Assembly (NCBI GenBank): GCA_963663895.2
Contig: CAXXRD010000004.1
Span: 59,139 to 123,138, forward strand
Reading direction: 5' to 3'
Length of the DNA: 64,000 bases
Source: Dehalococcoidia bacterium
GTDB taxonomy: Bacteria > Chloroflexota > Dehalococcoidia > Bin125
This document shows positions 1 through 64,000 of the stretch, piece after piece. Position 1 is the stretch's first letter, and the number at the start of each line of letters is the position of its first letter. A program made the translations under genes and the position numbers. Below the pieces are notes generated by a model. The model searched no databases and was not told where the DNA came from. It saw only the letters and a program-made list of their open reading frames with translations.

Positions 1-275
1 TCACAGAAGCCGTCGAAGTGGAGACGGCGGCAGCGCGCGCGCGCGATCACGGCTGCATCGTCGTGACGCGCGAGGGCGAACTCAGGGAGCTGCGGATCGG
101 CATCGACGCGGAAGCGTTCGAGCACCCCGGGGCGCCGGATCCGGTCGCCTTGCGCAGCGAGGAGCTGGCCGCAGTCGATCTCAGCGCGGCCGACCGCCTG
201 CTGTACGGCCTGGCAGCGCTGCGGACGCTCACCGCGCTGGCCGGATGCGGCCGCAAGGGCGACCACAATCGCTAG
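1..275 (+). CDS. Hypothetical protein, 5'-truncated by the window edge
   Basis: Frame is open from the window start to TAG at 273-275, which overlaps the moaC stop (CTAG); no motif recognised. Confidence 0.5.
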   Translation, partial: TEAVEVETAAARARDHGCIVVTREGELRELRIGIDAEAFEHPGAPDPVALRSEELAAVDLSAADRLLYGLAALRTLTALAGCGRKGDHNR

Positions 276-772
276 GGCAGCTCGATCGCGCCCGAGCGCC
301 CACCCCGCTTCTCGCGAAGCCGGATATCCGTGATGCGCATGCCGCGGTCGACGGCCTTGGCCATGTCGTAGATCGTCAAGGCCGCCACGCTCACGGCCGT
401 CAGCGCCTCCATCTCGACGCCGGTGCGGCCCCGGCATCCCACGCGCGCGCGGATCTCCACCGCACCGCCGAATCCCTCGGGCGCCTGCTCCGAGAGGCGG
501 AGCGCGAGATCGACGTGCGTCAGGGCGAGCGGATGGCAGAGGGGAACGAGCTCATGCGTGCGCTTGGCCGCCATCACGCCCGCGATCCGGGCCGCGGCGA
601 GGAGGTCGCCTTTCGCCAACGTGGCGTCCTTGATCTGATCGAGCGTCGACCGCTGCAGCAAGACGCGTCCCTCGGCCACCGCCTCGCGCTCGCCCTCGTC
701 CTTGCCGGCGACGTCCACCATGCGCAGCCGGCCCTCAGGATCGACATGGGACAGCGAGCGGGGATCCGCCAC
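272..772 (-). CDS. moaC: Cyclic pyranopterin monophosphate synthase MoaC
   Basis: LSHVD..G..RMVDV, LVPLCHP, TGVEMEAL and IYDMAKAVD motifs; GTG start 2 nt after the moaA stop. Confidence 0.95.
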   Translation of the reverse strand: MADPRSLSHVDPEGRLRMVDVAGKDEGEREAVAEGRVLLQRSTLDQIKDATLAKGDLLAAARIAGVMAAKRTHELVPLCHPLALTHVDLALRLSEQAPEGFGGAVEIRARVGCRGRTGVEMEALTAVSVAALTIYDMAKAVDRGMRITDIRLREKRGGRSGAIELP

Positions 773-774
773 CG

Positions 775-1803
775 TTAGCCTCCGATGTAGGACATCTCGA
801 TGCGAGAAGGGCTCGCAGTTTGGCTCGACCGGATCTCCGAATAGCGATCTTCGCGGGTGTTCCAGGTTCGACGAACGAGCCGCGACAGCAGCGCGTCGTT
901 GGCGCCGCCGCGCAGCGGTTGGCGCAGGTCCGTGCCGATCGACGCGAAGAGGCAAGTGTAGAGCTTCCCATCGGCCGAGAGACGCGCACGGGTACAGTCG
1001 CCGCAGAACGGCTGGGTCACCGAGGCGATGACGCCGATCTCGCCGGAGCCGTCGCGGTAGCGGTAGCGCGCCGCCACCTCTCCCCGGTAGTTGGGCTCCA
1101 GCGGCTCCAGCGGCAGCTCGGCGTCGATCCTCTCGACGATCTCCGCGGCCGGCACCACCTCGTCGAGACACCAGCCGTTGGTATGTCCCACATCCATGTA
1201 CTCGATGAAGCGCAGCACATGGCCGCTGCCCTTGAAGTAGCGCGCCAGCGGCAGGATGGCCGCGTCGTTCAGGCCGCGCCGCACCACCGCGTTGACTTTG
1301 AGGGGGCGCAGACCCGCGGCCGCGGCCGCGTCGATCCCGTCCAGCACCTTTGCCACGGGGAAGTGCGCATCGGTCATCGCTTGGAAGATGTCATCGTCCA
1401 ACGCATCAAGGCTAATGGTTACGCGTCGCAAACCCGCCGCCGCGAGCGGCACCGCTTGCTGCTCCAGCAGCGAGCCGTTGGTGGTGAGGGTCAGATCAAC
1501 GTGCGGGATCGCCGCGAGCATCGTCACCAACGTCGGCAGCTCGCGCCGGAGAAGGGGCTCGCCGCCGGTGAGCCGAATCTTGCGAACGCCCTCCGCGACG
1601 AAGATCCGCGTCAAACGGGCGATCTCCTCGAAGCTGAGGATCTCGGAGCTGGGGAGAAACTCGAAGCCGGGGCCGAAGAGCTCGCGAGGCATACAGTAGC
1701 GACAGCGGAAGTTGCAGCGATCGGTCACCGAGATGCGCAGGTCGCGCAGGGGGCGACCGCGGGTGTCGGTCAGCGCAGGCCCCGCAGGCGATCGATCGCT
1801 CAT
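775..1803 (-). CDS. moaA: GTP 3',8-cyclase MoaA (radical SAM)
   Basis: [25 protein letters not shown] and C-terminal MSYIGG. Confidence 0.97.
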
Positions 1804-2426
1804 CGGCTTGGCTCCGCGAGCAAGCGCGCCAGCAGCGGCGCGGCGGCCTGCAGGGCGCGGGCCCGGTGGCTGATGCGGTTCTTCTCGTCCATGATCAGCT
1901 CAGCCATGCGTCTGCCGTCCGGCAATTCGAAGAGCGGATCGTAGCCGAAGCCATCGCTGCCTCGCTCGTCGCTTGCGATGCTGCCCGTCACGATCCCCTC
2001 CGTACACCAGACGCGCGACTGGCGCGGCAGCGCGATGGCGACCAGCGCCCGGTAGCGGGCCTTCCTGCCCTCTGCCGGGACGCCCTCCAGTGCCGCCAGG
2101 AGCCGCGCCCGGTTGGCGGCGTCCGTTGCGCCAGCTCCAGCATAACGGGCCGAATGGATGCCCGGCGCGCCTGCCAAGGCCTCGACTTCGAGGCCGGAAT
2201 CGTCGGCCAGGGCGGGCAGACCGGCCGCATCGGCGAAGGCGCGCGCCTTGAGCGCCGCGTTTTCCCGGTAGGTGGCCCCGCTCTCCACCACGTGGAGGTG
2301 AGCGAGGTCTGCCTCTTCCAGCGCCACCAGCGCCCAGTCCGCGCCGATCAGCCGGCGCAGCTCGCGCAGCTTGCCGGCGTTGTGCGTTGCCAGCAGGAGC
2401 GTCCGCGCGGGTCGCCGATCGGGCAT
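1800..2426 (-). CDS. rdgB: Non-canonical purine NTP pyrophosphatase (RdgB/HAM1)
   Basis: [27 protein letters not shown] and KNRISHR motifs; ATG 2426 chosen as start. Confidence 0.95.
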
Positions 2427-2508
2427 GGCGTGCTCTTCCCCCTTGCCGTGGCGTAGGGTACCGCTACGCTGAGCCTCCAACCGGTCACCCGTCACCGGGG
2501 ATGTGAGC

Positions 2509-3912
2509 ATGGACTACCGCGCCGCCGTCGACTACTTGCTCGGATTCGCCGACTTCGAACGGTCACGCCAAGCCGATCGGGAAGCGGGCGCGTTCGCACT
2601 GGATCGGATCACCTCGCTGCTGCAGCGGCTGGATCGGCCGGAGGCAGGCCGCCTCACGGTGCACGTCGCCGGGTCGAAGGGCAAGGGATCGGTGGCGACG
2701 ATGGTCGAGTCGATCCTGCGGGCGCAGGGGCTGCGCACTGGTCTCTATACGAGCCCGCACTTGCACGATTTCACCGAGCGGATCGCGATCGATGGGGCGG
2801 CGATCAGGCAGGAGGCGTTCGCCGACCTGGTCAAGCAGCTAGAGCCCGTGGTCGCGGCGGAGCTGCGCGACGCTCCGGGCCGACTCAGCACGTTCGAGCT
2901 GCTCACCGCCATGGCCTTCCTCGCTTTTCGCGAGGCCGCAGTGGAGGCGCAAGTGATCGAGGTGGGTCTCGGCGGCCGTCTCGACAGCACCAACATCCTC
3001 GCCGAGAAGGACGTCGCCGTCATCACCGCCATCTCGGAAGAGCACGCCAGCATCCTGGGGCCCGAGCTGAGCCGCATCGCCTCGGAGAAAGCGGGGATCA
3101 TCGTCCCGGGGACGAAGGCCGCGGTGCTCGGTCCGCAGCGGAGTCGCGCCGCCGCCGCGCGGGTGATCGCGCGGGCGCAAGAGGTCGGCGTACCCCTGAC
3201 GCAGGTGACGGAGCGCTACCGCTGGGAGTACGCCGGTACCGACCGACACGGCCAGTGGCTGCGGATCAGGCCGAGAGACGCCGCCGCCGACCCGGCGGAA
3301 AATGGCGAAGAGAGGTCAGCCGAGAGCAACCTCTATCTACTGCCGCTGATGGGGAACCACCAGATCGAGAACGCCGCGACGGCGCTCGCCGCGATCGACG
3401 GGCTGCGGGCGCAGGGGCTGGCGATCGAGGGGCGCGCGATCCGGACAGGTCTCGCCACCGTGCGCTGGCCGGCGCGTCTGGAGTTGATCGCCGACAACCC
3501 GCGGCTCGTCATCGACGCGGCGCACAACGGCGAATCGTTCGACCGCGTGCTGGAGTCGCTGCGCAGCTATTTCCCGCATGAGCGGCTGGTGGTGGTGGTG
3601 GGCATGTTGCGCGATAAAGATCTGGCAGCCGTCGCGCAACTCCTCCACGAGCGCGCGGCGGCGCTGGTCGTGACCCAGCCGGACCATCCGCGCGCCCTAG
3701 AGGCGCCCGCACTGGCGGAGGCGTTCGCCGGATTCGAGGGAGCGATGCTGGTGGAGGCGACCGTGGCCGACGCCCTCGGCGCGGCACGGGGCCTGGCAGG
3801 GGAGCAAGACGTGATCGCCGTGCTGGGGTCGATCTTCCTGGCGGCCGAGACGCGCGCCCTCACGCTACGGCAGCGCGGCGCGGCGCCGACCTCGGCGCGC
3901 GCGGAGTCCTAG
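2509..3912 (+). CDS. folC: Folylpolyglutamate synthase/dihydrofolate synthase
   Basis: HVAGSKGKGS, YTSPHL, EVGLGGRLDSTN and DAAHN motifs; alternative GTG start at 2503. Confidence 0.95.
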   Translation: MDYRAAVDYLLGFADFERSRQADREAGAFALDRITSLLQRLDRPEAGRLTVHVAGSKGKGSVATMVESILRAQGLRTGLYTSPHLHDFTERIAIDGAAIRQEAFADLVKQLEPVVAAELRDAPGRLSTFELLTAMAFLAFREAAVEAQVIEVGLGGRLDSTNILAEKDVAVITAISEEHASILGPELSRIASEKAGIIVPGTKAAVLGPQRSRAAAARVIARAQEVGVPLTQVTERYRWEYAGTDRHGQWLRIRPRDAAADPAENGEERSAESNLYLLPLMGNHQIENAATALAAIDGLRAQGLAIEGRAIRTGLATVRWPARLELIADNPRLVIDAAHNGESFDRVLESLRSYFPHERLVVVVGMLRDKDLAAVAQLLHERAAALVVTQPDHPRALEAPALAEAFAGFEGAMLVEATVADALGAARGLAGEQDVIAVLGSIFLAAETRALTLRQRGAAPTSARAES

Positions 3913-3914
3913 CC

Positions 3915-5177
3915 GTGCCGCGCAACCGCCCGCGCGTCGTGATCACGGGCATGGGCGCCATCAGCCCCCTGGGGATCAGCATCGACGCGTTCTGGGAGGC
4001 GTGTCTAGCAGGACGCAGCGGGATCGAACGGGTGCAAGGGTTCGATCCGTCGGACTTAGCGTGCCAGATCGCAGGCGAAGTGCGGAACTTCGTGCCCACG
4101 GATCACATGACCCGCAAGGACGCGCGGCGCATGGCGCGCTTCTCGCAATTCGCCGTCGCGGGAGCGGCCCAAGCCTTCGAAGACGCGGAACTGGACCTCG
4201 GCGCCGAGGACCGCACACGCATAGGGGTGCTGTTGGGCAACGGCATCGGCGGGCTTCCGAACATTCAGGCGGGCGTCTTACACATGCGGGAGCGGGGGGC
4301 GATGCGGCTCGACCCGCTCCTGATCCCGCGCGTCCTCCCGAACATGGCCGCCTCGAACGTCTCGATGCAATTCGGGCTGCTCGGGTATAACAGCACGATC
4401 GTGACGGCCTGCGCGGCGGGCACGCAAGCGATCGGCGAAGCGGCGGAGTTGATCCGCCGCGGGACGGCAGACGTCGTGGTCAGCGGCGGCACCGAGGCCG
4501 CCATGGTCGAGGTGATGGCGGGATCGTTCGCAGTGATGCGCGCGCTCAGCTCCCGCAACGACGCCCCGCAGCGCGCCAGCCGTCCCTTCGACGCGGATCG
4601 GGATGGCTTCGTGCCTGCGGAGGGCGCTGGCATCCTCGTGCTCGAAAGCGAGGCGCACGCACGGGCGCGCGGCGCTCGCATCCGCGCCGAGGTCGCCGGG
4701 TTCGGCGCGAGCGCGGACGCCTATCACTTGGTGGCTCCGGACGAGAGCGGCGACGGTCCCGTGCGTGCGGTGATCGCCGCCCTGCATGACGCGGGAATCG
4801 GCCCCGGCGAGATCGACTATGTCAATGCGCACGGCACATCGACACCGCTCAACGACGTCTCCGAAACCAGGGCGCTGAAGACCGCGTTGGGGAAAGACGC
4901 TTACCGGGTCGCGATTAGCGCGACGAAGTCGATGATCGGACACGGATTCGGAGCAGGGGGCGCACTGGAATCGATCGCGGCGGTGCGGTCGATCGAGGCG
5001 GGACACATCCACCCAACCGTGAACCTGGAGACGCCGGACCCGGCCTGCGACTTGGACTACGTCCCGGGCAGCGCGCGGGAGGCGAAGGTGGACGTGGTTC
5101 TCAAGAACTCTTTCGGCTTCGGCGGACAGAACGCCTGCCTCGTGCTGCGGCGCTACGAGGAAGAGCAGCGCCGCTAG
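3915..5177 (+). CDS. fabF: 3-oxoacyl-ACP synthase II
   Basis: VVITGMG, TACAAG (catalytic Cys), NAHGTST, KSMIGH and NSFGFGGQN motifs. Confidence 0.95.
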   Translation: MPRNRPRVVITGMGAISPLGISIDAFWEACLAGRSGIERVQGFDPSDLACQIAGEVRNFVPTDHMTRKDARRMARFSQFAVAGAAQAFEDAELDLGAEDRTRIGVLLGNGIGGLPNIQAGVLHMRERGAMRLDPLLIPRVLPNMAASNVSMQFGLLGYNSTIVTACAAGTQAIGEAAELIRRGTADVVVSGGTEAAMVEVMAGSFAVMRALSSRNDAPQRASRPFDADRDGFVPAEGAGILVLESEAHARARGARIRAEVAGFGASADAYHLVAPDESGDGPVRAVIAALHDAGIGPGEIDYVNAHGTSTPLNDVSETRALKTALGKDAYRVAISATKSMIGHGFGAGGALESIAAVRSIEAGHIHPTVNLETPDPACDLDYVPGSAREAKVDVVLKNSFGFGGQNACLVLRRYEEEQRR

Positions 5178-5190
5178 CGGCGTGGGAGCG

Positions 5191-5448
5191 CTAGGCGGAG
5201 ATGGCGCGCGGGCGCACTTCGTTGGGCAAGAGCTCGCCGAGCACGCGCTCCATGGCCATGGAGTGGCAACAGGTTGCGTGGCTCCGGAAAAAGTGACAGT
5301 CGCAGGACCAAGCGCCGGCTGTGAGGGTGATCGTGTGGGTGCTGTTGTCGCCCCGCAGGCTACATCTGAGCGAGTCGATCTTGATCCGATCCGGCTCGCT
5401 CGCGTACATCCGCGCTTTCTCGATCTTGCCGATCAGACTGCTATTCAT
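5191..5448 (-). CDS. Small SWIM-type zinc-finger protein
   Basis: CDC-x8-CCH (CxC...CxH) pattern, GAGAGG RBS, coding-like composition. Confidence 0.8.
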   Translation of the reverse strand: MNSSLIGKIEKARMYASEPDRIKIDSLRCSLRGDNSTHTITLTAGAWSCDCHFFRSHATCCHSMAMERVLGELLPNEVRPRAISA

Positions 5449-5489
5449 ACTCAGGCCCTCTCGACCGCGAAGACCGACCTCGCTGCACT

Positions 5490-5513
5490 AAAAAGACCGC
5501 CTGACCGGCGGCC
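5490..5513 (-). terminator. Intrinsic terminator or attenuator upstream of the SWIM gene
   Basis: Minus strand GGCCGCC-GGUCA-GGCGGUC followed by UUUUU. Confidence 0.65.
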
Positions 5514-5636
5514 GCTGTGTTGCCACGCTACTCGAAAGCTGTTCGTATCAACGGGCGCCACCTCACGCTTCCGCTGTTTCTGCTTCCAATCTAGCACTCC
5601 GCTCTCGGACTCGTTCGAAATCTTTATGGAGCGACT

Positions 5637-6227
5637 TCATGGCGCGACACCCAAGGGGAATGCGCGGAGCGTCGTGTAGCGCGCGCCGTCGGGTCGCAGC
5701 TCGCTGCGAAGAAGCTGGATCTGCTCGACGGGCAGGACAAGCGGCGAGAGTGCCCCGATCCGCTGGACCAAGCCGACCAAGCAGGCCCGATCCTCGGCAG
5801 TGGCGCCGTCGGGGACGCGCGCCAGAGTCAGGTGGGGGCGGAAGTCCCGACGCTCGGATGGGAAACCGCGCGCCGCCAAGCGTGTATCGATCGCCCCCGC
5901 AAGCGTGGCTGTATCCGCGACGGCGCCTTCCAGCCCAGCCCAAAGCACCCGCGTCCGGCGTCCACCGAAGACGCCGCAGCCGCGAAGCCGCAGGGCGTGG
6001 CGCCGGCTCTCGGCGCAGATCTCCTCCAATTCCCGCTCGACGGCGCCGATGCGCGCCGGCGGGACCTCGCCGAGGAACTTCAACGTCAGATGGATCGCCT
6101 CGGCGCGGACCCAACGCAGGCGCGGCGCTCCACCCCGCTCGAAGCGACGGCGCGCGCGCTGGAGCTCCGCGCGCACCGCGGGCGGCACGGGCACGGCGGT
6201 GAAGAGCCGGACAGAATCGGTCGGCAT
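5637..6227 (-). CDS. thpR: RNA 2',3'-cyclic phosphodiesterase (2H family)
   Basis: RLFTAV start and two HLTL motifs (HLTLKFLG, PHLTLAR). Confidence 0.93.
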   Translation of the reverse strand: MPTDSVRLFTAVPVPPAVRAELQRARRRFERGGAPRLRWVRAEAIHLTLKFLGEVPPARIGAVERELEEICAESRRHALRLRGCGVFGGRRTRVLWAGLEGAVADTATLAGAIDTRLAARGFPSERRDFRPHLTLARVPDGATAEDRACLVGLVQRIGALSPLVLPVEQIQLLRSELRPDGARYTTLRAFPLGVAP

Positions 6228-6350
6228 GGCGCGCGTGAGCCTAACGCAGGCGCGTCGAGCCTTATGCCGAGACGATGGGGCGGGCTCTGGCTGGCCTCCC
6301 CCGCCGCCGGTAGCATTGACGTGCCCCCGGTCCGGACAGTTGGAGTGCGC

Positions 6351-7181
6351 ATGACCGTCAGCACCACGCCCGATCTCCAAGCGACGGCCCAGCGGATCCG
6401 CCGCCATATCGTGGAGATGACAGCAGCAGCCCAGTCCGGGCACCCCGGCGGATCGCTCTCGGCCGTGGAGATCCTGACGGCCCTGTATTTCGGAGGGGTG
6501 CTGCGCTACGACCCCGCCCGGCCCGACTGGCCCCAGCGGGACCGCTTCGTGCTGAGCAAAGGGCACGCCACCCCCGTGCTGTACGCCGTCCTGGCCGAGG
6601 CCGGTTACTTCAGCACTGATCTCCTGCCGACCTTCCGCAAGCTCGGCAGTCCGCTGCAGGGCCACACGGTGCGGGGCAAACCATCCGGCGTCGAGATGAG
6701 CGCCGGCGCCCTGGGGATGGGGCTCTCGTTCTGCATTGGGCAGGCGTTGGCGGCACGGCTGGACGGGCGAGACAGCCGCTTGTACTGCCTGCTCGGCGAC
6801 GGAGAGCTCAACGAGGGGCAGGTGTGGGAGGCGGCGCTGAGCGCGGCCCACTTCGAGACGGACCGGATCACGGCGATCGTCGACCGCAACCATTTCCAGA
6901 ACGACGGTCCGGAGGGCGAGATCCTGCGGCTCTGGGACGTGGCCGAAAAGTTCCGGGCGTTCGGCTGGCACGCGGTCCAGGTAGAGGACGGGCACGATCT
7001 CGACCAACTGCTGCCGGCCTTCGCGGAGACGGCGGCGGTCAGGGGGCGGCCGCAGGTCATCATCGCCGAAACGACGAAGGGCAAGGGCGTGTCCTACATG
7101 GAAGCGAACCCCGCCGCCTGGCACGGTAAAGGCCCGTCGCCCGAGCAACTCGCGCAGGCGCTGGAGGAGATCGGCCCGTGA
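6351..7181 (+). CDS. Transketolase, N-terminal (TPP-binding) subunit
   Basis: SGHPGGSLS, RDRFVLSKGH, LQGH and GDGE..EG..WEA motifs; GGAG RBS. Confidence 0.93.
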   Translation: MTVSTTPDLQATAQRIRRHIVEMTAAAQSGHPGGSLSAVEILTALYFGGVLRYDPARPDWPQRDRFVLSKGHATPVLYAVLAEAGYFSTDLLPTFRKLGSPLQGHTVRGKPSGVEMSAGALGMGLSFCIGQALAARLDGRDSRLYCLLGDGELNEGQVWEAALSAAHFETDRITAIVDRNHFQNDGPEGEILRLWDVAEKFRAFGWHAVQVEDGHDLDQLLPAFAETAAVRGRPQVIIAETTKGKGVSYMEANPAAWHGKGPSPEQLAQALEEIGP

Positions 7182-8131
7182 CGCCGGCGGCGGCGCGGGT
7201 CGCAGCGACGCGCGAGGCGTTCGGCCCCACCTTGATCCGGCTGGCCGAGGCCGGCCACGACATCGTCACGCTTGAGGCGGATCTGTCGGCGTCGACGGGC
7301 GGGCGGCAGCTGAAGGCGGCATTCCCAGAGCGTTGGTACACGGTCGGCGCCTCGGAAGCGAACATGATCAGCATGGCGGCGGGCCTGGCCGCGGACGGCA
7401 AGACCGTCTTTGCGGCCTCCTTCGCCGTGTTCGTTCCCGGCCACTGCTTCGATCAAGTGCGCATGAGCGTGGCGCAGCCTGGGCTCAACGTGAAGCTCGT
7501 CGCCAGTCACGGCGGCGTCAGCGTGGGCGAGGACGGGGCGTCGGCGCAGGCGATTGAGGATCTGTCGCTCGCGACGGCGCTGCCGGGGATGACGTCCGTC
7601 GTACCGGCCGACGTCGTGGAGGCGGCGCAGGCGATCTGGACCGCCGGTACCACGGCGGGGCCCTTCTACATCCGGTTGGGGCGGCCCAAGGTGCCCGTGG
7701 TCTACGGGGACGAGTACCGCTTCGCTCTCGGCCGCGCCCACCGCTTGCGCGAAGGAGGGGATGCGACCGTGATCGCGTGCGGCCACTTGGTTGCGGCGGC
7801 GCTGGAGGCCGCCGAGCGCCTCGCCGCGGGGGGCGTGTCCGTGCGCGTGCTCAACATGGCGACCATCACCCCGCTCGATGAAGAGGCCGTCATCTCCGCG
7901 GCGCGGGAGACCGGCGCGATCGTGACCGCCGAAGAGCACCTAGTGCAGGGCGGGCTCGGGGCGGCGGTCACGCGTGCGCTGGCCGCGACCTACCCCACGC
8001 CGGTGGAGCAGGTGGGCGTACGAGACCGCTATGGAGAATCGGGCCGGTGGGACCAGTTGCTCGAGCGGTTCGGCCTGGATGCAGGCGGGGTCGAGGAGGC
8101 CGTTCAGCGCGTCCTGCAGCGCAAGATCTGA
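7178..8131 (+). CDS. Transketolase, C-terminal subunit
   Basis: TREAFG, ADLSAST, GEDGAS.Q and EEH...GGLG motifs; 4-nt overlap with the N-terminal subunit gene. Confidence 0.93.
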   Translation: MTPAAARVAATREAFGPTLIRLAEAGHDIVTLEADLSASTGGRQLKAAFPERWYTVGASEANMISMAAGLAADGKTVFAASFAVFVPGHCFDQVRMSVAQPGLNVKLVASHGGVSVGEDGASAQAIEDLSLATALPGMTSVVPADVVEAAQAIWTAGTTAGPFYIRLGRPKVPVVYGDEYRFALGRAHRLREGGDATVIACGHLVAAALEAAERLAAGGVSVRVLNMATITPLDEEAVISAARETGAIVTAEEHLVQGGLGAAVTRALAATYPTPVEQVGVRDRYGESGRWDQLLERFGLDAGGVEEAVQRVLQRKI

Positions 8132-8141
8132 CGAGCAACGG

Positions 8142-8849
8142 CTAGGCGCCGAGCGCGAGCAGGGCCGGGAGCTCGTTCAAGCTCCGTACGACGGCGGTCG
8201 CTCGGCAGTCGGAGCGGGCCGCTCTTTCCCTACTCACGTTCAGCCAGATCGCGCCCATCTCCACGCCGAGAGCTCCCACGACATCCTGCTCGAAGTTGTT
8301 GCCGACGTGCACGGCCTCGTCGGGGCGGACGTCCAGCGACCGCAGCGCGGCCTGGAAAATCGCCGGCGCGGGCTTCGCCACTCCCAGGTCGCCGGAGATG
8401 GTCAGCGCGCGGAAGTAGCCATCGAGTCCGCCGCGCCGCAGCTTGGCGCGCTGCTCCGTCCCCGACCCGTTGCTGATGAGTCCGATCGGGAGCCGCCGAG
8501 AGAGCAGCGCCAGCGTCTGCCGCGCCCCCGGCATCAGCGCCAGGTGCTCGATGCGCGCCGCGGCGTAGGCATCCGCGATCCGAGCCGCCGCGGCCATGTG
8601 CAGCCCAAGCGCACGCAGCACGTCCGCCATGAGCGCTTCACGCGACCAGATCCCCGGCCACTGGCCGCCGTGCCGCGCAAAGGTGCGGTCCACCACCAAC
8701 TGGACGGCCGCGTCGAAGGCCTCGTCCGGCACGTCGTAGCCAAGCGCGCGGAGCGCCTCGGCAGCGGCGGCGCGCGCCGCTTGAACGCCGGCGCGCTCAT
8801 CGACCAGGGTGCCGTCGAGGTCGAAAAAGACCACGCGGTAGCGGGACAT
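8142..8849 (-). CDS. HAD-superfamily hydrolase (YjjG/HAD-IA like)
   Basis: FDLDGTL, ISNG, KP and VGNN...D motifs. Confidence 0.9.
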   Translation of the reverse strand: MSRYRVVFFDLDGTLVDERAGVQAARAAAAEALRALGYDVPDEAFDAAVQLVVDRTFARHGGQWPGIWSREALMADVLRALGLHMAAAARIADAYAAARIEHLALMPGARQTLALLSRRLPIGLISNGSGTEQRAKLRRGGLDGYFRALTISGDLGVAKPAPAIFQAALRSLDVRPDEAVHVGNNFEQDVVGALGVEMGAIWLNVSRERAARSDCRATAVVRSLNELPALLALGA

Positions 8850-8854
8850 GCGCG

Positions 8855-9289
8855 CTACGACTCGCCCTCGGCCTCGCGCGCCGCCTCAGCCTCTTCCAAC
8901 TCGTCCTGGTAGATCTCATAGGGCCAAATGGGCCAGTCGGCGAACTGATCGGGCGGGTCTTCGGTGGGCCCTTCAGGATGCTCCACATCCGGCTCGTGAT
9001 CGGGCACATAGGTCTGCATGGGCTCGGCCTTGAACTCGATTCCGTCTTCGTGCGTCACGAGACGGGAGAGCGCATAGCCGATCCAAGCCAGACAGCCGCA
9101 CTCTACCCGGAACGAGAGCGCGAAGCGGCGGCGGCCGACAGCCTCGTTCCGAACGAAATCATGGAACTCGCCGAGCTCCTCGGCCGGCAGTGCCTCCTCC
9201 ACGCGGCCGGCGAAGAACGCTTCCAGGACGTCGGAGGCGTCGCCGGCCGGCTCGTCGCGCGGGGACGGTTGGGTTTCGACCTCTGTCAT
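8855..9289 (-). CDS. Acidic hypothetical protein
   Basis: Tightly packed in the proA operon, coding-like codon usage, no motif recognised. Confidence 0.75.
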   Translation of the reverse strand: MTEVETQPSPRDEPAGDASDVLEAFFAGRVEEALPAEELGEFHDFVRNEAVGRRRFALSFRVECGCLAWIGYALSRLVTHEDGIEFKAEPMQTYVPDHEPDVEHPEGPTEDPPDQFADWPIWPYEIYQDELEEAEAAREAEGES

Positions 9290-9292
9290 GGA

Positions 9293-9610
9293 TCAGCTCT
9301 CTGCGCCGCCGGCCAAGTCGTCAGCATTGCCCATCCCTTCCTCGTCCGAGTAGACGCCCAACTCGGAGCCGCTCCAGACCGTCACCACGAAATCGTCGCG
9401 AAACGGCTCGGCGGTACGGACGATCTTATCGTCGATATCCGCGATCACATCCTGGATGTCAACGTCACTCCAGTCCGGGGGCACGCAGAGGGTGCCATAC
9501 ACGATCGCGGGCGTGAAGTGAAGGTCCACGCGCGCGGCGCTGCCAGCCTCGTTTTCAATGACGAAACACTCCGATTGGGGCGTGCGGCTCTCGCGCTCAT
9601 ACTGGAACAT
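9293..9610 (-). CDS. Acidic hypothetical protein
   Basis: GAGGG RBS 9 nt after the proA stop; globular-looking sequence. Confidence 0.8.
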   Translation of the reverse strand: MFQYERESRTPQSECFVIENEAGSAARVDLHFTPAIVYGTLCVPPDWSDVDIQDVIADIDDKIVRTAEPFRDDFVVTVWSGSELGVYSDEEGMGNADDLAGGAES

Positions 9611-9619
9611 GACGTCCCT

Positions 9620-10894
9620 CTAGCTGGGACGAACCTGGCCGTCGCCGCGCACGACCCATTTGTACGAGGTCAGCTCGCGCAGCCCCATGGGCCCGCGGGC
9701 GTGCATCTTTTGGGTGCTAATGCCGATCTCGGCGCCCAAGCCGAACTGCCCGCCGTCGGTGAACTGGGTGGAGGCGTTCACATAGACCGCCGCAGCGTCG
9801 ACCTCCCGCAGGAAGCGCTCGCCCAGCGCAGCGTCCGCGGTGCAGATCGCCTCCGAGTGGCCGGAGCCATGAACGGCGATGTGCTTCAGCGCCTCGTCGG
9901 CGCCGTCCACGACGCGCACCGCCGCGACGGGTCCCAGGAACTCGGTATCGAAGTCGTCGGGGCCGGCCGCGACCGTGTTCGCCCCCGTCTCTTCCAGGAT
10001 CGTCAGCGCTTCCCTGTCGGCACGGAACTGGATGTCCTTGTCCGTCCAGCGGGCAGCCAGCCTCCGCAGAAAGGGCGCGGCAATCTCGCGATGGACGATG
10101 AGGGAATCCATCGCGTTGCAGATCGACATGCGGCGGGTCTTGGCGTTGTCCACGATATCGAGGGCCGCGCCCGCATCGACGGTCGCGTCCACGTAGACGT
10201 GGCAGATGCCGACGCCGCCGGCCACGACCGGCATTTTGGCCTCGTCGCGCACGCGCCGGATCAGATCGGCACCGCCGCGCGGCACCATCAGGTCGATCAG
10301 GTCGCTCATCTGGAGCAGCTCGCCGACGAAGGTCCTGTCCGTACTATCGATGAACTGCAGGGAAGCGTCCGGCAAGGCGGCGGCGCGCAAGGCCTCGCGG
10401 CAGATCCCTGCCAGCACGCGGTTGCTGCGGAGCGCTTCCTTGCCGCCTCGCAGCACACAGGCGTTGCCGCTCTTGAGGCAAAGCGCCGAGATATCGATCG
10501 TGACGTTGGGACGGCTCTCGAAGATGGCGCCGATCACGCCCAAGGGCACGCGCACTCGCTGGATCCGCAAGCCGTTGGGCATGACGTGCTGCGCGATGGT
10601 CTCGCCTACCGGATCGTCCAGCGCGGCGATGCGACGCACGTCCTCCGCTTGCGCCGCCAAGCGCTCCTCAGTGAGCAGGAGGCGATCGAGGAAGGCAGCG
10701 CTGATTCCCGCCTCCTCCGCGTCGCGCATGTCCTGCGCGTTGGCGGCGAGGACCGCTTCGCACCGCTGCCGCAGGCCCGCGGCGATACCCTCCAGGGCAG
10801 CGTTCTTGGCGGCGCTTCCCGTATAGGCCAGCACGCGGCTGGCGGCGCGCGCGGCTTCCGCTTGCGCCCGGACGGTACCGAGCGAAGCAGTCAT
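9620..10894 (-). CDS. proA: Gamma-glutamyl phosphate reductase
   Basis: VPLGVIG.IFESRPNVT, ICNA, GSGHSEAI, NASTQFTDGGQFGLGAEIGISTQKMHARGPMGL. Confidence 0.97.
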   Translation of the reverse strand: MTASLGTVRAQAEAARAASRVLAYTGSAAKNAALEGIAAGLRQRCEAVLAANAQDMRDAEEAGISAAFLDRLLLTEERLAAQAEDVRRIAALDDPVGETIAQHVMPNGLRIQRVRVPLGVIGAIFESRPNVTIDISALCLKSGNACVLRGGKEALRSNRVLAGICREALRAAALPDASLQFIDSTDRTFVGELLQMSDLIDLMVPRGGADLIRRVRDEAKMPVVAGGVGICHVYVDATVDAGAALDIVDNAKTRRMSICNAMDSLIVHREIAAPFLRRLAARWTDKDIQFRADREALTILEETGANTVAAGPDDFDTEFLGPVAAVRVVDGADEALKHIAVHGSGHSEAICTADAALGERFLREVDAAAVYVNASTQFTDGGQFGLGAEIGISTQKMHARGPMGLRELTSYKWVVRGDGQVRPS

Positions 10895-11223
10895 CGATTC
10901 CGACCCTTGGCCGCGATCTCGGGGGGGTCGCCCTCGCCCAGGAAGAGATACTCGTCGCTGGTGATGCCGAAGCGTTGGCCGGCGCCCTGCACGACCTGGA
11001 TGGGGAAGAAATCGGAGCGATCGAGGGGACGCAGCTGGTACGGCCCGTGCAGCACGGAGGCCGGCGCCGTGAGCGAAGAGATCTTGCCGGACCAGCGATG
11101 CTCCCGGACACGGCCGTTGATGCTGGTTTCGATCTCCATATGCACGTAGCCCTCCGTCACCGGCCTCCCCCTCTTGGTGAGCACCAGCGCTGCGAACTCG
11201 CGCCGGCGACGCATGGTTGTCAT
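10891..11223 (-). CDS. Hypothetical protein between proB and proA
   Basis: ATGA overlap with the proA start; beta-rich sequence. Confidence 0.65.
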   Translation of the reverse strand: MTTMRRRREFAALVLTKRGRPVTEGYVHMEIETSINGRVREHRWSGKISSLTAPASVLHGPYQLRPLDRSDFFPIQVVQGAGQRFGITSDEYLFLGEGDPPEIAAKGRNR

Positions 11224-11285
11224 TTGCTGATCGCTCGCCCGTTCGTCAGCAGTGTAGCCGGGCCGGCAGAACCTTAAGCCGGAGG

Positions 11286-12377
11286 CTAGAGCAAGACCAG
11301 ATTGTCGCGATGGATCATCTCGTCCCTGTAGTGGTAGCCCAGTAACTCCTCGATCCGATCCGAGCGCCGCCCCCGGATCTGCGACGCCTCATCGGCGCCG
11401 TAGTTGCTGATGCCGACCGCGAGCCGCTCCCCGCCCGCGCCCTCCACGGCCACGATGTCGCCGCGCTCGAAGTCGCCGCGCACTTCGACGACGCCGACGG
11501 GCAGCAGGCTGCCGCTGTTGTGGCACAGCGCCCGTACGGCACCCTCGTCGATCACGAGGCGGCCAGCGCCCGCACCCAATCCGGAAAGCAGCCAGCGCTT
11601 GCGGCTCTCCGTGTGCGTGGACCCCGGCCAGAAACGCGTCCCCAGCGCTTCCCCGCCGACAATGCGCTGGAGCGCGTCCGGCTCGCGGCCGTTGGCGACC
11701 ACCACGGTGGTGCCGGTCCCGGTCGCCAGGCGCGCGGCTTCGACCTTGGCGCGCATGCCGCCGCGGCCGCCGCGGCCCGGCGGCCCGGCGTAGTCCGCCA
11801 CCGCATCGACATCCTCGACATCGCGGACCAGCTCAGCTTGCGGATCGGTGCGGGGGTCGCTGCGGAAAAGGCCGTCCACGTCGCTGAGGATGACCAGCAG
11901 ATCGGCGTCGATCAGGTTGGCGACCAGCGCGGAGAGGCTGTCGTTCTCGCCGAAGGCACCGCCGCGGAGCTCTTCATCCGCGACGACATCGTTCTCGTTG
12001 ATGATCGGCACGACGCCGAGGCGCAGGAGCGCATCGATGGTATTGCGCGCGTTCAGGTAGCCGCCACGTTGGGCCAGGTCGGCGCGGGTGAGGAGCGCCT
12101 GTGCCGCCATGAGGCCGTGCTCGTGCAGGAGGGTGTCGTAGCGCTCCACCAAGCGGCTCTGGCCGATCGCCGCAAGCACTTGACGGTCCGCGATGTCCCG
12201 CTGCAGGTGAGGGACGGCCAGGCGATCGCGACCAAGCGCCACGGCGCCGCTCGTGACGACCGCCACCTGCGCGCCATCCGTTGCCAGCGCCGCCACCTGG
12301 CGCACCAAGTCAGCCAGCACGGCCGCATCCAGCTGCCCACCGTCCGAGGTCAACAGCTTGCTGCCGAACTTCGCCAC
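11286..12377 (-). CDS. proB: Glutamate 5-kinase with PUA domain (5' end uncertain, see findings)
   Basis: KFGS, VTSGAV, AAIGQ, PIINEND, FGENDSLSA, GGM..K motifs and a C-terminal PUA domain ending IHRDNLVL. Confidence 0.95.
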   Translation of the reverse strand: MAKFGSKLLTSDGGQLDAAVLADLVRQVAALATDGAQVAVVTSGAVALGRDRLAVPHLQRDIADRQVLAAIGQSRLVERYDTLLHEHGLMAAQALLTRADLAQRGGYLNARNTIDALLRLGVVPIINENDVVADEELRGGAFGENDSLSALVANLIDADLLVILSDVDGLFRSDPRTDPQAELVRDVEDVDAVADYAGPPGRGGRGGMRAKVEAARLATGTGTTVVVANGREPDALQRIVGGEALGTRFWPGSTHTESRKRWLLSGLGAGAGRLVIDEGAVRALCHNSGSLLPVGVVEVRGDFERGDIVAVEGAGGERLAVGISNYGADEASQIRGRRSDRIEELLGYHYRDEMIHRDNLVLL

Positions 12378-12548
12378 GATCCGCAGGCTTCCGCCTTCCC
12401 CCCCCTGACAGCGCCTTGCGCGTCGGTCCCGGCCATAGGTCTCGCCTCGGTGATCCCTTCGCGATCACTGTAGAGCAGCGATTCGCCACAGCATGGCGTC
12501 TAGACAACGCTCGGCCGGACGCCGCGCCGCGACCGATACCATTGCAGG

Positions 12549-13676
12549 ATGCGAGAGCGCTGGCTCTACTGGCGGCACTGGTGGGCGGTCCACCTGCGAT
12601 GGTGGTGGAGCGACGCCACACTGCTCGTGCGGCGCAGCGTGCAGGAGTTCCTGGACGACCGCTGCACCTATCTGGCGGCCGGTATCTCCTATTACGCGCT
12701 GTTCTCCATCTTTCCGTTCGTGATCCTGTTCGTCTCAATCAGCGGCCTGGTCTTGCAAAACGAGGGGTTGCGCGAGGAGCTGATCGCCGAACTCACGGAG
12801 GCGCTCCCCTTATCGGAGGATGAAGGGCGCGACAACATCGAGGAGCTTGTCGATGGCGTCGCAACGAGTCTCTCGGCCCTCGGCCTGCTGAGCGTGATTG
12901 CGCTGATCTGGTCGGCGTCGGGAATGATGGGCGCGATCCGGCGGGCGCTGAACGAAGCGTGGGACACCGAGTTCCGCCGCCCCTTCCTGCAGGCCAAGCT
13001 GTTGGACCTCGCGATGATCATCGGCTTGGGCGTCCTCGTCATGCTGTCGATGGGCGCGACCCTCTTCTTGCAAGTCGCGCGGCGCGCGAGCGAGAGTCTG
13101 TCCGACGCCCTCGGTCCGGCAGGAGCAGGAGCCGCGATCGGCTTCGAGGTGCTGGCGGTCCTGGTGCCGCTGCTGCTCTCCTTCGGCGTCTTCTTGACGC
13201 TCTATACCGTGGTCCCGGCGGTGCAGACGCACTTCCGCCACGTCTGGCCGGGCGCGCTGATGGCCGCGGTTGGGTTCGAGGTAGTCAAGAACGCGTTCGC
13301 GATCTACCTGGCCACCTTCGGCAATTACGATGCCGTCTACGGATCGCTGGGCGCCGTGACGGCCTTCCTGTTCTTCGTCTTCCTCAGCGCCAACATCATG
13401 CTGTTCGGGGCCGAGCTGGCGGCGGAATGGCCACGAGTGATCCACGGGCACTACGACGCGACGCTCGACCGTCCGCCCGGCGGCTCGACCCGCAAGCAGC
13501 TCGTGGCGGCGGCCAAGGGCCTCTTCGTGGCTTCCTCACCGATGCCGAAGCATGTGGAGGCAGAGGCCGGAACGGCGCGCAAACAGCAGAAGGCCGAGCA
13601 CGTGGAGCGGGAGCTGGCCCGCCGCCGGGGACCGAGCGCTCGGGTGGACCCCGAGGCCGGGCGCGACGCGGACTAG
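12549..13676 (+). CDS. YihY/virulence factor BrkB family membrane protein
   Basis: AAGISYYALFSIFP, YDAVYGSLG, FGAEL motifs and several TM helices. Confidence 0.92.
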   Translation: MRERWLYWRHWWAVHLRWWWSDATLLVRRSVQEFLDDRCTYLAAGISYYALFSIFPFVILFVSISGLVLQNEGLREELIAELTEALPLSEDEGRDNIEELVDGVATSLSALGLLSVIALIWSASGMMGAIRRALNEAWDTEFRRPFLQAKLLDLAMIIGLGVLVMLSMGATLFLQVARRASESLSDALGPAGAGAAIGFEVLAVLVPLLLSFGVFLTLYTVVPAVQTHFRHVWPGALMAAVGFEVVKNAFAIYLATFGNYDAVYGSLGAVTAFLFFVFLSANIMLFGAELAAEWPRVIHGHYDATLDRPPGGSTRKQLVAAAKGLFVASSPMPKHVEAEAGTARKQQKAEHVERELARRRGPSARVDPEAGRDAD

Positions 13677-13688
13677 TACGGCCCCTGC

Positions 13689-16600
13689 CTAGAGCCGCCG
13701 TACACCGATCGTGACCAGCTGCCCGTCGATTCGCTCCTCCGAGGAGTAGGCATCGCCGGGCGGCGAATCGAACTGCAGATCGGTCGCGAGGGTTTCCGCC
13801 CGGACGTAAGCGGCGTGTGCCTCGACGGCGTCCTTGACATCGCCGGCGACGCGGAGCCAAAGCACGATCCGGTCGGCGAGTGCGAAGCCCGCGAGGCGGC
13901 GGAGGCTCTGGACGCGGTGCACCACCTCGCGCGCGGTCCCTTCCCGGGCCAGCTCGGCATCGATGGCCGTCGCCACGGCAACGGTGTAGGACCCGTCTGC
14001 GGCTACCGCGACATCCTCGCGTGGCTTCGATTCCACGAGCAGATCGCCGGCGCTCAACGCGAAGCCGGCGACCTCGACCGTGTCGCCGGCCGCAACCCGC
14101 GCCGCGATCGCCGCGCTTTCCGGATCGGAGAGCGCCTGGAGCGCGGCGCGCAGCCGGCCGACCTCTCTCCCGAGCCGCGGGCCCAGCACGGGCAGATTGG
14201 GCTTGATCGTCGCCGTCACCAACTCGGATGCCGCCTCGACCAAGACGAGCCGCTTCACGTTCAATTCGTCCAGCAGCATCTCCGCGTAGCGGCGCAGCGT
14301 CTCCCGATCGTCGTCCGAGCGCACGCTGACCAGCAGTTCTCGCAGCGGCTGCCGCACCTTAATCCCCGCATTGCTCCGCGCGGATCGCCCGAGCGAGGCG
14401 ACGCGCTGCACCTGCGGTATCGCTTCGTCGAGGGCGGCGACGCGGCGGGAACCGTCCGCGTTCGGCCAACGCGCGAGATGCACCGACTCGGGCGCGCCGG
14501 CGTCCACCGCGACTACCAAGTTGCGGTAGATCGCGTCGGAGAGATAGGGCGTGAACGGCGCCGTCAGCCGCGCCACCGTGACGAGAGCCTCGTAGAGCGT
14601 GTGGTAGGCCGCGGCCTTATCCGAGTCGTCCTCCGACTTCCAGAAGCGGCGGCGGCTGCGCCGGACGTACCAGTTGCTCAGCTGCTGGACGAAGTCCTCG
14701 ATCGCGCGCGCCGCGTTCGTCGGCGCGTAGGCGTCGAGATCCGCCGTCACCCGCTCGATCAGACCGTGCAGGGCGCTCAGCAGCCAGCGGTCCAACTCCG
14801 CGCGCTCAGCGGGAGGCGGGTCTGCGGGATCGAAGCCGTCGATGTTGGCGTAGGTAACGAAGAAGGAGTAGGTGTTCCAGAGCGTCAGGATGAACTTGCG
14901 CTGCGCCTCCCCCACCAGTGCGCTGCTGAACCGGCGCGGGTTGCCGGGTGGCGAGGCGGTGTAGAGATACCAGCGCAGTGCGTCGGCGCCGTGCTCCGCC
15001 AGCACCTGCCAGGGATCGACGACGTTTCCTTTGGACTTGCTCATCTTCTCGCCGGCCTCGTCCAGAACGTGGCCCACGGAGAGGACGTGCCGGTAGGCGG
15101 TGGGCTCCGGGATCGCGCCGGCGGCGTACAGCAAGACCGCCAATGCGTGCAGCGAGTAGAACCAGCCCCGCGTTTGGTCGATGCCCTCGCAGATGAACTC
15201 CGCCGGGAAGCGCTCCGCGAAGGTTTCCGGATTCTCGAAGGGGTAATGCCACTGGGCGTAGGGCATGGCGCCGCTGTCGAACCAGGCATCCGCTACTTCT
15301 GGAATACGGCGCATCGTCGCGCCGCAGGCGCGGCAGTCCAGCTCCAGCGCGTCAACGTAGGGGCGGTGCGGGTCCGGCAGCGCCACCGCCCCGCCGCGCG
15401 CGCGCGCGCGCAGCTCCGCGAAGGAGCCGATCGCTTCGCAGGCGTTGCAGCCCGCGCAGCGCCAGATCGGGAGGGGCGTGCCCCAGTAGCGCTCGCGGCT
15501 GATAGCCCAGTCGACGTTGTTGGCGATCCAGTCGCCGTAGCGGCCGTCACGGAGGTGCTGGGGATGCCATTGGATCAGCTCTTGGTTCGAACGGCGGAGC
15601 GTATCGCCCACTTTGGTCGTGGCGATATACCAAGATGGTTTGGCGTAGTAGAGCAGCGGCGTATCGCAGCGCCAGCAGAACGGGTACGTGTGGCGGATCG
15701 TGGTCGCATGGACGAGGCGCCCGCGCGCGCGCAGGTCGTCGATGATCTGCGGGTCCGCCTGCTTCACGAATAGGCCGCCGAAGGGCGAGCGTTCGCCGGT
15801 CAGGCGTCCGTCGAGACCAACGGGTTGTGCGAACACCAGCCCCTCCCGCCGGCCAAGGGCGTAGTCGTCGGCGCCGAAAGCGGGCGCGATGTGCACGATG
15901 CCCGTGCCTTCCTCCATTGAGACGAACTCGCCCGCGACCACGCGCCGCCAAGCGCGTCCGTCCGCAGGAGCTCGCCAGGCGCCGAGGCGGCCCTGATCGA
16001 ACTTCTGCAGTCGCACGCCCCAATCGCCCGGCTCGTACAGCCCTTCGTAGCGCAGGCCGAGCAGCTCGGCACCCGTGACGGCGGTCTCGACGGCCATCGC
16101 TTTGCCCAGCACCGTGGGGGCGAGCGCCTCGGCGAGGATCAAGCGCCCGCCGTGGCCGTCCGTCACAGCGACGTAGCGCTCGGCCGTGGCAACGGCGAGC
16201 GCGGTGTTGCCGGGGAGCGTCCAAGGGGTGGTGGTCCAAGCGAGCAGAAAGGTGTCATCGCCGGCGGCATCCTGCAAGGGAGCGGGCAGTGACTCCGCGG
16301 CGACGCGGAACTTCACGGTAATGCTGGGGTCTTCGGTGTTTTCCTGGTAACCCAAGGCCAACTCGTGGCTTGAGAGCGAGGTCTCGCAGCGGGGGCAATG
16401 GGGAGCGGTACGCCGGTCCTCGTAGATGAGACCGGCGTCCCAGAGCTGCTTGATGATCCACCAACAGGATTCGATGTAGGCCGGATCGTAGGTGACGTAG
16501 GCATCGCGCATATCCAGCCAGAACGCCGTGCGCTCCGTGAGATCCTCCCACTGCTGGACGTAGCGGAAAACCGAGTCGCGACACTTGGCGTTGAATTCCG

Positions 16601-16952
16601 CGATTCCATAGGCCTCGATCTCCGCTTTGGATCGCAGCCCCAGCTCCCGCTCGACTTCCAGCTCCACCGGCAGGCCGTGCGTGTCCCAGCCACCTTTGCG
16701 AGGCGAGCGATAGCCCCGCATCGTTTTGTAACGGGGGAAGAGATCCTTAAAGATGCGCGCCAAGACGTGGTGAACGCCGGGCACCCCGTTGGCGGTGGGC
16801 GGGCCTTCGTAGAACGTGTAGAGGGGACGCTCCGGCTCATCCTCGACGCTCCGTTCGAAGATGCGGCGCTCGCGCCAGAGAGCACGCAGATCTTGCTCGA
16901 TCTGCGTGAAGGGCATCTGACTGGCCACCGGTTGGAACCGTGCGTCCGGCAT
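13689..16952 (-). CDS. ileS: Isoleucine--tRNA ligase, type 2 (eukaryote-like)
   Basis: EGPPTANG.PGVHH, GWDTHGLPVE, WTTTPWTLP, DWAISRERYWG, EGIDQTRGWF and KMSKS motifs. Confidence 0.97.
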   Translation of the reverse strand: MPDARFQPVASQMPFTQIEQDLRALWRERRIFERSVEDEPERPLYTFYEGPPTANGVPGVHHVLARIFKDLFPRYKTMRGYRSPRKGGWDTHGLPVELEVERELGLRSKAEIEAYGIAEFNAKCRDSVFRYVQQWEDLTERTAFWLDMRDAYVTYDPAYIESCWWIIKQLWDAGLIYEDRRTAPHCPRCETSLSSHELALGYQENTEDPSITVKFRVAAESLPAPLQDAAGDDTFLLAWTTTPWTLPGNTALAVATAERYVAVTDGHGGRLILAEALAPTVLGKAMAVETAVTGAELLGLRYEGLYEPGDWGVRLQKFDQGRLGAWRAPADGRAWRRVVAGEFVSMEEGTGIVHIAPAFGADDYALGRREGLVFAQPVGLDGRLTGERSPFGGLFVKQADPQIIDDLRARGRLVHATTIRHTYPFCWRCDTPLLYYAKPSWYIATTKVGDTLRRSNQELIQWHPQHLRDGRYGDWIANNVDWAISRERYWGTPLPIWRCAGCNACEAIGSFAELRARARGGAVALPDPHRPYVDALELDCRACGATMRRIPEVADAWFDSGAMPYAQWHYPFENPETFAERFPAEFICEGIDQTRGWFYSLHALAVLLYAAGAIPEPTAYRHVLSVGHVLDEAGEKMSKSKGNVVDPWQVLAEHGADALRWYLYTASPPGNPRRFSSALVGEAQRKFILTLWNTYSFFVTYANIDGFDPADPPPAERAELDRWLLSALHGLIERVTADLDAYAPTNAARAIEDFVQQLSNWYVRRSRRRFWKSEDDSDKAAAYHTLYEALVTVARLTAPFTPYLSDAIYRNLVVAVDAGAPESVHLARWPNADGSRRVAALDEAIPQVQRVASLGRSARSNAGIKVRQPLRELLVSVRSDDDRETLRRYAEMLLDELNVKRLVLVEAASELVTATIKPNLPVLGPRLGREVGRLRAALQALSDPESAAIAARVAAGDTVEVAGFALSAGDLLVESKPREDVAVAADGSYTVAVATAIDAELAREGTAREVVHRVQSLRRLAGFALADRIVLWLRVAGDVKDAVEAHAAYVRAETLATDLQFDSPPGDAYSSEERIDGQLVTIGVRRL

Positions 16953-17169
16953 AGGCTAACAATACGGCGGTCCGCGCCTAGGAGCAGAGGTTGTCCGCGC
17001 AGCGGTCGCCATGGCCGCCCGCCGCTTACCCAGCCTCCGCCTCCGACGGCGTAAACGAGGGAGGGAAGCCGAGTGCGTCACGGCAATGATGGCGCAGGCG
17101 GCAGCAACGACGGGAAGCTCGCTCATCCGGCGCGCGCGGAGGCGCGCTTAGCGCGGATCGGAGACGTCA

Positions 17170-17454
17170 CTAGGGGGCGCGCTCGACGATGAGCGCGCGC
17201 GCGCGCCGGGCGATCGCGGCGCGCGTCTCCGCAGTGATCAGTGCACCGAACTCGCCGAGCCGTTCATTGACGAAGTCCTGGGCGGGGACGGAAGCGGTAA
17301 CGTCGTCACTGGCAAAGGCCTCCGCCACGAGCCCCGCCGCCAACGAACCGACCCGCGTCGTCGCGAGCTGCGCGAGCGCTGCATCGTCGATGGCATCGTC
17401 CGCCACGCGCTCCAGCAGACGAAGCAGGTGGCGGCGCGCGAGTCCCGTGGACAC
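17170..17454 (-). CDS. Hypothetical helical protein
   Basis: Starts 3 nt after the zinc-ribbon gene stop; plausible helical sequence. Confidence 0.6.
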   Translation of the reverse strand: MSTGLARRHLLRLLERVADDAIDDAALAQLATTRVGSLAAGLVAEAFASDDVTASVPAQDFVNERLGEFGALITAETRAAIARRARALIVERAP

Positions 17455-17457
17455 GGT

Positions 17458-17868
17458 CTAGCGCTCTGCCAGCTCCACAGGCGGAGCGCTGGGTGCAGGG
17501 TTGGGCTGCGCCGCCGCAGCCGCCGCCTCCTGCTCCTGACGCACCTTCGAGAAACAGGAGGAGCAGTAGACGGGCCGGTCGCCGCGGGGGATGAAGGGAA
17601 CCTCCGTCATCTCGCCGCACGTGGCGCAGGTCGCGGGATGCATCTGTCGTGGGGTACGGCCGCTGAACGAGGCGGCACCGCCGTAGCGCACGTAGCCGGA
17701 GTCACTCTCCAGAGTGCTGCGGGCGCTCTTCCGGGCGGCGCGGCAGTCCGGACAGCGGACGGGATCGTTCATCAGCCCTTTGCTGGCGTAGAACTCCTGC
17801 TCCCCGCCGGTGAAGACGAACTCACGGTTGCAGTCGCGGCAGGTGATGTTGCGATCCTGATAACTCAC
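17458..17868 (-). CDS. Zinc-ribbon / CxxC-x17-CxxC domain protein
   Basis: CRDC..FVFT.GEQEFY..KG....P.RCPDC plus CATC...PF.P..DRPVYCSSCF; GTG start with GAGGGGAG RBS. Confidence 0.92.
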   Translation of the reverse strand: MSYQDRNITCRDCNREFVFTGGEQEFYASKGLMNDPVRCPDCRAARKSARSTLESDSGYVRYGGAASFSGRTPRQMHPATCATCGEMTEVPFIPRGDRPVYCSSCFSKVRQEQEAAAAAAQPNPAPSAPPVELAER

Positions 17869-17892
17869 AGTGCTCCCCTCTGAGGTTCGGCG

Positions 17893-17960
17893 CTTAATCA
17901 AGAACCCCGCCAGGTGTGGCGGGGCGTTCATCGAACACCTGGAACGGCATCAGTATATCA
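17893..17960 (-). promoter_or_regulatory. Promoter and structured leader with alternative hairpins
   Basis: Extended -10 TGA-TATACT (17960-17952); CCCCGCCA/TGGCGGGG hairpin followed by TTCTT; competing CCAGGTGT/ACACCTGG pairing. Confidence 0.55.
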
Positions 17961-17972
17961 AACCCCGCAGCC

Positions 17973-19556
17973 TCAGCGCGCGAACAGGGACTGTATGCGT
18001 GCCGCGATCAGCTCCGCTTCGCGTGCGCGCATGATCAGCGACGCCGAGTAGTAGATCACGGCGCCGCCCACCGTCCCTACCAGCAACGCGAAGAAGGAAC
18101 GCGGGCCGAAGTCGCCGCTCTCGTCCAGGACCTCGAGGAGCACCGCCAAGCCTTCCGCCATGAGGGCAGTCGCGATGAGCGTGCGCAGCAGCGTCGTCGC
18201 CAAGGGACGTGTCCAGAGCCCGCCCTCCAGTCGCCCGTGGAGCGTTGCCAACAGCAGCCCGGCTTCCACGATCGTGGCGACGGAGAGCGCCAGCGCGAGC
18301 CCTCGCACGCCGAGCGGCCCCACCAAGACCGCCGCCAGCACCAAATTCAAGAGCATCGCCCCGACGGCAAAGGCCACCGGGGTGCGCGTGTCGCCCAGGG
18401 CGTAGAAGCCGCGCGAGAGGACCTCAATGGCGGAGTGGGCGAAGAGGCCGACCGCGAAGTACAGCAATATCGACGAGACAAGCGCCGAGGAGACCTCGTC
18501 GAACGAGCCGTGCTCCAAGAGCGTACGGACGAGCGGCTCGCGCAGGAAGATCATCGCCACGCCAGCCGGGAGGCTGAGGAACATGGTGAAGCGGAGCGTG
18601 CCGGCGACCATCTCGCGGACCGCGCCGTGGTCGTCGCGCGCGGCCTGCGCCGCCAGGGAGGGGAAGACCGCCATCGCCAGCGACATCCCGAAGAGTCCGA
18701 CCGGAAAGAGCAAGATCAGCCAGGCGAAGTTCAGGGCGGAGATCGCCGCCTCGCCCTCAAAGGAGGCAAAGAAGGTGAGCACGACGAGATTGATCTGGGC
18801 CGCCGCCAGCCCGATCATCCGCGGACCCATGAGCCGCAGGACCCGCCGCACCCCGGGCTCGCGCAGGTTCAGGCTCGGCACGAGACGGAAGCCGGCGGCC
18901 GTGAGCGCGGGCAGCTGCGCAGCGAGATGCAGGCCGCTACCGACGATCACGCCGATCGCGAGCCCCTCCACGCCGTAGCGGTCCGAGAGCAACACCGCCC
19001 CGCCGATGATCGCGAGGTTATAGAGCATGGGTGCGAAGGCGGGGAGCAGGAAGTGCTGCCGCGCGTTGAGGATGCCGGTGATCATGCCCGATACCGCGAA
19101 GAGAATGGGCGAGACCAGCATCACACGGGTGAGGAAGATCGCGTCGCGTTGGAGTTCGTCCTGGTTCGGCAGGCCGTCGCCGAGCCCCGGCGCCATGGCG
19201 GGCACGATCCACTCCGCGGCCAGGAAGACGATCGCGGCGAGGGCGATGGTCGCGAGGAGGACCCAGTTGAGCACGATGCTGGCGAGACGCCAGGCCTCGT
19301 CGTCGCCGCGCTTGGCGACATAGCTTGCGTAGACCGGGATGAAGGCCGCGGCGAGCGTGGCGCCGGCGAGCACCTGGAAGACCAAGTCGGGCAAGCGGAT
19401 CGCAACCCAGAAGACGTCCAGCTCGGCGCTGGTGCCGTACTCGTTCGCGATGGCCACCGCCCGAAGCGCGCCCAGGAGCCGGCTGCCGAGGAACCCCAAT
19501 CCCACCAGCACCGCAGCTCCGGCCACGGTGCTGGTGGCTCCCGTGAAGACCGTCAC
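17973..19556 (-). CDS. murJ: Murein biosynthesis flippase MurJ/MviN
   Basis: SRLLG..R, F..A.RLPD, AFIPV, RGFYALGDTRTP motifs and many TM helices. Confidence 0.95.
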   Translation of the reverse strand: MTVFTGATSTVAGAAVLVGLGFLGSRLLGALRAVAIANEYGTSAELDVFWVAIRLPDLVFQVLAGATLAAAFIPVYASYVAKRGDDEAWRLASIVLNWVLLATIALAAIVFLAAEWIVPAMAPGLGDGLPNQDELQRDAIFLTRVMLVSPILFAVSGMITGILNARQHFLLPAFAPMLYNLAIIGGAVLLSDRYGVEGLAIGVIVGSGLHLAAQLPALTAAGFRLVPSLNLREPGVRRVLRLMGPRMIGLAAAQINLVVLTFFASFEGEAAISALNFAWLILLFPVGLFGMSLAMAVFPSLAAQAARDDHGAVREMVAGTLRFTMFLSLPAGVAMIFLREPLVRTLLEHGSFDEVSSALVSSILLYFAVGLFAHSAIEVLSRGFYALGDTRTPVAFAVGAMLLNLVLAAVLVGPLGVRGLALALSVATIVEAGLLLATLHGRLEGGLWTRPLATTLLRTLIATALMAEGLAVLLEVLDESGDFGPRSFFALLVGTVGGAVIYYSASLIMRAREAELIAARIQSLFAR

Positions 19557-19770
19557 GCGTCCCTCACGCCGCTAGGTGGAGGGAACCGCAGTCACCCCGG
19601 TTCGTTCCACCGAATGCAGACACGCCCTGCCCCCAATCGACGAAGTGCGAGCGAGTGCGGATCGCATCAATGCAAAGCTAGACCTGCTCCCGTGCCCGTC
19701 GGTACGATAGTCTCACGGCATCCGGCTCCAGGCACGAGGGTGCGCGTTCGATCGAAGCAGCGAGAAGACT

Positions 19771-20094
19771 TTGGCAAATAAAGCGGCGGCCAAGAAGTAT
19801 TACCGCGCCTCTCAGCGGCGCCGGATGCGCAACAAACCCGTGCGGACGCGCGCACGCACGAGCGTGCGCGACGCGATCGAGGCGATCGCGGAAGGGGATT
19901 GGACGGAAGCGGATGCCGCGGTCGTCGCGGCCGTCTCGGCGCTCGACCGCGCCGCGGAAAAGGGCGTAATCCACGCCAACAACGCCGCCCGGCGCAAGTC
20001 GCGTCTCCTGCGCCGCTACCACACGGCCCGAAACCCGGAGCGTACCGCCGTGGCGCACACACGCCCGCCCGATCCCGCCACGATCGCCGGCTAA
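19771..20094 (+). CDS. rpsT: 30S ribosomal protein S20
   Basis: MAN.K.A.K, LDRAA.KGVIHANNAARRKSRL; TTG start. Confidence 0.96.
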   Translation: MANKAAAKKYYRASQRRRMRNKPVRTRARTSVRDAIEAIAEGDWTEADAAVVAAVSALDRAAEKGVIHANNAARRKSRLLRRYHTARNPERTAVAHTRPPDPATIAG

Positions 20095-20147
20095 GGCAGC
20101 CTTTTCCCCTCGCGCCGCGCCGCCAGCTAGCATGATCTAATGGCGAC

Positions 20148-21077
20148 ATGGATCACCAGGCGCCGCCCGTGACTACCGATCCGAGCTACGACGAGGATCG
20201 CATCCCGGAGGAAGGGCCGCTCAGCTTGGGCGAGGAGCTTCGCCAAGCTCGCGTGAGCAACGGCATCACCCTGGACGAGGCCCAGCGCGCGACGCGGATC
20301 TCGCGCCGCTATCTGGAGGCGCTGGAGAGCGATGACTACGCGGCGCTGCCGGCCGCCGTGTTCGCGCGCGGCTTCCTGCGATCGTACGCACAGTTCCTCG
20401 GTCTGGACGCCGACGCGCTGACCGCTGACTTCCCCGGACAGCCGCGTCCGCCCACCGCCCTCCCCGACCCGCGAGCGACCGGTCCCCGTGTCGAGACGGG
20501 CCGCCGCCAGCACGATCGCCGCCGTCTCGACCCCGAGGAGGCGTTCGACCCCTACCACGCCCCCAGCGCCGATACGACCGAGCGCTTGGCGTCGATCCCC
20601 CACGTCGACATGCGCGCCCCCGGCGTGCGCCTCGGTCCCTGGCTGGTGGCGGGATTCGTGGTGCTCGTCGTCCTCGCGGGCGTCATCGCGGTGGTGACGC
20701 TCGGCGAGGACGAGCCCGCCGCGGCGCCGGCGACGGGGGTGCCCGGGGTCGCGGTCGATTCCGAGATTCCGATCGTCCCGGAAGCCGTGGTGCAGGAGCA
20801 GCCGATGATCGAGCTGGGAACGATGCCCGACTTCCGTCCCCGCTCGCTGGAGGATGCACTGACGATCTTGCGCCGCTCGGGGCTGCCGTTCGCGGTGATC
20901 GAAGTGTTCGACGCCAGGATCCCGGCCGGCAGAATCATGGAGCAAGCGCCGCTGCCGGGCGAAGCCCTCGACGTATCCTCCACGGTGACGCTGGTCGTAT
21001 CACGCGGAGCCATGCCCGCCGCGCCCGCGCCCGGCATCGCGCCGGCGGATGCAACGGGCGGGGCGGCCGGCGGCTAG
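20148..21077 (+). CDS. RodZ-like protein: HTH_25 domain, TM helix and C-terminal PASTA domain
   Basis: LGEELRQAR...TRISRRYLEALE...LP..VFARGFLRSYA..LGL; one TM helix; MPDF......A...L...GL...G.I..Q.P.PG......V.L.VSRG. Confidence 0.85.
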   Translation: MDHQAPPVTTDPSYDEDRIPEEGPLSLGEELRQARVSNGITLDEAQRATRISRRYLEALESDDYAALPAAVFARGFLRSYAQFLGLDADALTADFPGQPRPPTALPDPRATGPRVETGRRQHDRRRLDPEEAFDPYHAPSADTTERLASIPHVDMRAPGVRLGPWLVAGFVVLVVLAGVIAVVTLGEDEPAAAPATGVPGVAVDSEIPIVPEAVVQEQPMIELGTMPDFRPRSLEDALTILRRSGLPFAVIEVFDARIPAGRIMEQAPLPGEALDVSSTVTLVVSRGAMPAAPAPGIAPADATGGAAGG

Positions 21078-21210
21078 CGATAGCGGACGTCAAGGCGATG
21101 GCCGAGATCCCTCGGCCGTTCCTCTAGCGAGACGCTATCCCCATCGCGCGCCAAGGGACGTTCCCCTGTAGCGGGCGGCGGGGTCTCGCCGGCCCAGCCG
21201 ACATGATCGG

Positions 21211-22134
21211 CTACACGATCTGCGGATCAAGGCCAGCCCAGGGGAAGACCGGTCCACCCTCCAGCGCGGATCGGAAGGCGCCCTCCATCTCGCTGCAGAC
21301 CTCGTCGACGGTCCAAGGCCGGGAGCCGATCATCTCTCGCTCGATAGACGGGTTGGCGTAGAGCTGGATCTTGTAGCCGCGGACGCCGATGACCCGGCCG
21401 CTGAGCCAATCGGAGGCGGCGCTGGACAGGTAGACGACGGGCGGTGCGATGTTGTCCGGAGAGCGGCGGGGGTCATCGGCGGGGTCGCCCATGGAGCCGC
21501 TCTGGCGACCGATGGGGATGTCTTGCAGCATGCGCGTCGCGGCCGAAGGGGCGATGGCGTTGGCCGTCACGCCGTAACGATGCAGGGCGTTGGCGCAGGA
21601 CCACGTGAAGCCCGTGATGCCCATCTTGGCGGCGGCGTAGTTCGGCTGCCCCGGCGACCCGTGCAGGCCCGAGACCGAGGTGAAGTTGATCAGGCGGTAG
21701 TGGCCCTCGCGCGCCTGCCGCCAGTGGATGGCGGCGAAGCGGGTCGTGTTGTAGGTGCCCTTCAGATGGACGGCGACCACGGCGTCCCACTCCTGCTCGG
21801 TCATGTTGAAGACCATGCGGTCGCGGAGGATGCCGGCGACGTTGATCAGGACATCGAGGCGTCCGTATTCGTCGAGCGTCTGCTGCACCATGCCCTCCGC
21901 GTCGCCGTGGTCGGCGACGTTGCCGAAATTCGCGACGGCCACGCCGCCGGCCGCGGTGACCTCATCGACCACCTGCTGCGCGGGGGCCTGGTCCTCGCCG
22001 GCGCCGTCGACGGCGCCACCGAGGTCATTGACCACGAGGTGCGCGCCCTCGCGCGCCATGACGCGTGCCAAGGATGCGCCGATCCCCCGGCCCGCCCCCG
22101 TGATCAGTGCTACGCGGCCGTCTAGCTGTCCCAT
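21211..22134 (-). CDS. SDR family oxidoreductase (FabG/MFE-2-like)
   Basis: TGAGRGIG, VVNDLG, AGILRDRM and NYAAAK (YxxxK) motifs. Confidence 0.93.
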   Translation of the reverse strand: MGQLDGRVALITGAGRGIGASLARVMAREGAHLVVNDLGGAVDGAGEDQAPAQQVVDEVTAAGGVAVANFGNVADHGDAEGMVQQTLDEYGRLDVLINVAGILRDRMVFNMTEQEWDAVVAVHLKGTYNTTRFAAIHWRQAREGHYRLINFTSVSGLHGSPGQPNYAAAKMGITGFTWSCANALHRYGVTANAIAPSAATRMLQDIPIGRQSGSMGDPADDPRRSPDNIAPPVVYLSSAASDWLSGRVIGVRGYKIQLYANPSIEREMIGSRPWTVDEVCSEMEGAFRSALEGGPVFPWAGLDPQIV

Positions 22135-22210
22135 TTGTCGCTTCCTTTCCGGCTCGGGTCCGATCGGTTGCCGGCCCGAGCGATCTGCTCGAATGCGCTC
22201 AGTGAAGAGG

Positions 22211-22654
22211 TTAATCGAAGAGACGATCCAGCGAGAGCGGACCGGCGCCCAGCAGGACGAGCGCAACGAGCCCCGCCACCAGGATCACGTTGAGCTCGTA
22301 GCCTTGCCGCTCACCGCCCTGAAACGGCATCTGCAGCTTGACCTTGCTGATATAGGCGGCGACGAGCATGCTGACCGCCATGGGGATGGCGATCCAACTG
22401 ACGACCAAGCCCATCAGCAAGAGCAGCCCTCCGACGAGCTCCAAGGTCGCGACCGCGGGCGCCGCCAGATGGGGGAAGGGGATCCCCAACTCCCCCATCC
22501 AGTCGCCCGTCCCGCGGATGCCGCGGGACCACTTCCCGAAGCCGGCATCGACGAAGATGAGGCCGAGCGCGATGCGCAACGGGATCGCGGCCCACTCGAT
22601 GTTCGACAGACCCCACGGCTGCGCTACCCAGTCCAGCGTCGGGGGATCGAGCAC
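22211..22654 (-). CDS. DoxX family membrane protein
   Basis: LRIALGLIF...G..K, ELVGG.LL..GL, GYEL and GAGPLSLD motifs. Confidence 0.9.
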   Translation of the reverse strand: MLDPPTLDWVAQPWGLSNIEWAAIPLRIALGLIFVDAGFGKWSRGIRGTGDWMGELGIPFPHLAAPAVATLELVGGLLLLMGLVVSWIAIPMAVSMLVAAYISKVKLQMPFQGGERQGYELNVILVAGLVALVLLGAGPLSLDRLFD

Positions 22655-22804
22655 GTAGGGGCCTCCACTCGCGCTGGCGACCCTAGCGCATGACGCTCGG
22701 ACCCGTCGATACGGCGGGTGCGCGTCGGCGGCCTCTGGCGGCACCGCGGGGCACACTGCGATACTGCTTTCAGGCCGACTTGCCGAGCGGAGGAGGGTGC
22801 GTTC

Positions 22805-23536
22805 GTGGGCCAGCTTGCCGACCGTCTACGCATAGCAAAGCGACGGGGCGACCCGCCGATCGGGTTCGCGGCGCGCGCGGCCGACGCGAGCAAGCGCCGT
22901 ACGCTGTTGATCGTCGTGACGGGCGAGCAAGCGCAGGGCGGCGATGCGCTCATCGTGCGCGCCGACCTTGCGGACGAAGCGGCCTTGCGCACGCTCACCT
23001 CCGCGAACGAACTACCGGTCGGGATCGAACCGCCGCAGCTGACGCACGCCGGCGCGGTCACGGCCGAAGAGGCGGGGGTCGATTTCGTCGTCTTCGGGGT
23101 CGACAACGCAACGGCGGCGGCGCTCACACGTCCCAAGCTCGATTGGGTCCTGCGGGTCGACGGCCTGCCGAGCGAGGGCGAACTGCGCGCGCTGGGCTCG
23201 TTGCGACCGCTGTTCATCGTGGTTTCACCGGCCGAAACGCCGATCAGCCTGGACCGGGCGATGGATCTGCGGCAAGTCGCGATGATGAGCAGCACGCCGC
23301 TGGGCGCCCCGGTCGATGCGGAGATCGACGTCGAGTCGCTCACCGCGCTGCGCGACTCCGGAGTGGCCGTGGTGCTTCTCGAGAGCCCGTCGGCAGCCGA
23401 GGTCGCGGCGCTGGCGGCGCGGATCGCGGAGATACCGGCGCGCCCGCGCCAGCACCGGGGCGGCGACTCGCCGACGCTTCCCAGCGTGAGCGGCGGCGAA
23501 GGCCAGGAGGAAGCGGACGAGGATCGCGTGCCTTAG
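22805..23536 (+). CDS. Conserved hypothetical protein, possible degenerate alpha/beta barrel
   Basis: GGAGGAGG RBS before GTG; alternating beta/alpha pattern (GVDFVVF, GVAVVLL); acidic tail. Confidence 0.7.
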   Translation: MGQLADRLRIAKRRGDPPIGFAARAADASKRRTLLIVVTGEQAQGGDALIVRADLADEAALRTLTSANELPVGIEPPQLTHAGAVTAEEAGVDFVVFGVDNATAAALTRPKLDWVLRVDGLPSEGELRALGSLRPLFIVVSPAETPISLDRAMDLRQVAMMSSTPLGAPVDAEIDVESLTALRDSGVAVVLLESPSAAEVAALAARIAEIPARPRQHRGGDSPTLPSVSGGEGQEEADEDRVP

Positions 23537-23543
23537 CCGGCCG

Positions 23544-24137
23544 CTAGTGCGCGTCTTCCTCCAAGGAACTCTTGCCAAGGCCGAGCTTGAGGCGCAGGAA
23601 GTACAACCCGATTCCAAAGACGGCGACGGCGAGCGCGATCAGGACGGTCCAGAGCACGAGCGACTCTCGGCCGCGTGGCTCACCGGCGGCGGCTTCGAGC
23701 GGCTCCGCTTCATCCACCTCGGCCCCGGGGGCGATGGCGAACGAGAAGGTGTCGCTGAACTCCTCGCCCGTGCGGTCGCGCACGGTCCATTGCACCGAGA
23801 CGAGGCCTTCCTCGGGCAGATGATCGGCGTGGATCAGCAGCGTGCGGTCGCTATAGCCGGACACCTCGACGCGTGCGCCCTCGATCGGACGCCCCGTCTC
23901 GCCGTCCAAGACGACGGCGCTGTTGACGCCCCGCTCCAGCAGCAGGGGCTCATCGAAGGTGATGCGGATGGCCTCGTGCAGTTCACCGACCTCGGCGCCC
24001 GCGCGGGGGTCGGTCTCGACGGGCTCCAACGCCGCGGCGCCCGCCCCGGCGGCGAGCAGCCCCGTGCCCACCACCAGCAGCAACAGCGCCAGGGCGAGCA
24101 GGAATCGCGATGCGGGCAGGAGAAGCCGCTGTGTCAT
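23544..24137 (-). CDS. CopC-like (Ig-fold) exported protein with a C-terminal membrane anchor
   Basis: Signal peptide, TDP..GA, I.ITFDEP, V.WTV......FSF.I and a C-terminal TM helix. Confidence 0.75.
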   Translation of the reverse strand: MTQRLLLPASRFLLALALLLLVVGTGLLAAGAGAAALEPVETDPRAGAEVGELHEAIRITFDEPLLLERGVNSAVVLDGETGRPIEGARVEVSGYSDRTLLIHADHLPEEGLVSVQWTVRDRTGEEFSDTFSFAIAPGAEVDEAEPLEAAAGEPRGRESLVLWTVLIALAVAVFGIGLYFLRLKLGLGKSSLEEDAH

Positions 24138-24287
24138 CGCCAGTCATGCTAGGAAACCCAGGGCCGCCCGGGCAAACCCCGGCGGCCCCGCCCATACGCG
24201 TGCGTGGACAGGCCGGCGGCGGCATCGATATCGTGACCGTGGAGGAGGCGGGGAAAACAGCCGCGCAAGGCCCGGAACGGACGTGCC

Positions 24288-26663
24288 GTGGGGAATGGAT
24301 GTCGAATTCCGCTCGCCGGCGCGGTGCTGCTCGCGGCGATCGTGGGAGCCGCCTGCGGAGGCGACGGGCAAGAGCGCGTCCCGGCCGCGGCTGAGCGGAC
24401 GCCCGACCTCCCGGCAGCGGACGGCCGGGGGCCGGCCGGGGAGAGCGTGCCGGCGCCGGCCCCCGATCGCGCGGTCCAGGAGATCGACGCGGCGCGGCGG
24501 CTGATCGAACAGGCCGACGCCTTGGAGCACGACGGCTTCTGGGAGGCCGCGGCCGAGACGCGGGGCCGCGTCGCGCAGGGCGATCTCGGGCCGGCGCTGC
24601 CCGCCGGCGAGCGCCAGCGCGCACAGCTGGCGCAGGTGCGGCTGCTGCTGCGCCTCGGCCGCGCGGGCGACGCCCTGGTCCTGATCGAATCGCTGGACCG
24701 GAACGGCTTCGAGGCGTCGAATGGGCGCACGCTCGATCTGCTGACGGCGCGGGCGGCGACAGCCGTGGACGAGCGGACATCCGCCATCGACGCGCTCTCG
24801 CGCTATCTGGCGGCCGACGGCGCGGCGGCCGTCACGGCGCTCCTGATGCGCGCGCGGCTCCTCACCGGCGCTCAGCGCATGGAAGAAGCGGAGGCGGACC
24901 TGCGCGCGGCGATCGACCACGCCGCCGCTCTCCACGACCAGATCGCCGGCGCCCGCGTCGAACTGGGCGCGCTGCTGGAGGGGCAGGCGCGCTACGAGGA
25001 AGCGAAGGCGCAGTACCGCGCCCTGCTGGCCGCCGCGCCCTGGTACGAAGCGATCGCGCTCCACCGGCTGGGCGCGATCGCTTGGGCGCTCGGCGACCCG
25101 CTCGGCGCGGAGCAGTCGTGGATCCCGCTGATGCGGGACCACCCGCGCCATTGGCGATCGAGCGACGCCCTCTCCCAGCTCACCGACGGCGGCTGGGCCG
25201 TCAACCCCGTGCTGCGCGGCCTCGTTCTCTACAGGCATGCGCGCTACGACGAGGCGGCCGAGGCGCTGCGCGTCTTCCTCGAAACCGACCCTCCCGCGGC
25301 GGAGCGGCACGGCGCGGCCTACTACCTCGCGGCGATCGCGGAAGACCAAGGGCGGAGCCGCGAGGCGATCGCCGGATACCTGCGCGCGGTGGCGGCCGAC
25401 GAGGGCGGGGAGCTGGCCGACGACGCCCTCTGGTGGGCCGCCCGCCTCGCCGAAGAGCTGGGAGAGCCCGCAGCCGCCATCCAGCACTACGATCGCCTGG
25501 CCGACGGCTACGCCGAATCGCCCTTCGCGGCGGACGCCCGCTTCCTGGCGGGGCTGGCTTCCTTTACAAATGGAGACATAACGGGTGCCCGGGAGCGCTT
25601 TGCCCGGCTGAGCGGAGAGGAGCGCGCCGCCGACGCGCAGCGCGGACTGCTGTGGAGCGGCAAGAGCCTCGCCCTGCTCGACGAGCCGGAGCGGGCCGCC
25701 ATCGCCTACGCCCGAGCGATGACGCGCGATCCCTACTCGTACTACGGCCTGCGGGCGGCGGCGCTGCTGGCGGATCGGGTGGACCAGGCAACGGATCAGA
25801 TCCGGGAGACGCCGGCCAGCGCGCCCTTTGCGCCGGACGGCCCCCGGCTGCGCGACGGCGGCGGCGCGATCGCCTGGCTCGCCGCGGCGCCGGGCCCGGC
25901 CGCCCCGCGGCGCGGCGCCGTGATCGTGCGCTCCCAGGACTGGCGGGCGGCGCAGGAGCTGCACGGAGCGGGGCTGCGCGTCCAGGCGGACGCCCGCTTC
26001 CGCGCGCTGATCGACGCCTACCGGGCCGAGCCCTGGCTCCTGTACGTGCTGGGGCGCCACTTCGAGGCGCTGCGGCTCCCCCACCTGCGGATCGAGGCGG
26101 CGGAGGCGCTGCTGGCGCCGCTCGGCGATCAGGAGCGCGCCGCCGCGCCGCCGGAGATCCTGGCCTGGGCCTACCCAACCGGCTGGCGGTCGCTGGCCGT
26201 CCACGAAACGGAGGGGAACGCCTTCGACGAGCTCCTGCTCTACGCCCTGATCCGGCAGGAGAGCCGCTTCAACCCGGACGCGGGATCGCCGGCCGGCGCG
26301 CTGGGCCTCATGCAGGTGATCGGGCCGACCGGCATCTGGATAGCGGAGCGGCTCGGCGACGGCGCCTTCCACACGGCCGATCTCTTCCGGCCGCACCTCT
26401 CCATCCGCTACGGCGCCTTCTACCTGGGCGTGCAGCTGGAGACATTCCAGCATGCGCTGCCGCCGGCGCTGGCGGCCTACAACGCCGGCCCCGGCAACGC
26501 GATCCGCTGGTCGGGCGACGATCCGGGCATCGACCCCGACCTCTTCTTCGAGCGGATCAGCTTCGCCGAGACTCGCCTGTACCTAGAAGCGGTGCTCGAG
26601 AACTACGCCTGGTACCGCTTCCTCTACGCGAACGCCCCCGCGCCCAGCCTGACGGGGACCTGA
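24288..26663 (+). CDS. TPR-repeat soluble lytic transglycosylase lipoprotein (Slt-like)
   Basis: Lipobox VGAAC, TPR-like repeats, IRQESRF (catalytic Glu), GALGLMQ, AYNAGPG and ETR.Y motifs. Confidence 0.92.
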   Translation: MGNGCRIPLAGAVLLAAIVGAACGGDGQERVPAAAERTPDLPAADGRGPAGESVPAPAPDRAVQEIDAARRLIEQADALEHDGFWEAAAETRGRVAQGDLGPALPAGERQRAQLAQVRLLLRLGRAGDALVLIESLDRNGFEASNGRTLDLLTARAATAVDERTSAIDALSRYLAADGAAAVTALLMRARLLTGAQRMEEAEADLRAAIDHAAALHDQIAGARVELGALLEGQARYEEAKAQYRALLAAAPWYEAIALHRLGAIAWALGDPLGAEQSWIPLMRDHPRHWRSSDALSQLTDGGWAVNPVLRGLVLYRHARYDEAAEALRVFLETDPPAAERHGAAYYLAAIAEDQGRSREAIAGYLRAVAADEGGELADDALWWAARLAEELGEPAAAIQHYDRLADGYAESPFAADARFLAGLASFTNGDITGARERFARLSGEERAADAQRGLLWSGKSLALLDEPERAAIAYARAMTRDPYSYYGLRAAALLADRVDQATDQIRETPASAPFAPDGPRLRDGGGAIAWLAAAPGPAAPRRGAVIVRSQDWRAAQELHGAGLRVQADARFRALIDAYRAEPWLLYVLGRHFEALRLPHLRIEAAEALLAPLGDQERAAAPPEILAWAYPTGWRSLAVHETEGNAFDELLLYALIRQESRFNPDAGSPAGALGLMQVIGPTGIWIAERLGDGAFHTADLFRPHLSIRYGAFYLGVQLETFQHALPPALAAYNAGPGNAIRWSGDDPGIDPDLFFERISFAETRLYLEAVLENYAWYRFLYANAPAPSLTGT

Positions 26664-26677
26664 GGGCGAACTCTGAG

Positions 26678-26695
26678 GCCTCTATTCGTAGAGGC
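26678..26695. repeat. Perfect inverted repeat GCCTCTA-TTCG-TAGAGGC at the islet left edge
   Basis: Read directly; no U-tract follows. Confidence 0.6.
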
Positions 26696-26748
26696 GGCGC
26701 GAATTCGGCGAGAACGTGGGGCGGCTGGATAATAATGCAGGGGGATAG

Positions 26749-27840
26749 ATGCGAAAGCGAGTGCCGGACGATAGCTTATATTCCGTTCTAGGAGGTACCT
26801 TGCCACTGCCCACGGACGAGGCCCAGCCGCTCTACAGCACCGAGTTGGGTCTTATGTTCCACGATAGCTGTGAATCAGCCTTGGCCCGACACCCCCTCAC
26901 GGAATTGCAGGGCCGCGTTCATCTCCTCTTCACATCCCCTCCTTTCCCCCTCAACACCAAGAAACGTTATGGCAACCGCACCGGTGATGACTACCTGCGT
27001 TGGCTCGCCAGTCTCGCTCCCCTTCTAAGTTCGTTGCTTCGTCCTGACGGCTCATTGGTCATCGAGATAGGCAACGCATGGGAGGCGGGGCGTCCGATTA
27101 TGTCGACACTCCCGCACAGGGCTCTTCTCAGCTTCCAGGAAGCGTCGGGGCTCCACCTCTGTCAGGAATTCATTGCGTTTAATCCTGCTCGCCTGCCCTC
27201 GCCTGTCCAGTGGGTGAACGTTGAGCGAATCCGAGTCAAGGATGCATTTACCAGAGTCTGGTGGCTCTCCCCGACTGACAGACCTAAGGCCGATAATCGC
27301 AAAATCCTCACGGCCTATAGTAAAAGTATGCAAAAATTGCTCTCCCGCGGCACGTACAACCCCGGGAAGCGCCCCTCCGCGCACGATATCGGCACCACGT
27401 CGTTTCTCAGTGATAACGGCGGGGCAGTCCCACCAAATGTATTGGTTCCAAGCGCTGCCGATGTGCTTGAAGAGGACGCATTAAGCGAAGAGGATGTTAT
27501 CTCTAATCTGATACCCGTCTCGAATACATCCTCGCAGGATTCCTATCTGGAGCACTGCCGGACTGAAGGGATTGATCCGCATCCTGCCCGAATGCCGGTA
27601 AAACTTGTTGAGTTTTTTGTCGAATTCCTCACCGATCCCGGAGACATCATCGTGGACCCTTTCGCAGGCTCAAACACCACAGGGGCAGTCTCGGAGCGGC
27701 TCGGGCGCAAATGGATCAGTGTCGAGGCGGATGCTGAATTCGCCTCGACATCATCAGCCAGGTTTCCATCGGTTGAGACCAGCGACCGGCAACACGAGAG
27801 TTTCGAGAAGATCTTCGCTATCGATCTGTCCGCTGGTTGA
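26749..27840 (+). CDS. Site-specific DNA methyltransferase, beta class (N4-cytosine or N6-adenine; M.PvuII-like motifs)
   Basis: Motif IV TSPPF precedes HPARMP and motif I DPFAGSNTTG. Confidence 0.92.
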   Translation: MRKRVPDDSLYSVLGGTLPLPTDEAQPLYSTELGLMFHDSCESALARHPLTELQGRVHLLFTSPPFPLNTKKRYGNRTGDDYLRWLASLAPLLSSLLRPDGSLVIEIGNAWEAGRPIMSTLPHRALLSFQEASGLHLCQEFIAFNPARLPSPVQWVNVERIRVKDAFTRVWWLSPTDRPKADNRKILTAYSKSMQKLLSRGTYNPGKRPSAHDIGTTSFLSDNGGAVPPNVLVPSAADVLEEDALSEEDVISNLIPVSNTSSQDSYLEHCRTEGIDPHPARMPVKLVEFFVEFLTDPGDIIVDPFAGSNTTGAVSERLGRKWISVEADAEFASTSSARFPSVETSDRQHESFEKIFAIDLSAG

Positions 27841-28501
27841 TCACCGCGAGATCAGAATCAAATTCTTTCTCCAAGAAGCAACTCAAATCGGTGAGAGCAG
27901 CGACGGCCTCAGGGCTGATAGGGCGCTCGCTATGCCGGAAAATGAAGGGGTCGCCTGCGCTCGCGGCCTCCGTTTCTTCAATGACTGCCCTGAAGTGCGC
28001 AAGGCGCGCACGAAGGTCATTCGCTTTGCTCCTGGCAGAAATGCCCCAAAAGGAGCATGCATCGTGGAACGTGATCTCACCAGATCGGCCCTCTCGCCAT
28101 TTGGTCATCGCACGAGAGTCAAGATAGCGCTGGAGGTCGGTTCCAGTGGCTCGATCAAGACCCGCCTTGCGAGGTGATGCGTCAGAACCAGCGCGCAAGA
28201 GATCGAGGGCACGACGTTCACCTGCGGCGGTGAGTCGGTACTGTTTATTCCCGACTCTCTCGATGAGTCCACGCTTGCGGAGGGGCTTAGACCCCATGAT
28301 CTCTGCGAAGACACGGTTTGAGTCGGGATAGATAGGCGTCCCCGATTCATCAAGGAACCCTCTCAACCCGAACGTTTCAGGGGAAGCCTTCCAGGCCGCG
28401 ACTACCAAGTCCTCGGCCGTAAAGACCGACTTGTCTGTCTCTCGAAGTCGCCAAGCCGAGAGGATGAGCTTCTCCGCGACGCCCAAGGACCGAGGCATCA
28501 C
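27818..28501 (-). CDS. Uncharacterised protein with an N-terminal winged-helix-like domain
   Basis: FTAEDLVVAAW...YPDSNRV...LRKRGLIERVG...YRLTAAG wing signature; 4-nt overlap with the upstream ATPase gene. Confidence 0.75.
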   Translation of the reverse strand: MMPRSLGVAEKLILSAWRLRETDKSVFTAEDLVVAAWKASPETFGLRGFLDESGTPIYPDSNRVFAEIMGSKPLRKRGLIERVGNKQYRLTAAGERRALDLLRAGSDASPRKAGLDRATGTDLQRYLDSRAMTKWREGRSGEITFHDACSFWGISARSKANDLRARLAHFRAVIEETEAASAGDPFIFRHSERPISPEAVAALTDLSCFLEKEFDSDLAVINQRTDR

Positions 28502-30747
28502 ATTGCCTCGGGCAAGCGGCCCTCAGTAATAAACGGTGTCAAGGCTCGTGCGGCTTTCCCTTGTACCTCGGACATCTGATCTCCCAATCGAGCCAACCAA
28601 TCAGTCTGGTCCAGTAGTTCAGCATCGGGGCCGGCAAGTAGCGCTATGTAGACCATGATCTCCGTATACCGTTCGATATGGTACATGCGCCACTCTCGGC
28701 TCTCATAACCAAAGCCCCTCGATTCATCAAGGTAGAGGTCAGCAAACGGCGCTTCGCTGTTGATCCACCAAACATTTAGCTCAACGTCGCGGGGTCGTTG
28801 ATAAACCGGTGGAACATCGCGACTAAGCTGAACAGACTCACCTGTCTCCGGATCGGGGTCAATGCCCGATATCAAGATCTTGGGGAACCCTTGCCTGCGG
28901 TCCTTCTCGGTTGATTCAACAACAGTCACCAGACTGGGAGCGGCCGCACATCGATCGTCAGCTGCGACGATCTCGGTCTCCCCGACCTCTCTGCCCCACA
29001 CCAACCCTGCCGCGCTCACACTTGCGACAGCAGGGTTCGCCTCATTCCAAATCAAGTAGATATCGCTCGTCGACCGGCCACCGCCCCGCAGCGTACACAT
29101 CGCACTCAAGGAAGAGCGCGACCCTACAGCAACGCTCATAGTGCGGGGAACAACCTCCATGTCCTGGATATCAACGACTTCAAGAGTAACCTGTTCGCTC
29201 GTAAGTTTTCGATCGCGAGTCTCGGCCCAAATCTTCGTGACCCCCGGCGCGAAAGTATTTATTACGTTAAGATCTTCGTCGACCAGAGCAACATTGGTGT
29301 CATCGACTTGCCAGTCAAATGGGGTTGGTTGAATGCGTCGCTCTTCCTGGAAGAAGCGGATATTAGGTCGGAAGGACACGCCAACACCCGCATGGGCATG
29401 GCTCAAGCTCAGCTCGATTCGTGTAGGAGTACCTCTTGGCAACGGGGGGACTGGGTCACCTCCTCCCCTTAGGCCACCCCACAATGTCGTGAAATGACGC
29501 GACATGAACTGATTCTTCCATTGATCCAGCGCCTCGTTAATGCGACTGAGTTCACTCTGCCCTTGTTGGGTCCTATCTCTGCGCTCTCGTTGTTCCCAAT
29601 CTCGACAGAAGTTCGAGAATTGTTCGGCAACCCAAGATTCCACAGCCCGAGTCAGCGGACTCTCCGCCAAGTTGGTGCGGGCGTTTGTCTTAAAGTCTGC
29701 CAAACTCTTTAGTTGGCACTCTCCATATACCTTCCACAGGTATGAGGACTGGAGATTCAGTGCCTCAACTGGTGTGAAGCCAAGAAAATCATCGTCGGCA
29801 AAGTAGGTAATGCTATGGCGGTGTCGGTGACTACGCGTCATTCGGACTTCGGAAGTTCTGAGGATAAGCCGTCCCTTCTCGTCCCCTGGCGTAACTGCCT
29901 GAATGACATCGGTGGTGAGAGGATCTAGTAGCTCGTCGGGAATCGGTATTTCAACCGGCTCGGGAAATTCGGAGGATGGAGGGATCGTTTCATGGGCGAG
30001 CGGTCCTCCACCGACGATCCTGCCTCTTTCCATGACGTACACGTGGCAGAGTTCAACGGCACGTGTCGTCTGTGGGTGATTCTTGATGGACTGCACAAGC
30101 TCCTGGACAGGGATTCTCCGGCTATAGCCCTTTGGCTCTCGCCCCATCACGAGGGTGAAGCCATTAGCGATCTCGAAGGCAGCACGAGCATTGTCGGGCA
30201 AGCCTGCGAACGTGACTCCCAGATCCCGGAGTGCATCCTCTAACTCAGCTTGCCGATCTGCGACAGGGTATCCCCGGCTCTGTGCAGCATCCGGGATGTA
30301 TCCAAATTGGAACGAGTTCGCCGCGACCCCGTATCTACTACCTCCACCCTCACTCACCGTCCGTATCTCCGCATGCTCACTGAACATCATGCTCATGTAG
30401 CACTTACCACCATTGCCATGCCCACCCTGAACCTGGATTCCAGGTGCATTCCGTGTTGCCGCGTCCGGATCAGCCCAGACCCGGAAGTTGCCCTCTATGG
30501 TCGCAGGGGTCATTCCGCCAAAGTCGAGCACACCGATCCCCTTGCCCCGCCTGCGAGTGCCCTGATCGAAGATGACAACGATGACGCGATCGGAAGGGGC
30601 AGTATTTCTCCGCGCGTATTCGTCAGACGAATTCTTAACCCACTCGGGGAGGCCGCCTTCGTGCGACTGAAATTCGGAGCAGATCAGCCTGACCGCCCCT
30701 TCCTTGTGGACATCTAGGACTTCGTCAGGCGTGTACTTGAATGCCAT
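28498..30747 (-). CDS. GHKL (MORC/Hsp90-like) ATPase with two internal Ig-like (Big_2-like) repeats
   Basis: PEWVKNSSD (ExxxNxxD), LDFGGM, GGHGNGGK; repeats W.VDDTNVALVD...APGVTKIWA and WNEANPAVASVSAAGLV.GREVGETEIVA. Confidence 0.82.
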   Translation of the reverse strand: MAFKYTPDEVLDVHKEGAVRLICSEFQSHEGGLPEWVKNSSDEYARRNTAPSDRVIVVIFDQGTRRRGKGIGVLDFGGMTPATIEGNFRVWADPDAATRNAPGIQVQGGHGNGGKCYMSMMFSEHAEIRTVSEGGGSRYGVAANSFQFGYIPDAAQSRGYPVADRQAELEDALRDLGVTFAGLPDNARAAFEIANGFTLVMGREPKGYSRRIPVQELVQSIKNHPQTTRAVELCHVYVMERGRIVGGGPLAHETIPPSSEFPEPVEIPIPDELLDPLTTDVIQAVTPGDEKGRLILRTSEVRMTRSHRHRHSITYFADDDFLGFTPVEALNLQSSYLWKVYGECQLKSLADFKTNARTNLAESPLTRAVESWVAEQFSNFCRDWEQRERRDRTQQGQSELSRINEALDQWKNQFMSRHFTTLWGGLRGGGDPVPPLPRGTPTRIELSLSHAHAGVGVSFRPNIRFFQEERRIQPTPFDWQVDDTNVALVDEDLNVINTFAPGVTKIWAETRDRKLTSEQVTLEVVDIQDMEVVPRTMSVAVGSRSSLSAMCTLRGGGRSTSDIYLIWNEANPAVASVSAAGLVWGREVGETEIVAADDRCAAAPSLVTVVESTEKDRRQGFPKILISGIDPDPETGESVQLSRDVPPVYQRPRDVELNVWWINSEAPFADLYLDESRGFGYESREWRMYHIERYTEIMVYIALLAGPDAELLDQTDWLARLGDQMSEVQGKAARALTPFITEGRLPEAM

Positions 30748-31038
30748 CGTTGCTCTTCACACTCGCTGGGCGTCTCGTCCAGTGAGGGGGATGATAGCGG
30801 GCCTACCCAAACAATTTCTCACGTGTGGTGGTCGGGGAGGAGGGAACCGTGCTGGGTCACTCGCTGTGCTTACCGATAGCAGAGGTAGACAGACGGATAG
30901 CTGGCTTCGGAGTGCTCGCGATCGTGGAGCGCACGCCGAGGCAGCGCAGACGCTCGCCCAGCCAATGTACGTCACTGGAGAAGCCGTCGGGACCTCCCCG
31001 AGCTCATCGGCCAGCGGTCTAAGGCGTGACGGGCGCGA

Positions 31039-31068
31039 TTGACCCCGTTTCGGCGCGGGTGCGATACT
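31039..31068 (+). promoter_or_regulatory. Sigma70-type promoter of the rpmH operon
   Basis: TTGACC-N18-GATACT with a TGn extension. Confidence 0.6.
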
Positions 31069-31118
31069 GCGGGAAATAAGCCCCGGCCGCCCCGAGGCGG
31101 CCGAAGACGACCATAACC

Positions 31119-31256
31119 ATGCCCAAGCGAACCTACCAACCCAAGCGGAAACGGAGAAAGCGCGTACACGGATTCCGGGCCAGGATGGCAACCAAGGGCG
31201 GCTGCGCCGTGCTCAAGCGCCGCCGCCGCCGCGGGCGCCATCGGCTGACCGTCTAA
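31119..31256 (+). CDS. rpmH: 50S ribosomal protein L34 (missing from the ORF track)
   Basis: [45 protein letters not shown]. Confidence 0.97.
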
Positions 31257-31302
31257 GTCATTCGAGCGCGGGCCGGCATCAGCGCCCCTGCCTCCTTCCC
31301 GT

Positions 31303-31632
31303 ATGCGTCGCCAGCAACGGTTGCGTCACCGGCGGGAGTTCGCGGCTGCCTACCGCAGCGGAGCGGTCTTTCGCAGCCGGCTGCTCGTCCTGCGCGTGCG
31401 CGCCAATCCGGACGTGGACGGTCCGCGATTCGGCTTCGCGGCGGGCAAGCGGCTGGGAAGCGCCGTGGTGCGGAACCGGCTGAAACGGCGCCTGCGGGCG
31501 GCGGCCCGCGGGAGCGGAGCGCGAGGAGGAGCGGACGTGGTCGTCATCGCGCGCCCGGCGGCGCTGCGGGCGTCCTACCAGGAGATCGAAGGGGAGCTGG
31601 GCCTGCTGCTCGGCCAAGCCAAGCTCCTGTGA
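31303..31632 (+). CDS. rnpA: Ribonuclease P protein component
   Basis: RL...EF, RFGF...[17 protein letters not shown] motifs. Confidence 0.96.
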
Positions 31633-31922
31633 GGCCTGCGGCAGCGCCGAAGCAGCTTGCGATCGCGCTGATCCGGGGCTACCAGCGCTGCCTGTCGCCG
31701 CTGCTGCCGCCGAGTTGCCGCTTCGAACCGTCTTGCTCCCAGTACGGCGTCGAGGCCTTGCGGGAACGGGGGCTGCTCAGGGGCTCGCTCCAGACCGGCT
31801 GGCGGCTGCTGCGCTGCAATCCGCTCAACGGCGGCGGGTACGACCCGGTCCGCCCGCCTGCCGGGACGGCCGGTACCGGACACGACGGAGCCGCCGGGAA
31901 AACCGAAGTGCTGGAACGATGA
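31629..31922 (+). CDS. yidD: Membrane protein insertion efficiency factor YidD
   Basis: [18 protein letters not shown]...RLLRCNP...GGYDPV. Confidence 0.96.
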
Positions 31923-33157
31923 GCAGCGGGCCGAGCCGGCCGTGGTTTCACGTGAAACGCCGCCACCGGCTGCTGGTTCTCCCTCTCCTGGCGGGAACCC
32001 TGGCCCTCGCCTGCCAGAGCTTCGACACGGCCGACGGTTGGGCGTCGCCCCAAGTGTTCGAGGTCGGCGAGCGCGAGCTGATCATTCACGCCACGGGCGA
32101 GGACTCGATCGTGGCGATCGATCCCGGGACGGGCGAGAGCGTGTGGGAATTCCCCGACCCCGATTCCGACGGCCGCTTCCCCGGGCTCCTTCCCGATATC
32201 GATGAGAAGGTCGACGCGGACTCCTTCTACGCCGAGCCGCTCCTCCTGGCCGGTGAAGAGCTGGCCGTGGCCACGCATAAGCGCGGTCGCGTCTATGCGC
32301 TGCGCTTGGACGGCACCAGCGCCCGCCTCCTGATAGAGACGGGATCGGAGATCGTGTCGGAGCTCAACCTGGACGCGGCCGGGGTGCTGTACGTGACCAC
32401 CGCGACCGCGGGGGTGTTCGCGATCGACCCCGCGCTGCCGCTCGACCCGGAGAAGCCCCTCAGCGCCGGCGAACAGCCGGGGCTGCTCTGGCAGTACAAC
32501 GCTTTCGACGGGACCATTTGGGGGAGCCCCGCGCTCGCGGACACGGAGACGCACGGCCAGATCCTGCTGGTGCCGACGCTGGGGGGGACGCTCTACGCCC
32601 TGCGGACCGACCCGGCGGGCGGGACGGCGCGGGTGGCCTGGACGTTCGAGGCGGACGCCGGGATCGGCGGCGACGCCGTGGTCGCCGACGGCCGCCTGTT
32701 CATCGGCAGCTTCGACCGCCATCTGTACGCGATCGACGTCGAGAGCGGAGCGGAGCTGTGGCGGCACCGCAGCAGCGACTGGTTCTGGACCGAGGTGCTC
32801 GTCACGGACGGCACCGTCTACGCGGGAGACCTGAACGGTTACGTCTGGGCGCTGGATGCGGCGACCGGCGCTCCCCGCTGGGATGCCCCCTATGCAGGCG
32901 GAGACGATTTCCGCGCCAAGCCGGGCCTGACGGCCGACGGGGCGATGCTGATCGTCGTAGACCGCGACGGCTTCACGCACGCGATCGATCGGGAGAGCGG
33001 CAGCGGAGTATGGGTTCAGCCGAGGGAGACGCAGCTTCCCGACCTGTTCTATGCCAACCCGCTGGTGCTGGGAAGCGAGATCTTCGTGGCGAACGAAGCG
33101 GGTGAGCTGTTCCGCGTGAGCGAGGACGCGGTAGAGCTCTTCTACCCGCCGGACTAG
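31919..33157 (+). CDS. PQQ-like beta-propeller repeat lipoprotein (BamB-like)
   Basis: Lipobox LALAC; repeated A.D..tG...W motifs; ATG overlaps the yidD stop. Confidence 0.88.
31944..31959. promoter_or_regulatory. parS centromere-like site
   Basis: gGTTTCACGTGAAACg is a 14/16 match to TGTTTCACGTGAAACA; about 3.3 kb from parA. Confidence 0.85.
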
Positions 33158-33178
33158 GGAGCGCGAGCGCCAACGACG

Positions 33179-34201
33179 ATGGAAACGATCGAGCTCATCT
33201 TCGACACGATCCTGATCGATCCGATCATGAACGCGTTGATCATCTTGGCGAGCGCGCTCTTCGGGAGCTACGGGCTGGCGATCATCGCCTTCACCCTGAT
33301 CGCCCGGTTCGTGACCTACCCGTTGGTGCTGCGCCAGCTGCGCACGACGCGCGCCATGCAGGAGATGCAGCCGCGCCTGCAAGAGATCCAGAAGAAATAC
33401 AAAGACCCGCGCCGGCGCCAGCAGGAGATGATGAAGCTTTACCGAGAGGTGGGCTTCAATCCTTTGGGCTGTGCCCTGCCGCTGTTGGTTCAGCTCCCGA
33501 TCTGGATCGCACTATACCAAGTTATCCGTCAATCACTGGGGACGACCCCGGAGTCGCTCTTCGGACTGTCGGGGCGCCTCTACGACTGGACCTACATCAC
33601 CGAGGCCCCGCCGCTCGATCGGAATTTCCTGACGCTGGACCTGGCGAATCCGTCCTTCATCCTGGCGATCTTGGTCGCCGTGGGCACGTTCGTGCAGCAG
33701 AAGCTCAGCACTACGCGATCGGTGGCCAAGGACGACCGTCAGGCCTCCGTGAACCGCACCATGATCTGGATCTTGCCGATTATGTTCGGTTTCTTCTCCT
33801 TGCAGGTGCCGAGCGGCCTCTCGCTCTACTGGTTCGTCACCACCCTGTTCACCATCGTGGCGGCCTACATCTACAACGGCCCGGAGAACTTCCGTTGGCG
33901 GCAGCTCTTCACCATGGAGCCGATGCTGGCCCCCTCCACCGCAGCCCGCGCGGCGGCGGACGGCGGCGGAAGCCGATCATCAAACGAGCACACGGCGAGC
34001 GAGGATGAAAAAGCGGCCGAGCCGGGCGAGCCGGCCAAGCCCCAGGCGCAGGAGGCGCCGGCGCGGCGGTCGCGGCGGCGGCGGCGCCGGCGGCGGCGGC
34101 GCGGCGGCAACCGGCCTTGGGAGCAAGGAGAGAACCGGGCGGCGGGGGACGGCAACTCGCGATCTTCATCTGGAGCATCGGACGATCCCTCCGCACAATG
34201 A
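33179..34201 (+). CDS. yidC: Membrane protein insertase YidC/Oxa1
   Basis: YGLAII.FT, MQ..QP....IQKKYK, NPLGC.LP.L.Q.PI and PSGL.LYW motifs. Confidence 0.96.
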   Translation: METIELIFDTILIDPIMNALIILASALFGSYGLAIIAFTLIARFVTYPLVLRQLRTTRAMQEMQPRLQEIQKKYKDPRRRQQEMMKLYREVGFNPLGCALPLLVQLPIWIALYQVIRQSLGTTPESLFGLSGRLYDWTYITEAPPLDRNFLTLDLANPSFILAILVAVGTFVQQKLSTTRSVAKDDRQASVNRTMIWILPIMFGFFSLQVPSGLSLYWFVTTLFTIVAAYIYNGPENFRWRQLFTMEPMLAPSTAARAAADGGGSRSSNEHTASEDEKAAEPGEPAKPQAQEAPARRSRRRRRRRRRRGGNRPWEQGENRAAGDGNSRSSSGASDDPSAQ

Positions 34202-34247
34202 TTAAGCGAGAGCGGCACAGCCGCGGGATTAGGTAAGGACGCAAGGG

Positions 34248-35189
34248 ATGGCGCGACGGACTCGCGAGGCGGTGGAGCGGACCGGCAAGACAGTCGACGA
34301 GGCGGTGCAGCGCGCGCTGCGCGACCTCGGCCTCGATCGGACCGAAGTCGAGGTGCAGGTGATCAGCGAAGGACGGACGGGCGTGCTGGGGATCGGCGCG
34401 ACCTCAGCGCGCGTCCGGGTGGCGCCGCTGGCGCCCGGCGAGCCGGTCGAGGCCGCGCCGACCGCCAGAGAGGAAGCATTGCCACGGATCGACGACTACG
34501 CCCTGGATGAGCGCGAAGAGGTGGACCCGCGCACGCGGCCGGGACGGAGCAGCCGTGGGAGGGGGAGTACGCGGGAGGCGCCGTGGGATCGTGGCCGGCA
34601 GGGACGCGGACGGGCGCGCGAACAGCCGGAGCCGCAGGTTCCGCTGGAGGAGCGCATTCCCTTCGAAATGCTCGCATCGCCGCTGGAGGAGCCCGTCGAG
34701 GATCCGGTCGAGCACGCGCGCAACATCCTGCATGATCTCATGCGGATCATGGGCATCGACGCCGAGATCACGAGCCGGACGCCGGAAACGCCGATGGACG
34801 GGCTCGATCACGCGGCAGCGGTGCTGGACGTGAATCCGGCGCACGCCGGCGACGACCTCGGCTTCCTGATCGGGCGCCGTGGCGAACACTTGGCGGCGCT
34901 GCAGTACATCGTGAACGTGATCCTGAGCCAGACGCACAGCGGCGGAAATCCAGTCACGGTTGACGTGCATCACTACAAACGCAGGCGGGAGGAGTCGCTG
35001 AACGCCTTGGCGCGGCAGATGGCGGACGAAGTGCGCCGAACCAAGGAAGAAGTGGACTTGGAGCCGATGTCCGCCGCCGAGCGCCGCATCATTCATCTCG
35101 CGCTGGCGGAGGAGACCGACGTGGCGACGGAGTCGGTGGGGGCGGGTGATGCGCGCAGGGTGACCATTGTGTACCTTGACGAGAGTTAG
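34248..35189 (+). CDS. jag: RNA-binding protein Jag/KhpB (Jag_N, KH, R3H)
   Basis: GKTVDEA, LIGRRGEHL.ALQY and LEPM...ERRIIH motifs. Confidence 0.94.
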   Translation: MARRTREAVERTGKTVDEAVQRALRDLGLDRTEVEVQVISEGRTGVLGIGATSARVRVAPLAPGEPVEAAPTAREEALPRIDDYALDEREEVDPRTRPGRSSRGRGSTREAPWDRGRQGRGRAREQPEPQVPLEERIPFEMLASPLEEPVEDPVEHARNILHDLMRIMGIDAEITSRTPETPMDGLDHAAAVLDVNPAHAGDDLGFLIGRRGEHLAALQYIVNVILSQTHSGGNPVTVDVHHYKRRREESLNALARQMADEVRRTKEEVDLEPMSAAERRIIHLALAEETDVATESVGAGDARRVTIVYLDES

Positions 35190-35231
35190 CACTGCTCGTT
35201 CCGCGGCGGGGTCGGCGCATGCTGGAGCCTG

Positions 35232-36035
35232 ATGGCCATTTGGGCTATCGCGAACCAGAAGGGCGGCGTCGGCAAGAGCACGACGGGGATCAACCTGGGC
35301 GCGGCGCTCGCGCGACGCGGGCTGCGGGTGTTGCTCGTCGACAGCGACCCGCAAAGTAACGCGACGAGCGGTCTCGGCATCCGCCCGGGCGACACGCCCA
35401 CCATCTACGATCTCTTGTTCGCTGCGGCTCCCCAGCCGGACGCGGCCATTCTGCCGACGCGGCAGCAGGGACTCCATCTGATCGCCGCCACGCCGGCGCT
35501 CGCCGGCGCGGAGGTCGAACTGGCCGGGGCGCCGGCGCGCGAGCACCGCCTGCAACGCGCCTTGGCCGGGGCCGCGGCGCGCTTCGATCAGATCCTGATC
35601 GACTGTCCGCCATCGCTGGGACTGCTCACCGTGAACGCGCTCTGCACGGCGGATACCGTGCTGGTGCCGGTGCAGTGCGAATACCTGGCGCTGGAAGGGT
35701 TGGGGCACCTCATCACGACCATCGATCTCGTGCGCCGCAACCTGAACCCGCATCTCGCCGTCGGCGCGGTGCTGCTGACGATGTTCGACGGGCGCACCAA
35801 TCTGGCGCAGCAAGTGGTGGACGAGGTCCGGCAGCATTTCCCGGAGACGCTCCAGACCGTCATCCCCCGGTCGATCCGATTAGGGGAAGCGCCCAGCCAC
35901 GGGCGCACGATCTTCGAGTACGCGCCACAGTCCGCGGGAGCAGTCGCCTACGCCCAAGCGGCGGCGGAGCTGCAAGCCACGGCTTTCGGAGCGCGGCAGC
36001 CTCCCGTGCAGGCTACGGTAGGAGCAGGAGCATGA
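35232..36035 (+). CDS. parA: Chromosome partitioning ATPase ParA/Soj
   Basis: NQKGGVGKST, D.DPQ.NAT, IDCPPSLG and PVQCEYLALEG motifs. Confidence 0.96.
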   Translation: MAIWAIANQKGGVGKSTTGINLGAALARRGLRVLLVDSDPQSNATSGLGIRPGDTPTIYDLLFAAAPQPDAAILPTRQQGLHLIAATPALAGAEVELAGAPAREHRLQRALAGAAARFDQILIDCPPSLGLLTVNALCTADTVLVPVQCEYLALEGLGHLITTIDLVRRNLNPHLAVGAVLLTMFDGRTNLAQQVVDEVRQHFPETLQTVIPRSIRLGEAPSHGRTIFEYAPQSAGAVAYAQAAAELQATAFGARQPPVQATVGAGA

Positions 36036-36949
36036 GCAGCCGACATGCGTTAGGACGCGGCTTGGACTCTTTGATCTCGCCTGCGGGCGGCGGTCGTGTG
36101 GAACCACCCGCGGAAACGCCAACGGCGGCGCGCACGGCGCTCCCCATCGCGGCGATCCAACCGAATCCCGACCAACCGCGCAGCTATGTGGACCCGGCGG
36201 GCTTGGAGGAGCTGGCATCGAGCATCCGCGAGCACGGCGTGTTGCAGCCGATCATCGTGCGGCGCGACGCGGAGGCAGGCTACGTCTTGGTCGCCGGCGA
36301 GCGACGCTGGCGCGCGGCACGGCTCGCGGGGCTCTCGGAGATTCCCGCGATCATCACGGACGTGGCAAGCGATGGACTGCTGGCGGTGGCCTTGGTCGAG
36401 AACCTGCAGCGAGAAGACCTCAGCCCCTTGGAGGAGGCGCACGCCTACGCCCGCTTGATCGATCGGACGGGAATGACGCAGCAGCGCCTGGCGGCACGGG
36501 TCGGGAAGAGCCGCGCCGCGATCACGAACGCGCTGCGGCTGCTGCAGCTGCCCGATCCGATCCGCTTGAGCTTGGCGGCCCGCGAGATCAGCGAAGGGCA
36601 CGCGCGCGCGATCCTGGGCGCGGACGGAGAGGAGCAGCAGCTCCAGATTTGGGAGCAGGTGAAACGGCGCGGGCTATCGGTCCGGGATACCGAGCGCGCG
36701 GTGCAAGCGCTGCGGCCCACAAAGCTGACGGGCAGGGCGAAGGCGCGGAAGCCGGGCGACGACCTGGCGCAGGAACGCCTGCAATCCGCACTCGGCACCA
36801 AGGTGCGGGTGGAGCGCGGCCGCAAGGGCGGGCGAATCGTAGTGCAGTGGTACGACGACGAGCAGCTCGAGGCGATCGTGACCGCGTTGGTCGCGACGGC
36901 CGCGGCGATCGAAGAGCGGTCGCCTGCGCCGGACTCGATCGCCGTCTGA
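36032..36949 (+). CDS. parB: Chromosome partitioning protein ParB/Spo0J
   Basis: LGRGL..L, QPR, GERRWRA, ENLQREDL and HTH GKSR..ITN.LRL motifs. Confidence 0.96.
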   Translation: MSSRHALGRGLDSLISPAGGGRVEPPAETPTAARTALPIAAIQPNPDQPRSYVDPAGLEELASSIREHGVLQPIIVRRDAEAGYVLVAGERRWRAARLAGLSEIPAIITDVASDGLLAVALVENLQREDLSPLEEAHAYARLIDRTGMTQQRLAARVGKSRAAITNALRLLQLPDPIRLSLAAREISEGHARAILGADGEEQQLQIWEQVKRRGLSVRDTERAVQALRPTKLTGRAKARKPGDDLAQERLQSALGTKVRVERGRKGGRIVVQWYDDEQLEAIVTALVATAAAIEERSPAPDSIAV

Positions 36950-37023
36950 CGCAACCCGGCCCCGTGGCGGCGCAGGCAGCGGCTACCATGGCCTTCTAAC
37001 ACGGCGGCGCGGAGGGAGCCGAG

Positions 37024-37500
37024 ATGCGAGCGTCCACGCGACTCGAAGAGCTGGGGATCACGCTACCGACCGGACTCGCGCCGGTGGCGCTGTACAAGCC
37101 GGCAGTCGTCACGGGATCCCTGTGCTACGTGTCGGGCAACATCAACCAGGACGCCAACGGCGATCTCACCATTACCGGGAAAGTCGGCGGCGAAGTCACG
37201 CTGGAGCAGGCCCGCGAGGCGGCGCGCCTTGCAGCGATCAACGCGCTCGCCGGCGCGGTCAATACCATCGGCTCGATCGACCGGATAACGAAGGTAGTTC
37301 GCATCACGGGCTATGTGAACGGGGCGCCGGGCTTTGACCAGCCGTCCAAGGTGATCGATGGCGCCTCGGAGCTGCTGCGCGACCTCTTCGGCGAGGACGG
37401 GATCGCGGCCCGATCCGCGATCGGCTTGGCCGAGCTGCCGTTCAGCGCCCCCGTCGAAGTAGAGCTGATTTTAGAGATCCGAGCCGAGCGCCGGAGCTAG
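37024..37500 (+). CDS. RidA/YjgF family protein
   Basis: Y.P....G...YVSG, GKVG, GAS.LL..LFGE.G..ARSAIG..LP...PVEVE. Confidence 0.92.
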   Translation: MRASTRLEELGITLPTGLAPVALYKPAVVTGSLCYVSGNINQDANGDLTITGKVGGEVTLEQAREAARLAAINALAGAVNTIGSIDRITKVVRITGYVNGAPGFDQPSKVIDGASELLRDLFGEDGIAARSAIGLAELPFSAPVEVELILEIRAERRS

Positions 37501-38624
37501 CTCTCCGAAGAGCCGTCGTTGCGCGAGGGAGTGCCGCGCCGGCGGCGGCGCGGCGCGGCGCGGCGATCGGCGCCGGCCTCACTGCGGTTTGCGCTGGTCT
37601 GGCCTGCCTGGCCGTCGCCCCTTCCCGCGCGGTGCTTTCGCGGACTCTGATCGCGGGGGGCTGCCTGCTCGCTGCTCGTGCCTCTGCGCCGGCGCCGCCG
37701 GCGTCCCCGGACGGGTCGATCGTCCTGCCGGTCAGGCTCGTCGCGCTGGCGCGGAGGGGCAGCGGCAGCCTGCGTGCGCTCGCTGGCCTCGACGATGGCT
37801 TGGTTGGGCGCTGTTTCCACGCGCACGGCGGTGCCCATCTCCGCGGCGGGCACCTCGACGCGCCGCCGCTCCTGCTCCAGCTCCACCGTCGCGGTTTGCT
37901 TCGGCACACTGACGGCGACGACTCGCCCTTGCCCCACTGGCGTGGAAACGTGCGCGCCAACCTTGGGGAGAGTGCCCCGCATCTCCTTATAGACGTCGAA
38001 TTCAAAGGTGAGGCAACACAGCAAGCGGCCGCAGACGCCGGAGATCTTGTCGGGGTTGAGGGAGAGATCTTGCGCCTTCGCCATGCGAATCCCCACTTTG
38101 GGGAAATCGGTCATCCACGATGCACAGCAGAGACGTTGCCCGCAGATGTCGTAGCCGTCGATGAGCTTGGCGCGGTCGCGCGGCCCGATGCGCTTCATGT
38201 GCAGGGAGAGCTGGTATTCCACTTCGATCGCTTCCTGCAGGCCGCGGAAGTCGACGTGCTCATCGGCCTCAAAGAAGCCGGTTGCTTCCGTGCCGCCAAG
38301 ATTGATCTGCACCGCCGACACATACAGCGGCAGCTCCAACTCCGCGATCATCACGCGCATGCGCCGCAGCATGGCGCCGGCGCGATCCTGCATCTCGATC
38401 GCGCGGACCCGATCATCATTGGAGGCGAGCCGCTTGATGGGCCTGACATCGGAGGGGACGGGGCCGGCGTCCGCATCAGGGGTGGTGACGATACGAGCCA
38501 GCTCCTCGCCGTGCGCCGTCGGGACGACGACGTACTCGCCGACGTAGACCTCTTCCTGGGGAGGCGCAAAGTGGTAGATCTTGGCGGCCTCGCGGAAGCG
38601 CACGCCAATGACGTTAGCCGTCAT
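37497..38624 (-). CDS. ricT: PSP1-domain protein (RicT/YaaT family)
   Basis: GVRF....KIY.F, VDFR.L, CG..LCC, MAK.Q.LSLNP.KISG.CGRL.CCL.FE; lies downstream of holB. Confidence 0.9.
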   Translation of the reverse strand: MTANVIGVRFREAAKIYHFAPPQEEVYVGEYVVVPTAHGEELARIVTTPDADAGPVPSDVRPIKRLASNDDRVRAIEMQDRAGAMLRRMRVMIAELELPLYVSAVQINLGGTEATGFFEADEHVDFRGLQEAIEVEYQLSLHMKRIGPRDRAKLIDGYDICGQRLCCASWMTDFPKVGIRMAKAQDLSLNPDKISGVCGRLLCCLTFEFDVYKEMRGTLPKVGAHVSTPVGQGRVVAVSVPKQTATVELEQERRRVEVPAAEMGTAVRVETAPNQAIVEASERTQAAAAPPRQRDEPDRQDDRPVRGRRRRRRRGTSSEQAAPRDQSPRKHRAGRGDGQAGQTSANRSEAGADRRAAPRRRRRGTPSRNDGSSES

Positions 38625-39660
38625 ACGCACTCCTTTCGGCCGGCGGGGTTTGCAGCAGCATCGCCTCAAGAGCGAGGCGAGGATTCACCCCGCGCCGCAG
38701 ATGCTCGCGCGTTTCGACAAGCGTGTGTAGGAAGCGGGCGACATCCGCAGGCCGGTAGCGCGTGGCGTCGTCCCGGAGCTGCTCGATCAGGTTTTGGTGG
38801 GTGACACGCTCGGCGGCGCCGGTGACGACGCGGAGCAGGTCGCGCCACCAAGCGATCCAGTGATCGAGCGCGTTGAGAGCGTTGACCGGCTCGGCGCCGC
38901 CGCGTCCCGCGAGGCTTTGGGCATAGGTGAGGCGATCGGCGCAGCTACTCGCGAGGATGCGGCCCACCTCTTCCGTCTGCGTGCGGCGCACCTCCAGGGG
39001 ATCGCCTTCGTCCAGCGCGGTGATCGCCCAACCCACCCGTCCGCCCGCGAGGCGAGCGAGGACCGCCGCCGTCTCGGCTTCCACGCCTCGCTCGGTGGCC
39101 AGCCAAGTCGCCAGATCCGCGACGGGCAGGGGGGCCAACGTCCATTCCTGACAGCGAGAGCGCACGGTGTCGTGCAGACGCGCAGGACGCTCGGTCACGA
39201 GGAGGAAAGTGACAGCCGGCGGGGGTTCCTCCAGCGTCTTCAAGAAAGCGTTCTCGGCTTCGTCCGTGAGTGCGTCCGCCGGATCGACGATGTAGACGCG
39301 GCGGCACCCCTCGTAGGGCTGCATGGCGGCGGCGGCCTCCATGCGGCGCACGGCGCAGATACCGATGGTGTGGCTGCGGCTGTGGTCGTGGTCGCTCACG
39401 CGGCAGATGCCGCCGGGCGCGATCACTTCCACATCCGCATGCTGACCGCGGGCGATCCGGCGGCAAGACCGACACTCGTCACAGGGACGAGGCTCGCCCT
39501 GGCAGTTAAGAGCGCGCGCCAGCGCGAGGGCGAGGGTCCCCTTGCCGACGTGCGCCGGGCCAGTGAGCAGCATTGCAGGGGGAAGCCGGTCCGCGACCAG
39601 AGCCCATTCCAACGCTCCGATCACCCTATCCCCGCCGACGAGGCCCCAGCGCGCGATCAC
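38614..39660 (-). CDS. holB: DNA polymerase III delta' subunit
   Basis: GPAHVGK, C...PCDECRSC, NAFLKTLEEPP and TVRSRC motifs. Confidence 0.93.
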   Translation of the reverse strand: MIARWGLVGGDRVIGALEWALVADRLPPAMLLTGPAHVGKGTLALALARALNCQGEPRPCDECRSCRRIARGQHADVEVIAPGGICRVSDHDHSRSHTIGICAVRRMEAAAAMQPYEGCRRVYIVDPADALTDEAENAFLKTLEEPPPAVTFLLVTERPARLHDTVRSRCQEWTLAPLPVADLATWLATERGVEAETAAVLARLAGGRVGWAITALDEGDPLEVRRTQTEEVGRILASSCADRLTYAQSLAGRGGAEPVNALNALDHWIAWWRDLLRVVTGAAERVTHQNLIEQLRDDATRYRPADVARFLHTLVETREHLRRGVNPRLALEAMLLQTPPAERSAYDG

Positions 39661-41012
39661 GTCCGCCCCACCTGGGTCGCATCCTCTTCGAGCGCCAGAA
39701 GACCGTCATAACTCTGGCGGCGGCGCGCCAGGCGGGCCCTGCCCTGCCCGACAAAGACGACGGCCGGCCGGGTTGCGAGATTGTAGTTACTCTCCATCGC
39801 GAGGTGATAGGCGCCGCTGGCGGGCAGGGCGAGAAGGTCGCCAGCCTGCAGGCGGGGCAGCCCCGCCTCGCGCACCAAGATATCGCCACTCTCGCAGAAC
39901 TTGCCCGCCACGGCGACGGTCTCCTCGACGGCGTCGTGCATCCGGTTGGCCGCCAAGGCGACGTAGCGCGAGCCGTACATGGCGGGCCGCACGTTGTCGG
40001 CCATGCCCCCGTCGACGCTGATATAGGTACGGACGCCTTCGATCGCTTTGCGGGCGCCAACCGTATACACGGCGACGCCAGCGCGGGCCACGATCGAGCG
40101 GCCGGGCTCTAGGTGGACGCGGGGAACGGGCAGATCGTGCGTGGTGCAGGCAGCGTGGAGCGTACGGCTCACGGCTTGGGCATAGTCGGCGACGGCGGGC
40201 GGGACTTGATCGGGCGTGTAGGCGACGGCGAAGCCGCCGCCCACCGAGAACTCGCGCCAGTGAAACTCAAAGGCGTCCCACATGCGCGCGGCAAAGCTTG
40301 CCATAACCTGGATGCCGCGACTATAGGGCTCGATGGAGAAGATGGGGGAGCCAAGATGAACGTGATAGCCCCGCAACTCCAGACCATCGGCCGCGAGGGT
40401 GCGCCGCACGGCTTCCTCGGCGTCGCCCGGCGCCAAAGGGAAGCCGAACTTGCTATCCGCGATACCGGTGGTCGTTTTTTCGTGAGTATGCGCGTCGACG
40501 CCGGGGGTCACGCGGAGGAGCACGGGCTGCGGGCGGCCGCGTTGTTGCGAGATCTGGTCCAAGAGCGCGAGCTCGTGGAAATTATCGATGACGATCCGGC
40601 CGACGCCGGCATCGAGAGCCTCCCTGAGCTCGGCTTCACTCTTGTTGTTGCCGTGAAACACGATCCGTGCCATGGGGAAGCCGGCACGGCGCGCGACGAA
40701 TAGCTCGCCGCCCGAAACGACGTCGAGCCCCAACCCCTCCTGCGCCGCGATCGCGGCGATGGTGGGGCTCAGATACGCCTTGGCCGCGTATTGCACGTCA
40801 GCACCCGGGAGGACGCGATCGAACTGCACGCGGAACTCGCGGCAGGCGCTGCGGATCGTCGTCTCGTCATAGACGTATAGGGGAGTGCCGAACTCGGCGA
40901 CGAGCGCTGGGACGTCGCAGCCGCCGATCTGCAGGTGGCCCCGTGCATCCGTCGTAGCGGTCGTGGGAAGTACTGATGCCAGCGCGTGCACAGCACCCGT
41001 CCGGTCGCTCAC
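39657..41012 (-). CDS. lysA: Diaminopimelate decarboxylase
   Basis: FGTPLYVYDE, YAAKA, HGNNKS, SKFG, H.H.GS, EPGRS, CESGD and GAY motifs. Confidence 0.96.
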   Translation of the reverse strand: MSDRTGAVHALASVLPTTATTDARGHLQIGGCDVPALVAEFGTPLYVYDETTIRSACREFRVQFDRVLPGADVQYAAKAYLSPTIAAIAAQEGLGLDVVSGGELFVARRAGFPMARIVFHGNNKSEAELREALDAGVGRIVIDNFHELALLDQISQQRGRPQPVLLRVTPGVDAHTHEKTTTGIADSKFGFPLAPGDAEEAVRRTLAADGLELRGYHVHLGSPIFSIEPYSRGIQVMASFAARMWDAFEFHWREFSVGGGFAVAYTPDQVPPAVADYAQAVSRTLHAACTTHDLPVPRVHLEPGRSIVARAGVAVYTVGARKAIEGVRTYISVDGGMADNVRPAMYGSRYVALAANRMHDAVEETVAVAGKFCESGDILVREAGLPRLQAGDLLALPASGAYHLAMESNYNLATRPAVVFVGQGRARLARRRQSYDGLLALEEDATQVGRT

Positions 41013-41089
41013 GGGATTCGCTCCTCGGCCCGCGCCGGCGCGGCGCAACGGCGCGGCGTGACGGGCCGGTTTCGTTCGTTAAGGTCTTT

Positions 41090-41118
41090 ATCGTAGCGGC
41101 GGCGGGGACAGGTGTCAT
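41090..41118 (-). promoter_or_regulatory. Putative promoter of lysA-holB-ricT
   Basis: Minus strand ATGACA-N17-TACGAT. Confidence 0.45.
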
Positions 41119-41225
41119 GAGCGGAGCCACAGATGAGCGATCCGCCCTGGCGAGCGCCCGGCGGCCTCGACTAGACTCGGCGCCCGCCGCGAGGCGGACC
41201 CTGACGAAGCAGGCCGGAAAGCGAC

Positions 41226-41870
41226 ATGGACGCGCATCTCGAATCCGATACACTGCGAGTCCTCAAGAAAGGTCCTCTGGGACCGTACGCCAACAACGGC
41301 ATCGTCTTGGTAGACAAGGCGACAAACCAGAGTGCGATCATCGACGCGGCCGACGAGATCGAGCAGGTGATCGAAGCCACGGCCGGGACCGAAGTACGCT
41401 TCGTACTGTTCACGCATGCGCACGTGGACCACGTGTGGAGCTTTGATGTGCTGAAAGAGACGGTCGCAGCGCCGTTCTGCATGCATCCAGCGGAGCCGAA
41501 TGTCGACCACGACCGCATTGACGTCCACCTGCAGGGCGGCGAAAGGTTAACGCTCGGCTCTACCGAGATACGGGTGATCCATACGCCCGGCCATACATCC
41601 GGCAGCCTTTGCTATCATGCACCGCCCATCTGCGTAGTGGGGGACACCCTCTTCCCCGGCGGGCCCGGCCGTAGCGGCAGCGCCGCGGCGTTGCTGACGA
41701 TGATCCGTTCGATCACGGCGGATCTGTTCGCGCTACCGGACGAGACGGTGCTGCTCCCCGGCCACGGCGCCGACGGCACGATCGCCGAGAGCAAGGCCGA
41801 GTACGCCGATTTCGCCAAGCGCCATCACGATCCCGATCTACACGGCGACGTGCTCTGGAGACGGGATTGA
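41226..41870 (+). CDS. MBL-fold metallo-hydrolase (glyoxalase II-like)
   Basis: THAHVDH, HTPGHT, GDTLF and PGHG motifs. Confidence 0.93.
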   Translation: MDAHLESDTLRVLKKGPLGPYANNGIVLVDKATNQSAIIDAADEIEQVIEATAGTEVRFVLFTHAHVDHVWSFDVLKETVAAPFCMHPAEPNVDHDRIDVHLQGGERLTLGSTEIRVIHTPGHTSGSLCYHAPPICVVGDTLFPGGPGRSGSAAALLTMIRSITADLFALPDETVLLPGHGADGTIAESKAEYADFAKRHHDPDLHGDVLWRRD

Positions 41871-41913
41871 GTGCGATCGAGCCGACCAAAGTCGCCCCTG
41901 GGCTGAGTGCTTG

Positions 41914-43182
41914 ATGCAGCAAACCGTCCTCTCGAACGGGCTGCGGGTGCTGACAATCGAGATGGCGCACAGTCGCTCGGCGACCGTGAGCTTCTATGCG
42001 GGGGCGGGGGCGCGGTACGAACCACCGCAGGATGCGGGGATCTCCCACTTTGTGGAGCACGCCTGCTTCAAGGGCTCGCAGGGCCGTCCAACGCCCGAGC
42101 AGATCTCCGAGGCGATCGAAGGGGTGGGGGGAGTGCTGAACGCCGGAACGGATCGCGAACTGACCGTCTTCTACGCCAAGGTTCCGGCAGCGCACCTCTC
42201 CCTCGCGCTCGACGTGATCCTGGACTTGGCGATCCGGCCCCTCTTCGACGCCGAAGCGTTCGAGAAGGAGCGGCAGGTGGTGCTGGAGGAGCTGGCAATG
42301 GTGGAGGACCAGCCGGGCCAGCTGGCCGAACTGGCACTCGACGGCCTCCTTTGGCCGGCCGATCCGTTGGGACGCGATGTGGCGGGGACACCGGAAACGG
42401 TGCGGGCGATCAGCCGCGCGAGCGCGGCTGCTTACCGGCGCAATCAGTACACCCCGGCCAACACGCTCGTGTCGATCGCAGGAGCGATCGACACCGAGGC
42501 GGCCATCGAAACGGTAACGGCCAGCACCGAGGACTGGGCATTCGGCGCGCCCACGGACTGGCAGCGGGCAGTCGCTCCCAGTCAGCGAGAGGTGACGGAG
42601 CGGATCGCGGTGCGGAACAAGCCGACGGAGCAGGCAAACGTGCTCCTGGGATTGCCGGGGCTCTCGGGGCAGCATCCCGACCGCTACGCGCTCCATCTCT
42701 TGACCAGCGCGCTGGGCGAGGGGATGAGCAGCCGTCTGTTCGTCGAACTGCGAGAGCGCCGTGGCTTGGCCTACGACGTCCAAGCCTACGCCACCCACCT
42801 GCGCGACACCGGCGCACTCTCGGTTTACTTGGGGGTCGACCCAGACAATGTGGACGAAGCGATCGGGCTGACCGTGCGTGAGCTGGGACGTTTACGCGAG
42901 GGCGTCAGCGAGGCGGAGCTGACCAAGGTGCGGGAGTGCACCAAGGGGCGAATACTGCTCAGCCTGGAGGATACGCGCGCCGTCTCCGCCTGGTTCGGAA
43001 GCCAGACGTTGCTGCAGGAGCGGGCGCGGTCGGTTGAAGAGGTGATCGCCAAGTTGGACGCGGTGACGCGAGACGACTTAGCACGGGTAGCGGGAGACGT
43101 GGTGTGTGAGGAGCGACTATTGCTGGCCGTGGTCGGGCCTTTCGCCTCGGCGGAGCCGTTCGCGACGCTCTTGCGATTCTAG
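41914..43182 (+). CDS. M16 family (pitrilysin-like) metallopeptidase
   Basis: L.NGLRV, GISHFVEH (HxxEH), ER.VVLEE and MSSRLF.ELRE.RGLAY motifs. Confidence 0.94.
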   Translation: MQQTVLSNGLRVLTIEMAHSRSATVSFYAGAGARYEPPQDAGISHFVEHACFKGSQGRPTPEQISEAIEGVGGVLNAGTDRELTVFYAKVPAAHLSLALDVILDLAIRPLFDAEAFEKERQVVLEELAMVEDQPGQLAELALDGLLWPADPLGRDVAGTPETVRAISRASAAAYRRNQYTPANTLVSIAGAIDTEAAIETVTASTEDWAFGAPTDWQRAVAPSQREVTERIAVRNKPTEQANVLLGLPGLSGQHPDRYALHLLTSALGEGMSSRLFVELRERRGLAYDVQAYATHLRDTGALSVYLGVDPDNVDEAIGLTVRELGRLREGVSEAELTKVRECTKGRILLSLEDTRAVSAWFGSQTLLQERARSVEEVIAKLDAVTRDDLARVAGDVVCEERLLLAVVGPFASAEPFATLLRF

Positions 43183-43197
43183 CTGCAGCGGCGGCGC

Positions 43198-43707
43198 CTA
43201 GTTCGTACCGCCTCTGGGGAAATGGTCTGCGTTTTGCAAGAGGCCGCGGAGATGATTCATCTCCCCCGCGTGGTAGATGTCGTGCATGATGATCGCGTCA
43301 ATCAGAAGACGCGTCTCGCGTTCTTCGCCCCAGTGGGTGGGGCGAAGAACGCGCAACTCCGCGTCGTCCTTCAGAGCGGTAACGCCGGCGATAACCTCGG
43401 CATGCGCACGGCGGAGCCACTCGGTGAGCTCTTCGAGCCCCGCTTCTTCCATCTTGTGGGAGCCGTTCCAGGTGGTCCACCAAGACAGGCGCCGGTCGCC
43501 GAAGGCGTGGTTGGCGTGCATCCGCTTGACCGAGGCACAATGCGCGACGAAGTCCCGCACGGTCCGGCCGCCCGACGGCGGTAGGAGATCGAGCTCGTCC
43601 GCAACGACGGAAGACAGATTGGCGAGAAGGGAATGCTCCGGCTTGCGCTCGAAGGCTTCATCGAGCTGCCAGATGAGGAACTCCAGCACATCGCGAGGCA
43701 TCAGCAC
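43198..43707 (-). CDS. DinB family protein
   Basis: TVRDFVAH and HDIYHAGE His triad; predicted four-helix bundle. Confidence 0.85.
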   Translation of the reverse strand: MLMPRDVLEFLIWQLDEAFERKPEHSLLANLSSVVADELDLLPPSGGRTVRDFVAHCASVKRMHANHAFGDRRLSWWTTWNGSHKMEEAGLEELTEWLRRAHAEVIAGVTALKDDAELRVLRPTHWGEERETRLLIDAIIMHDIYHAGEMNHLRGLLQNADHFPRGGTN

Positions 43708-43709
43708 CC

Positions 43710-45617
43710 TCAGCTTGACGAGACGACAGGGACCGATTCACTCCGAGTGGCGCGGCGCGCGGCGATCAGATCGTCCAGCTTGATTGCACAGAGCTTTGCC
43801 TCGTGCTCGAGTCCACAGACCTCGCAGCCAAACCGGCAATCGGGGGTGGTGAGCTCCTTGGCGGTGCGGAGCCACTCGCGGCGCAGAAAGGCTTCGCTCA
43901 CGCCACTGGCGATGTGGGACCACGGGAAGCGCTCGAAGAGATCGCGTTCCCGATGGCAATAAAACGCCGGGTCGAGACCCGCTTCGCGAAAGGCTTCGTC
44001 CCAGGCAGCGGGGGTGTGGTGCTCACTCCAGGCATCGAAGCGGGCACCGCGCCGCCAGGCCCCCTCAACGACCGCAGCCAGCCTGCGGTCGCCGCGGCTG
44101 AGCACGCCTTCCAGGATCGATTCCGTGGGATCGTTCCAGGTGAAGTCGAGCCCGGCTTGGCGACAGGCCCGCCGGAGCAGCTCGTGCTTGGGCCGCAGCT
44201 CGGCGGCGGTCTCCTGCCGCGCCCATTGGAAAGGGGCATGCGCCTTGGGGACGTGGTTGGAGGTGGAGACGCGCACGCGGGCGCGCTTCCCCACGTGTTG
44301 GCGACCGATCGCCTTGACTTGGGCGGCCCAGTCGACAATGCCCTGCACGTCCTCCATCGTCTCGGTAGGCAGGCCGACCATGAAGTAGAGCTTGATATTG
44401 GTCCAGCCGTTCGCGAAGGCGTTCCGAGCGGCCTCCAACAAGTCCTCGTCGGCGACGACTTTGCTGACCGCGTTGCGGAGACGCTGGCTACCCGCCTCGG
44501 GCGCAAAGGTCATGCCATGCTTCTTGCCGCTGGCGCAGGCGAGGGCGACATCGACGCTGAAGGAGTCCACGCGGGTACTGGGCAGTGAAAGCGTGATGCG
44601 CTCCCCGAATTCCGCGCGCAGGGTCTGCACGATCTCCTTGATCTGGCTGTGGTCGGTGCTGCTGAGCGAGACGAGCGAAAGCTCGTCATAGCCGGTATTG
44701 GCGAAGATCTCCTTGGCCGCCGCGACGACCTCGCCCGGCGTGCGCTCCCGCAGGGGCCGGTAGATCATCCCCGCCTGACAAAACCGACAGCCCTGCGTGC
44801 AGCCGCGCTGAATTTCGATGCCGGCGCGGTCGTGAACGGTTTGCAGGAACGGGACGATGGGCTTGGTGAGGACCGGGGGCATCCCCTGCAGGAAGCGCTT
44901 GATGATCGGCAGGGGCGCCGCGGCGTCGGTCGCGAAGACCTCCGCGACGGTGCCATCAACGTTGTAGCGCCATTCGTAGAGGCTCGGCACATAGACGCCC
45001 TGGACACGGGCGAGCGCGCGGAGGAGCTCGGTCCGGTCACCATCGGAGCTTTTCCAGTCGGCGAGGAGATCGTTGATCTCGAGGACGACCTCCTCGCCTT
45101 CGCCGAGCACGAACGCATCGACGAACGGCGCCAGCGGTTCCGGCACCAGCGCGCCCGACCCGCCGGCGAAGACGAGGGGAGCGTCGCCGGTGCGGTCGGC
45201 GGCCCGGACCGGCAGACCCGCGAGGTCGAGCATGTTCAGGATGTTGGTGTAGGTGAGCTCGTAGGAGAGCGAGAAGCCCAGCACGTCGAACTCGGCTAAA
45301 GGCCGCCGGTTCTCTAAGCTAAAGACGGGCATACGGTGCAGGCGCAGCGACGCCTCCATATCGGGCCACGGCGCGAAGCTCCGCTCCGCGAGTGTGCGCG
45401 GCGCCCGATTGAGGATGTCGTAGAGGCCGGCGATGCCCATGTTGGACATCCCGATGTCGTAGACATCGGGATAGATGAGCGCCCAGCGCACGTCGGCGTC
45501 GTCCCATGCGGGCCGCAGGCTGTTCCATTCGCCGCCGGAGTAGCGAGCAGGCTTGGAAACGCCGGCCAGCAGGGGGTCGAGGTCGATAGCCGACACGGCA
45601 GGGCCCTCCCAGAGCAA
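43710..45617 (-). CDS. TIGR03960-type B12-binding-domain radical SAM protein
   Basis: V.KPARY.GGE.N, YPD.Y.IGMSN.G, EI.RGCTQGCRFCQAG and APEAGSQRLR motifs. Confidence 0.92.
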   Translation of the reverse strand: MLWEGPAVSAIDLDPLLAGVSKPARYSGGEWNSLRPAWDDADVRWALIYPDVYDIGMSNMGIAGLYDILNRAPRTLAERSFAPWPDMEASLRLHRMPVFSLENRRPLAEFDVLGFSLSYELTYTNILNMLDLAGLPVRAADRTGDAPLVFAGGSGALVPEPLAPFVDAFVLGEGEEVVLEINDLLADWKSSDGDRTELLRALARVQGVYVPSLYEWRYNVDGTVAEVFATDAAAPLPIIKRFLQGMPPVLTKPIVPFLQTVHDRAGIEIQRGCTQGCRFCQAGMIYRPLRERTPGEVVAAAKEIFANTGYDELSLVSLSSTDHSQIKEIVQTLRAEFGERITLSLPSTRVDSFSVDVALACASGKKHGMTFAPEAGSQRLRNAVSKVVADEDLLEAARNAFANGWTNIKLYFMVGLPTETMEDVQGIVDWAAQVKAIGRQHVGKRARVRVSTSNHVPKAHAPFQWARQETAAELRPKHELLRRACRQAGLDFTWNDPTESILEGVLSRGDRRLAAVVEGAWRRGARFDAWSEHHTPAAWDEAFREAGLDPAFYCHRERDLFERFPWSHIASGVSEAFLRREWLRTAKELTTPDCRFGCEVCGLEHEAKLCAIKLDDLIAARRATRSESVPVVSSS

Positions 45618-45662
45618 CTCGGCCTTACGCTAGCGTTAAGACCCTAAAGAACTGCCGCCGCA

Positions 45663-46367
45663 TTGGCTACCGGAGTGCGACTTCTACCACGTCGAGCGCG
45701 CGATCCGGAAGGCACGCGTATCGCCGATCCACCCGCCCCCCCGATCGAATCGCGAGCCCCACGCGGCAGCGCTCCCAGTCTGGCCGCGCGCGGCGGCGTG
45801 CGCCGGTGGCGACGGGAGTACACGATCCTCCTCGCCGTCGGGTTACTCGTGTCGGTCTTGGCGTTCCTCTTTTTCTTCCTGGACCTTGATCTCAAGGAGT
45901 TGAAGCGGTTCGGCTATCTCGGAATTTTCCTGATCTCGCTTGTGGGGTCGGCCTCGGTGGCGCTGCCGCTCCCGGGGGCGGCCGTGGTCGTCGGGAGCGG
46001 GCAGTTCGTCGATGCCGTCGCGGGCATTCCGTTTTTCTTGCTCGTCGGGCTCACCGCATCACTGGGAGAGACGATCGGAGAGCTGACGGGCTATCTCGCC
46101 GGAGTAGGCGGCAAGGTGGTGATCGAGGACCGGCCGATCTACCACCGGCTCGACCGTTGGATGCGGCGGCACGGAATCATGACGATGTTCGTGCTCTCGG
46201 TGATCCCCAACCCGGTATTCGACGTGGGCGGGTTCCTGGCCGGAGCGGTGCGGATGCCGCTATGGCGCTTCCTGGTCACGGTCTTCGTGGGCAAGCTGAT
46301 CAAGAACTGCGTTCTCGCCTTTCTCGGCGATGCGGGCCTCGAAGCGATAATCGGCGCCTTCGACTAG
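45663..46367 (+). CDS. VTT/DedA (SNARE-associated) membrane protein, start uncertain
   Basis: GYLGIF, GE..GY..G, IPNP.FD..G..AG and F..GK..K motifs. Confidence 0.88.
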   Translation: MATGVRLLPRRARDPEGTRIADPPAPPIESRAPRGSAPSLAARGGVRRWRREYTILLAVGLLVSVLAFLFFFLDLDLKELKRFGYLGIFLISLVGSASVALPLPGAAVVVGSGQFVDAVAGIPFFLLVGLTASLGETIGELTGYLAGVGGKVVIEDRPIYHRLDRWMRRHGIMTMFVLSVIPNPVFDVGGFLAGAVRMPLWRFLVTVFVGKLIKNCVLAFLGDAGLEAIIGAFD

Positions 46368-46458
46368 GACGCCGGTCTGAGCGGGCGCAATGCTTGCTAG
46401 CATGGGAGATCGGGGAGGCCCGGCCTTCGAGCGAGAGGTGGCCGCGAGCGAGGCGGGC

Positions 46459-47433
46459 ATGGACGTGCTGAATCACGCCGCGACGACAGTAAGCGAAACC
46501 GTGCTGTGGCCCCTGCGCACGATCCGCCAGAGCCTGAGCGACACGCTGGGCACGCTCGACATCTTCTTGGGAGGATTCGGGCTGGTGGCAGCGCTGGTGA
46601 CGGCCGCGTTGCTCTCGCCCGCGCTCGGCGCCCTGCCGGGGGCGGCGGGGGACTTCGCGCCGGTGGGGATGGCCATCATCCTGGCGCCGGTGGGGATCGC
46701 GCTGGCCCTCAGTCGCCGCAGGGAGGTAGAGCGCTGGCTGAGCATGCTGCGCCAACCGGAGGCAGCGGAGGCATTCGGGAGATCGGGGAACGCGCAGACG
46801 GCGACCGCGTTGATGCCGGCGCTCATCATCGACACGAGCGCCATCATCGACGGCCGCCTGCCTACCGTGGCAGCCGCGGGCTTCCTGCCGAGTACGCTCA
46901 TCGTACCGCGGTTCGTGCTCGATGAGTTGCGGCGTATCGCCGACGACGCCGAGCCACTACGCCGCCAGCGAGGCCGGCGCGGGCTTGAGGCGCTGGCGAA
47001 TCTCCAAGACACCGGACACACGCAGATCCAGATCGATGAAGAGGACTTCCCCGCGGCGCGCGACGTGGTTGCGAAGCTGCTCGCGCTGGCGCGCGCCCGT
47101 AACGGCCGGCTGTTGACCACGGACGCGAACCTCAGCCGCGTGGCCGACGTTGAGCAGATCCGCGTCCTCAACTTCAACGCGCTGGCCGAAGCCGTGCATC
47201 AGCAGATGCTGCCGGGCGAGCTGCTACAGGTGCACGTACAACAAGAGGGGCGGGAGCGCGGGCAAGGCGTCGGTTACCTCGAAGACGGCACCATGGTGGT
47301 GATTGAGGAGGGGAGGGGACGGCTCGGTGAAGATGTAACGGTGGAGGTACAGCGCGTGATCCAGACGTCCGCAGGGCGCATGGTGTTTACGGAATTGCCA
47401 AGCATGAGTCACGGCGGAGAGAGCGGGAGGTGA
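46459..47433 (+). CDS. PIN/TRAM domain membrane protein (YacL-like)
   Basis: IDTSAIIDGR, P.FVL.EL, RGRRGL and QGVGYLEDGTMVV motifs; upstream of ispD; alternative start 46390. Confidence 0.9.
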   Translation: MDVLNHAATTVSETVLWPLRTIRQSLSDTLGTLDIFLGGFGLVAALVTAALLSPALGALPGAAGDFAPVGMAIILAPVGIALALSRRREVERWLSMLRQPEAAEAFGRSGNAQTATALMPALIIDTSAIIDGRLPTVAAAGFLPSTLIVPRFVLDELRRIADDAEPLRRQRGRRGLEALANLQDTGHTQIQIDEEDFPAARDVVAKLLALARARNGRLLTTDANLSRVADVEQIRVLNFNALAEAVHQQMLPGELLQVHVQQEGRERGQGVGYLEDGTMVVIEEGRGRLGEDVTVEVQRVIQTSAGRMVFTELPSMSHGGESGR

Positions 47434-48125
47434 GTCGCGGCGCGGCGGCGATTCTGCTGGCGGCGGGCCGCAGCACGCGGATGCAAGGGCGGGAAAAGAC
47501 ACTCGCGCAGCTGGGCGGGATCCCCCTGGCGGCCCACAGCGTGCGCACGTTCGCGGCCTGCGCCGCGATCGACACGATTGTGCTGGTGAGCAGCTCGGCC
47601 AACTACTCGGCACTGGCGCAGATCGCCGCAGAGCACGGCGCCGGCAAGGTGTGCGCCGTGGTGCTGGGAGGCGCACGGCGCCAGGACTCCGTCGCGGCCG
47701 GGTTGCGCATGCTGCCCCCGTGCGAGTTCGTCGCCGTGCACGACATCGCCCGGCCCTTCGTGACATCCGACGTGATCGAGCGGGGATTGGCGCTGGCGGC
47801 CAAGCACGGCGCTGCCGTCGTCGCGGCGCCGGTCTTCGACACCGTGAAGGAGGGCAGAGAGGGCTTCGTGTGGCGGACGTTAAACCGCGAACACCTGTGG
47901 AGCGTGCAGACGCCACAAACCTTCAAGCGGATACTATTGGAACGGGCGCATGCGGCGGCTCACGAGGAAGTCAGCGACGACGCGATGCTCGTTGAGGCGC
48001 TGGGCGAGGCGGTCGCGCTGTACGAGGGCTCCGCTCGCAATCTCAAGGTCACGACGATCGAGGATCTGGCGATCGCGGAGGCGTTGCTCAAGAGTGGAGC
48101 AGCAATCCCCACGGCAACCACCTGA
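47430..48125 (+). CDS. ispD: 2-C-methyl-D-erythritol 4-phosphate cytidylyltransferase
   Basis: LAAG.S.RM, GG.RRQDSV..GL, VHD.ARP, QTPQ.F and N.KVTT.EDL motifs. Confidence 0.96.
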   Translation: MSRGAAAILLAAGRSTRMQGREKTLAQLGGIPLAAHSVRTFAACAAIDTIVLVSSSANYSALAQIAAEHGAGKVCAVVLGGARRQDSVAAGLRMLPPCEFVAVHDIARPFVTSDVIERGLALAAKHGAAVVAAPVFDTVKEGREGFVWRTLNREHLWSVQTPQTFKRILLERAHAAAHEEVSDDAMLVEALGEAVALYEGSARNLKVTTIEDLAIAEALLKSGAAIPTATT

Positions 48126-48135
48126 CAGACGCCCG

Positions 48136-48624
48136 GTGAATCATCGCATCGGGATTGGGTTCGACAGCCACCGCTTCGCGGCCGCGCGGCCGTTCATCCT
48201 GGGCGGCGTGCGGATCTCGGAGAGCGACGGTCTCCAGGGACACTCCGACGCCGACGCGCTCACGCACGCGATCATCGACGCGCTCCTGGGAGCCGCCGCC
48301 TTGGGCGATATTGGAATGCATTTCCCACCCAGCGATGGGCGCTGGGCGGATGCGGACAGTCAGGATCTATTGACACGCACCATCGACCTGCTGGCGCGAC
48401 ACGGATTCCGGGTGGGCAATGTCGACGCGACGGTCGTTGCGGAACGGCCCCGCATCGCGCCGTATATCGCCGCGATGCGGGCACAGCTCGCTCGCACCCT
48501 GCAGGTCGCCGAGGGGGCAGTAAGCGTGAAGGCGACCCGGCCAGAAGGGTTGGGCGCGCTGGGGCGGGGCGAGGGCGTGGCGGTGCAAGCTGTCGCACAG
48601 ATCGTGTCGGGAAACGACTGTTAG
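48136..48624 (+). CDS. ispF: 2-C-methyl-D-erythritol 2,4-cyclodiphosphate synthase
   Basis: RIGIGFDSH, GHSDAD..HA..DA.LGA, GDIG.HFP and SVKAT motifs. Confidence 0.96.
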   Translation: MNHRIGIGFDSHRFAAARPFILGGVRISESDGLQGHSDADALTHAIIDALLGAAALGDIGMHFPPSDGRWADADSQDLLTRTIDLLARHGFRVGNVDATVVAERPRIAPYIAAMRAQLARTLQVAEGAVSVKATRPEGLGALGRGEGVAVQAVAQIVSGNDC

Positions 48625-48668
48625 TCTTGCCGGCGCCCGGCAGGTAAAACGAAGAGGTCAGCCCGGCC

Positions 48669-50108
48669 GTGCAGCTTTACAACACGCTCACTCGTCGCAA
48701 GGAGCCGTTCGAACCGGCCGGCGACCCGATCACGATGTACGTCTGCGGCGTGACGCCGTACGACGCCGCTCATCTAGGGCACGCGATGAGCGCGGCGATC
48801 TTCGACGTGCTTCGCCGTTACCTTGAGTGGCGCGGACGGCGCGTCCGGTTCGTCTACAACTACACCGATATCGACGACAAGATGATCGCGCGGGCCGAGC
48901 GGCTGGGCGTGACGGTCGCGGAGCGTGCCGCGGAGCAGATCGCGGCGTTTGAGCGCGACATGCGCGACCTGAACGTGCGCGCGGCCGATGTTCACCCTCG
49001 AGCCACTGAAGAGATTCCCAAGATCCAAGAGCTGATCCAGCACCTGATCGACTCCGGTTCCGCCTACGCCACGGCGAGCGGCGTGTACTTCCGCGTTCGC
49101 AGTAAGGAGGATTACGGCAAGCTCTCCAGGCGCGATCTCACTGAGATGGTGGCAGGTGCGCGGGTGGAGGTCGGTGGGGAGAAGGAGCACCCCATGGACT
49201 TCGCCTTGTGGAAGATGGCCAAGCCAGGGGAGCCGGCCTGGGAAGCGCCCTGGGGGGAAGGACGGCCGGGCTGGCACATCGAATGCTCGGCGATGGCCTT
49301 GCGCTACCTCGGCGAGCAGATTGATCTGCACGGTGGCGGGATGGATCTGATCTTCCCGCACCACGAAAACGAGATCGCGCAGTCGGAGTGCTTCACGGGA
49401 CGACCGCCGTTCGTGCGGCACTGGATGCATAACGCGATGATGCAATTGGGCGACGAGAAGATGTCGAAGTCGCTGGGCAACCTCGTGACGATCCGGGAGG
49501 CGCTGGAGCGGTACGGCGCGGACGCGTTGCGCCTCTTCGTCCTCACGGGACATTACCGCAGCCCGTTGCGTTACTCGGCGACAGGCCTGCATGCGGCAGG
49601 GCGCGGGGCCGAGCGGCTGCAACTCGCCGTGGAAGCTCCACTCCCGACAGGCGATGGCGACCCGGTCGACGAGGCGCGGGAGCGTTTCAGGGCGGCAATG
49701 GACGACGATCTCGGTACGCCCCAGGCGCTGGCCGTGCTCTTTGACTTGGCCCGGGACATTAACAAAGCACGTGACGCGGGGGTCCCCGCCGGCAACGCGC
49801 TGGCGCTCCTGCGGGAGCTCGGCGGCGTGCTCGGACTGCGTTTCCAAGCCCCGCCGAGCAGGGGAGGCCAGGCGGCGCCCTTCATCGATCTGCTGGTGCA
49901 GGTGCGCGAGGAACTGCGCGCAACCCGACAGTTTGCCTTGGCAGACCGCATCCGCGAGGAGCTGACGGCCCTTGGGATCGCGCTCGAAGACGGCCGCGAG
50001 GGCACCACTTGGCGGGCAACGGAGACGACGGGAACCGGCGAGGAGGACGGGCAGACTGCGCCCCCTGGGAGCTCCGAGAAGGCCGCCAGCGACACCTTGG
50101 CCTTCTAA
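48669..50108 (+). CDS. cysS: Cysteine--tRNA ligase
   Basis: MYVCG.T.YD..HLGH, TDIDDK, GRPGWHIECS, FPHHENE.AQ and KMSKSLGN motifs. Confidence 0.97.
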   Translation: MQLYNTLTRRKEPFEPAGDPITMYVCGVTPYDAAHLGHAMSAAIFDVLRRYLEWRGRRVRFVYNYTDIDDKMIARAERLGVTVAERAAEQIAAFERDMRDLNVRAADVHPRATEEIPKIQELIQHLIDSGSAYATASGVYFRVRSKEDYGKLSRRDLTEMVAGARVEVGGEKEHPMDFALWKMAKPGEPAWEAPWGEGRPGWHIECSAMALRYLGEQIDLHGGGMDLIFPHHENEIAQSECFTGRPPFVRHWMHNAMMQLGDEKMSKSLGNLVTIREALERYGADALRLFVLTGHYRSPLRYSATGLHAAGRGAERLQLAVEAPLPTGDGDPVDEARERFRAAMDDDLGTPQALAVLFDLARDINKARDAGVPAGNALALLRELGGVLGLRFQAPPSRGGQAAPFIDLLVQVREELRATRQFALADRIREELTALGIALEDGREGTTWRATETTGTGEEDGQTAPPGSSEKAASDTLAF

Positions 50109-50162
50109 CAGCGGGCCGCTCTGCTCGACGCGGCGCGACCGGGCCGATCGCACCGTGATTTC

Positions 50163-50192
50163 TTGACCCTTTCTCGAAGGGCCTCATATACT
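50163..50192 (+). promoter_or_regulatory. Promoter of the tRNA-tuf operon
   Basis: TTGACC-N18-TATACT. Confidence 0.65.
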
Positions 50193-50201
50193 TCGCTTGA
50201 C

Positions 50202-50228
50202 AGCGCGCGCAGGAGCGTGCGCTTTTTT
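50202..50228 (+). terminator. Intrinsic terminator-like hairpin before tRNA-Thr
   Basis: AGCGCGCGC-AGGA-GCGTGCGC followed by T6. Confidence 0.55.
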
Positions 50229-50253
50229 CGTGGAGCGCAGACTCTCGGCATCG

Positions 50254-50328
50254 GCCCGAGTGGCGCAATGGTAGCGCAGCCGATTTGTAATCGGCAGGTT
50301 AGGGGTTCGACTCCCTTCTCGGGCTCCA
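50254..50328 (+). tRNA. tRNA-Thr(TGT)
   Basis: Acceptor stem GCCCGAG/CTCGGGC, anticodon loop TT-TGT-AA, GGTTCGA, encoded CCA. Confidence 0.96.
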
Positions 50329-50355
50329 TCCTGCCGTCGAACGGACGTGACTCCC

Positions 50356-50443
50356 GCTGGGGTGGGTGAGCGGCTAATACCACCAGTCTGTAAAACTGGC
50401 GCCCGGAAGGGCTACGCAGGTTCGAATCCTGCCCCCAGCACCA
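50356..50443 (+). tRNA. tRNA-Tyr(GTA)
   Basis: Acceptor stem GCTGGGG/CCCCAGC, loop CT-GTA-AA, long variable arm, GGTTCGAATCC, encoded CCA. Confidence 0.96.
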
Positions 50444-50486
50444 GCGCGATAAGGTCAGCGTGAAGAAAACGAGCGCTTTCGGGCAC

Positions 50487-50562
50487 GCCCACATAGCTCA
50501 GTCGGTAGAGCGCGTTCTTGGTAAGAACGAGGTCTCCAGTTCAAATCTGGATGTGGGCTCCA
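50487..50562 (+). tRNA. tRNA-Thr(GGT)
   Basis: Acceptor stem GCCCACA/TGTGGGC, loop TT-GGT-AA, GTTCAAATC, encoded CCA. Confidence 0.96.
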
Positions 50563-50590
50563 GCTAGAGTCGGCCGGGGGAGGAGCAATC

Positions 50591-51790
50591 ATGGCGCGAG
50601 GGCGATACGAGCGGACGAAGCCGCACGTGAACGTGGGGACGATCGGGCACGTGGATCACGGCAAGACGACCCTGACAGCGGCGATCACGAAGGTCTTGGG
50701 GCAGGCGGGGGGGGCGGACTTCCGTTCGTTCGAGAGCATCGACAACGCGCCGGAGGAGAAGGAGCGGGGGATCACGATCGCGATCGCGCACGTGGAGTAC
50801 GAGACGGCGGCGCGGCACTACGCCCACATCGACGCCCCCGGGCACGCGGACTACATCAAGAACATGATCACGGGGGCGGCCCAGATGGACGGCGCCATCC
50901 TGGTGGTGGCGGCGCCGGACGGGCCCATGCCGCAGACGCGGGAGCACATCCTGCTGGCGCGGCAGGTGGGGGTGCCGCGCATCGTGGTCTTCCTCAACAA
51001 GGTGGACCAGATGGAGGATCCGGAGCTGCTGGACTTGGTGGAGCTGGAGGTGCGGGAGCTGCTGAGCCAGTACGAGTTCCCGGGGGAGACGCTGCCGGTG
51101 ATCCGGGGCTCGGCCCTGCAGGCCCTGCAGGCGACGGAGCCCGATCCCCAGGCCGCCGCCTACGCGCCCATCCAGGCCCTCTTGGCGGCGGTGGACGCCT
51201 ACGTGCCCACGCCACCGCGGCCCAAGGACCAGCCCTTCCTGATGCCGATCGAGGACGTCTTCGGGATCAAGGGACGGGGCACGGTGGTGACGGGGCGCAT
51301 TGAGCGGGGCGTGGTGCGCACGGGAGAGACGGTCGAGATCGTGGGCATCCGCGACACCCACGCCACGGTGGTGACGGGGGTGGAGATGTTCAAGAAGAGC
51401 CTGGACGTGGGGGAGGCGGGGGACAACGTGGGCTGCCTGCTGCGGGGCATTGAGCGGGAGGGCATCGAGCGGGGGCAGGTGCTGGCGGCGCCGGGCTCGA
51501 TCACGCCCCACACGGCCTTCCAGGCGGAGGTCTACATCCTCACCAAGGCGGAGGGCGGCCGCCACACCCCCTTCTTCCCGGGCTACCGCCCCCAGTTCTA
51601 CATCCGCACCACGGACGTGACCGGGGCCATCGAGCTGCCCGCCGGCGTCGAGATGGCGATGCCCGGCGACAACGTCACCCTGACCGTGCGCCTCCTGGCC
51701 CCCATCGCCCTCGAACCCGGCCTGCGCTTCGCCCTCCGCGAGGGCGGCCGCACCGTCGGTGCCGGCGCCGTCGCCGCAATCCTGGAGTAA
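50591..51790 (+). CDS. tuf: Elongation factor Tu
   Basis: [26 protein letters not shown] and [10 protein letters not shown] motifs. Confidence 0.99.
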
Positions 51791-51797
51791 CCCCCCT

Positions 51798-51959
51798 ATG
51801 GCAAAAGGCGACCGTGTTCACATCACACTGGCTTGCAGCGAATGCCGCGAGCGGACCTACCATTCGTCGAAGAACAAACGCAACGACTCCAACCGACTGG
51901 AGCTGCGCAAGTTCTGCCCGCGCTGCCGCAAGCACCAGCTGTATCGCGAGACGCGCTAG
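51798..51959 (+). CDS. rpmG: 50S ribosomal protein L33 (Zn-binding form)
   Basis: LACSEC...KNKRN...[11 protein letters not shown]. Confidence 0.97.
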
Positions 51960-51974
51960 GAGAGCGGCCGGACC

Positions 51975-52412
51975 ATGAGCCCGCCAGCTTCCAATCGTCG
52001 ATCCCGCCGCCGCCGCCAGAGCGGCGCGGCGCGCCCCACCCCTTCGCTGCCTCGCGTGAGCGGGAGCGCGGCGGAGGCGGCGCTGGGAGACACCGGTGTC
52101 GCCATGCCGCAGTCCGGCCACAGCATGGCAACGCCCGCAGCGGCGGCGATGGAAACTGACGCCACGGTACGGCCACGCCGCGGTGCCCGTCCCTCCGGAC
52201 AGCGGCGAGAGCGCGGCCGACTCTACCGATTGACCCACCCGCGCTTCATTAGCGAAGTGACCGAAGAGCTGCGTAAAGTTACTTGGCCGAGCCAGGCGGA
52301 GACGCGGAATCTGACCACGGTCGTCGTGATCGTGGCGGCGGCGGCGGCCGTGTACCTCGCCGGAGTCGACATCGCATTCAACCGGCTCCTAGAGAACGTG
52401 CTGGTCCCGTGA
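51975..52412 (+). CDS. secE: Preprotein translocase subunit SecE (start uncertain; long low-complexity N-terminus)
   Basis: F..EV..ELRKVTWPS motif and one TM helix; lies between rpmG and nusG. Confidence 0.9.
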   Translation: MSPPASNRRSRRRRQSGAARPTPSLPRVSGSAAEAALGDTGVAMPQSGHSMATPAAAAMETDATVRPRRGARPSGQRRERGRLYRLTHPRFISEVTEELRKVTWPSQAETRNLTTVVVIVAAAAAVYLAGVDIAFNRLLENVLVP

Positions 52413-53401
52413 CGATCGACACCGAACCCCAGAATGCCCTTCCTCCGGAAGCGTCCGAGGTGGACGAGTCCCCGGACAGAGAGCCGGCACCGCGGGAAGT
52501 GGCGGCTGCCCCGCCGACGGCTGCTGAAACGGACGCGCCCGAAGACTCCCATTCCGATCCTGCATCCGACTCTCCGGAGGAATCCGAGGCCGAAGCCGAC
52601 AGCGACGGGAACCCGTTCGCGTCCACTGCCGCAGAGCCGAGCGCGGCCGAACGCGAATATCGCGCAGCGCTTGATGCCGCCCGCGCGCTCGGCCTGGACA
52701 CCGAGTCGGCCACCCCGTCCGCGAGCGCTGAAGAGCAAGAGGCTGCGCGCCTGGTCAGCGCCCTCGGCTTGGACCAGTCCGCCGACGAGCCGGAGGCGCC
52801 CCTTCCGACCCTTGAGCCGCCGCCGGAGGCCGCGGACGAAGAGGTCGAAGAGGATGACTTCCTCGGACCCGAGCCGACGGACGGGCGCGCCTGGTACGTG
52901 CTCAATACCTACTCGGGTCACGAGAATCGGGTCAAGGAGAACCTGGAGCGGCGCAGCGCCAGCATGGACGTGGCCGACCGCATTCATCGCGTGGTGGTGC
53001 CGACCGAAGAGGAGCTGGAGATCCGCGGCGGACAGCGCCGGCAGGTGCAGCGCAAACTGTTGCCGGGTTACGTGCTCGTGGAGATGTTGCTGGACAACGC
53101 CACCTGGTACGTGGTGCGCAACACGCCCGGGGTGACGGGCTTCGTCGGCAGCGACGAACCCAGCCCGCTCCCGCGCGAGGAAGTCCGGTCGATCTTGCGC
53201 CAGATGCGCGTGGTCGAGCCGCGCGTTCGGGTCGGCTTCGAGTTGGGAGACACCGTGCGTGTGACGGACGGCCCCTTCATGGACTTCATGGCACAAGTCG
53301 ACGAGATCAACTTGGAAAAGGGCAAGGTGCGGGCGCTGATCTCGATGTTCGGCCGCGAGACGCCGGTAGAGCTTGACTTCATCCAAGTCGAGAAGGTCTA
53401 G
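52409..53401 (+). CDS. nusG: Transcription termination/antitermination factor NusG with an acidic N-terminal extension
   Basis: WYV..TYSG.E..VK, PGYV.VEM, VRNTPGVTGFVG and KOW GPF..F / FGRETPVEL motifs; GTG overlaps the secE stop. Confidence 0.95.
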   Translation: MTIDTEPQNALPPEASEVDESPDREPAPREVAAAPPTAAETDAPEDSHSDPASDSPEESEAEADSDGNPFASTAAEPSAAEREYRAALDAARALGLDTESATPSASAEEQEAARLVSALGLDQSADEPEAPLPTLEPPPEAADEEVEEDDFLGPEPTDGRAWYVLNTYSGHENRVKENLERRSASMDVADRIHRVVVPTEEELEIRGGQRRQVQRKLLPGYVLVEMLLDNATWYVVRNTPGVTGFVGSDEPSPLPREEVRSILRQMRVVEPRVRVGFELGDTVRVTDGPFMDFMAQVDEINLEKGKVRALISMFGRETPVELDFIQVEKV

Positions 53402-53410
53402 GGACACGAT

Positions 53411-53836
53411 ATGGCGCGAAAGGTCCGGGCGATGTTGACGCTGCAGCTGGAGGCCGGCAAGGCCAGTCCGGCCCCGCCCGTGGGGCCGGCGCTCGGCCAG
53501 CACGGCGTCAACATCATGGACTTCGTGAAGGCCTACAACGAACGGACGGCCAGTCAGGCCGGCGAGATCCTTCCAGCGCAGATCACGATCTTCGAGGATC
53601 GGACCTTCACTTTCGTCATCCGGACACCGCCCGCCTCCGACCTCATTCGCCGCGCCGCCGGCCTCGATAAAGGCAGCGCCGCGCCGCGCCGGGAGATCGT
53701 GGGCAGCATCAGCGCGGCCGACGTGCGCCGGATCGCGGAGCAGAAGATGCCGGATCTGAACGCCAACGATATCGACGGAGCCGCTAAGATCATCGCCGGC
53801 ACGGCACGCAGTATGGGTATCGAGGTCGAGGGCTGA
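53411..53836 (+). CDS. rplK: 50S ribosomal protein L11
   Basis: [28 protein letters not shown] and GTARSMGI motifs. Confidence 0.98.
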
Positions 53837-53841
53837 CGCCA

Positions 53842-54552
53842 ATGGCGCATGGCAAGCGGTACCGCGCGGCGGTCGCATCGTATAGCCGGGACGAGAGTTT
53901 CTCGCCGACCGATGCGGTGGCGCTCGTCAAGGAGCATGCAACCGCCAAGTTCGATGAGACGATCGAGCTGCACATCCGAACCGGTCTCGACCCGCGACAC
54001 GCCGAGCAACAGGTGCGCGGAACGGCGCTGCTCCCCAACGGGTTAGGCAAGCAGGTCCGGATCGTCGTCTTCGCCGAAGGCGAGGCCGCGCGCGTCGCCA
54101 CCGAGTCGGGCGTCGACGAGGTCGGCGGCGACAGCCTGATCAAGCGGGTGGCGGACGGATTCACCGATTTCGACGTGGCGCTGGCGCAGCGAGAGCTCAT
54201 GGGCAAAGTCGGAAAATTGGGGCGGATCTTGGGCCCGCGTGGACTCATGCCCAACCCGAAGGCGGGGACGGTGGTAGATGGAGCCGACTTGCCTCGAGCG
54301 ATCGATGAGGCGCGCCAGGGGCGCGTGGAATTCCGCTTGGACCGGCTCGCTCTAATCCACGTCCCGATCGGGAAGGCGAGCTTTGCGCAAGAGCACCTGG
54401 TCGAGAACCTGCTGACGACGCTTCAAGAGATCGTGAAGGCCAAGCCGAAAGAGACGAAGGGCTCCTATATCCGTTCGATGTACCTGACATCGACGATGGG
54501 GCCTAGCGTGAAGTTGGAGTTGCAGACTAGCCTGAGCATGAAGGCCGAATAG
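53842..54552 (+). CDS. rplA: 50S ribosomal protein L1
   Basis: KFDET, LGPRGLMPNPKAGT and STMGPS motifs. Confidence 0.98.
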   Translation: MAHGKRYRAAVASYSRDESFSPTDAVALVKEHATAKFDETIELHIRTGLDPRHAEQQVRGTALLPNGLGKQVRIVVFAEGEAARVATESGVDEVGGDSLIKRVADGFTDFDVALAQRELMGKVGKLGRILGPRGLMPNPKAGTVVDGADLPRAIDEARQGRVEFRLDRLALIHVPIGKASFAQEHLVENLLTTLQEIVKAKPKETKGSYIRSMYLTSTMGPSVKLELQTSLSMKAE

Positions 54553-54561
54553 ACACGGCAC

Positions 54562-54683
54562 GCCGGAGACCGCTGGCGGCGGGGCATCCCCGCCTTAATC
54601 TCCAGCGCAGGCGGACTCTTCCAGCCCGTGCCGGGCACAGTCCACCGAAGGTTTCCAGCGCCCGCCTGCTGTGGCGGGTTTTT
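54562..54683 (+). ncRNA. L10 leader (rplJL autoregulatory RNA) with an attenuating terminator
   Basis: CCGGAGACCGCTGG...TTAA..CCAGCGCAGG resembles the L10 leader core; CCCGCC-N6-GGCGGG-T5 hairpin at 54661-54683; located between rplA and rplJ. Confidence 0.8.
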
Positions 54684-54708
54684 GTGCCACGGAAGAGGCA
54701 GGAGCGCT

Positions 54709-55263
54709 ATGGCGACGGAGCGTAAGGTGGCGGCGGTCGCCGATTTAGAGGAACGACTAAAGCGCGCCACGATCGTGATCGGTCTCGATTACCGGGGGCT
54801 TCCCGTCGCGGAGCTGCGGGAGCTGCGCCGTGCCTTGCGCAAACGCGAGTCCAGCATCGAGTTGCGGGTGGTGAAGAACACCCTCGCCAAGCGAGCGTTC
54901 GCCAACGCGGGCCGCGAGGGCGCCGAGGCGATCCTGCACGAGGCGACGGCGCTGCTCTTCGGGTATGAGGAAGTCGTCAACCCGCCCAAGGCGATCAGCG
55001 ACTATCAGCGTGAAAAGCGCATTGTGCTTCCCATCCACGGGGGCGAGACGGACGGCACGGTATTGAGTGCGGCCGAGGTCATGGAGCTGGCCGCCGTGCC
55101 GAGCCGGATCGAGTTGATGGCGAAGATCGCCGGGGGAGTAGCCGGACCGATCGCCGGGATCGCGATAACGCTGTCGAGCGTGCTCCGTGAGCTCGCGTCC
55201 GCCGTCGACGCGCGCGCCCAGCAGTTGGAAGAAGGCAGTGCGGCAGCCGCGAGTGAAAGCTAG
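54709..55263 (+). CDS. rplJ: 50S ribosomal protein L10
   Basis: DYRGL.V.EL.ELR and VVKNTL motifs; AGGAG RBS. Confidence 0.96.
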
Positions 55264-55310
55264 GACCCAGCCGCGATCGGGCGTGGCTGGAAAAACAAAG
55301 GAGTGGCAAC

Positions 55311-55688
55311 ATGACGAAGGTTGATGAGGCATTCGAGCTAATCCAGAGCATGACCGTGCTGGAAGCTCGAGACTTGGTGCGCAAGATTGAGGAGGAGTTC
55401 GGCGTGTCGGCCGCGGCTGCGCCGGTCGCCGTGGCAGCGGCAGCCGGATCCGACAGCGGGGGCGAGGAGGAAGAGCAGACCGCCTTCAACGTGGTGCTCA
55501 AGGACTTCGGGGCCAACAAAATCAATGTCATCAAGGTGGTGCGAGAGCTCACGACGCTGGGGCTCAAGGAAGCGAAAGAGTTCGTCGAGAGCGCTCCGAG
55601 CACCGTGAAGGAAGAGGTGACGAAGGAGGAGGCCGAACAGGTGAAGGCGAAGTTGGAAGGGGCAGGCGCGGCCGTCGAGATTCAGTAA
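55311..55688 (+). CDS. rplL: 50S ribosomal protein L7/L12
   Basis: [10 protein letters not shown] and [20 protein letters not shown] motifs. Confidence 0.98.
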
Positions 55689-55725
55689 CCTACTGATCCG
55701 AAGACGGGCATCGGAGGGCACGCCG

Positions 55726-56214
55726 ATGAGCGCGGAGATGCGCCTCCTTCCCTCGCCGCACCAGAGCCGATCGGGGCTCAGCCTGCAAGCGGGTTTCCCC
55801 GACGCTTGGCGCATCCGGCTTCTGCGCTTGGTAGCGATTGCGGCCGTGACAGGGGGGGTTGTGGCAGTCGCCAGCGTGACACAGCCTCATAGTTCCCCGC
55901 CCGAAAACCCGGCGCTGGGAGAGCCTACGATCGTTCCCCCACTACCCGAAGTGCGCGCGGGAATTCAGCCATCGCTGATCGACAGCGGGACAGAGCAAAC
56001 GCCCAGTCAATTGCCGGGTCCGCCCCCACCCGCCGAGCCGGAGCGCCCCGACTCGTTCATTCGCTTCACGATTCAGCCGGGTGAAACGATCTTCGATATC
56101 AGCGTGGACCACGGCGTTTCCGTGGAGGAGATCCTCCACTTCAACCCGGAGCTCGGCGACGGCACCCGCGTGTTCGCGGGGCAGGAAGTGCTGGTCCCCC
56201 AGTTCGACGAATAA
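55726..56214 (+). CDS. Membrane-anchored LysM domain protein
   Basis: N-terminal TM helix, Pro-rich linker, FTIQPGETIFDIS..HGVS.EEI...NP.L......GQ.VLVP. Confidence 0.88.
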   Translation: MSAEMRLLPSPHQSRSGLSLQAGFPDAWRIRLLRLVAIAAVTGGVVAVASVTQPHSSPPENPALGEPTIVPPLPEVRAGIQPSLIDSGTEQTPSQLPGPPPPAEPERPDSFIRFTIQPGETIFDISVDHGVSVEEILHFNPELGDGTRVFAGQEVLVPQFDE

Positions 56215-56255
56215 CGGATGATGCCAGCGGATCGGAGCGGCGTGCGCGGCGCGGC

Positions 56256-56753
56256 TTGATTCGGACCGCAGTTGTCACAACGCCCCCCTTCATCCTCTTC
56301 GCGGCCCTCACAACGTTCTATCTGATTCGCGCGGCCGAAGGGAACAATGGAGACTGGATCGTGACGGCGCTGATGGCGCTGATCGCCCTGCTACTGGCGA
56401 CCACGGCCGTGGAGTCGCTTCGCGACCTCTTCGTCGATCCCCTAGAGACAAACGGCTCGATCAAGAGGAAATGGCGCAAGTCCGACTTCTTGCTGCTACG
56501 CCAGCACTACGTACAAGTGGGCGACGCGGTCTTCCGCGTCCGCAAGGATCAGTTTCAAGCGCTCCCCGGCGCAGACCAGTTGATCGGCGTCTGCCACTTC
56601 CCGCATACGCACACGATGGTCGACTGGTGGCCGCTCGCCGCGCCGCCGTCTCTCGCACCCCCGGCGCTGGTCCCGTCGCGATGGCAGGAGGAGCGAGCCC
56701 ATCCCAATGCGGGCGCGCCGCCGCACCGAGCCGACCCCCACCATCCCTCGTGA
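56256..56753 (+). CDS. Hypothetical membrane protein (two TM helices and a beta-rich domain)
   Basis: Two hydrophobic segments; stop overlaps the radC start. Confidence 0.65.
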   Translation: MIRTAVVTTPPFILFAALTTFYLIRAAEGNNGDWIVTALMALIALLLATTAVESLRDLFVDPLETNGSIKRKWRKSDFLLLRQHYVQVGDAVFRVRKDQFQALPGADQLIGVCHFPHTHTMVDWWPLAAPPSLAPPALVPSRWQEERAHPNAGAPPHRADPHHPS

Positions 56754-57475
56754 CGGACAACGGGGAACCACGCGACGCCGAGTACCACGTCCGCATTCGG
56801 GACCTGCCCCCGGACGAACGACCGCGAGAGCGCTTGCTGAAGACGGGCGCCAAGGCCCTGTCCATCTCCGAGCTCCTCGCGATCTTGATCCGCACGGGAA
56901 CGCGCGAGGAGAGCGCCCTCGCCATCGCCGCACGTCTCGTCTCGAGTCGGGGACTCGACGGAATCCAGCGCGCCAGCGCGGCGGAACTCGCCGCAGAGCA
57001 CGGACTCGGTGAGGCGAAGGCCGCGCAACTCAAAGCGGCCCTGGAACTGGGAGCACGTCTGAGAGCGCTTCGGCCGGAAGAGCGTCCCACGATCGGGAGC
57101 CCCGAGGACGTGCTGGACCTGGTTGGCGCCGAAATGTCGCTGCTGGAGCAGGAGGAGCTGCGCGTGCTCTTGCTGACGACGAAGCACCAGGTTGTCGGGA
57201 CTCATACGATCTATCGCGGGAACGTGCGCACGGCGGCGGTGCGCAATGCGGAGATCCTCCGCGAGGCGGTCCGTCGCAACTGTCCGGCTATCCTCGTGGT
57301 GCACAACCATCCGTCCGGCGATCCGGCGCCGTCCGACGACGACGTGGCAATGACGCGGGCCTTGGTGGCGGCGGGAAGTCTGCTGGATATCGATCTGATC
57401 GACCACATCATCGTGGGCACGGGCAGGCGCCACACATCGCTGCGGGCGCAAGGATTCCTCACTCCGCCCGGCTAG
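56750..57475 (+). CDS. radC: RadC family JAB-domain protein
   Basis: ERPRERL...G...LS..ELLAIL, G.GEAKA, HNHPSGDP.PS.DD and DHII motifs. Confidence 0.95.
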   Translation: MTDNGEPRDAEYHVRIRDLPPDERPRERLLKTGAKALSISELLAILIRTGTREESALAIAARLVSSRGLDGIQRASAAELAAEHGLGEAKAAQLKAALELGARLRALRPEERPTIGSPEDVLDLVGAEMSLLEQEELRVLLLTTKHQVVGTHTIYRGNVRTAAVRNAEILREAVRRNCPAILVVHNHPSGDPAPSDDDVAMTRALVAAGSLLDIDLIDHIIVGTGRRHTSLRAQGFLTPPG

Positions 57476-57481
57476 CCCACA

Positions 57482-58693
57482 TCACTGGGGCAACTGCGCC
57501 GCGGCCTCCCCTTGCACCCGCGCGTAAACTTCCGCGATCGGCAGGCCGTGCTGCTCCGCCAAGCGGCGACAGCTTTCAAACTCCGGGGCGATCTGAGGCG
57601 GCGCGCCGGGCAGCCGCTTGCACTTCAGTTCGACCGGCCCCAGGGACGACTCGAATCGCAAGGACTCGCGATCGGCCTCGTAGCGTCGCTCATCGCGCAC
57701 GCGGACTCCCAATGTCGATGTCTCGCGCAACAGCGTCTGGGCCAGCGCGCTTTCCCGGCCTGGCCGCGCGATCACCGTGAGCTGCAGCCCGCTGCGCCCT
57801 TTCTTCATCGCGACGCCCGTCACCCAGACGTCCAGCGCGCCGGCGGCGTGGAGCCGCTCGCGCGCGAAGGCGACTTGCTCGGCGGTCATGTCGTCGACGG
57901 TGGTTTCGAGCACGACGAGCGCCCGTGCCTCGATCGCAGTCGCCGTCGCTGCAGGCTCGCCCAACCAGACCCGCAACACATTGGGGCGATGCGGCAGCGC
58001 GCGCGCGCCGGCACCGACGCCGATCCGGTCGACGCGCATCGCGGGTCGCTCAAAGCGCGCGATCTCCGCGAGGAGAGCGGCGCCGGTCGGGGTGACGAGC
58101 TCCGCATCGTCGCGTGGGTCGGCGGCGCGCAGGGGAGCGGCGGCGGCGCGCAGCAGCTCGAGCGTCGCGGGCGCGGGCAGCGGCACGGGGCCATGCCCGC
58201 TCTGGGCTTGGCCAGTGGCGGCGAGAGGAACCGACGAAGCGTAGACCGATCCGACTTCGAGCAGCGTCAGCGCCGTGATCACGCCGACGACGTCCAGGAC
58301 GGCGTCGGTCGCGCCGACCGCATGCAGGGGGGTCGCCTCCGGCGCGGTGCCGTGCACACTCGCTTCCGCATGCGCCAAGCGCCGGAAGACCTCCAGCGCC
58401 CGCGCGGCGACAGCGTCCGGAAGCGCGCCGGCGGCAAGGAGCGCCTCAAGATCGGCGAGGGTGCGACCATCTCCAGGCTCGGCGTCCACGTTCACGCAGA
58501 CGCGCAGGGCCCGGAGCGCGCCGCGCCGGGCGGGCGCGCTGGTGAGCGACCAGCCTTGGATCGGGAGAGAACCCAGCGCGCGCCGGATCGACTCCAGCGG
58601 CGCGCCGGCATCGATCAGGGCGGCCAGCAACATGTCGCCGCTGGCGCCGCCGACGCAGTCGAAGTAGGCGATGCGGTCGCGCGCCCCGCTCAT
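57482..58693 (-). CDS. larC: Nickel pincer cofactor biosynthesis protein LarC
   Basis: YFDC.GGASGDM..AAL, HG..P.PAPAT, VTPTGAA, ET.VDD, MKKGR.G and ETSTLGVR motifs. Confidence 0.92.
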   Translation of the reverse strand: MSGARDRIAYFDCVGGASGDMLLAALIDAGAPLESIRRALGSLPIQGWSLTSAPARRGALRALRVCVNVDAEPGDGRTLADLEALLAAGALPDAVAARALEVFRRLAHAEASVHGTAPEATPLHAVGATDAVLDVVGVITALTLLEVGSVYASSVPLAATGQAQSGHGPVPLPAPATLELLRAAAAPLRAADPRDDAELVTPTGAALLAEIARFERPAMRVDRIGVGAGARALPHRPNVLRVWLGEPAATATAIEARALVVLETTVDDMTAEQVAFARERLHAAGALDVWVTGVAMKKGRSGLQLTVIARPGRESALAQTLLRETSTLGVRVRDERRYEADRESLRFESSLGPVELKCKRLPGAPPQIAPEFESCRRLAEQHGLPIAEVYARVQGEAAAQLPQ

Positions 58694-59460
58694 GCCTCGG
58701 ACCGGTCCGGCAGACCAGCAGCGCGCACAATGGAGGCGGCCAGGTAGCCGGCGCCGAAGCCGTTATCGATGTTGACGACTGCGACGCCAGGCGCGCAAGC
58801 GTTCAGCATGGCCAGCAGCGCCGCCAAACCATCGAAGGAGGCACCGTAGCCGACCGAAGTGGGCACAGCGATCACGGGAGCGGCGGTCAGGCCGGCGATC
58901 ACGCTGGGGAGCGCGGCGTCCATGCCAGCGACGGCGACAATGGCGGTCGCCCGCTGTAGCTCCCCGACGCGATCCAGGAGCCGGGACAGGCCGGCGACGC
59001 CGACATCGAAGATGCGAATGGGGGCACAGTCCATTATCTCGGCGGTCCGCGCCGCTTCTTCGGCCACGGGCAGATCGGCCGTGCCGCCGCTACAGATGAG
59101 CAACCCCGGCCAAGCGGCCGGTGGATCGCGCCGCCAGGTGATGCAGTGCGCCCGTTGATCGTGGCAGGCGGCGGGCACCGCCTGCAGGACAGCGTGCGCC
59201 TGATCCGCATTGACGCGCGTGACAAGGAGGCGGTCGGATTGACGGACGATCCGCACCGCCAGTTCCGCGCATTCGGCGGGCGTCTTACCGGTCCCCAGGA
59301 TCACTTCGGGGAGCCCGTCGCGCAAAGCGCGATGGTGATCGAGCTTGGCGAAGTGCAGATCCTCGTACGGCAGCGTGCGCAGCCGTTCGTGGGCCTCGCG
59401 CGGCGACAGGGTGCCCGCCGCAACGGCTTCCAAGATCCGTTGGAGCGCTAGGCGGTCAAT
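58690..59460 (-). CDS. larB: Nickel pincer cofactor biosynthesis protein LarB (probable ATT start)
   Basis: AKLDHHR.LR.G.PEVI...GKT, GT.DLPVAEEA, DVGVAGL, PTSVGYG and VVNIDNGFGA motifs. Confidence 0.93.
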   Translation of the reverse strand: MDRLALQRILEAVAAGTLSPREAHERLRTLPYEDLHFAKLDHHRALRDGLPEVILGTGKTPAECAELAVRIVRQSDRLLVTRVNADQAHAVLQAVPAACHDQRAHCITWRRDPPAAWPGLLICSGGTADLPVAEEAARTAEIMDCAPIRIFDVGVAGLSRLLDRVGELQRATAIVAVAGMDAALPSVIAGLTAAPVIAVPTSVGYGASFDGLAALLAMLNACAPGVAVVNIDNGFGAGYLAASIVRAAGLPDRSEA

Positions 59461-59569
59461 GGCTTGCGCCCTCCTCCTGCGGGCCCCGGCTCGGCATCGC
59501 CGCGTCGCGTGGGGCTTAGGAACCACCAATGGTAAGGTACCGGCGGCAGGGTGATGGATCCTTTCCTCG

Positions 59570-60070
59570 ATGAATTGGCTCGACTTCGTGATCCTAGGCG
59601 TCGTGGCCTGGTTCACCCTGCAAGCGTTCCTGAGCGGGCTGGTCCGCGAGACCGTCGGCCTCGTCGCGGTCGTTGGCGGCGTGGCGCTGGCGGGTCTCTA
59701 CCACGACGAACTCGCGAAGAATCTCACGATCTTCGCGGGCGACGAAACGGCACTGCGCGTGGTCGCATTCCTCCTGATCTTCGGGATCGTCGCGATCCTG
59801 GGATGGATCGCGGCGCTGTTCCTGCGGAACACATCGGAGATGCTGTTCTTGGGCTGGGCGGACCGCGCCGGCGGGGCCGTCTTCGGCTTCTTCAAGGCCG
59901 TGCTGATCGTGCAGGCCCTGACCGTGATCTTCGTGCTGCAGCCGACGCTGGGCATGGAGGCCGTGATCGACGACTCCACGATCGGGGCGTTCTTTCTGGA
60001 CACGACGCCGATCGTGCGTGCGTTGCTGCCCAGCGAGTTCGATCAAGCGCTGCTCGAATTCACAGCCTAG
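59570..60070 (+). CDS. cvpA: CvpA family membrane protein
   Basis: MNWLD..I, G.VRE and LGW.DR..G..FG motifs. Confidence 0.9.
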   Translation: MNWLDFVILGVVAWFTLQAFLSGLVRETVGLVAVVGGVALAGLYHDELAKNLTIFAGDETALRVVAFLLIFGIVAILGWIAALFLRNTSEMLFLGWADRAGGAVFGFFKAVLIVQALTVIFVLQPTLGMEAVIDDSTIGAFFLDTTPIVRALLPSEFDQALLEFTA

Positions 60071-60181
60071 GCACGGGCGGCGCCCGGAGTAAACGGTACA
60101 GTTTGCTAGGATCGCGGCGCGGGACGGACGCGCGCCCTGGCCGGCGGTCGAGGCGGGCGCTTTCGATCGGCGGCGAGATCC

Positions 60182-60736
60182 GTGACATTGGCGAATACGA
60201 GTGTTCTGGTCCTGAATCAGAACTACGAGCCGCTCAACGTGTGCAACGCGCGGCGCGCGCTCGTGCTCGTCGGGGGCGGGAAAGCGGAGGTGGTGGAAGA
60301 GGCGGAGGGCGTGCTGCGGACGGTGGCGCGCGCCTTCCGGATTCCAAGCGTCATCCGCATGCGCTACTTCATCCGCAGGCCGAGGCCGCTCGCCCGTCTG
60401 TCACGGCGGGAGGTCTTCGCGCGGGACCAATTCACCTGCCAGTACTGCAACAAGCGCAGCAGTGAACTCACGCTGGATCACGTGATCCCGCGGCGGCGGG
60501 GCGGGAATCATGCGTGGGAGAACCTGGTGTCCGCTTGCCGGGCCTGCAACCATCGCAAGGCGGGACGGACCCCCCAAGAAGCACGGATGCGCCTGCACCG
60601 GCGGCCGGTGCGGCCCGCTGCCAGTCTGCATTCCCTCCTGTCGGCGGATCTCGAGAAGCGGCCCACCTGGCGGCCCTTCTTCCCCGGCTTCGACCGGGAG
60701 TGGCACGCACGCGGCGTCGCGGCGGCGGGTGGCTAG
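60182..60736 (+). CDS. HNH endonuclease (widely conserved stand-alone type)
   Basis: VLVLN..YEPL, PSVIR, RD..TCQYC, TLDHVIP...GG...WENLV.AC..CN..K. Confidence 0.93.
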   Translation: MTLANTSVLVLNQNYEPLNVCNARRALVLVGGGKAEVVEEAEGVLRTVARAFRIPSVIRMRYFIRRPRPLARLSRREVFARDQFTCQYCNKRSSELTLDHVIPRRRGGNHAWENLVSACRACNHRKAGRTPQEARMRLHRRPVRPAASLHSLLSADLEKRPTWRPFFPGFDREWHARGVAAAGG

Positions 60737-60795
60737 CCGAGCCGGCCGCTTGGCGGAATCGCGGTCACTGACCCCAGCGGAGGAATGCGGGTAGA

Positions 60796-61623
60796 TCAGC
60801 CGGTCGCCCGGAAGCGCGGATAGGATCCGAGCACCTTCAGCTCGGTGCTCTCGCAGCGCACCTGATCGAGCACGGCCGCGACCGGCGGATCGCTCCGGTG
60901 CCCGGCGAAGTCGAGCACAAATACGTACACGCCCAGCTCCTCGCGCGCCGGCCGCGACTCAATCTTGGTGAGGTTAATCGAGGCCCGGGCGAAGCATTGG
61001 AGCGCGCGCGCCAGCGCACCAGGACGATCGGCAAGATGGAGGACGATCGACGTCTTGTCGTCGCCGGTGGGCGCGGCGTCCTCGTGGCCCAGCACCACGA
61101 AACGCGTACGGTTGCGGGGGGCGTCCTCAATGCCCTCCCGCAGAACCGCGGCGCCGTGAATCTCCGCGGCGCGGCGCGGCGCGACGGCCACGGCGTCCGT
61201 CCGCTCCATGATCGCTTCGACGGCGTGGGCGGTGGAGATCGCCGCGACCGGCTCGGCCTGCGGGAGCTCGCGGGCCAGAAAGTCGCGGCACTGCGCCAGA
61301 GCCTGCGGGTGGGAATAGACACGGCGCACGCCGTCCTCCCCGACATCCGGCGGAGCGACCAAGCAGTGCCGGATCCACAGCACCACTTCGCGGCTGATAC
61401 ACAGGTCCAGCTCGTGGATGAGAAGGTCCAGCGTCTCCGGCACGGAGCCCTCAAGGGAGTTCTCAACCGGCACGATCGCGTAGTCCGCGTCTCCCTTCGT
61501 GACCGCGCGGGCGGCGGCAGTGATGGACGGAGCGGGCCGGGGGTCCGGGTTGGGGTCGTAGGTGAGGGCCGCTTGCTCCGAAAAGGTGCCGGGCGGGCCA
61601 AGGTAAGCGAGGCGTACCGCCAT
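60796..61623 (-). CDS. pheA: Prephenate dehydratase
   Basis: AYLGP.GTFS, PVENS.EG, SHPQALAQC, NRTRF, ACT-domain LTKIESRP and LGSYP motifs. Confidence 0.96.
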   Translation of the reverse strand: MAVRLAYLGPPGTFSEQAALTYDPNPDPRPAPSITAAARAVTKGDADYAIVPVENSLEGSVPETLDLLIHELDLCISREVVLWIRHCLVAPPDVGEDGVRRVYSHPQALAQCRDFLARELPQAEPVAAISTAHAVEAIMERTDAVAVAPRRAAEIHGAAVLREGIEDAPRNRTRFVVLGHEDAAPTGDDKTSIVLHLADRPGALARALQCFARASINLTKIESRPAREELGVYVFVLDFAGHRSDPPVAAVLDQVRCESTELKVLGSYPRFRATG

Positions 61624-61629
61624 CGGCGC

Positions 61630-62295
61630 TCAGGCACCCCCGGTGAGCGCGCGACGCAGCCACGTCTCGTGCTCCGGCTGGGTAACGGCCAGGATCTCGG
61701 AGCCTCCCTCCAAGGTGGTCTCTCCGTTGGGCACTTCGGGCGTGCCGTCGGGACGTACGACGAGCGATAGCAGAACGCCGGGCGGGAGATCGATGGAATC
61801 CACGCGCTGGCCCACGGTCGACGCGCCCTCGGGGACCATGACCTCCACCAGTTCGAAGCCGCTTCCCCGCAGCTGCAAGAGGTGAATGAGCGGATGGCTG
61901 GGAAGCTCTTGCTCGATATGCGCGAGGATCGCCTGCGTGGCCGAGACGGTGAGCTCGACGCCGAGCACGCGAAAGATCGCTTCGTTCTTGGGATTGTTGA
62001 TGCGCGCGATCACACGGGGAACATGGAAGCGAACTTGCGCCACCTGACAAACGGCCAGGTTCGTCTCATCCCGGCCCGTGGTGGCGACGCAGAGGTCGGC
62101 GCGCGCCATGCCGACCTCATCCTGGACGCGCACTTCGGGGCCGTCTCCCAGGATCGCGATCTCGCCGAGCTCCTCGTTGATCGCCGCGACCTTGGCGGGG
62201 TCGCGCTCGATCGCCAGCACCTCATGTCCAGCCGTGACGAGCTCACGCACGACCTGCGCTCCGACTTTCCCCGCGCCGACGACGATCACGTACAT
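61630..62295 (-). CDS. trkA: TrkA family K+ uptake regulator (RCK_N and RCK_C)
   Basis: IVVGAGKVG, GDG, D..N and ARINNPKN motifs; C-terminal TrkA_C domain. Confidence 0.92.
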   Translation of the reverse strand: MYVIVVGAGKVGAQVVRELVTAGHEVLAIERDPAKVAAINEELGEIAILGDGPEVRVQDEVGMARADLCVATTGRDETNLAVCQVAQVRFHVPRVIARINNPKNEAIFRVLGVELTVSATQAILAHIEQELPSHPLIHLLQLRGSGFELVEVMVPEGASTVGQRVDSIDLPPGVLLSLVVRPDGTPEVPNGETTLEGGSEILAVTQPEHETWLRRALTGGA

Positions 62296-62697
62296 CTAGG
62301 AATCCACCACCGCATCGAAGAGGCGATCGCTGAGGATGACGGTCGGGCTCACCGTCCGCAGCCCCAACTCCGTATAGATCTTCTGCCGCTCCGGATCATA
62401 GATCCGGGCGACGGCGCGCTCGACACCGAAGAGATGCATGGCGACCTGCGCCGCCATGACGTTGCGGTTGTCGCCTTGCGTCACCGCGACGAAGGCATCG
62501 GCCTGCTCGATGCCGGCCTCGCGCAGCGTCTCCTGATCGACGCCGTTGCCGACGATCTGCGTCCCGGCAAAGCCTTCGGGCAGACGGCGAAAGGCGGAGG
62601 CGGTCAGGTCGACGACGCAGATGTCGTGACCCGCGTCACTGAGGCGGCCCGCGAGCATCGCCCCGACGCGGCCACAGCCCATGATCACGATTTTCAT
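62296..62697 (-). CDS. TrkA family protein (RCK_N only)
   Basis: IMGCGRVG, L.EAGIE.AD.FVAVT.GDNRN and ARIYDP motifs. Confidence 0.9.
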   Translation of the reverse strand: MKIVIMGCGRVGAMLAGRLSDAGHDICVVDLTASAFRRLPEGFAGTQIVGNGVDQETLREAGIEQADAFVAVTQGDNRNVMAAQVAMHLFGVERAVARIYDPERQKIYTELGLRTVSPTVILSDRLFDAVVDS

Positions 62698-62731
62698 TCG
62701 ATCAGGTTCGCCTGCCCTGTCTGGAGCGCAC

Positions 62732-63166
62732 TCACTCGCGCGAACTGCGGACGACGATCACATCGCACGGCGCATTGCGCAAAACGTAGTCGGCCGTCTT
62801 ACCCAGGGCAAGCGGCCCGCCGGGACGCCCGCGGCGGGGGACGCCCAGCACGATGGCGTCGACGGCGAGCTCGACGGCCTCGTCGACGATGGCGTGTCCG
62901 GTATCGCGTGCTTGCAGGATCTCGCCGTCGCAGCCGACCTTGTGTTTCCGCACCGCCCTTTCGGCATTCGCGATGATGCGCTCTCCTTCCTCGCTCTCTT
63001 GGGGCAGATCCGCGTCCAGCGGCAAGCGGCGGTTGACCTCCACGACGTAGATCACGTGCACGCGGCCGCTCTTGGCCGCACCGGCCAGCCGACAGGCAAG
63101 CTCCAGCGCCTGTTGGCGAGCGGGTGACTTCCCAATGGGAACGAGGTATGAGGGAGCGCTAGCCAA
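62732..63166 (-). CDS. Universal stress protein
   Basis: YLVP, VIYVVEV, IVDEA.....D.IVLG and LGKT.DYVLRNAPCDVIV motifs; GGAGG RBS before TTG. Confidence 0.9.
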   Translation of the reverse strand: MASAPSYLVPIGKSPARQQALELACRLAGAAKSGRVHVIYVVEVNRRLPLDADLPQESEEGERIIANAERAVRKHKVGCDGEILQARDTGHAIVDEAVELAVDAIVLGVPRRGRPGGPLALGKTADYVLRNAPCDVIVVRSSRE

Positions 63167-63213
63167 CCGTGCAGACCTCCATGGGTCCAAGCCTTCGTAA
63201 GCTTTCCACTTGC

Positions 63214-63219
63214 ATTATA
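63214..63219 (-). promoter_or_regulatory. Consensus -10 box of the usp-trkA-trkA-pheA operon
   Basis: Minus-strand TATAAT about 50 nt upstream of the usp start. Confidence 0.5.
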
Positions 63220-63362
63220 GGAACGCCCGGGCCCAACACGGCGGCCGAGCGACGATCCGACTGCTCGCCTCATTGAGTGAGGCAATCATGCACCACGGAG
63301 CCCGCCGGAACTAACGACTCTTCCCCCCTCCACGCGCTCCGAAAACACGAACATATGCGAGA

Positions 63363-64000
63363 TCAGCCCGACGAGCGTTCGGGTGGCCGCAGCAGGCTTT
63401 GCTCGCGTACGATCGCCCCGGTTAATCCCTGGGAAGCCAATGGGTCGGAGGACGCGAGATCGGTGGGCCAGCCGCGCGTGAGCAGCGCCCAAGCGCCGCT
63501 CAGAACGGCCCCCGCCCGGTCTTCGGGAGTGGCGGCTGCTGCCACAAGGCGCCCGCCCAGTTGCGCCTCGATCGCCCGCTGCAGCGGCGTGACCGCAGGG
63601 GCGGTGGCCCACGCCCGCTCTCCCGCCGGCGCCCGCCGCCGGGTCCGGCGCAGCAGCGTCACCTCAAGCGCGCGCAGACAGGGAAGAACGTGCGCCGCAA
63701 CGGGCTGCGCGCGCTGCCGGCGCTTCAGCAGCCCGATCGCCGCAGCGGAAGCCGCCGCGAGGGCATCCGCCGGCGAACGGCCACGCGCCCGCGCCACCGC
63801 GTAGGTCGCGGTCAGGAGGTCACCGGCCCCATTGGTGTCGACCACCGCCGAAACGCCGACGCCGCTCGCGACGACCTCGCCGCCGCCGAGCCGCGGCGGT
63901 AAGAAGAGGGCCGCGCCGCGGGCGGCGTCGGTCACGACAAGCTCGACGTCATGGGCGGCCGCGAAGGCCGCCGCCGCCGGTCGCCAGGGCACGGAGCCAG
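63363..64000 (-). CDS. PfkB/ribokinase-family kinase with a C-terminal extension, truncated by the window edge
   Basis: VVT....GA and VVDTNGAGD (PfkB signature 2); frame is open to the window end. Confidence 0.75.
   Translation of the reverse strand, partial: GSVPWRPAAAAFAAAHDVELVVTDAARGAALFLPPRLGGGEVVASGVGVSAVVDTNGAGDLLTATYAVARARGRSPADALAAASAAAIGLLKRRQRAQPVAAHVLPCLRALEVTLLRRTRRRAPAGERAWATAPAVTPLQRAIEAQLGGRLVAAAATPEDRAGAVLSGAWALLTRGWPTDLASSDPLASQGLTGAIVREQSLLRPPERSSG

Follow-up and report, generated by a model that had tools for sequence, protein, structure and literature searches.

The 64,000-nucleotide window analysed here, from contig CAXXRD010000004.1 of a Dehalococcoidia bacterium, contains a low-GC island of only three genes that is best read as a paraMORC-like restriction-modification cassette, for which we infer both a defence role and a mechanism. 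The island (26664..30900, ends approximate) is bordered by a lytic transglycosylase gene and rpmH and has a GC content of 56.3%, while the 10 kb on either side have 70.5% and 68.6%, with GC3 of 0.59-0.62 versus 0.84-0.91. Neither a convincing direct repeat at the island ends, nor a tRNA nearby, nor a promoter-like site for the cassette was found. We recovered at least 353 homologues of the ATPase, and the cassette is scattered over many phyla among unrelated flanking genes; phage records gave no match to the ATPase part, and plasmids one. This foreign composition and scattered spread support the interpretation of the island as a mobile cassette.

The ATPase gene (28498..30747, - strand) encodes 749 residues, which a structure model and homologues resolve into a GHL-family protein with the order GHKL, S5, helix, linker, Ig, Ig, and C-terminal domain. 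Its reading frame is open and contains all motifs quoted in the first-pass annotation, whose description—a cytoplasmic GHKL ATPase with tandem Big_2 Ig domains—is supported as an architecture, though one outside every curated family tested. Residues 9-392 of the AlphaFold2 model (pLDDT 91.8) align with GHL structures, including MORC3 (5ix1; Z 18.2, rmsd 3.9, 301 aligned), GRP94 (Z 18.1), SMCHD1 (Z 16.0), and MutL (Z 15.6), with Z of 15-18.7 overall to Hsp90, MORC, SMCHD1, and MutL as expected of a Bergerat fold. The GHKL assignment thus stands by structure, whereas profile searches gave no ATPase match in Pfam, NCBIfam, or PADLOC. Within the GHKL ATP-binding domain (residues 1-250; 29998..30747, - strand), marked by E35, N39, D75, G78, and a glycine-rich lid at 108-115, 64 of the 65 near-complete homologues (81 loci minus 16 with an ATPase ORF below 590 aa) retain both E35 and N39, the remaining row being truncated at its start. 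D75, G78, G109, G111, G113, K115, and R357 are invariant in all 65. The last of these lies in an S5-fold transducer (residues 251-392; 29572..29997, - strand) defined by structural alignment, a domain that the first reading overlooked, and aligns weakly (profile, E 0.011) with a region of E. coli HtpG containing what we take to be the catalytic-loop arginine. Computation shows the catalytic residues of the ATPase to be all intact, and the protein presumably dimerises as other GHL proteins do. The end of a long helix (393-423, with conserved N404/W410/K411) and a Gly/Pro linker modelled at low confidence (424-439) follow at 29431..29571 (- strand). Judged by hydropathy (highest 19-residue Kyte-Doolittle mean, 1.05), the protein appears to have no transmembrane helix or signal peptide, as previously proposed, and no homologue among the 65 has a segment above 1.6.

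The two Big_2-type Ig domains occupy residues 440-525 (29173..29430, - strand; structure and profile comparison) and 526-611 (28915..29172, - strand; Pfam PF02368, E 1.7e-7 at 528-599), coinciding with the two repeats that had been placed at 29430-28915. That these are Big_2 Ig folds is borne out by the PF02368 score (31.5 bits against a curated cut-off of 22.8) and by the fold match, and the repeats match each other with a profile probability of 97.8 (E 1e-12). Structurally, the pair resembles LigA (8gyr; Foldseek E 5e-13, Z 11.4) and a Big_2-CBM56 protein (Z 10.5), and the Ig domains also resemble the Ig domains of phage proteins of the tail tube, capsid, and tail (Z 7-9). Among the 65 near-complete homologues, 38 carry the Ig pair, whereas 12 have one insert of another kind and 15 just a glycine linker; the 27 without the Big_2 pair retain the same partner gene and a cytosine methylase. 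The insert found in the 12-row branch is beta-rich, but it matches the repeats only weakly or out of register and was rejected as a Big_2 domain. Across 119 close homologues, the Ig domains average 58% and 51% identity, the ATPase 57%, and the C-terminal domain 61%; conserved about as much as the ATPase, the Ig domains look accessory, unlike phage sensors. The first-pass annotation had alternatively seen them as rigid spacers in an ATP-driven clamp, of which the clamp is supported and the rigid, in-line spacer is doubtful—a single rigid alignment spans the pre-Ig helix and the C-terminal domain (model residues 396-734; Z 6.9, a weak match), which suggests that the Ig pair loops out. The Ig domains would then be an optional appendage looping from the C-terminal module, which may add interaction surface or stiffness, and not a core sensor.

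The C-terminal alpha/beta domain (residues 620-745; 28513..28890, - strand) is weakly like zincin (SprT-like) folds without HExxH. It is acidic, with a mean net charge of about -9, and unlike a DNA-binding surface, which counts against the clamp reading. The proposed likeness of WWINSEAPF to the IN..HP motif does not hold up, as the motif occurs in none of 62 C-terminal domains while IN...P or LN...P occurs in 52; an Hsp90-type C-terminus was likewise set aside after profile comparison with one HtpG sequence gave no significant match. Profiles of the domain found nothing significant among PDB sequences and Pfam, a blank that is no proof of a new fold. Polar residues kept in at least 50 of the 62 domains are S627, D632, Q650, R651, D654, N663, S683, R687, and R693, with N663 alone invariant. 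ExK is absent from the conserved columns, yet as a loose pattern it matches 30 of the 62 domains. Neither Pfam nor PADLOC recognised a nuclease in this domain.

Both neighbouring genes, which hold most of the functional signal, had been missed in the first reading. The partner gene (27818..28498, - strand), whose start overlaps the stop codon of the ATPase gene, encodes 226 residues comprising a winged helix (1-108; net charge about +4) and an all-helical domain with an HTH-like pattern. Of the 45 loci flanked by 3 kb or more on each side, 43 have the partner gene, which is on the same strand as the ATPase in 62 of 62 cases and adjacent in 61, with pairwise identities of the two proteins correlated across 59 loci (Spearman 0.82; L045, L046, L050, and L079 excluded from paired sets). 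Computation thus shows the two genes as predicted co-transcribed and co-diverging. A complex of their products was predicted with a score of 0.50 against 0.00 for the best control, a value that the tool rates as weak, with runs sharing at least 76% of contacts and a partner pLDDT of at least 76; in calibration, 18 of 157 solved complexes passed the mark at 0.60 or lower, and two of 215 mismatches passed, both at 0.60 or lower. The folds recognised in the partner are DNA-binding only, no toxic catalytic domain was recognised, and fold and family searches with its C-terminal domain gave no match. The recognition helix follows its branch consensus at all 55 loci with a methylase, versus one of five without (long flanks) or 5 of 13 including short flanks, and column identity of the helix minus the rest of the partner is +0.32 and +0.11 for the 55 and 13 loci, respectively (L046 excluded throughout). 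Eight methylase-less loci with a drifted helix fit loss of a DNA-reading role. As the pattern was defined post hoc and the tree permits only three changes and two to three independent pairs, this association is too sparse for significance.

The third gene (26749..27840, + strand) is convergent, its 3' end overlapping the partner gene, and encodes a beta-class N4-cytosine DNA methyltransferase of the M.PvuII family (Pfam PF01555; PADLOC MTase_II, E 1.3e-90; PDB 1boo, E 7.6e-76, next match 5e-12). It shares 42% identity, across 87% of its length, with the enzyme of the PvuII type II system (pPvu1), by likeness to which we presume its target to be CAGCTG. While the methylases are alike, the island contains no PvuII endonuclease or C protein, and ATPase and winged-helix genes adjoin the methylase instead. 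A cytosine methylase is found in 38 of the 45 loci with long flanks, and its class splits along the ATPase tree (a quick tree with long branches for L077 and the L039 group)—two-Ig homologues have an M.PvuII-like enzyme in 28 of 38 cases, a C5 enzyme in none, and Vsr in one, whereas the others have a C5 enzyme in 22 of 27 and Vsr in 16 (Vsr neighbours 18 of all 81 loci). In the two-Ig branch (28 loci), coupling to the ATPase tree is 0.16 for the methylase versus 0.88 for the partner, and the methylase occurs in four arrangements but always in the M.PvuII-like family, which suggests that the methylated site outweighs gene ancestry. The C5 branch (20 loci) combines four methylase target-recognition regions with one near-unchanged partner helix, which a simple site-for-site model fails to explain. 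Among palindromic hexamers, CAGCTG shows the strongest depletion at N4-enzyme loci (ratio 0.62), but we dropped its avoidance as evidence because C5 loci are depleted as well (0.69) and the two-Ig cassette genes show no avoidance (37 occurrences against 40.2 expected; 0.92).

No nuclease or helicase was recognised in the island, and none is shared, including superfamily II helicases, among 176 flanking ORFs, 96 of which had no Pfam match. Nuclease-like Pfam neighbours adjoin 8 of 80 loci and belong to unrelated families, none recurring in more than two loci: HNH (L005, L016), YhcG (L021), PLD (L022), Mrr_cat (L048), NOV_C (L063), ICEA (L075), and RmuC (L077). The lack of a nuclease call could reflect failed recognition, and a nuclease could sit elsewhere in the genome. 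At six to eight loci there are upstream gene pairs that we take, from their sequences, to be PIN/AbrB-like. In the branch without Big_2, proteins with sigma-70 region 4, alpha-CTD, DnaA_C, and HARE-HTH domains follow the ATPase (15 and 11 loci); on a plasmid, a sigma-like gene comes after a Dnd-like helicase/DndD system that has a methylase of the same family.

Comparison with known systems relies, for the MORC and paraMORC1-5 operons, on their published descriptions. In the available portions of the 2008 work that predicted GHKL+S5 ATPases in restriction-modification operons, mostly with cytosine methylases and Vsr (Iyer, Abhiman, and Aravind; PMC2292703), a superfamily II helicase neighbours about 70% of MORC operons, paraMORC1 has a conserved C-terminal extension and co-occurs with MORC or HNH genes, paraMORC2 strongly conserves ExxxH in the S5 domain, paraMORC4 has a fused or adjacent TIR domain, and paraMORC5 has HxH in its C-terminal domain. 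paraMORC3, or GHKL-Shedu, carries a RecB-like E-D-ExK nuclease at its C-terminus. The window family shares the GHKL+S5 ATPase, a conserved C-terminal extension, cytosine methylase/Vsr neighbours, and sporadic lateral spread with these operons as described, but differs in having no classical MORC S5 motif (GhXhhpXXRhl, 0 of 65 near-complete homologues) and no recognised superfamily II helicase or fused or shared nuclease, and in its near-obligate winged-helix partner and zero to two Ig domains. ExxxH occurs in the S5 domain of only 7 of the 65 and HxH in 1 of 62 C-terminal domains; no TIR domain matched across 52 C-terminal domains, a TIR neighbour occurs at a single locus (L048), and no MORC or HNH neighbour recurs. 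The GHKL+S5 fold is also common to SMCHD1 and MORC2 (Z 16.0 and 15.8; identity 13-14%), although no hinge, BAH, UBL, or CW domain was seen in the window protein. According to the accessible parts of two accounts (10.64898/2026.09.14.751594; PMC12216690), the ATPase of SMCHD1 is followed by one or more Ig-like domains with reported DNA binding, and MORC2 clamps and compacts DNA; the SMCHD1 Ig likeness, a matter of domain order and not of Ig type, is probably architectural and convergent. The demonstrated antiphage GHL ATPases Tiamat (10.64898/2026.09.30.754977) and VcSduA/paraMORC3 (PMC12137116) both have a PD-(D/E)xK nuclease in what is accessible of these sources, and Tiamat is described there as GHKL, DUF3684, and NOV_C nuclease without S5, with an inactive Wss1-like metalloprotease fold to which the window C-terminal module is weakly similar (SPRTN, Z 6.9). 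Unlike Tiamat, the window protein has S5 and no DUF3684, NOV_C, or PADLOC match. Hsp90/HtpG is alike in its N-terminal and S5 module (Z 17-18.7) and arginine loop, but the structural matches end at residue 392 and leave the C-terminal half unmatched, IN..HP is absent, and the context is that of a DNA methylase.

From sequence, models, and analogy, we favour, as a real possibility somewhat short of probable, a mobile three-gene restriction-modification-like cassette whose partner would find unmethylated sites and load an ATP clamp. The methylase would mark host sites; the partner winged helix would bind the same site when unmethylated, for example on incoming phage or plasmid DNA, and recruit the ATPase, whose GHL-like dimer would close on DNA upon ATP binding. 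Because no DNA-cutting enzyme is recognisable, the cassette may block foreign DNA by clamping, a locked or compacting clamp, of the kind by which MORC2 clamps and compacts DNA, blocking transcription or replication without cutting. This fuller form—methylation-guided, nuclease-free silencing, in which a winged-helix reader would load a MORC-like ATPase that clamps or compacts unmethylated DNA—is more tentative.

Somewhat unlikely, though a serious contender, is a restriction-modification-like system that does cut DNA, with the ATPase as a MutL-like matchmaker and the nuclease elsewhere, Vsr in the C5 branch, or a new nuclease site hidden in one of the two unassigned C-terminal domains, that of the ATPase or that of the partner. 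Every system described in the available part of PMC2292703 pairs its GHKL+S5 ATPase with a nuclease, nuclease-like neighbours do occur, and several C-terminal polar residues are widely kept; yet these neighbours are heterogeneous and missing from the window's island, Vsr is nearly absent from two-Ig rows, and neither the ATPase C-terminal domain, where N663 is the sole invariant position, nor the partner has a histidine conserved in 80% or more of the rows.

We consider improbable a guard or addiction system, in which an Hsp90-like ATPase would hold the winged-helix protein on its C-terminal domain until methylation loss or a phage inhibitor released it, whereupon the freed protein would arrest the cell: Hsp90 equals MORC in fold comparison (Z 18.7 versus 18.2), the two domains have opposite charges, several methylase types share one partner helix, and PIN/AbrB-like pairs lie upstream, but the partner shows no recognised toxic domain, and eight loci without a methylase still exist, with a drifted helix. 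No more probable is a role outside defence as a methylation-responsive regulator or organiser of the chromosome, with the partner as a transcription factor whose DNA complex the ATPase remodels; it would accommodate the DNA-binding folds of the partner and the sigma-70 region 4, alpha-CTD, DnaA_C, and HARE-HTH genes, while foreign GC, sporadic spread, and unrelated flanks are typical of a mobile defence cassette and a sigma-like gene also follows the plasmid Dnd-like system. Most doubtful is the proposal of the first-pass annotation that the Ig repeats act as sensors or mimics of phage structural proteins, here as a trigger of the ATPase. Their resemblance to phage proteins, their retention across deep two-Ig lineages, and an Ig-like domain of BREX PglZ proposed as an invader sensor (PMC12839542, in its accessible part) speak for it; the repeats are, however, not hypervariable as expected of a sensor—the same source describes the PglZ domain as fast-evolving—27 of the 65 homologues have the same partner but lack them, and LigA and the Big_2-CBM56 protein outscore the phage matches.

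We found no description of the window family in the literature covered, which largely excluded subscription journals; no Pfam or NCBIfam model matches, nor does any PADLOC model match the window protein or 19 homologues. Antiphage activity is called rare among GHL proteins in the available part of a 2026 preprint, and the window family offers a compact three-gene case over many phyla. Its natural variants can serve as controls, differing in Ig domains (two, one, or none) and in methylase type (N4 or C5) and including copies without a methylase whose reading helix is altered, and it lets one ask whether a bacterial MORC-like clamp restricts DNA by methylation state without cutting. If methylation-guided silencing is the true reading, prokaryotes would possess a minimal equivalent of MORC/SMCHD1 silencing, one whose ATPase, like that of SMCHD1, is accompanied by Ig domains.

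The 749-aa open reading frame at 28498-30747 (reverse strand) contains all of the motifs quoted in the first-pass annotation, and its structural model, built from 121 homologues and confident overall (mean pLDDT 91.8, pTM 0.71), bears out the GHKL ATPase assignment made there: modelled residues 9-392 superpose with the GHKL and S5 domains of MORC3, GRP94/Hsp90, SMCHD1, MORC2, and MutL (Z 15-18.7, identity 10-14%). Because all of these fall within one range of Z, the fold singles out no subfamily. ATP-site residues and R357 are conserved in 64-65 of 65 near-complete homologues, and the ESM Atlas neighbours of one homologue include ~600-aa clusters labelled HATPase_c_3; PADLOC and NCBIfam gave no match for the ATPase. 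The tandem Ig repeats were likewise recovered as two related domains (residues 440-525 and 526-611), of which profile libraries recognise one Big_2 domain only, and the protein has no hydrophobic segment, in agreement with the claimed lack of a transmembrane helix. The proposed likeness of the C-terminus to the IN..HP motif did not hold, the motif occurring in 0/62 C-terminal domains.

In a wide structural search, SPRTN (6mdx) aligned over model range 396-734 (Z 6.9, rmsd 3.3, 104 aligned) and ERAP1 over 393-741 (Z 6.9), values in the range (Z <8) that may mean merely a common arrangement. If real, and as a lead only, these matches would make the pre-Ig helix and C-terminal domain one zincin-like unit, with the Ig pair looped out of it. 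Such a unit would be inactive, since HExxH is absent from all 62 C-terminal domain rows, and would then resemble the inactive Wss1-like fold reported in the available text on Tiamat (10.64898/2026.09.30.754977).

The ATPase gene lies inside a 4.2-kb island of 56% GC (surrounding DNA, 69-70%), bordered by a lytic transglycosylase gene on one side and rpmH-rnpA-yidD on the other. The island holds two more genes and no nuclease or helicase gene. One (27818-28498, reverse strand), whose start overlaps the ATPase stop, encodes a 226-aa partner with a winged helix at residues 1-107 (Z 10.9 to 2qvo) and a helical domain carrying, around residues 143-165, what we take to be a helix-turn-helix-like pattern. 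The other (26749-27840, forward strand), convergent, encodes an N4-cytosine methylase whose nearest solved structure is M.PvuII. Just downstream of the island, at 31119-36949, lies rpmH-rnpA-yidD-(PQQ-repeat protein)-yidC-jag-parA-parB, a type of region where dnaA and the origin are often found; no dnaA ORF adjoins this cluster, and cumulative GC skew rises steadily from ~31 kb. Upstream of the ATPase gene, and on the same strand, is a strong terminator-like hairpin of 11 pairs (31081-31106, reverse strand); no promoter was found for the cassette, the single promoter-like site pointing toward rpmH.

One search returned at least 353 ATPase homologues and a second, with E up to 1e-30, gave 143 representatives, a few of which match through the Ig repeats only; scanning species-representative genomes confirmed 192 stretches and gave 80 loci (81 with the window). 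The partner lies within 4 kb in 69/81 loci and a cytosine methylase in 58/81, rising to 43/45 and 38/45 among loci flanked by at least 3 kb on each side. ATPase and partner share a strand in 62/62 cases, and their sequences diverge together across loci. Their predicted complex scored 0.50 and the best of three controls 0.00; the tool rates this result as weak, with contact agreement of at least 76% and partner pLDDT of at least 76.

Several loci (L numbers) have features of their own. The ATPase gene is in pieces in L021 (split by a DDE transposase insertion), L037, L046, L008, and L058, consistent with cassette turnover or assembly errors. L022:9902-12529 has a short ATPase ORF (354 aa), then a PLD/NgoFVII-like nuclease domain at the usual partner place, and after that a partial methylase. 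A conjugative plasmid of cultured Ensifer adhaerens (L082:1710-10047, NZ_CP118613.1), a possible source for experiments, carries the ATPase, a 229-aa gene placed where the partner would be, and an M.PvuII-like methylase; an unknown gene and an AAA gene (weakly McrB-like) lie between these. A 1072-aa protein at L041:6587-9805 has the M.PvuII-like methylase as its C-terminal part, its N-terminal 760 residues being unannotated. Among plasmids, the window methylase has its best match at L084:5950-12909 (NZ_CP015441.1), alongside a dnd_restrict_1-like helicase, a DndD-like ATPase, and a sigma-like gene; this methylase family also serves another ATP-dependent system.

Among the 65 near-complete ATPases, two Ig domains are present in 38, and the same place is taken by a different, single beta-rich insert in 12 and by a glycine-rich linker in 15. 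Two changes on the unrooted tree account for these three states and are compatible with Ig gain as well as Ig loss. The gene order in two-Ig members is ATPase-partner, mostly with an M.PvuII-like methylase (28/38); the remainder have the order partner-ATPase, with a C5 methylase in 22/27 and Vsr in 16/27. The most divergent copy, from Pelagibacteraceae (L077:8492-13369), combines two Ig domains, an N4 methylase, and a Vsr gene, the sole such case among the 38 two-Ig rows. Conservation of the Ig domains is about equal to that elsewhere in the protein; given this and their distribution, they are not evolving fast and, across the whole system, are optional.

Within the two-Ig branch, methylase and ATPase trees are uncoupled (0.16, vs 0.88 for the partner), and the methylase occurs in four gene arrangements, of the M.PvuII family every time. 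The predicted recognition helix of the partner matches the branch consensus in 55/55 loci with a methylase; it has drifted in eight (L014, L035, L045, L059, L062, L069, L070, and L075), 8/8 of which have no adjacent cytosine methylase, four having long flanks. These may be specificity switches or decaying copies. L075 has another kind of methylase (N6/N4), with an ICEA gene upstream. Because the pattern was picked after inspection and reflects about three independent changes, the link between helix and methylase is suggestive only. Counting against a simple model, a single partner helix accompanies C5 methylases with four types of target-recognition region, and CAGCTG avoidance is not seen in the cassette.

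The best-supported reading, which we favour tentatively, makes this a restriction-modification-like cassette: the methylase would mark self DNA, the partner would find unmethylated sites, and the ATPase would clamp DNA without cutting. Beyond the observed gene content, folds, and co-occurrence, DNA binding, dimerisation, clamping, and defence are suggested by analogy with the GHL architecture in the available text on Tiamat (10.64898/2026.09.30.754977) and with MORC2 (PMC12216690, available text). That a recruited or cryptic nuclease cuts the DNA instead appears rather doubtful. All 176 unassigned ORFs at most 1.2 kb from cassettes were scanned against Pfam (96 had no match), yielding nuclease-like matches of differing families at 8 loci and no helicase family; the ATPase C-terminal domain and partner have no conserved histidine. 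A nuclease could possibly be encoded elsewhere or have an unrecognised active site. Methylation-based self/non-self logic, common to the clamping and cutting readings, is probable. A guard or addiction module is unlikely, a regulator slightly more so, and least credible is the phage-sensing role first proposed for the Ig repeats, against which their optionality and ordinary conservation speak.

Clustering of all ORFs revealed no further family shared by most loci. Among the largest remaining clusters (15 and 11 loci) are helix-turn-helix proteins in which DnaA_C, sigma-70 region 4, RNA polymerase alpha-CTD, and HARE-HTH domains are combined (L079:12049-13140, L067:11697-13196, L040:2970-5435); they come after the ATPase in the branch that lacks Big_2, and gyrase C-terminal repeats are also present in one. 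Serine recombinases occur at 15 loci. Just upstream of the cassette are two unannotated families with no match in Pfam or PADLOC (86 aa, 11 loci, L008:341-601; ~209 aa, 6 loci, L039:9284-9913), other occupants of this slot being Mrr_N, HTH_17, HARE-HTH, and a PIN/AbrB-like pair (8 and 6 loci).

In its working the cassette resembles the paraMORC operons of PMC2292703, but the ATPase family does not match the motifs given for MORC, paraMORC2, paraMORC4, and paraMORC5 in the available text of that source. It differs, as far as their available texts go, from Tiamat (10.64898/2026.09.30.754977), VcSduA (PMC12137116), and the response-regulator-linked GHKL systems of PMC8011034; term searches of the available text of PMC10853773 and PMC12839542 found no mention of GHKL or MORC. 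SMCHD1 is a eukaryotic precedent for GHKL followed by an Ig-like domain (10.64898/2026.09.14.751594, available text). A literature search found no description of the three-gene ATPase/partner/methylase cassette. The cassette is real and undescribed, related to known GHKL restriction-modification operons, and its missing nuclease makes it noteworthy more than its Ig domains do.
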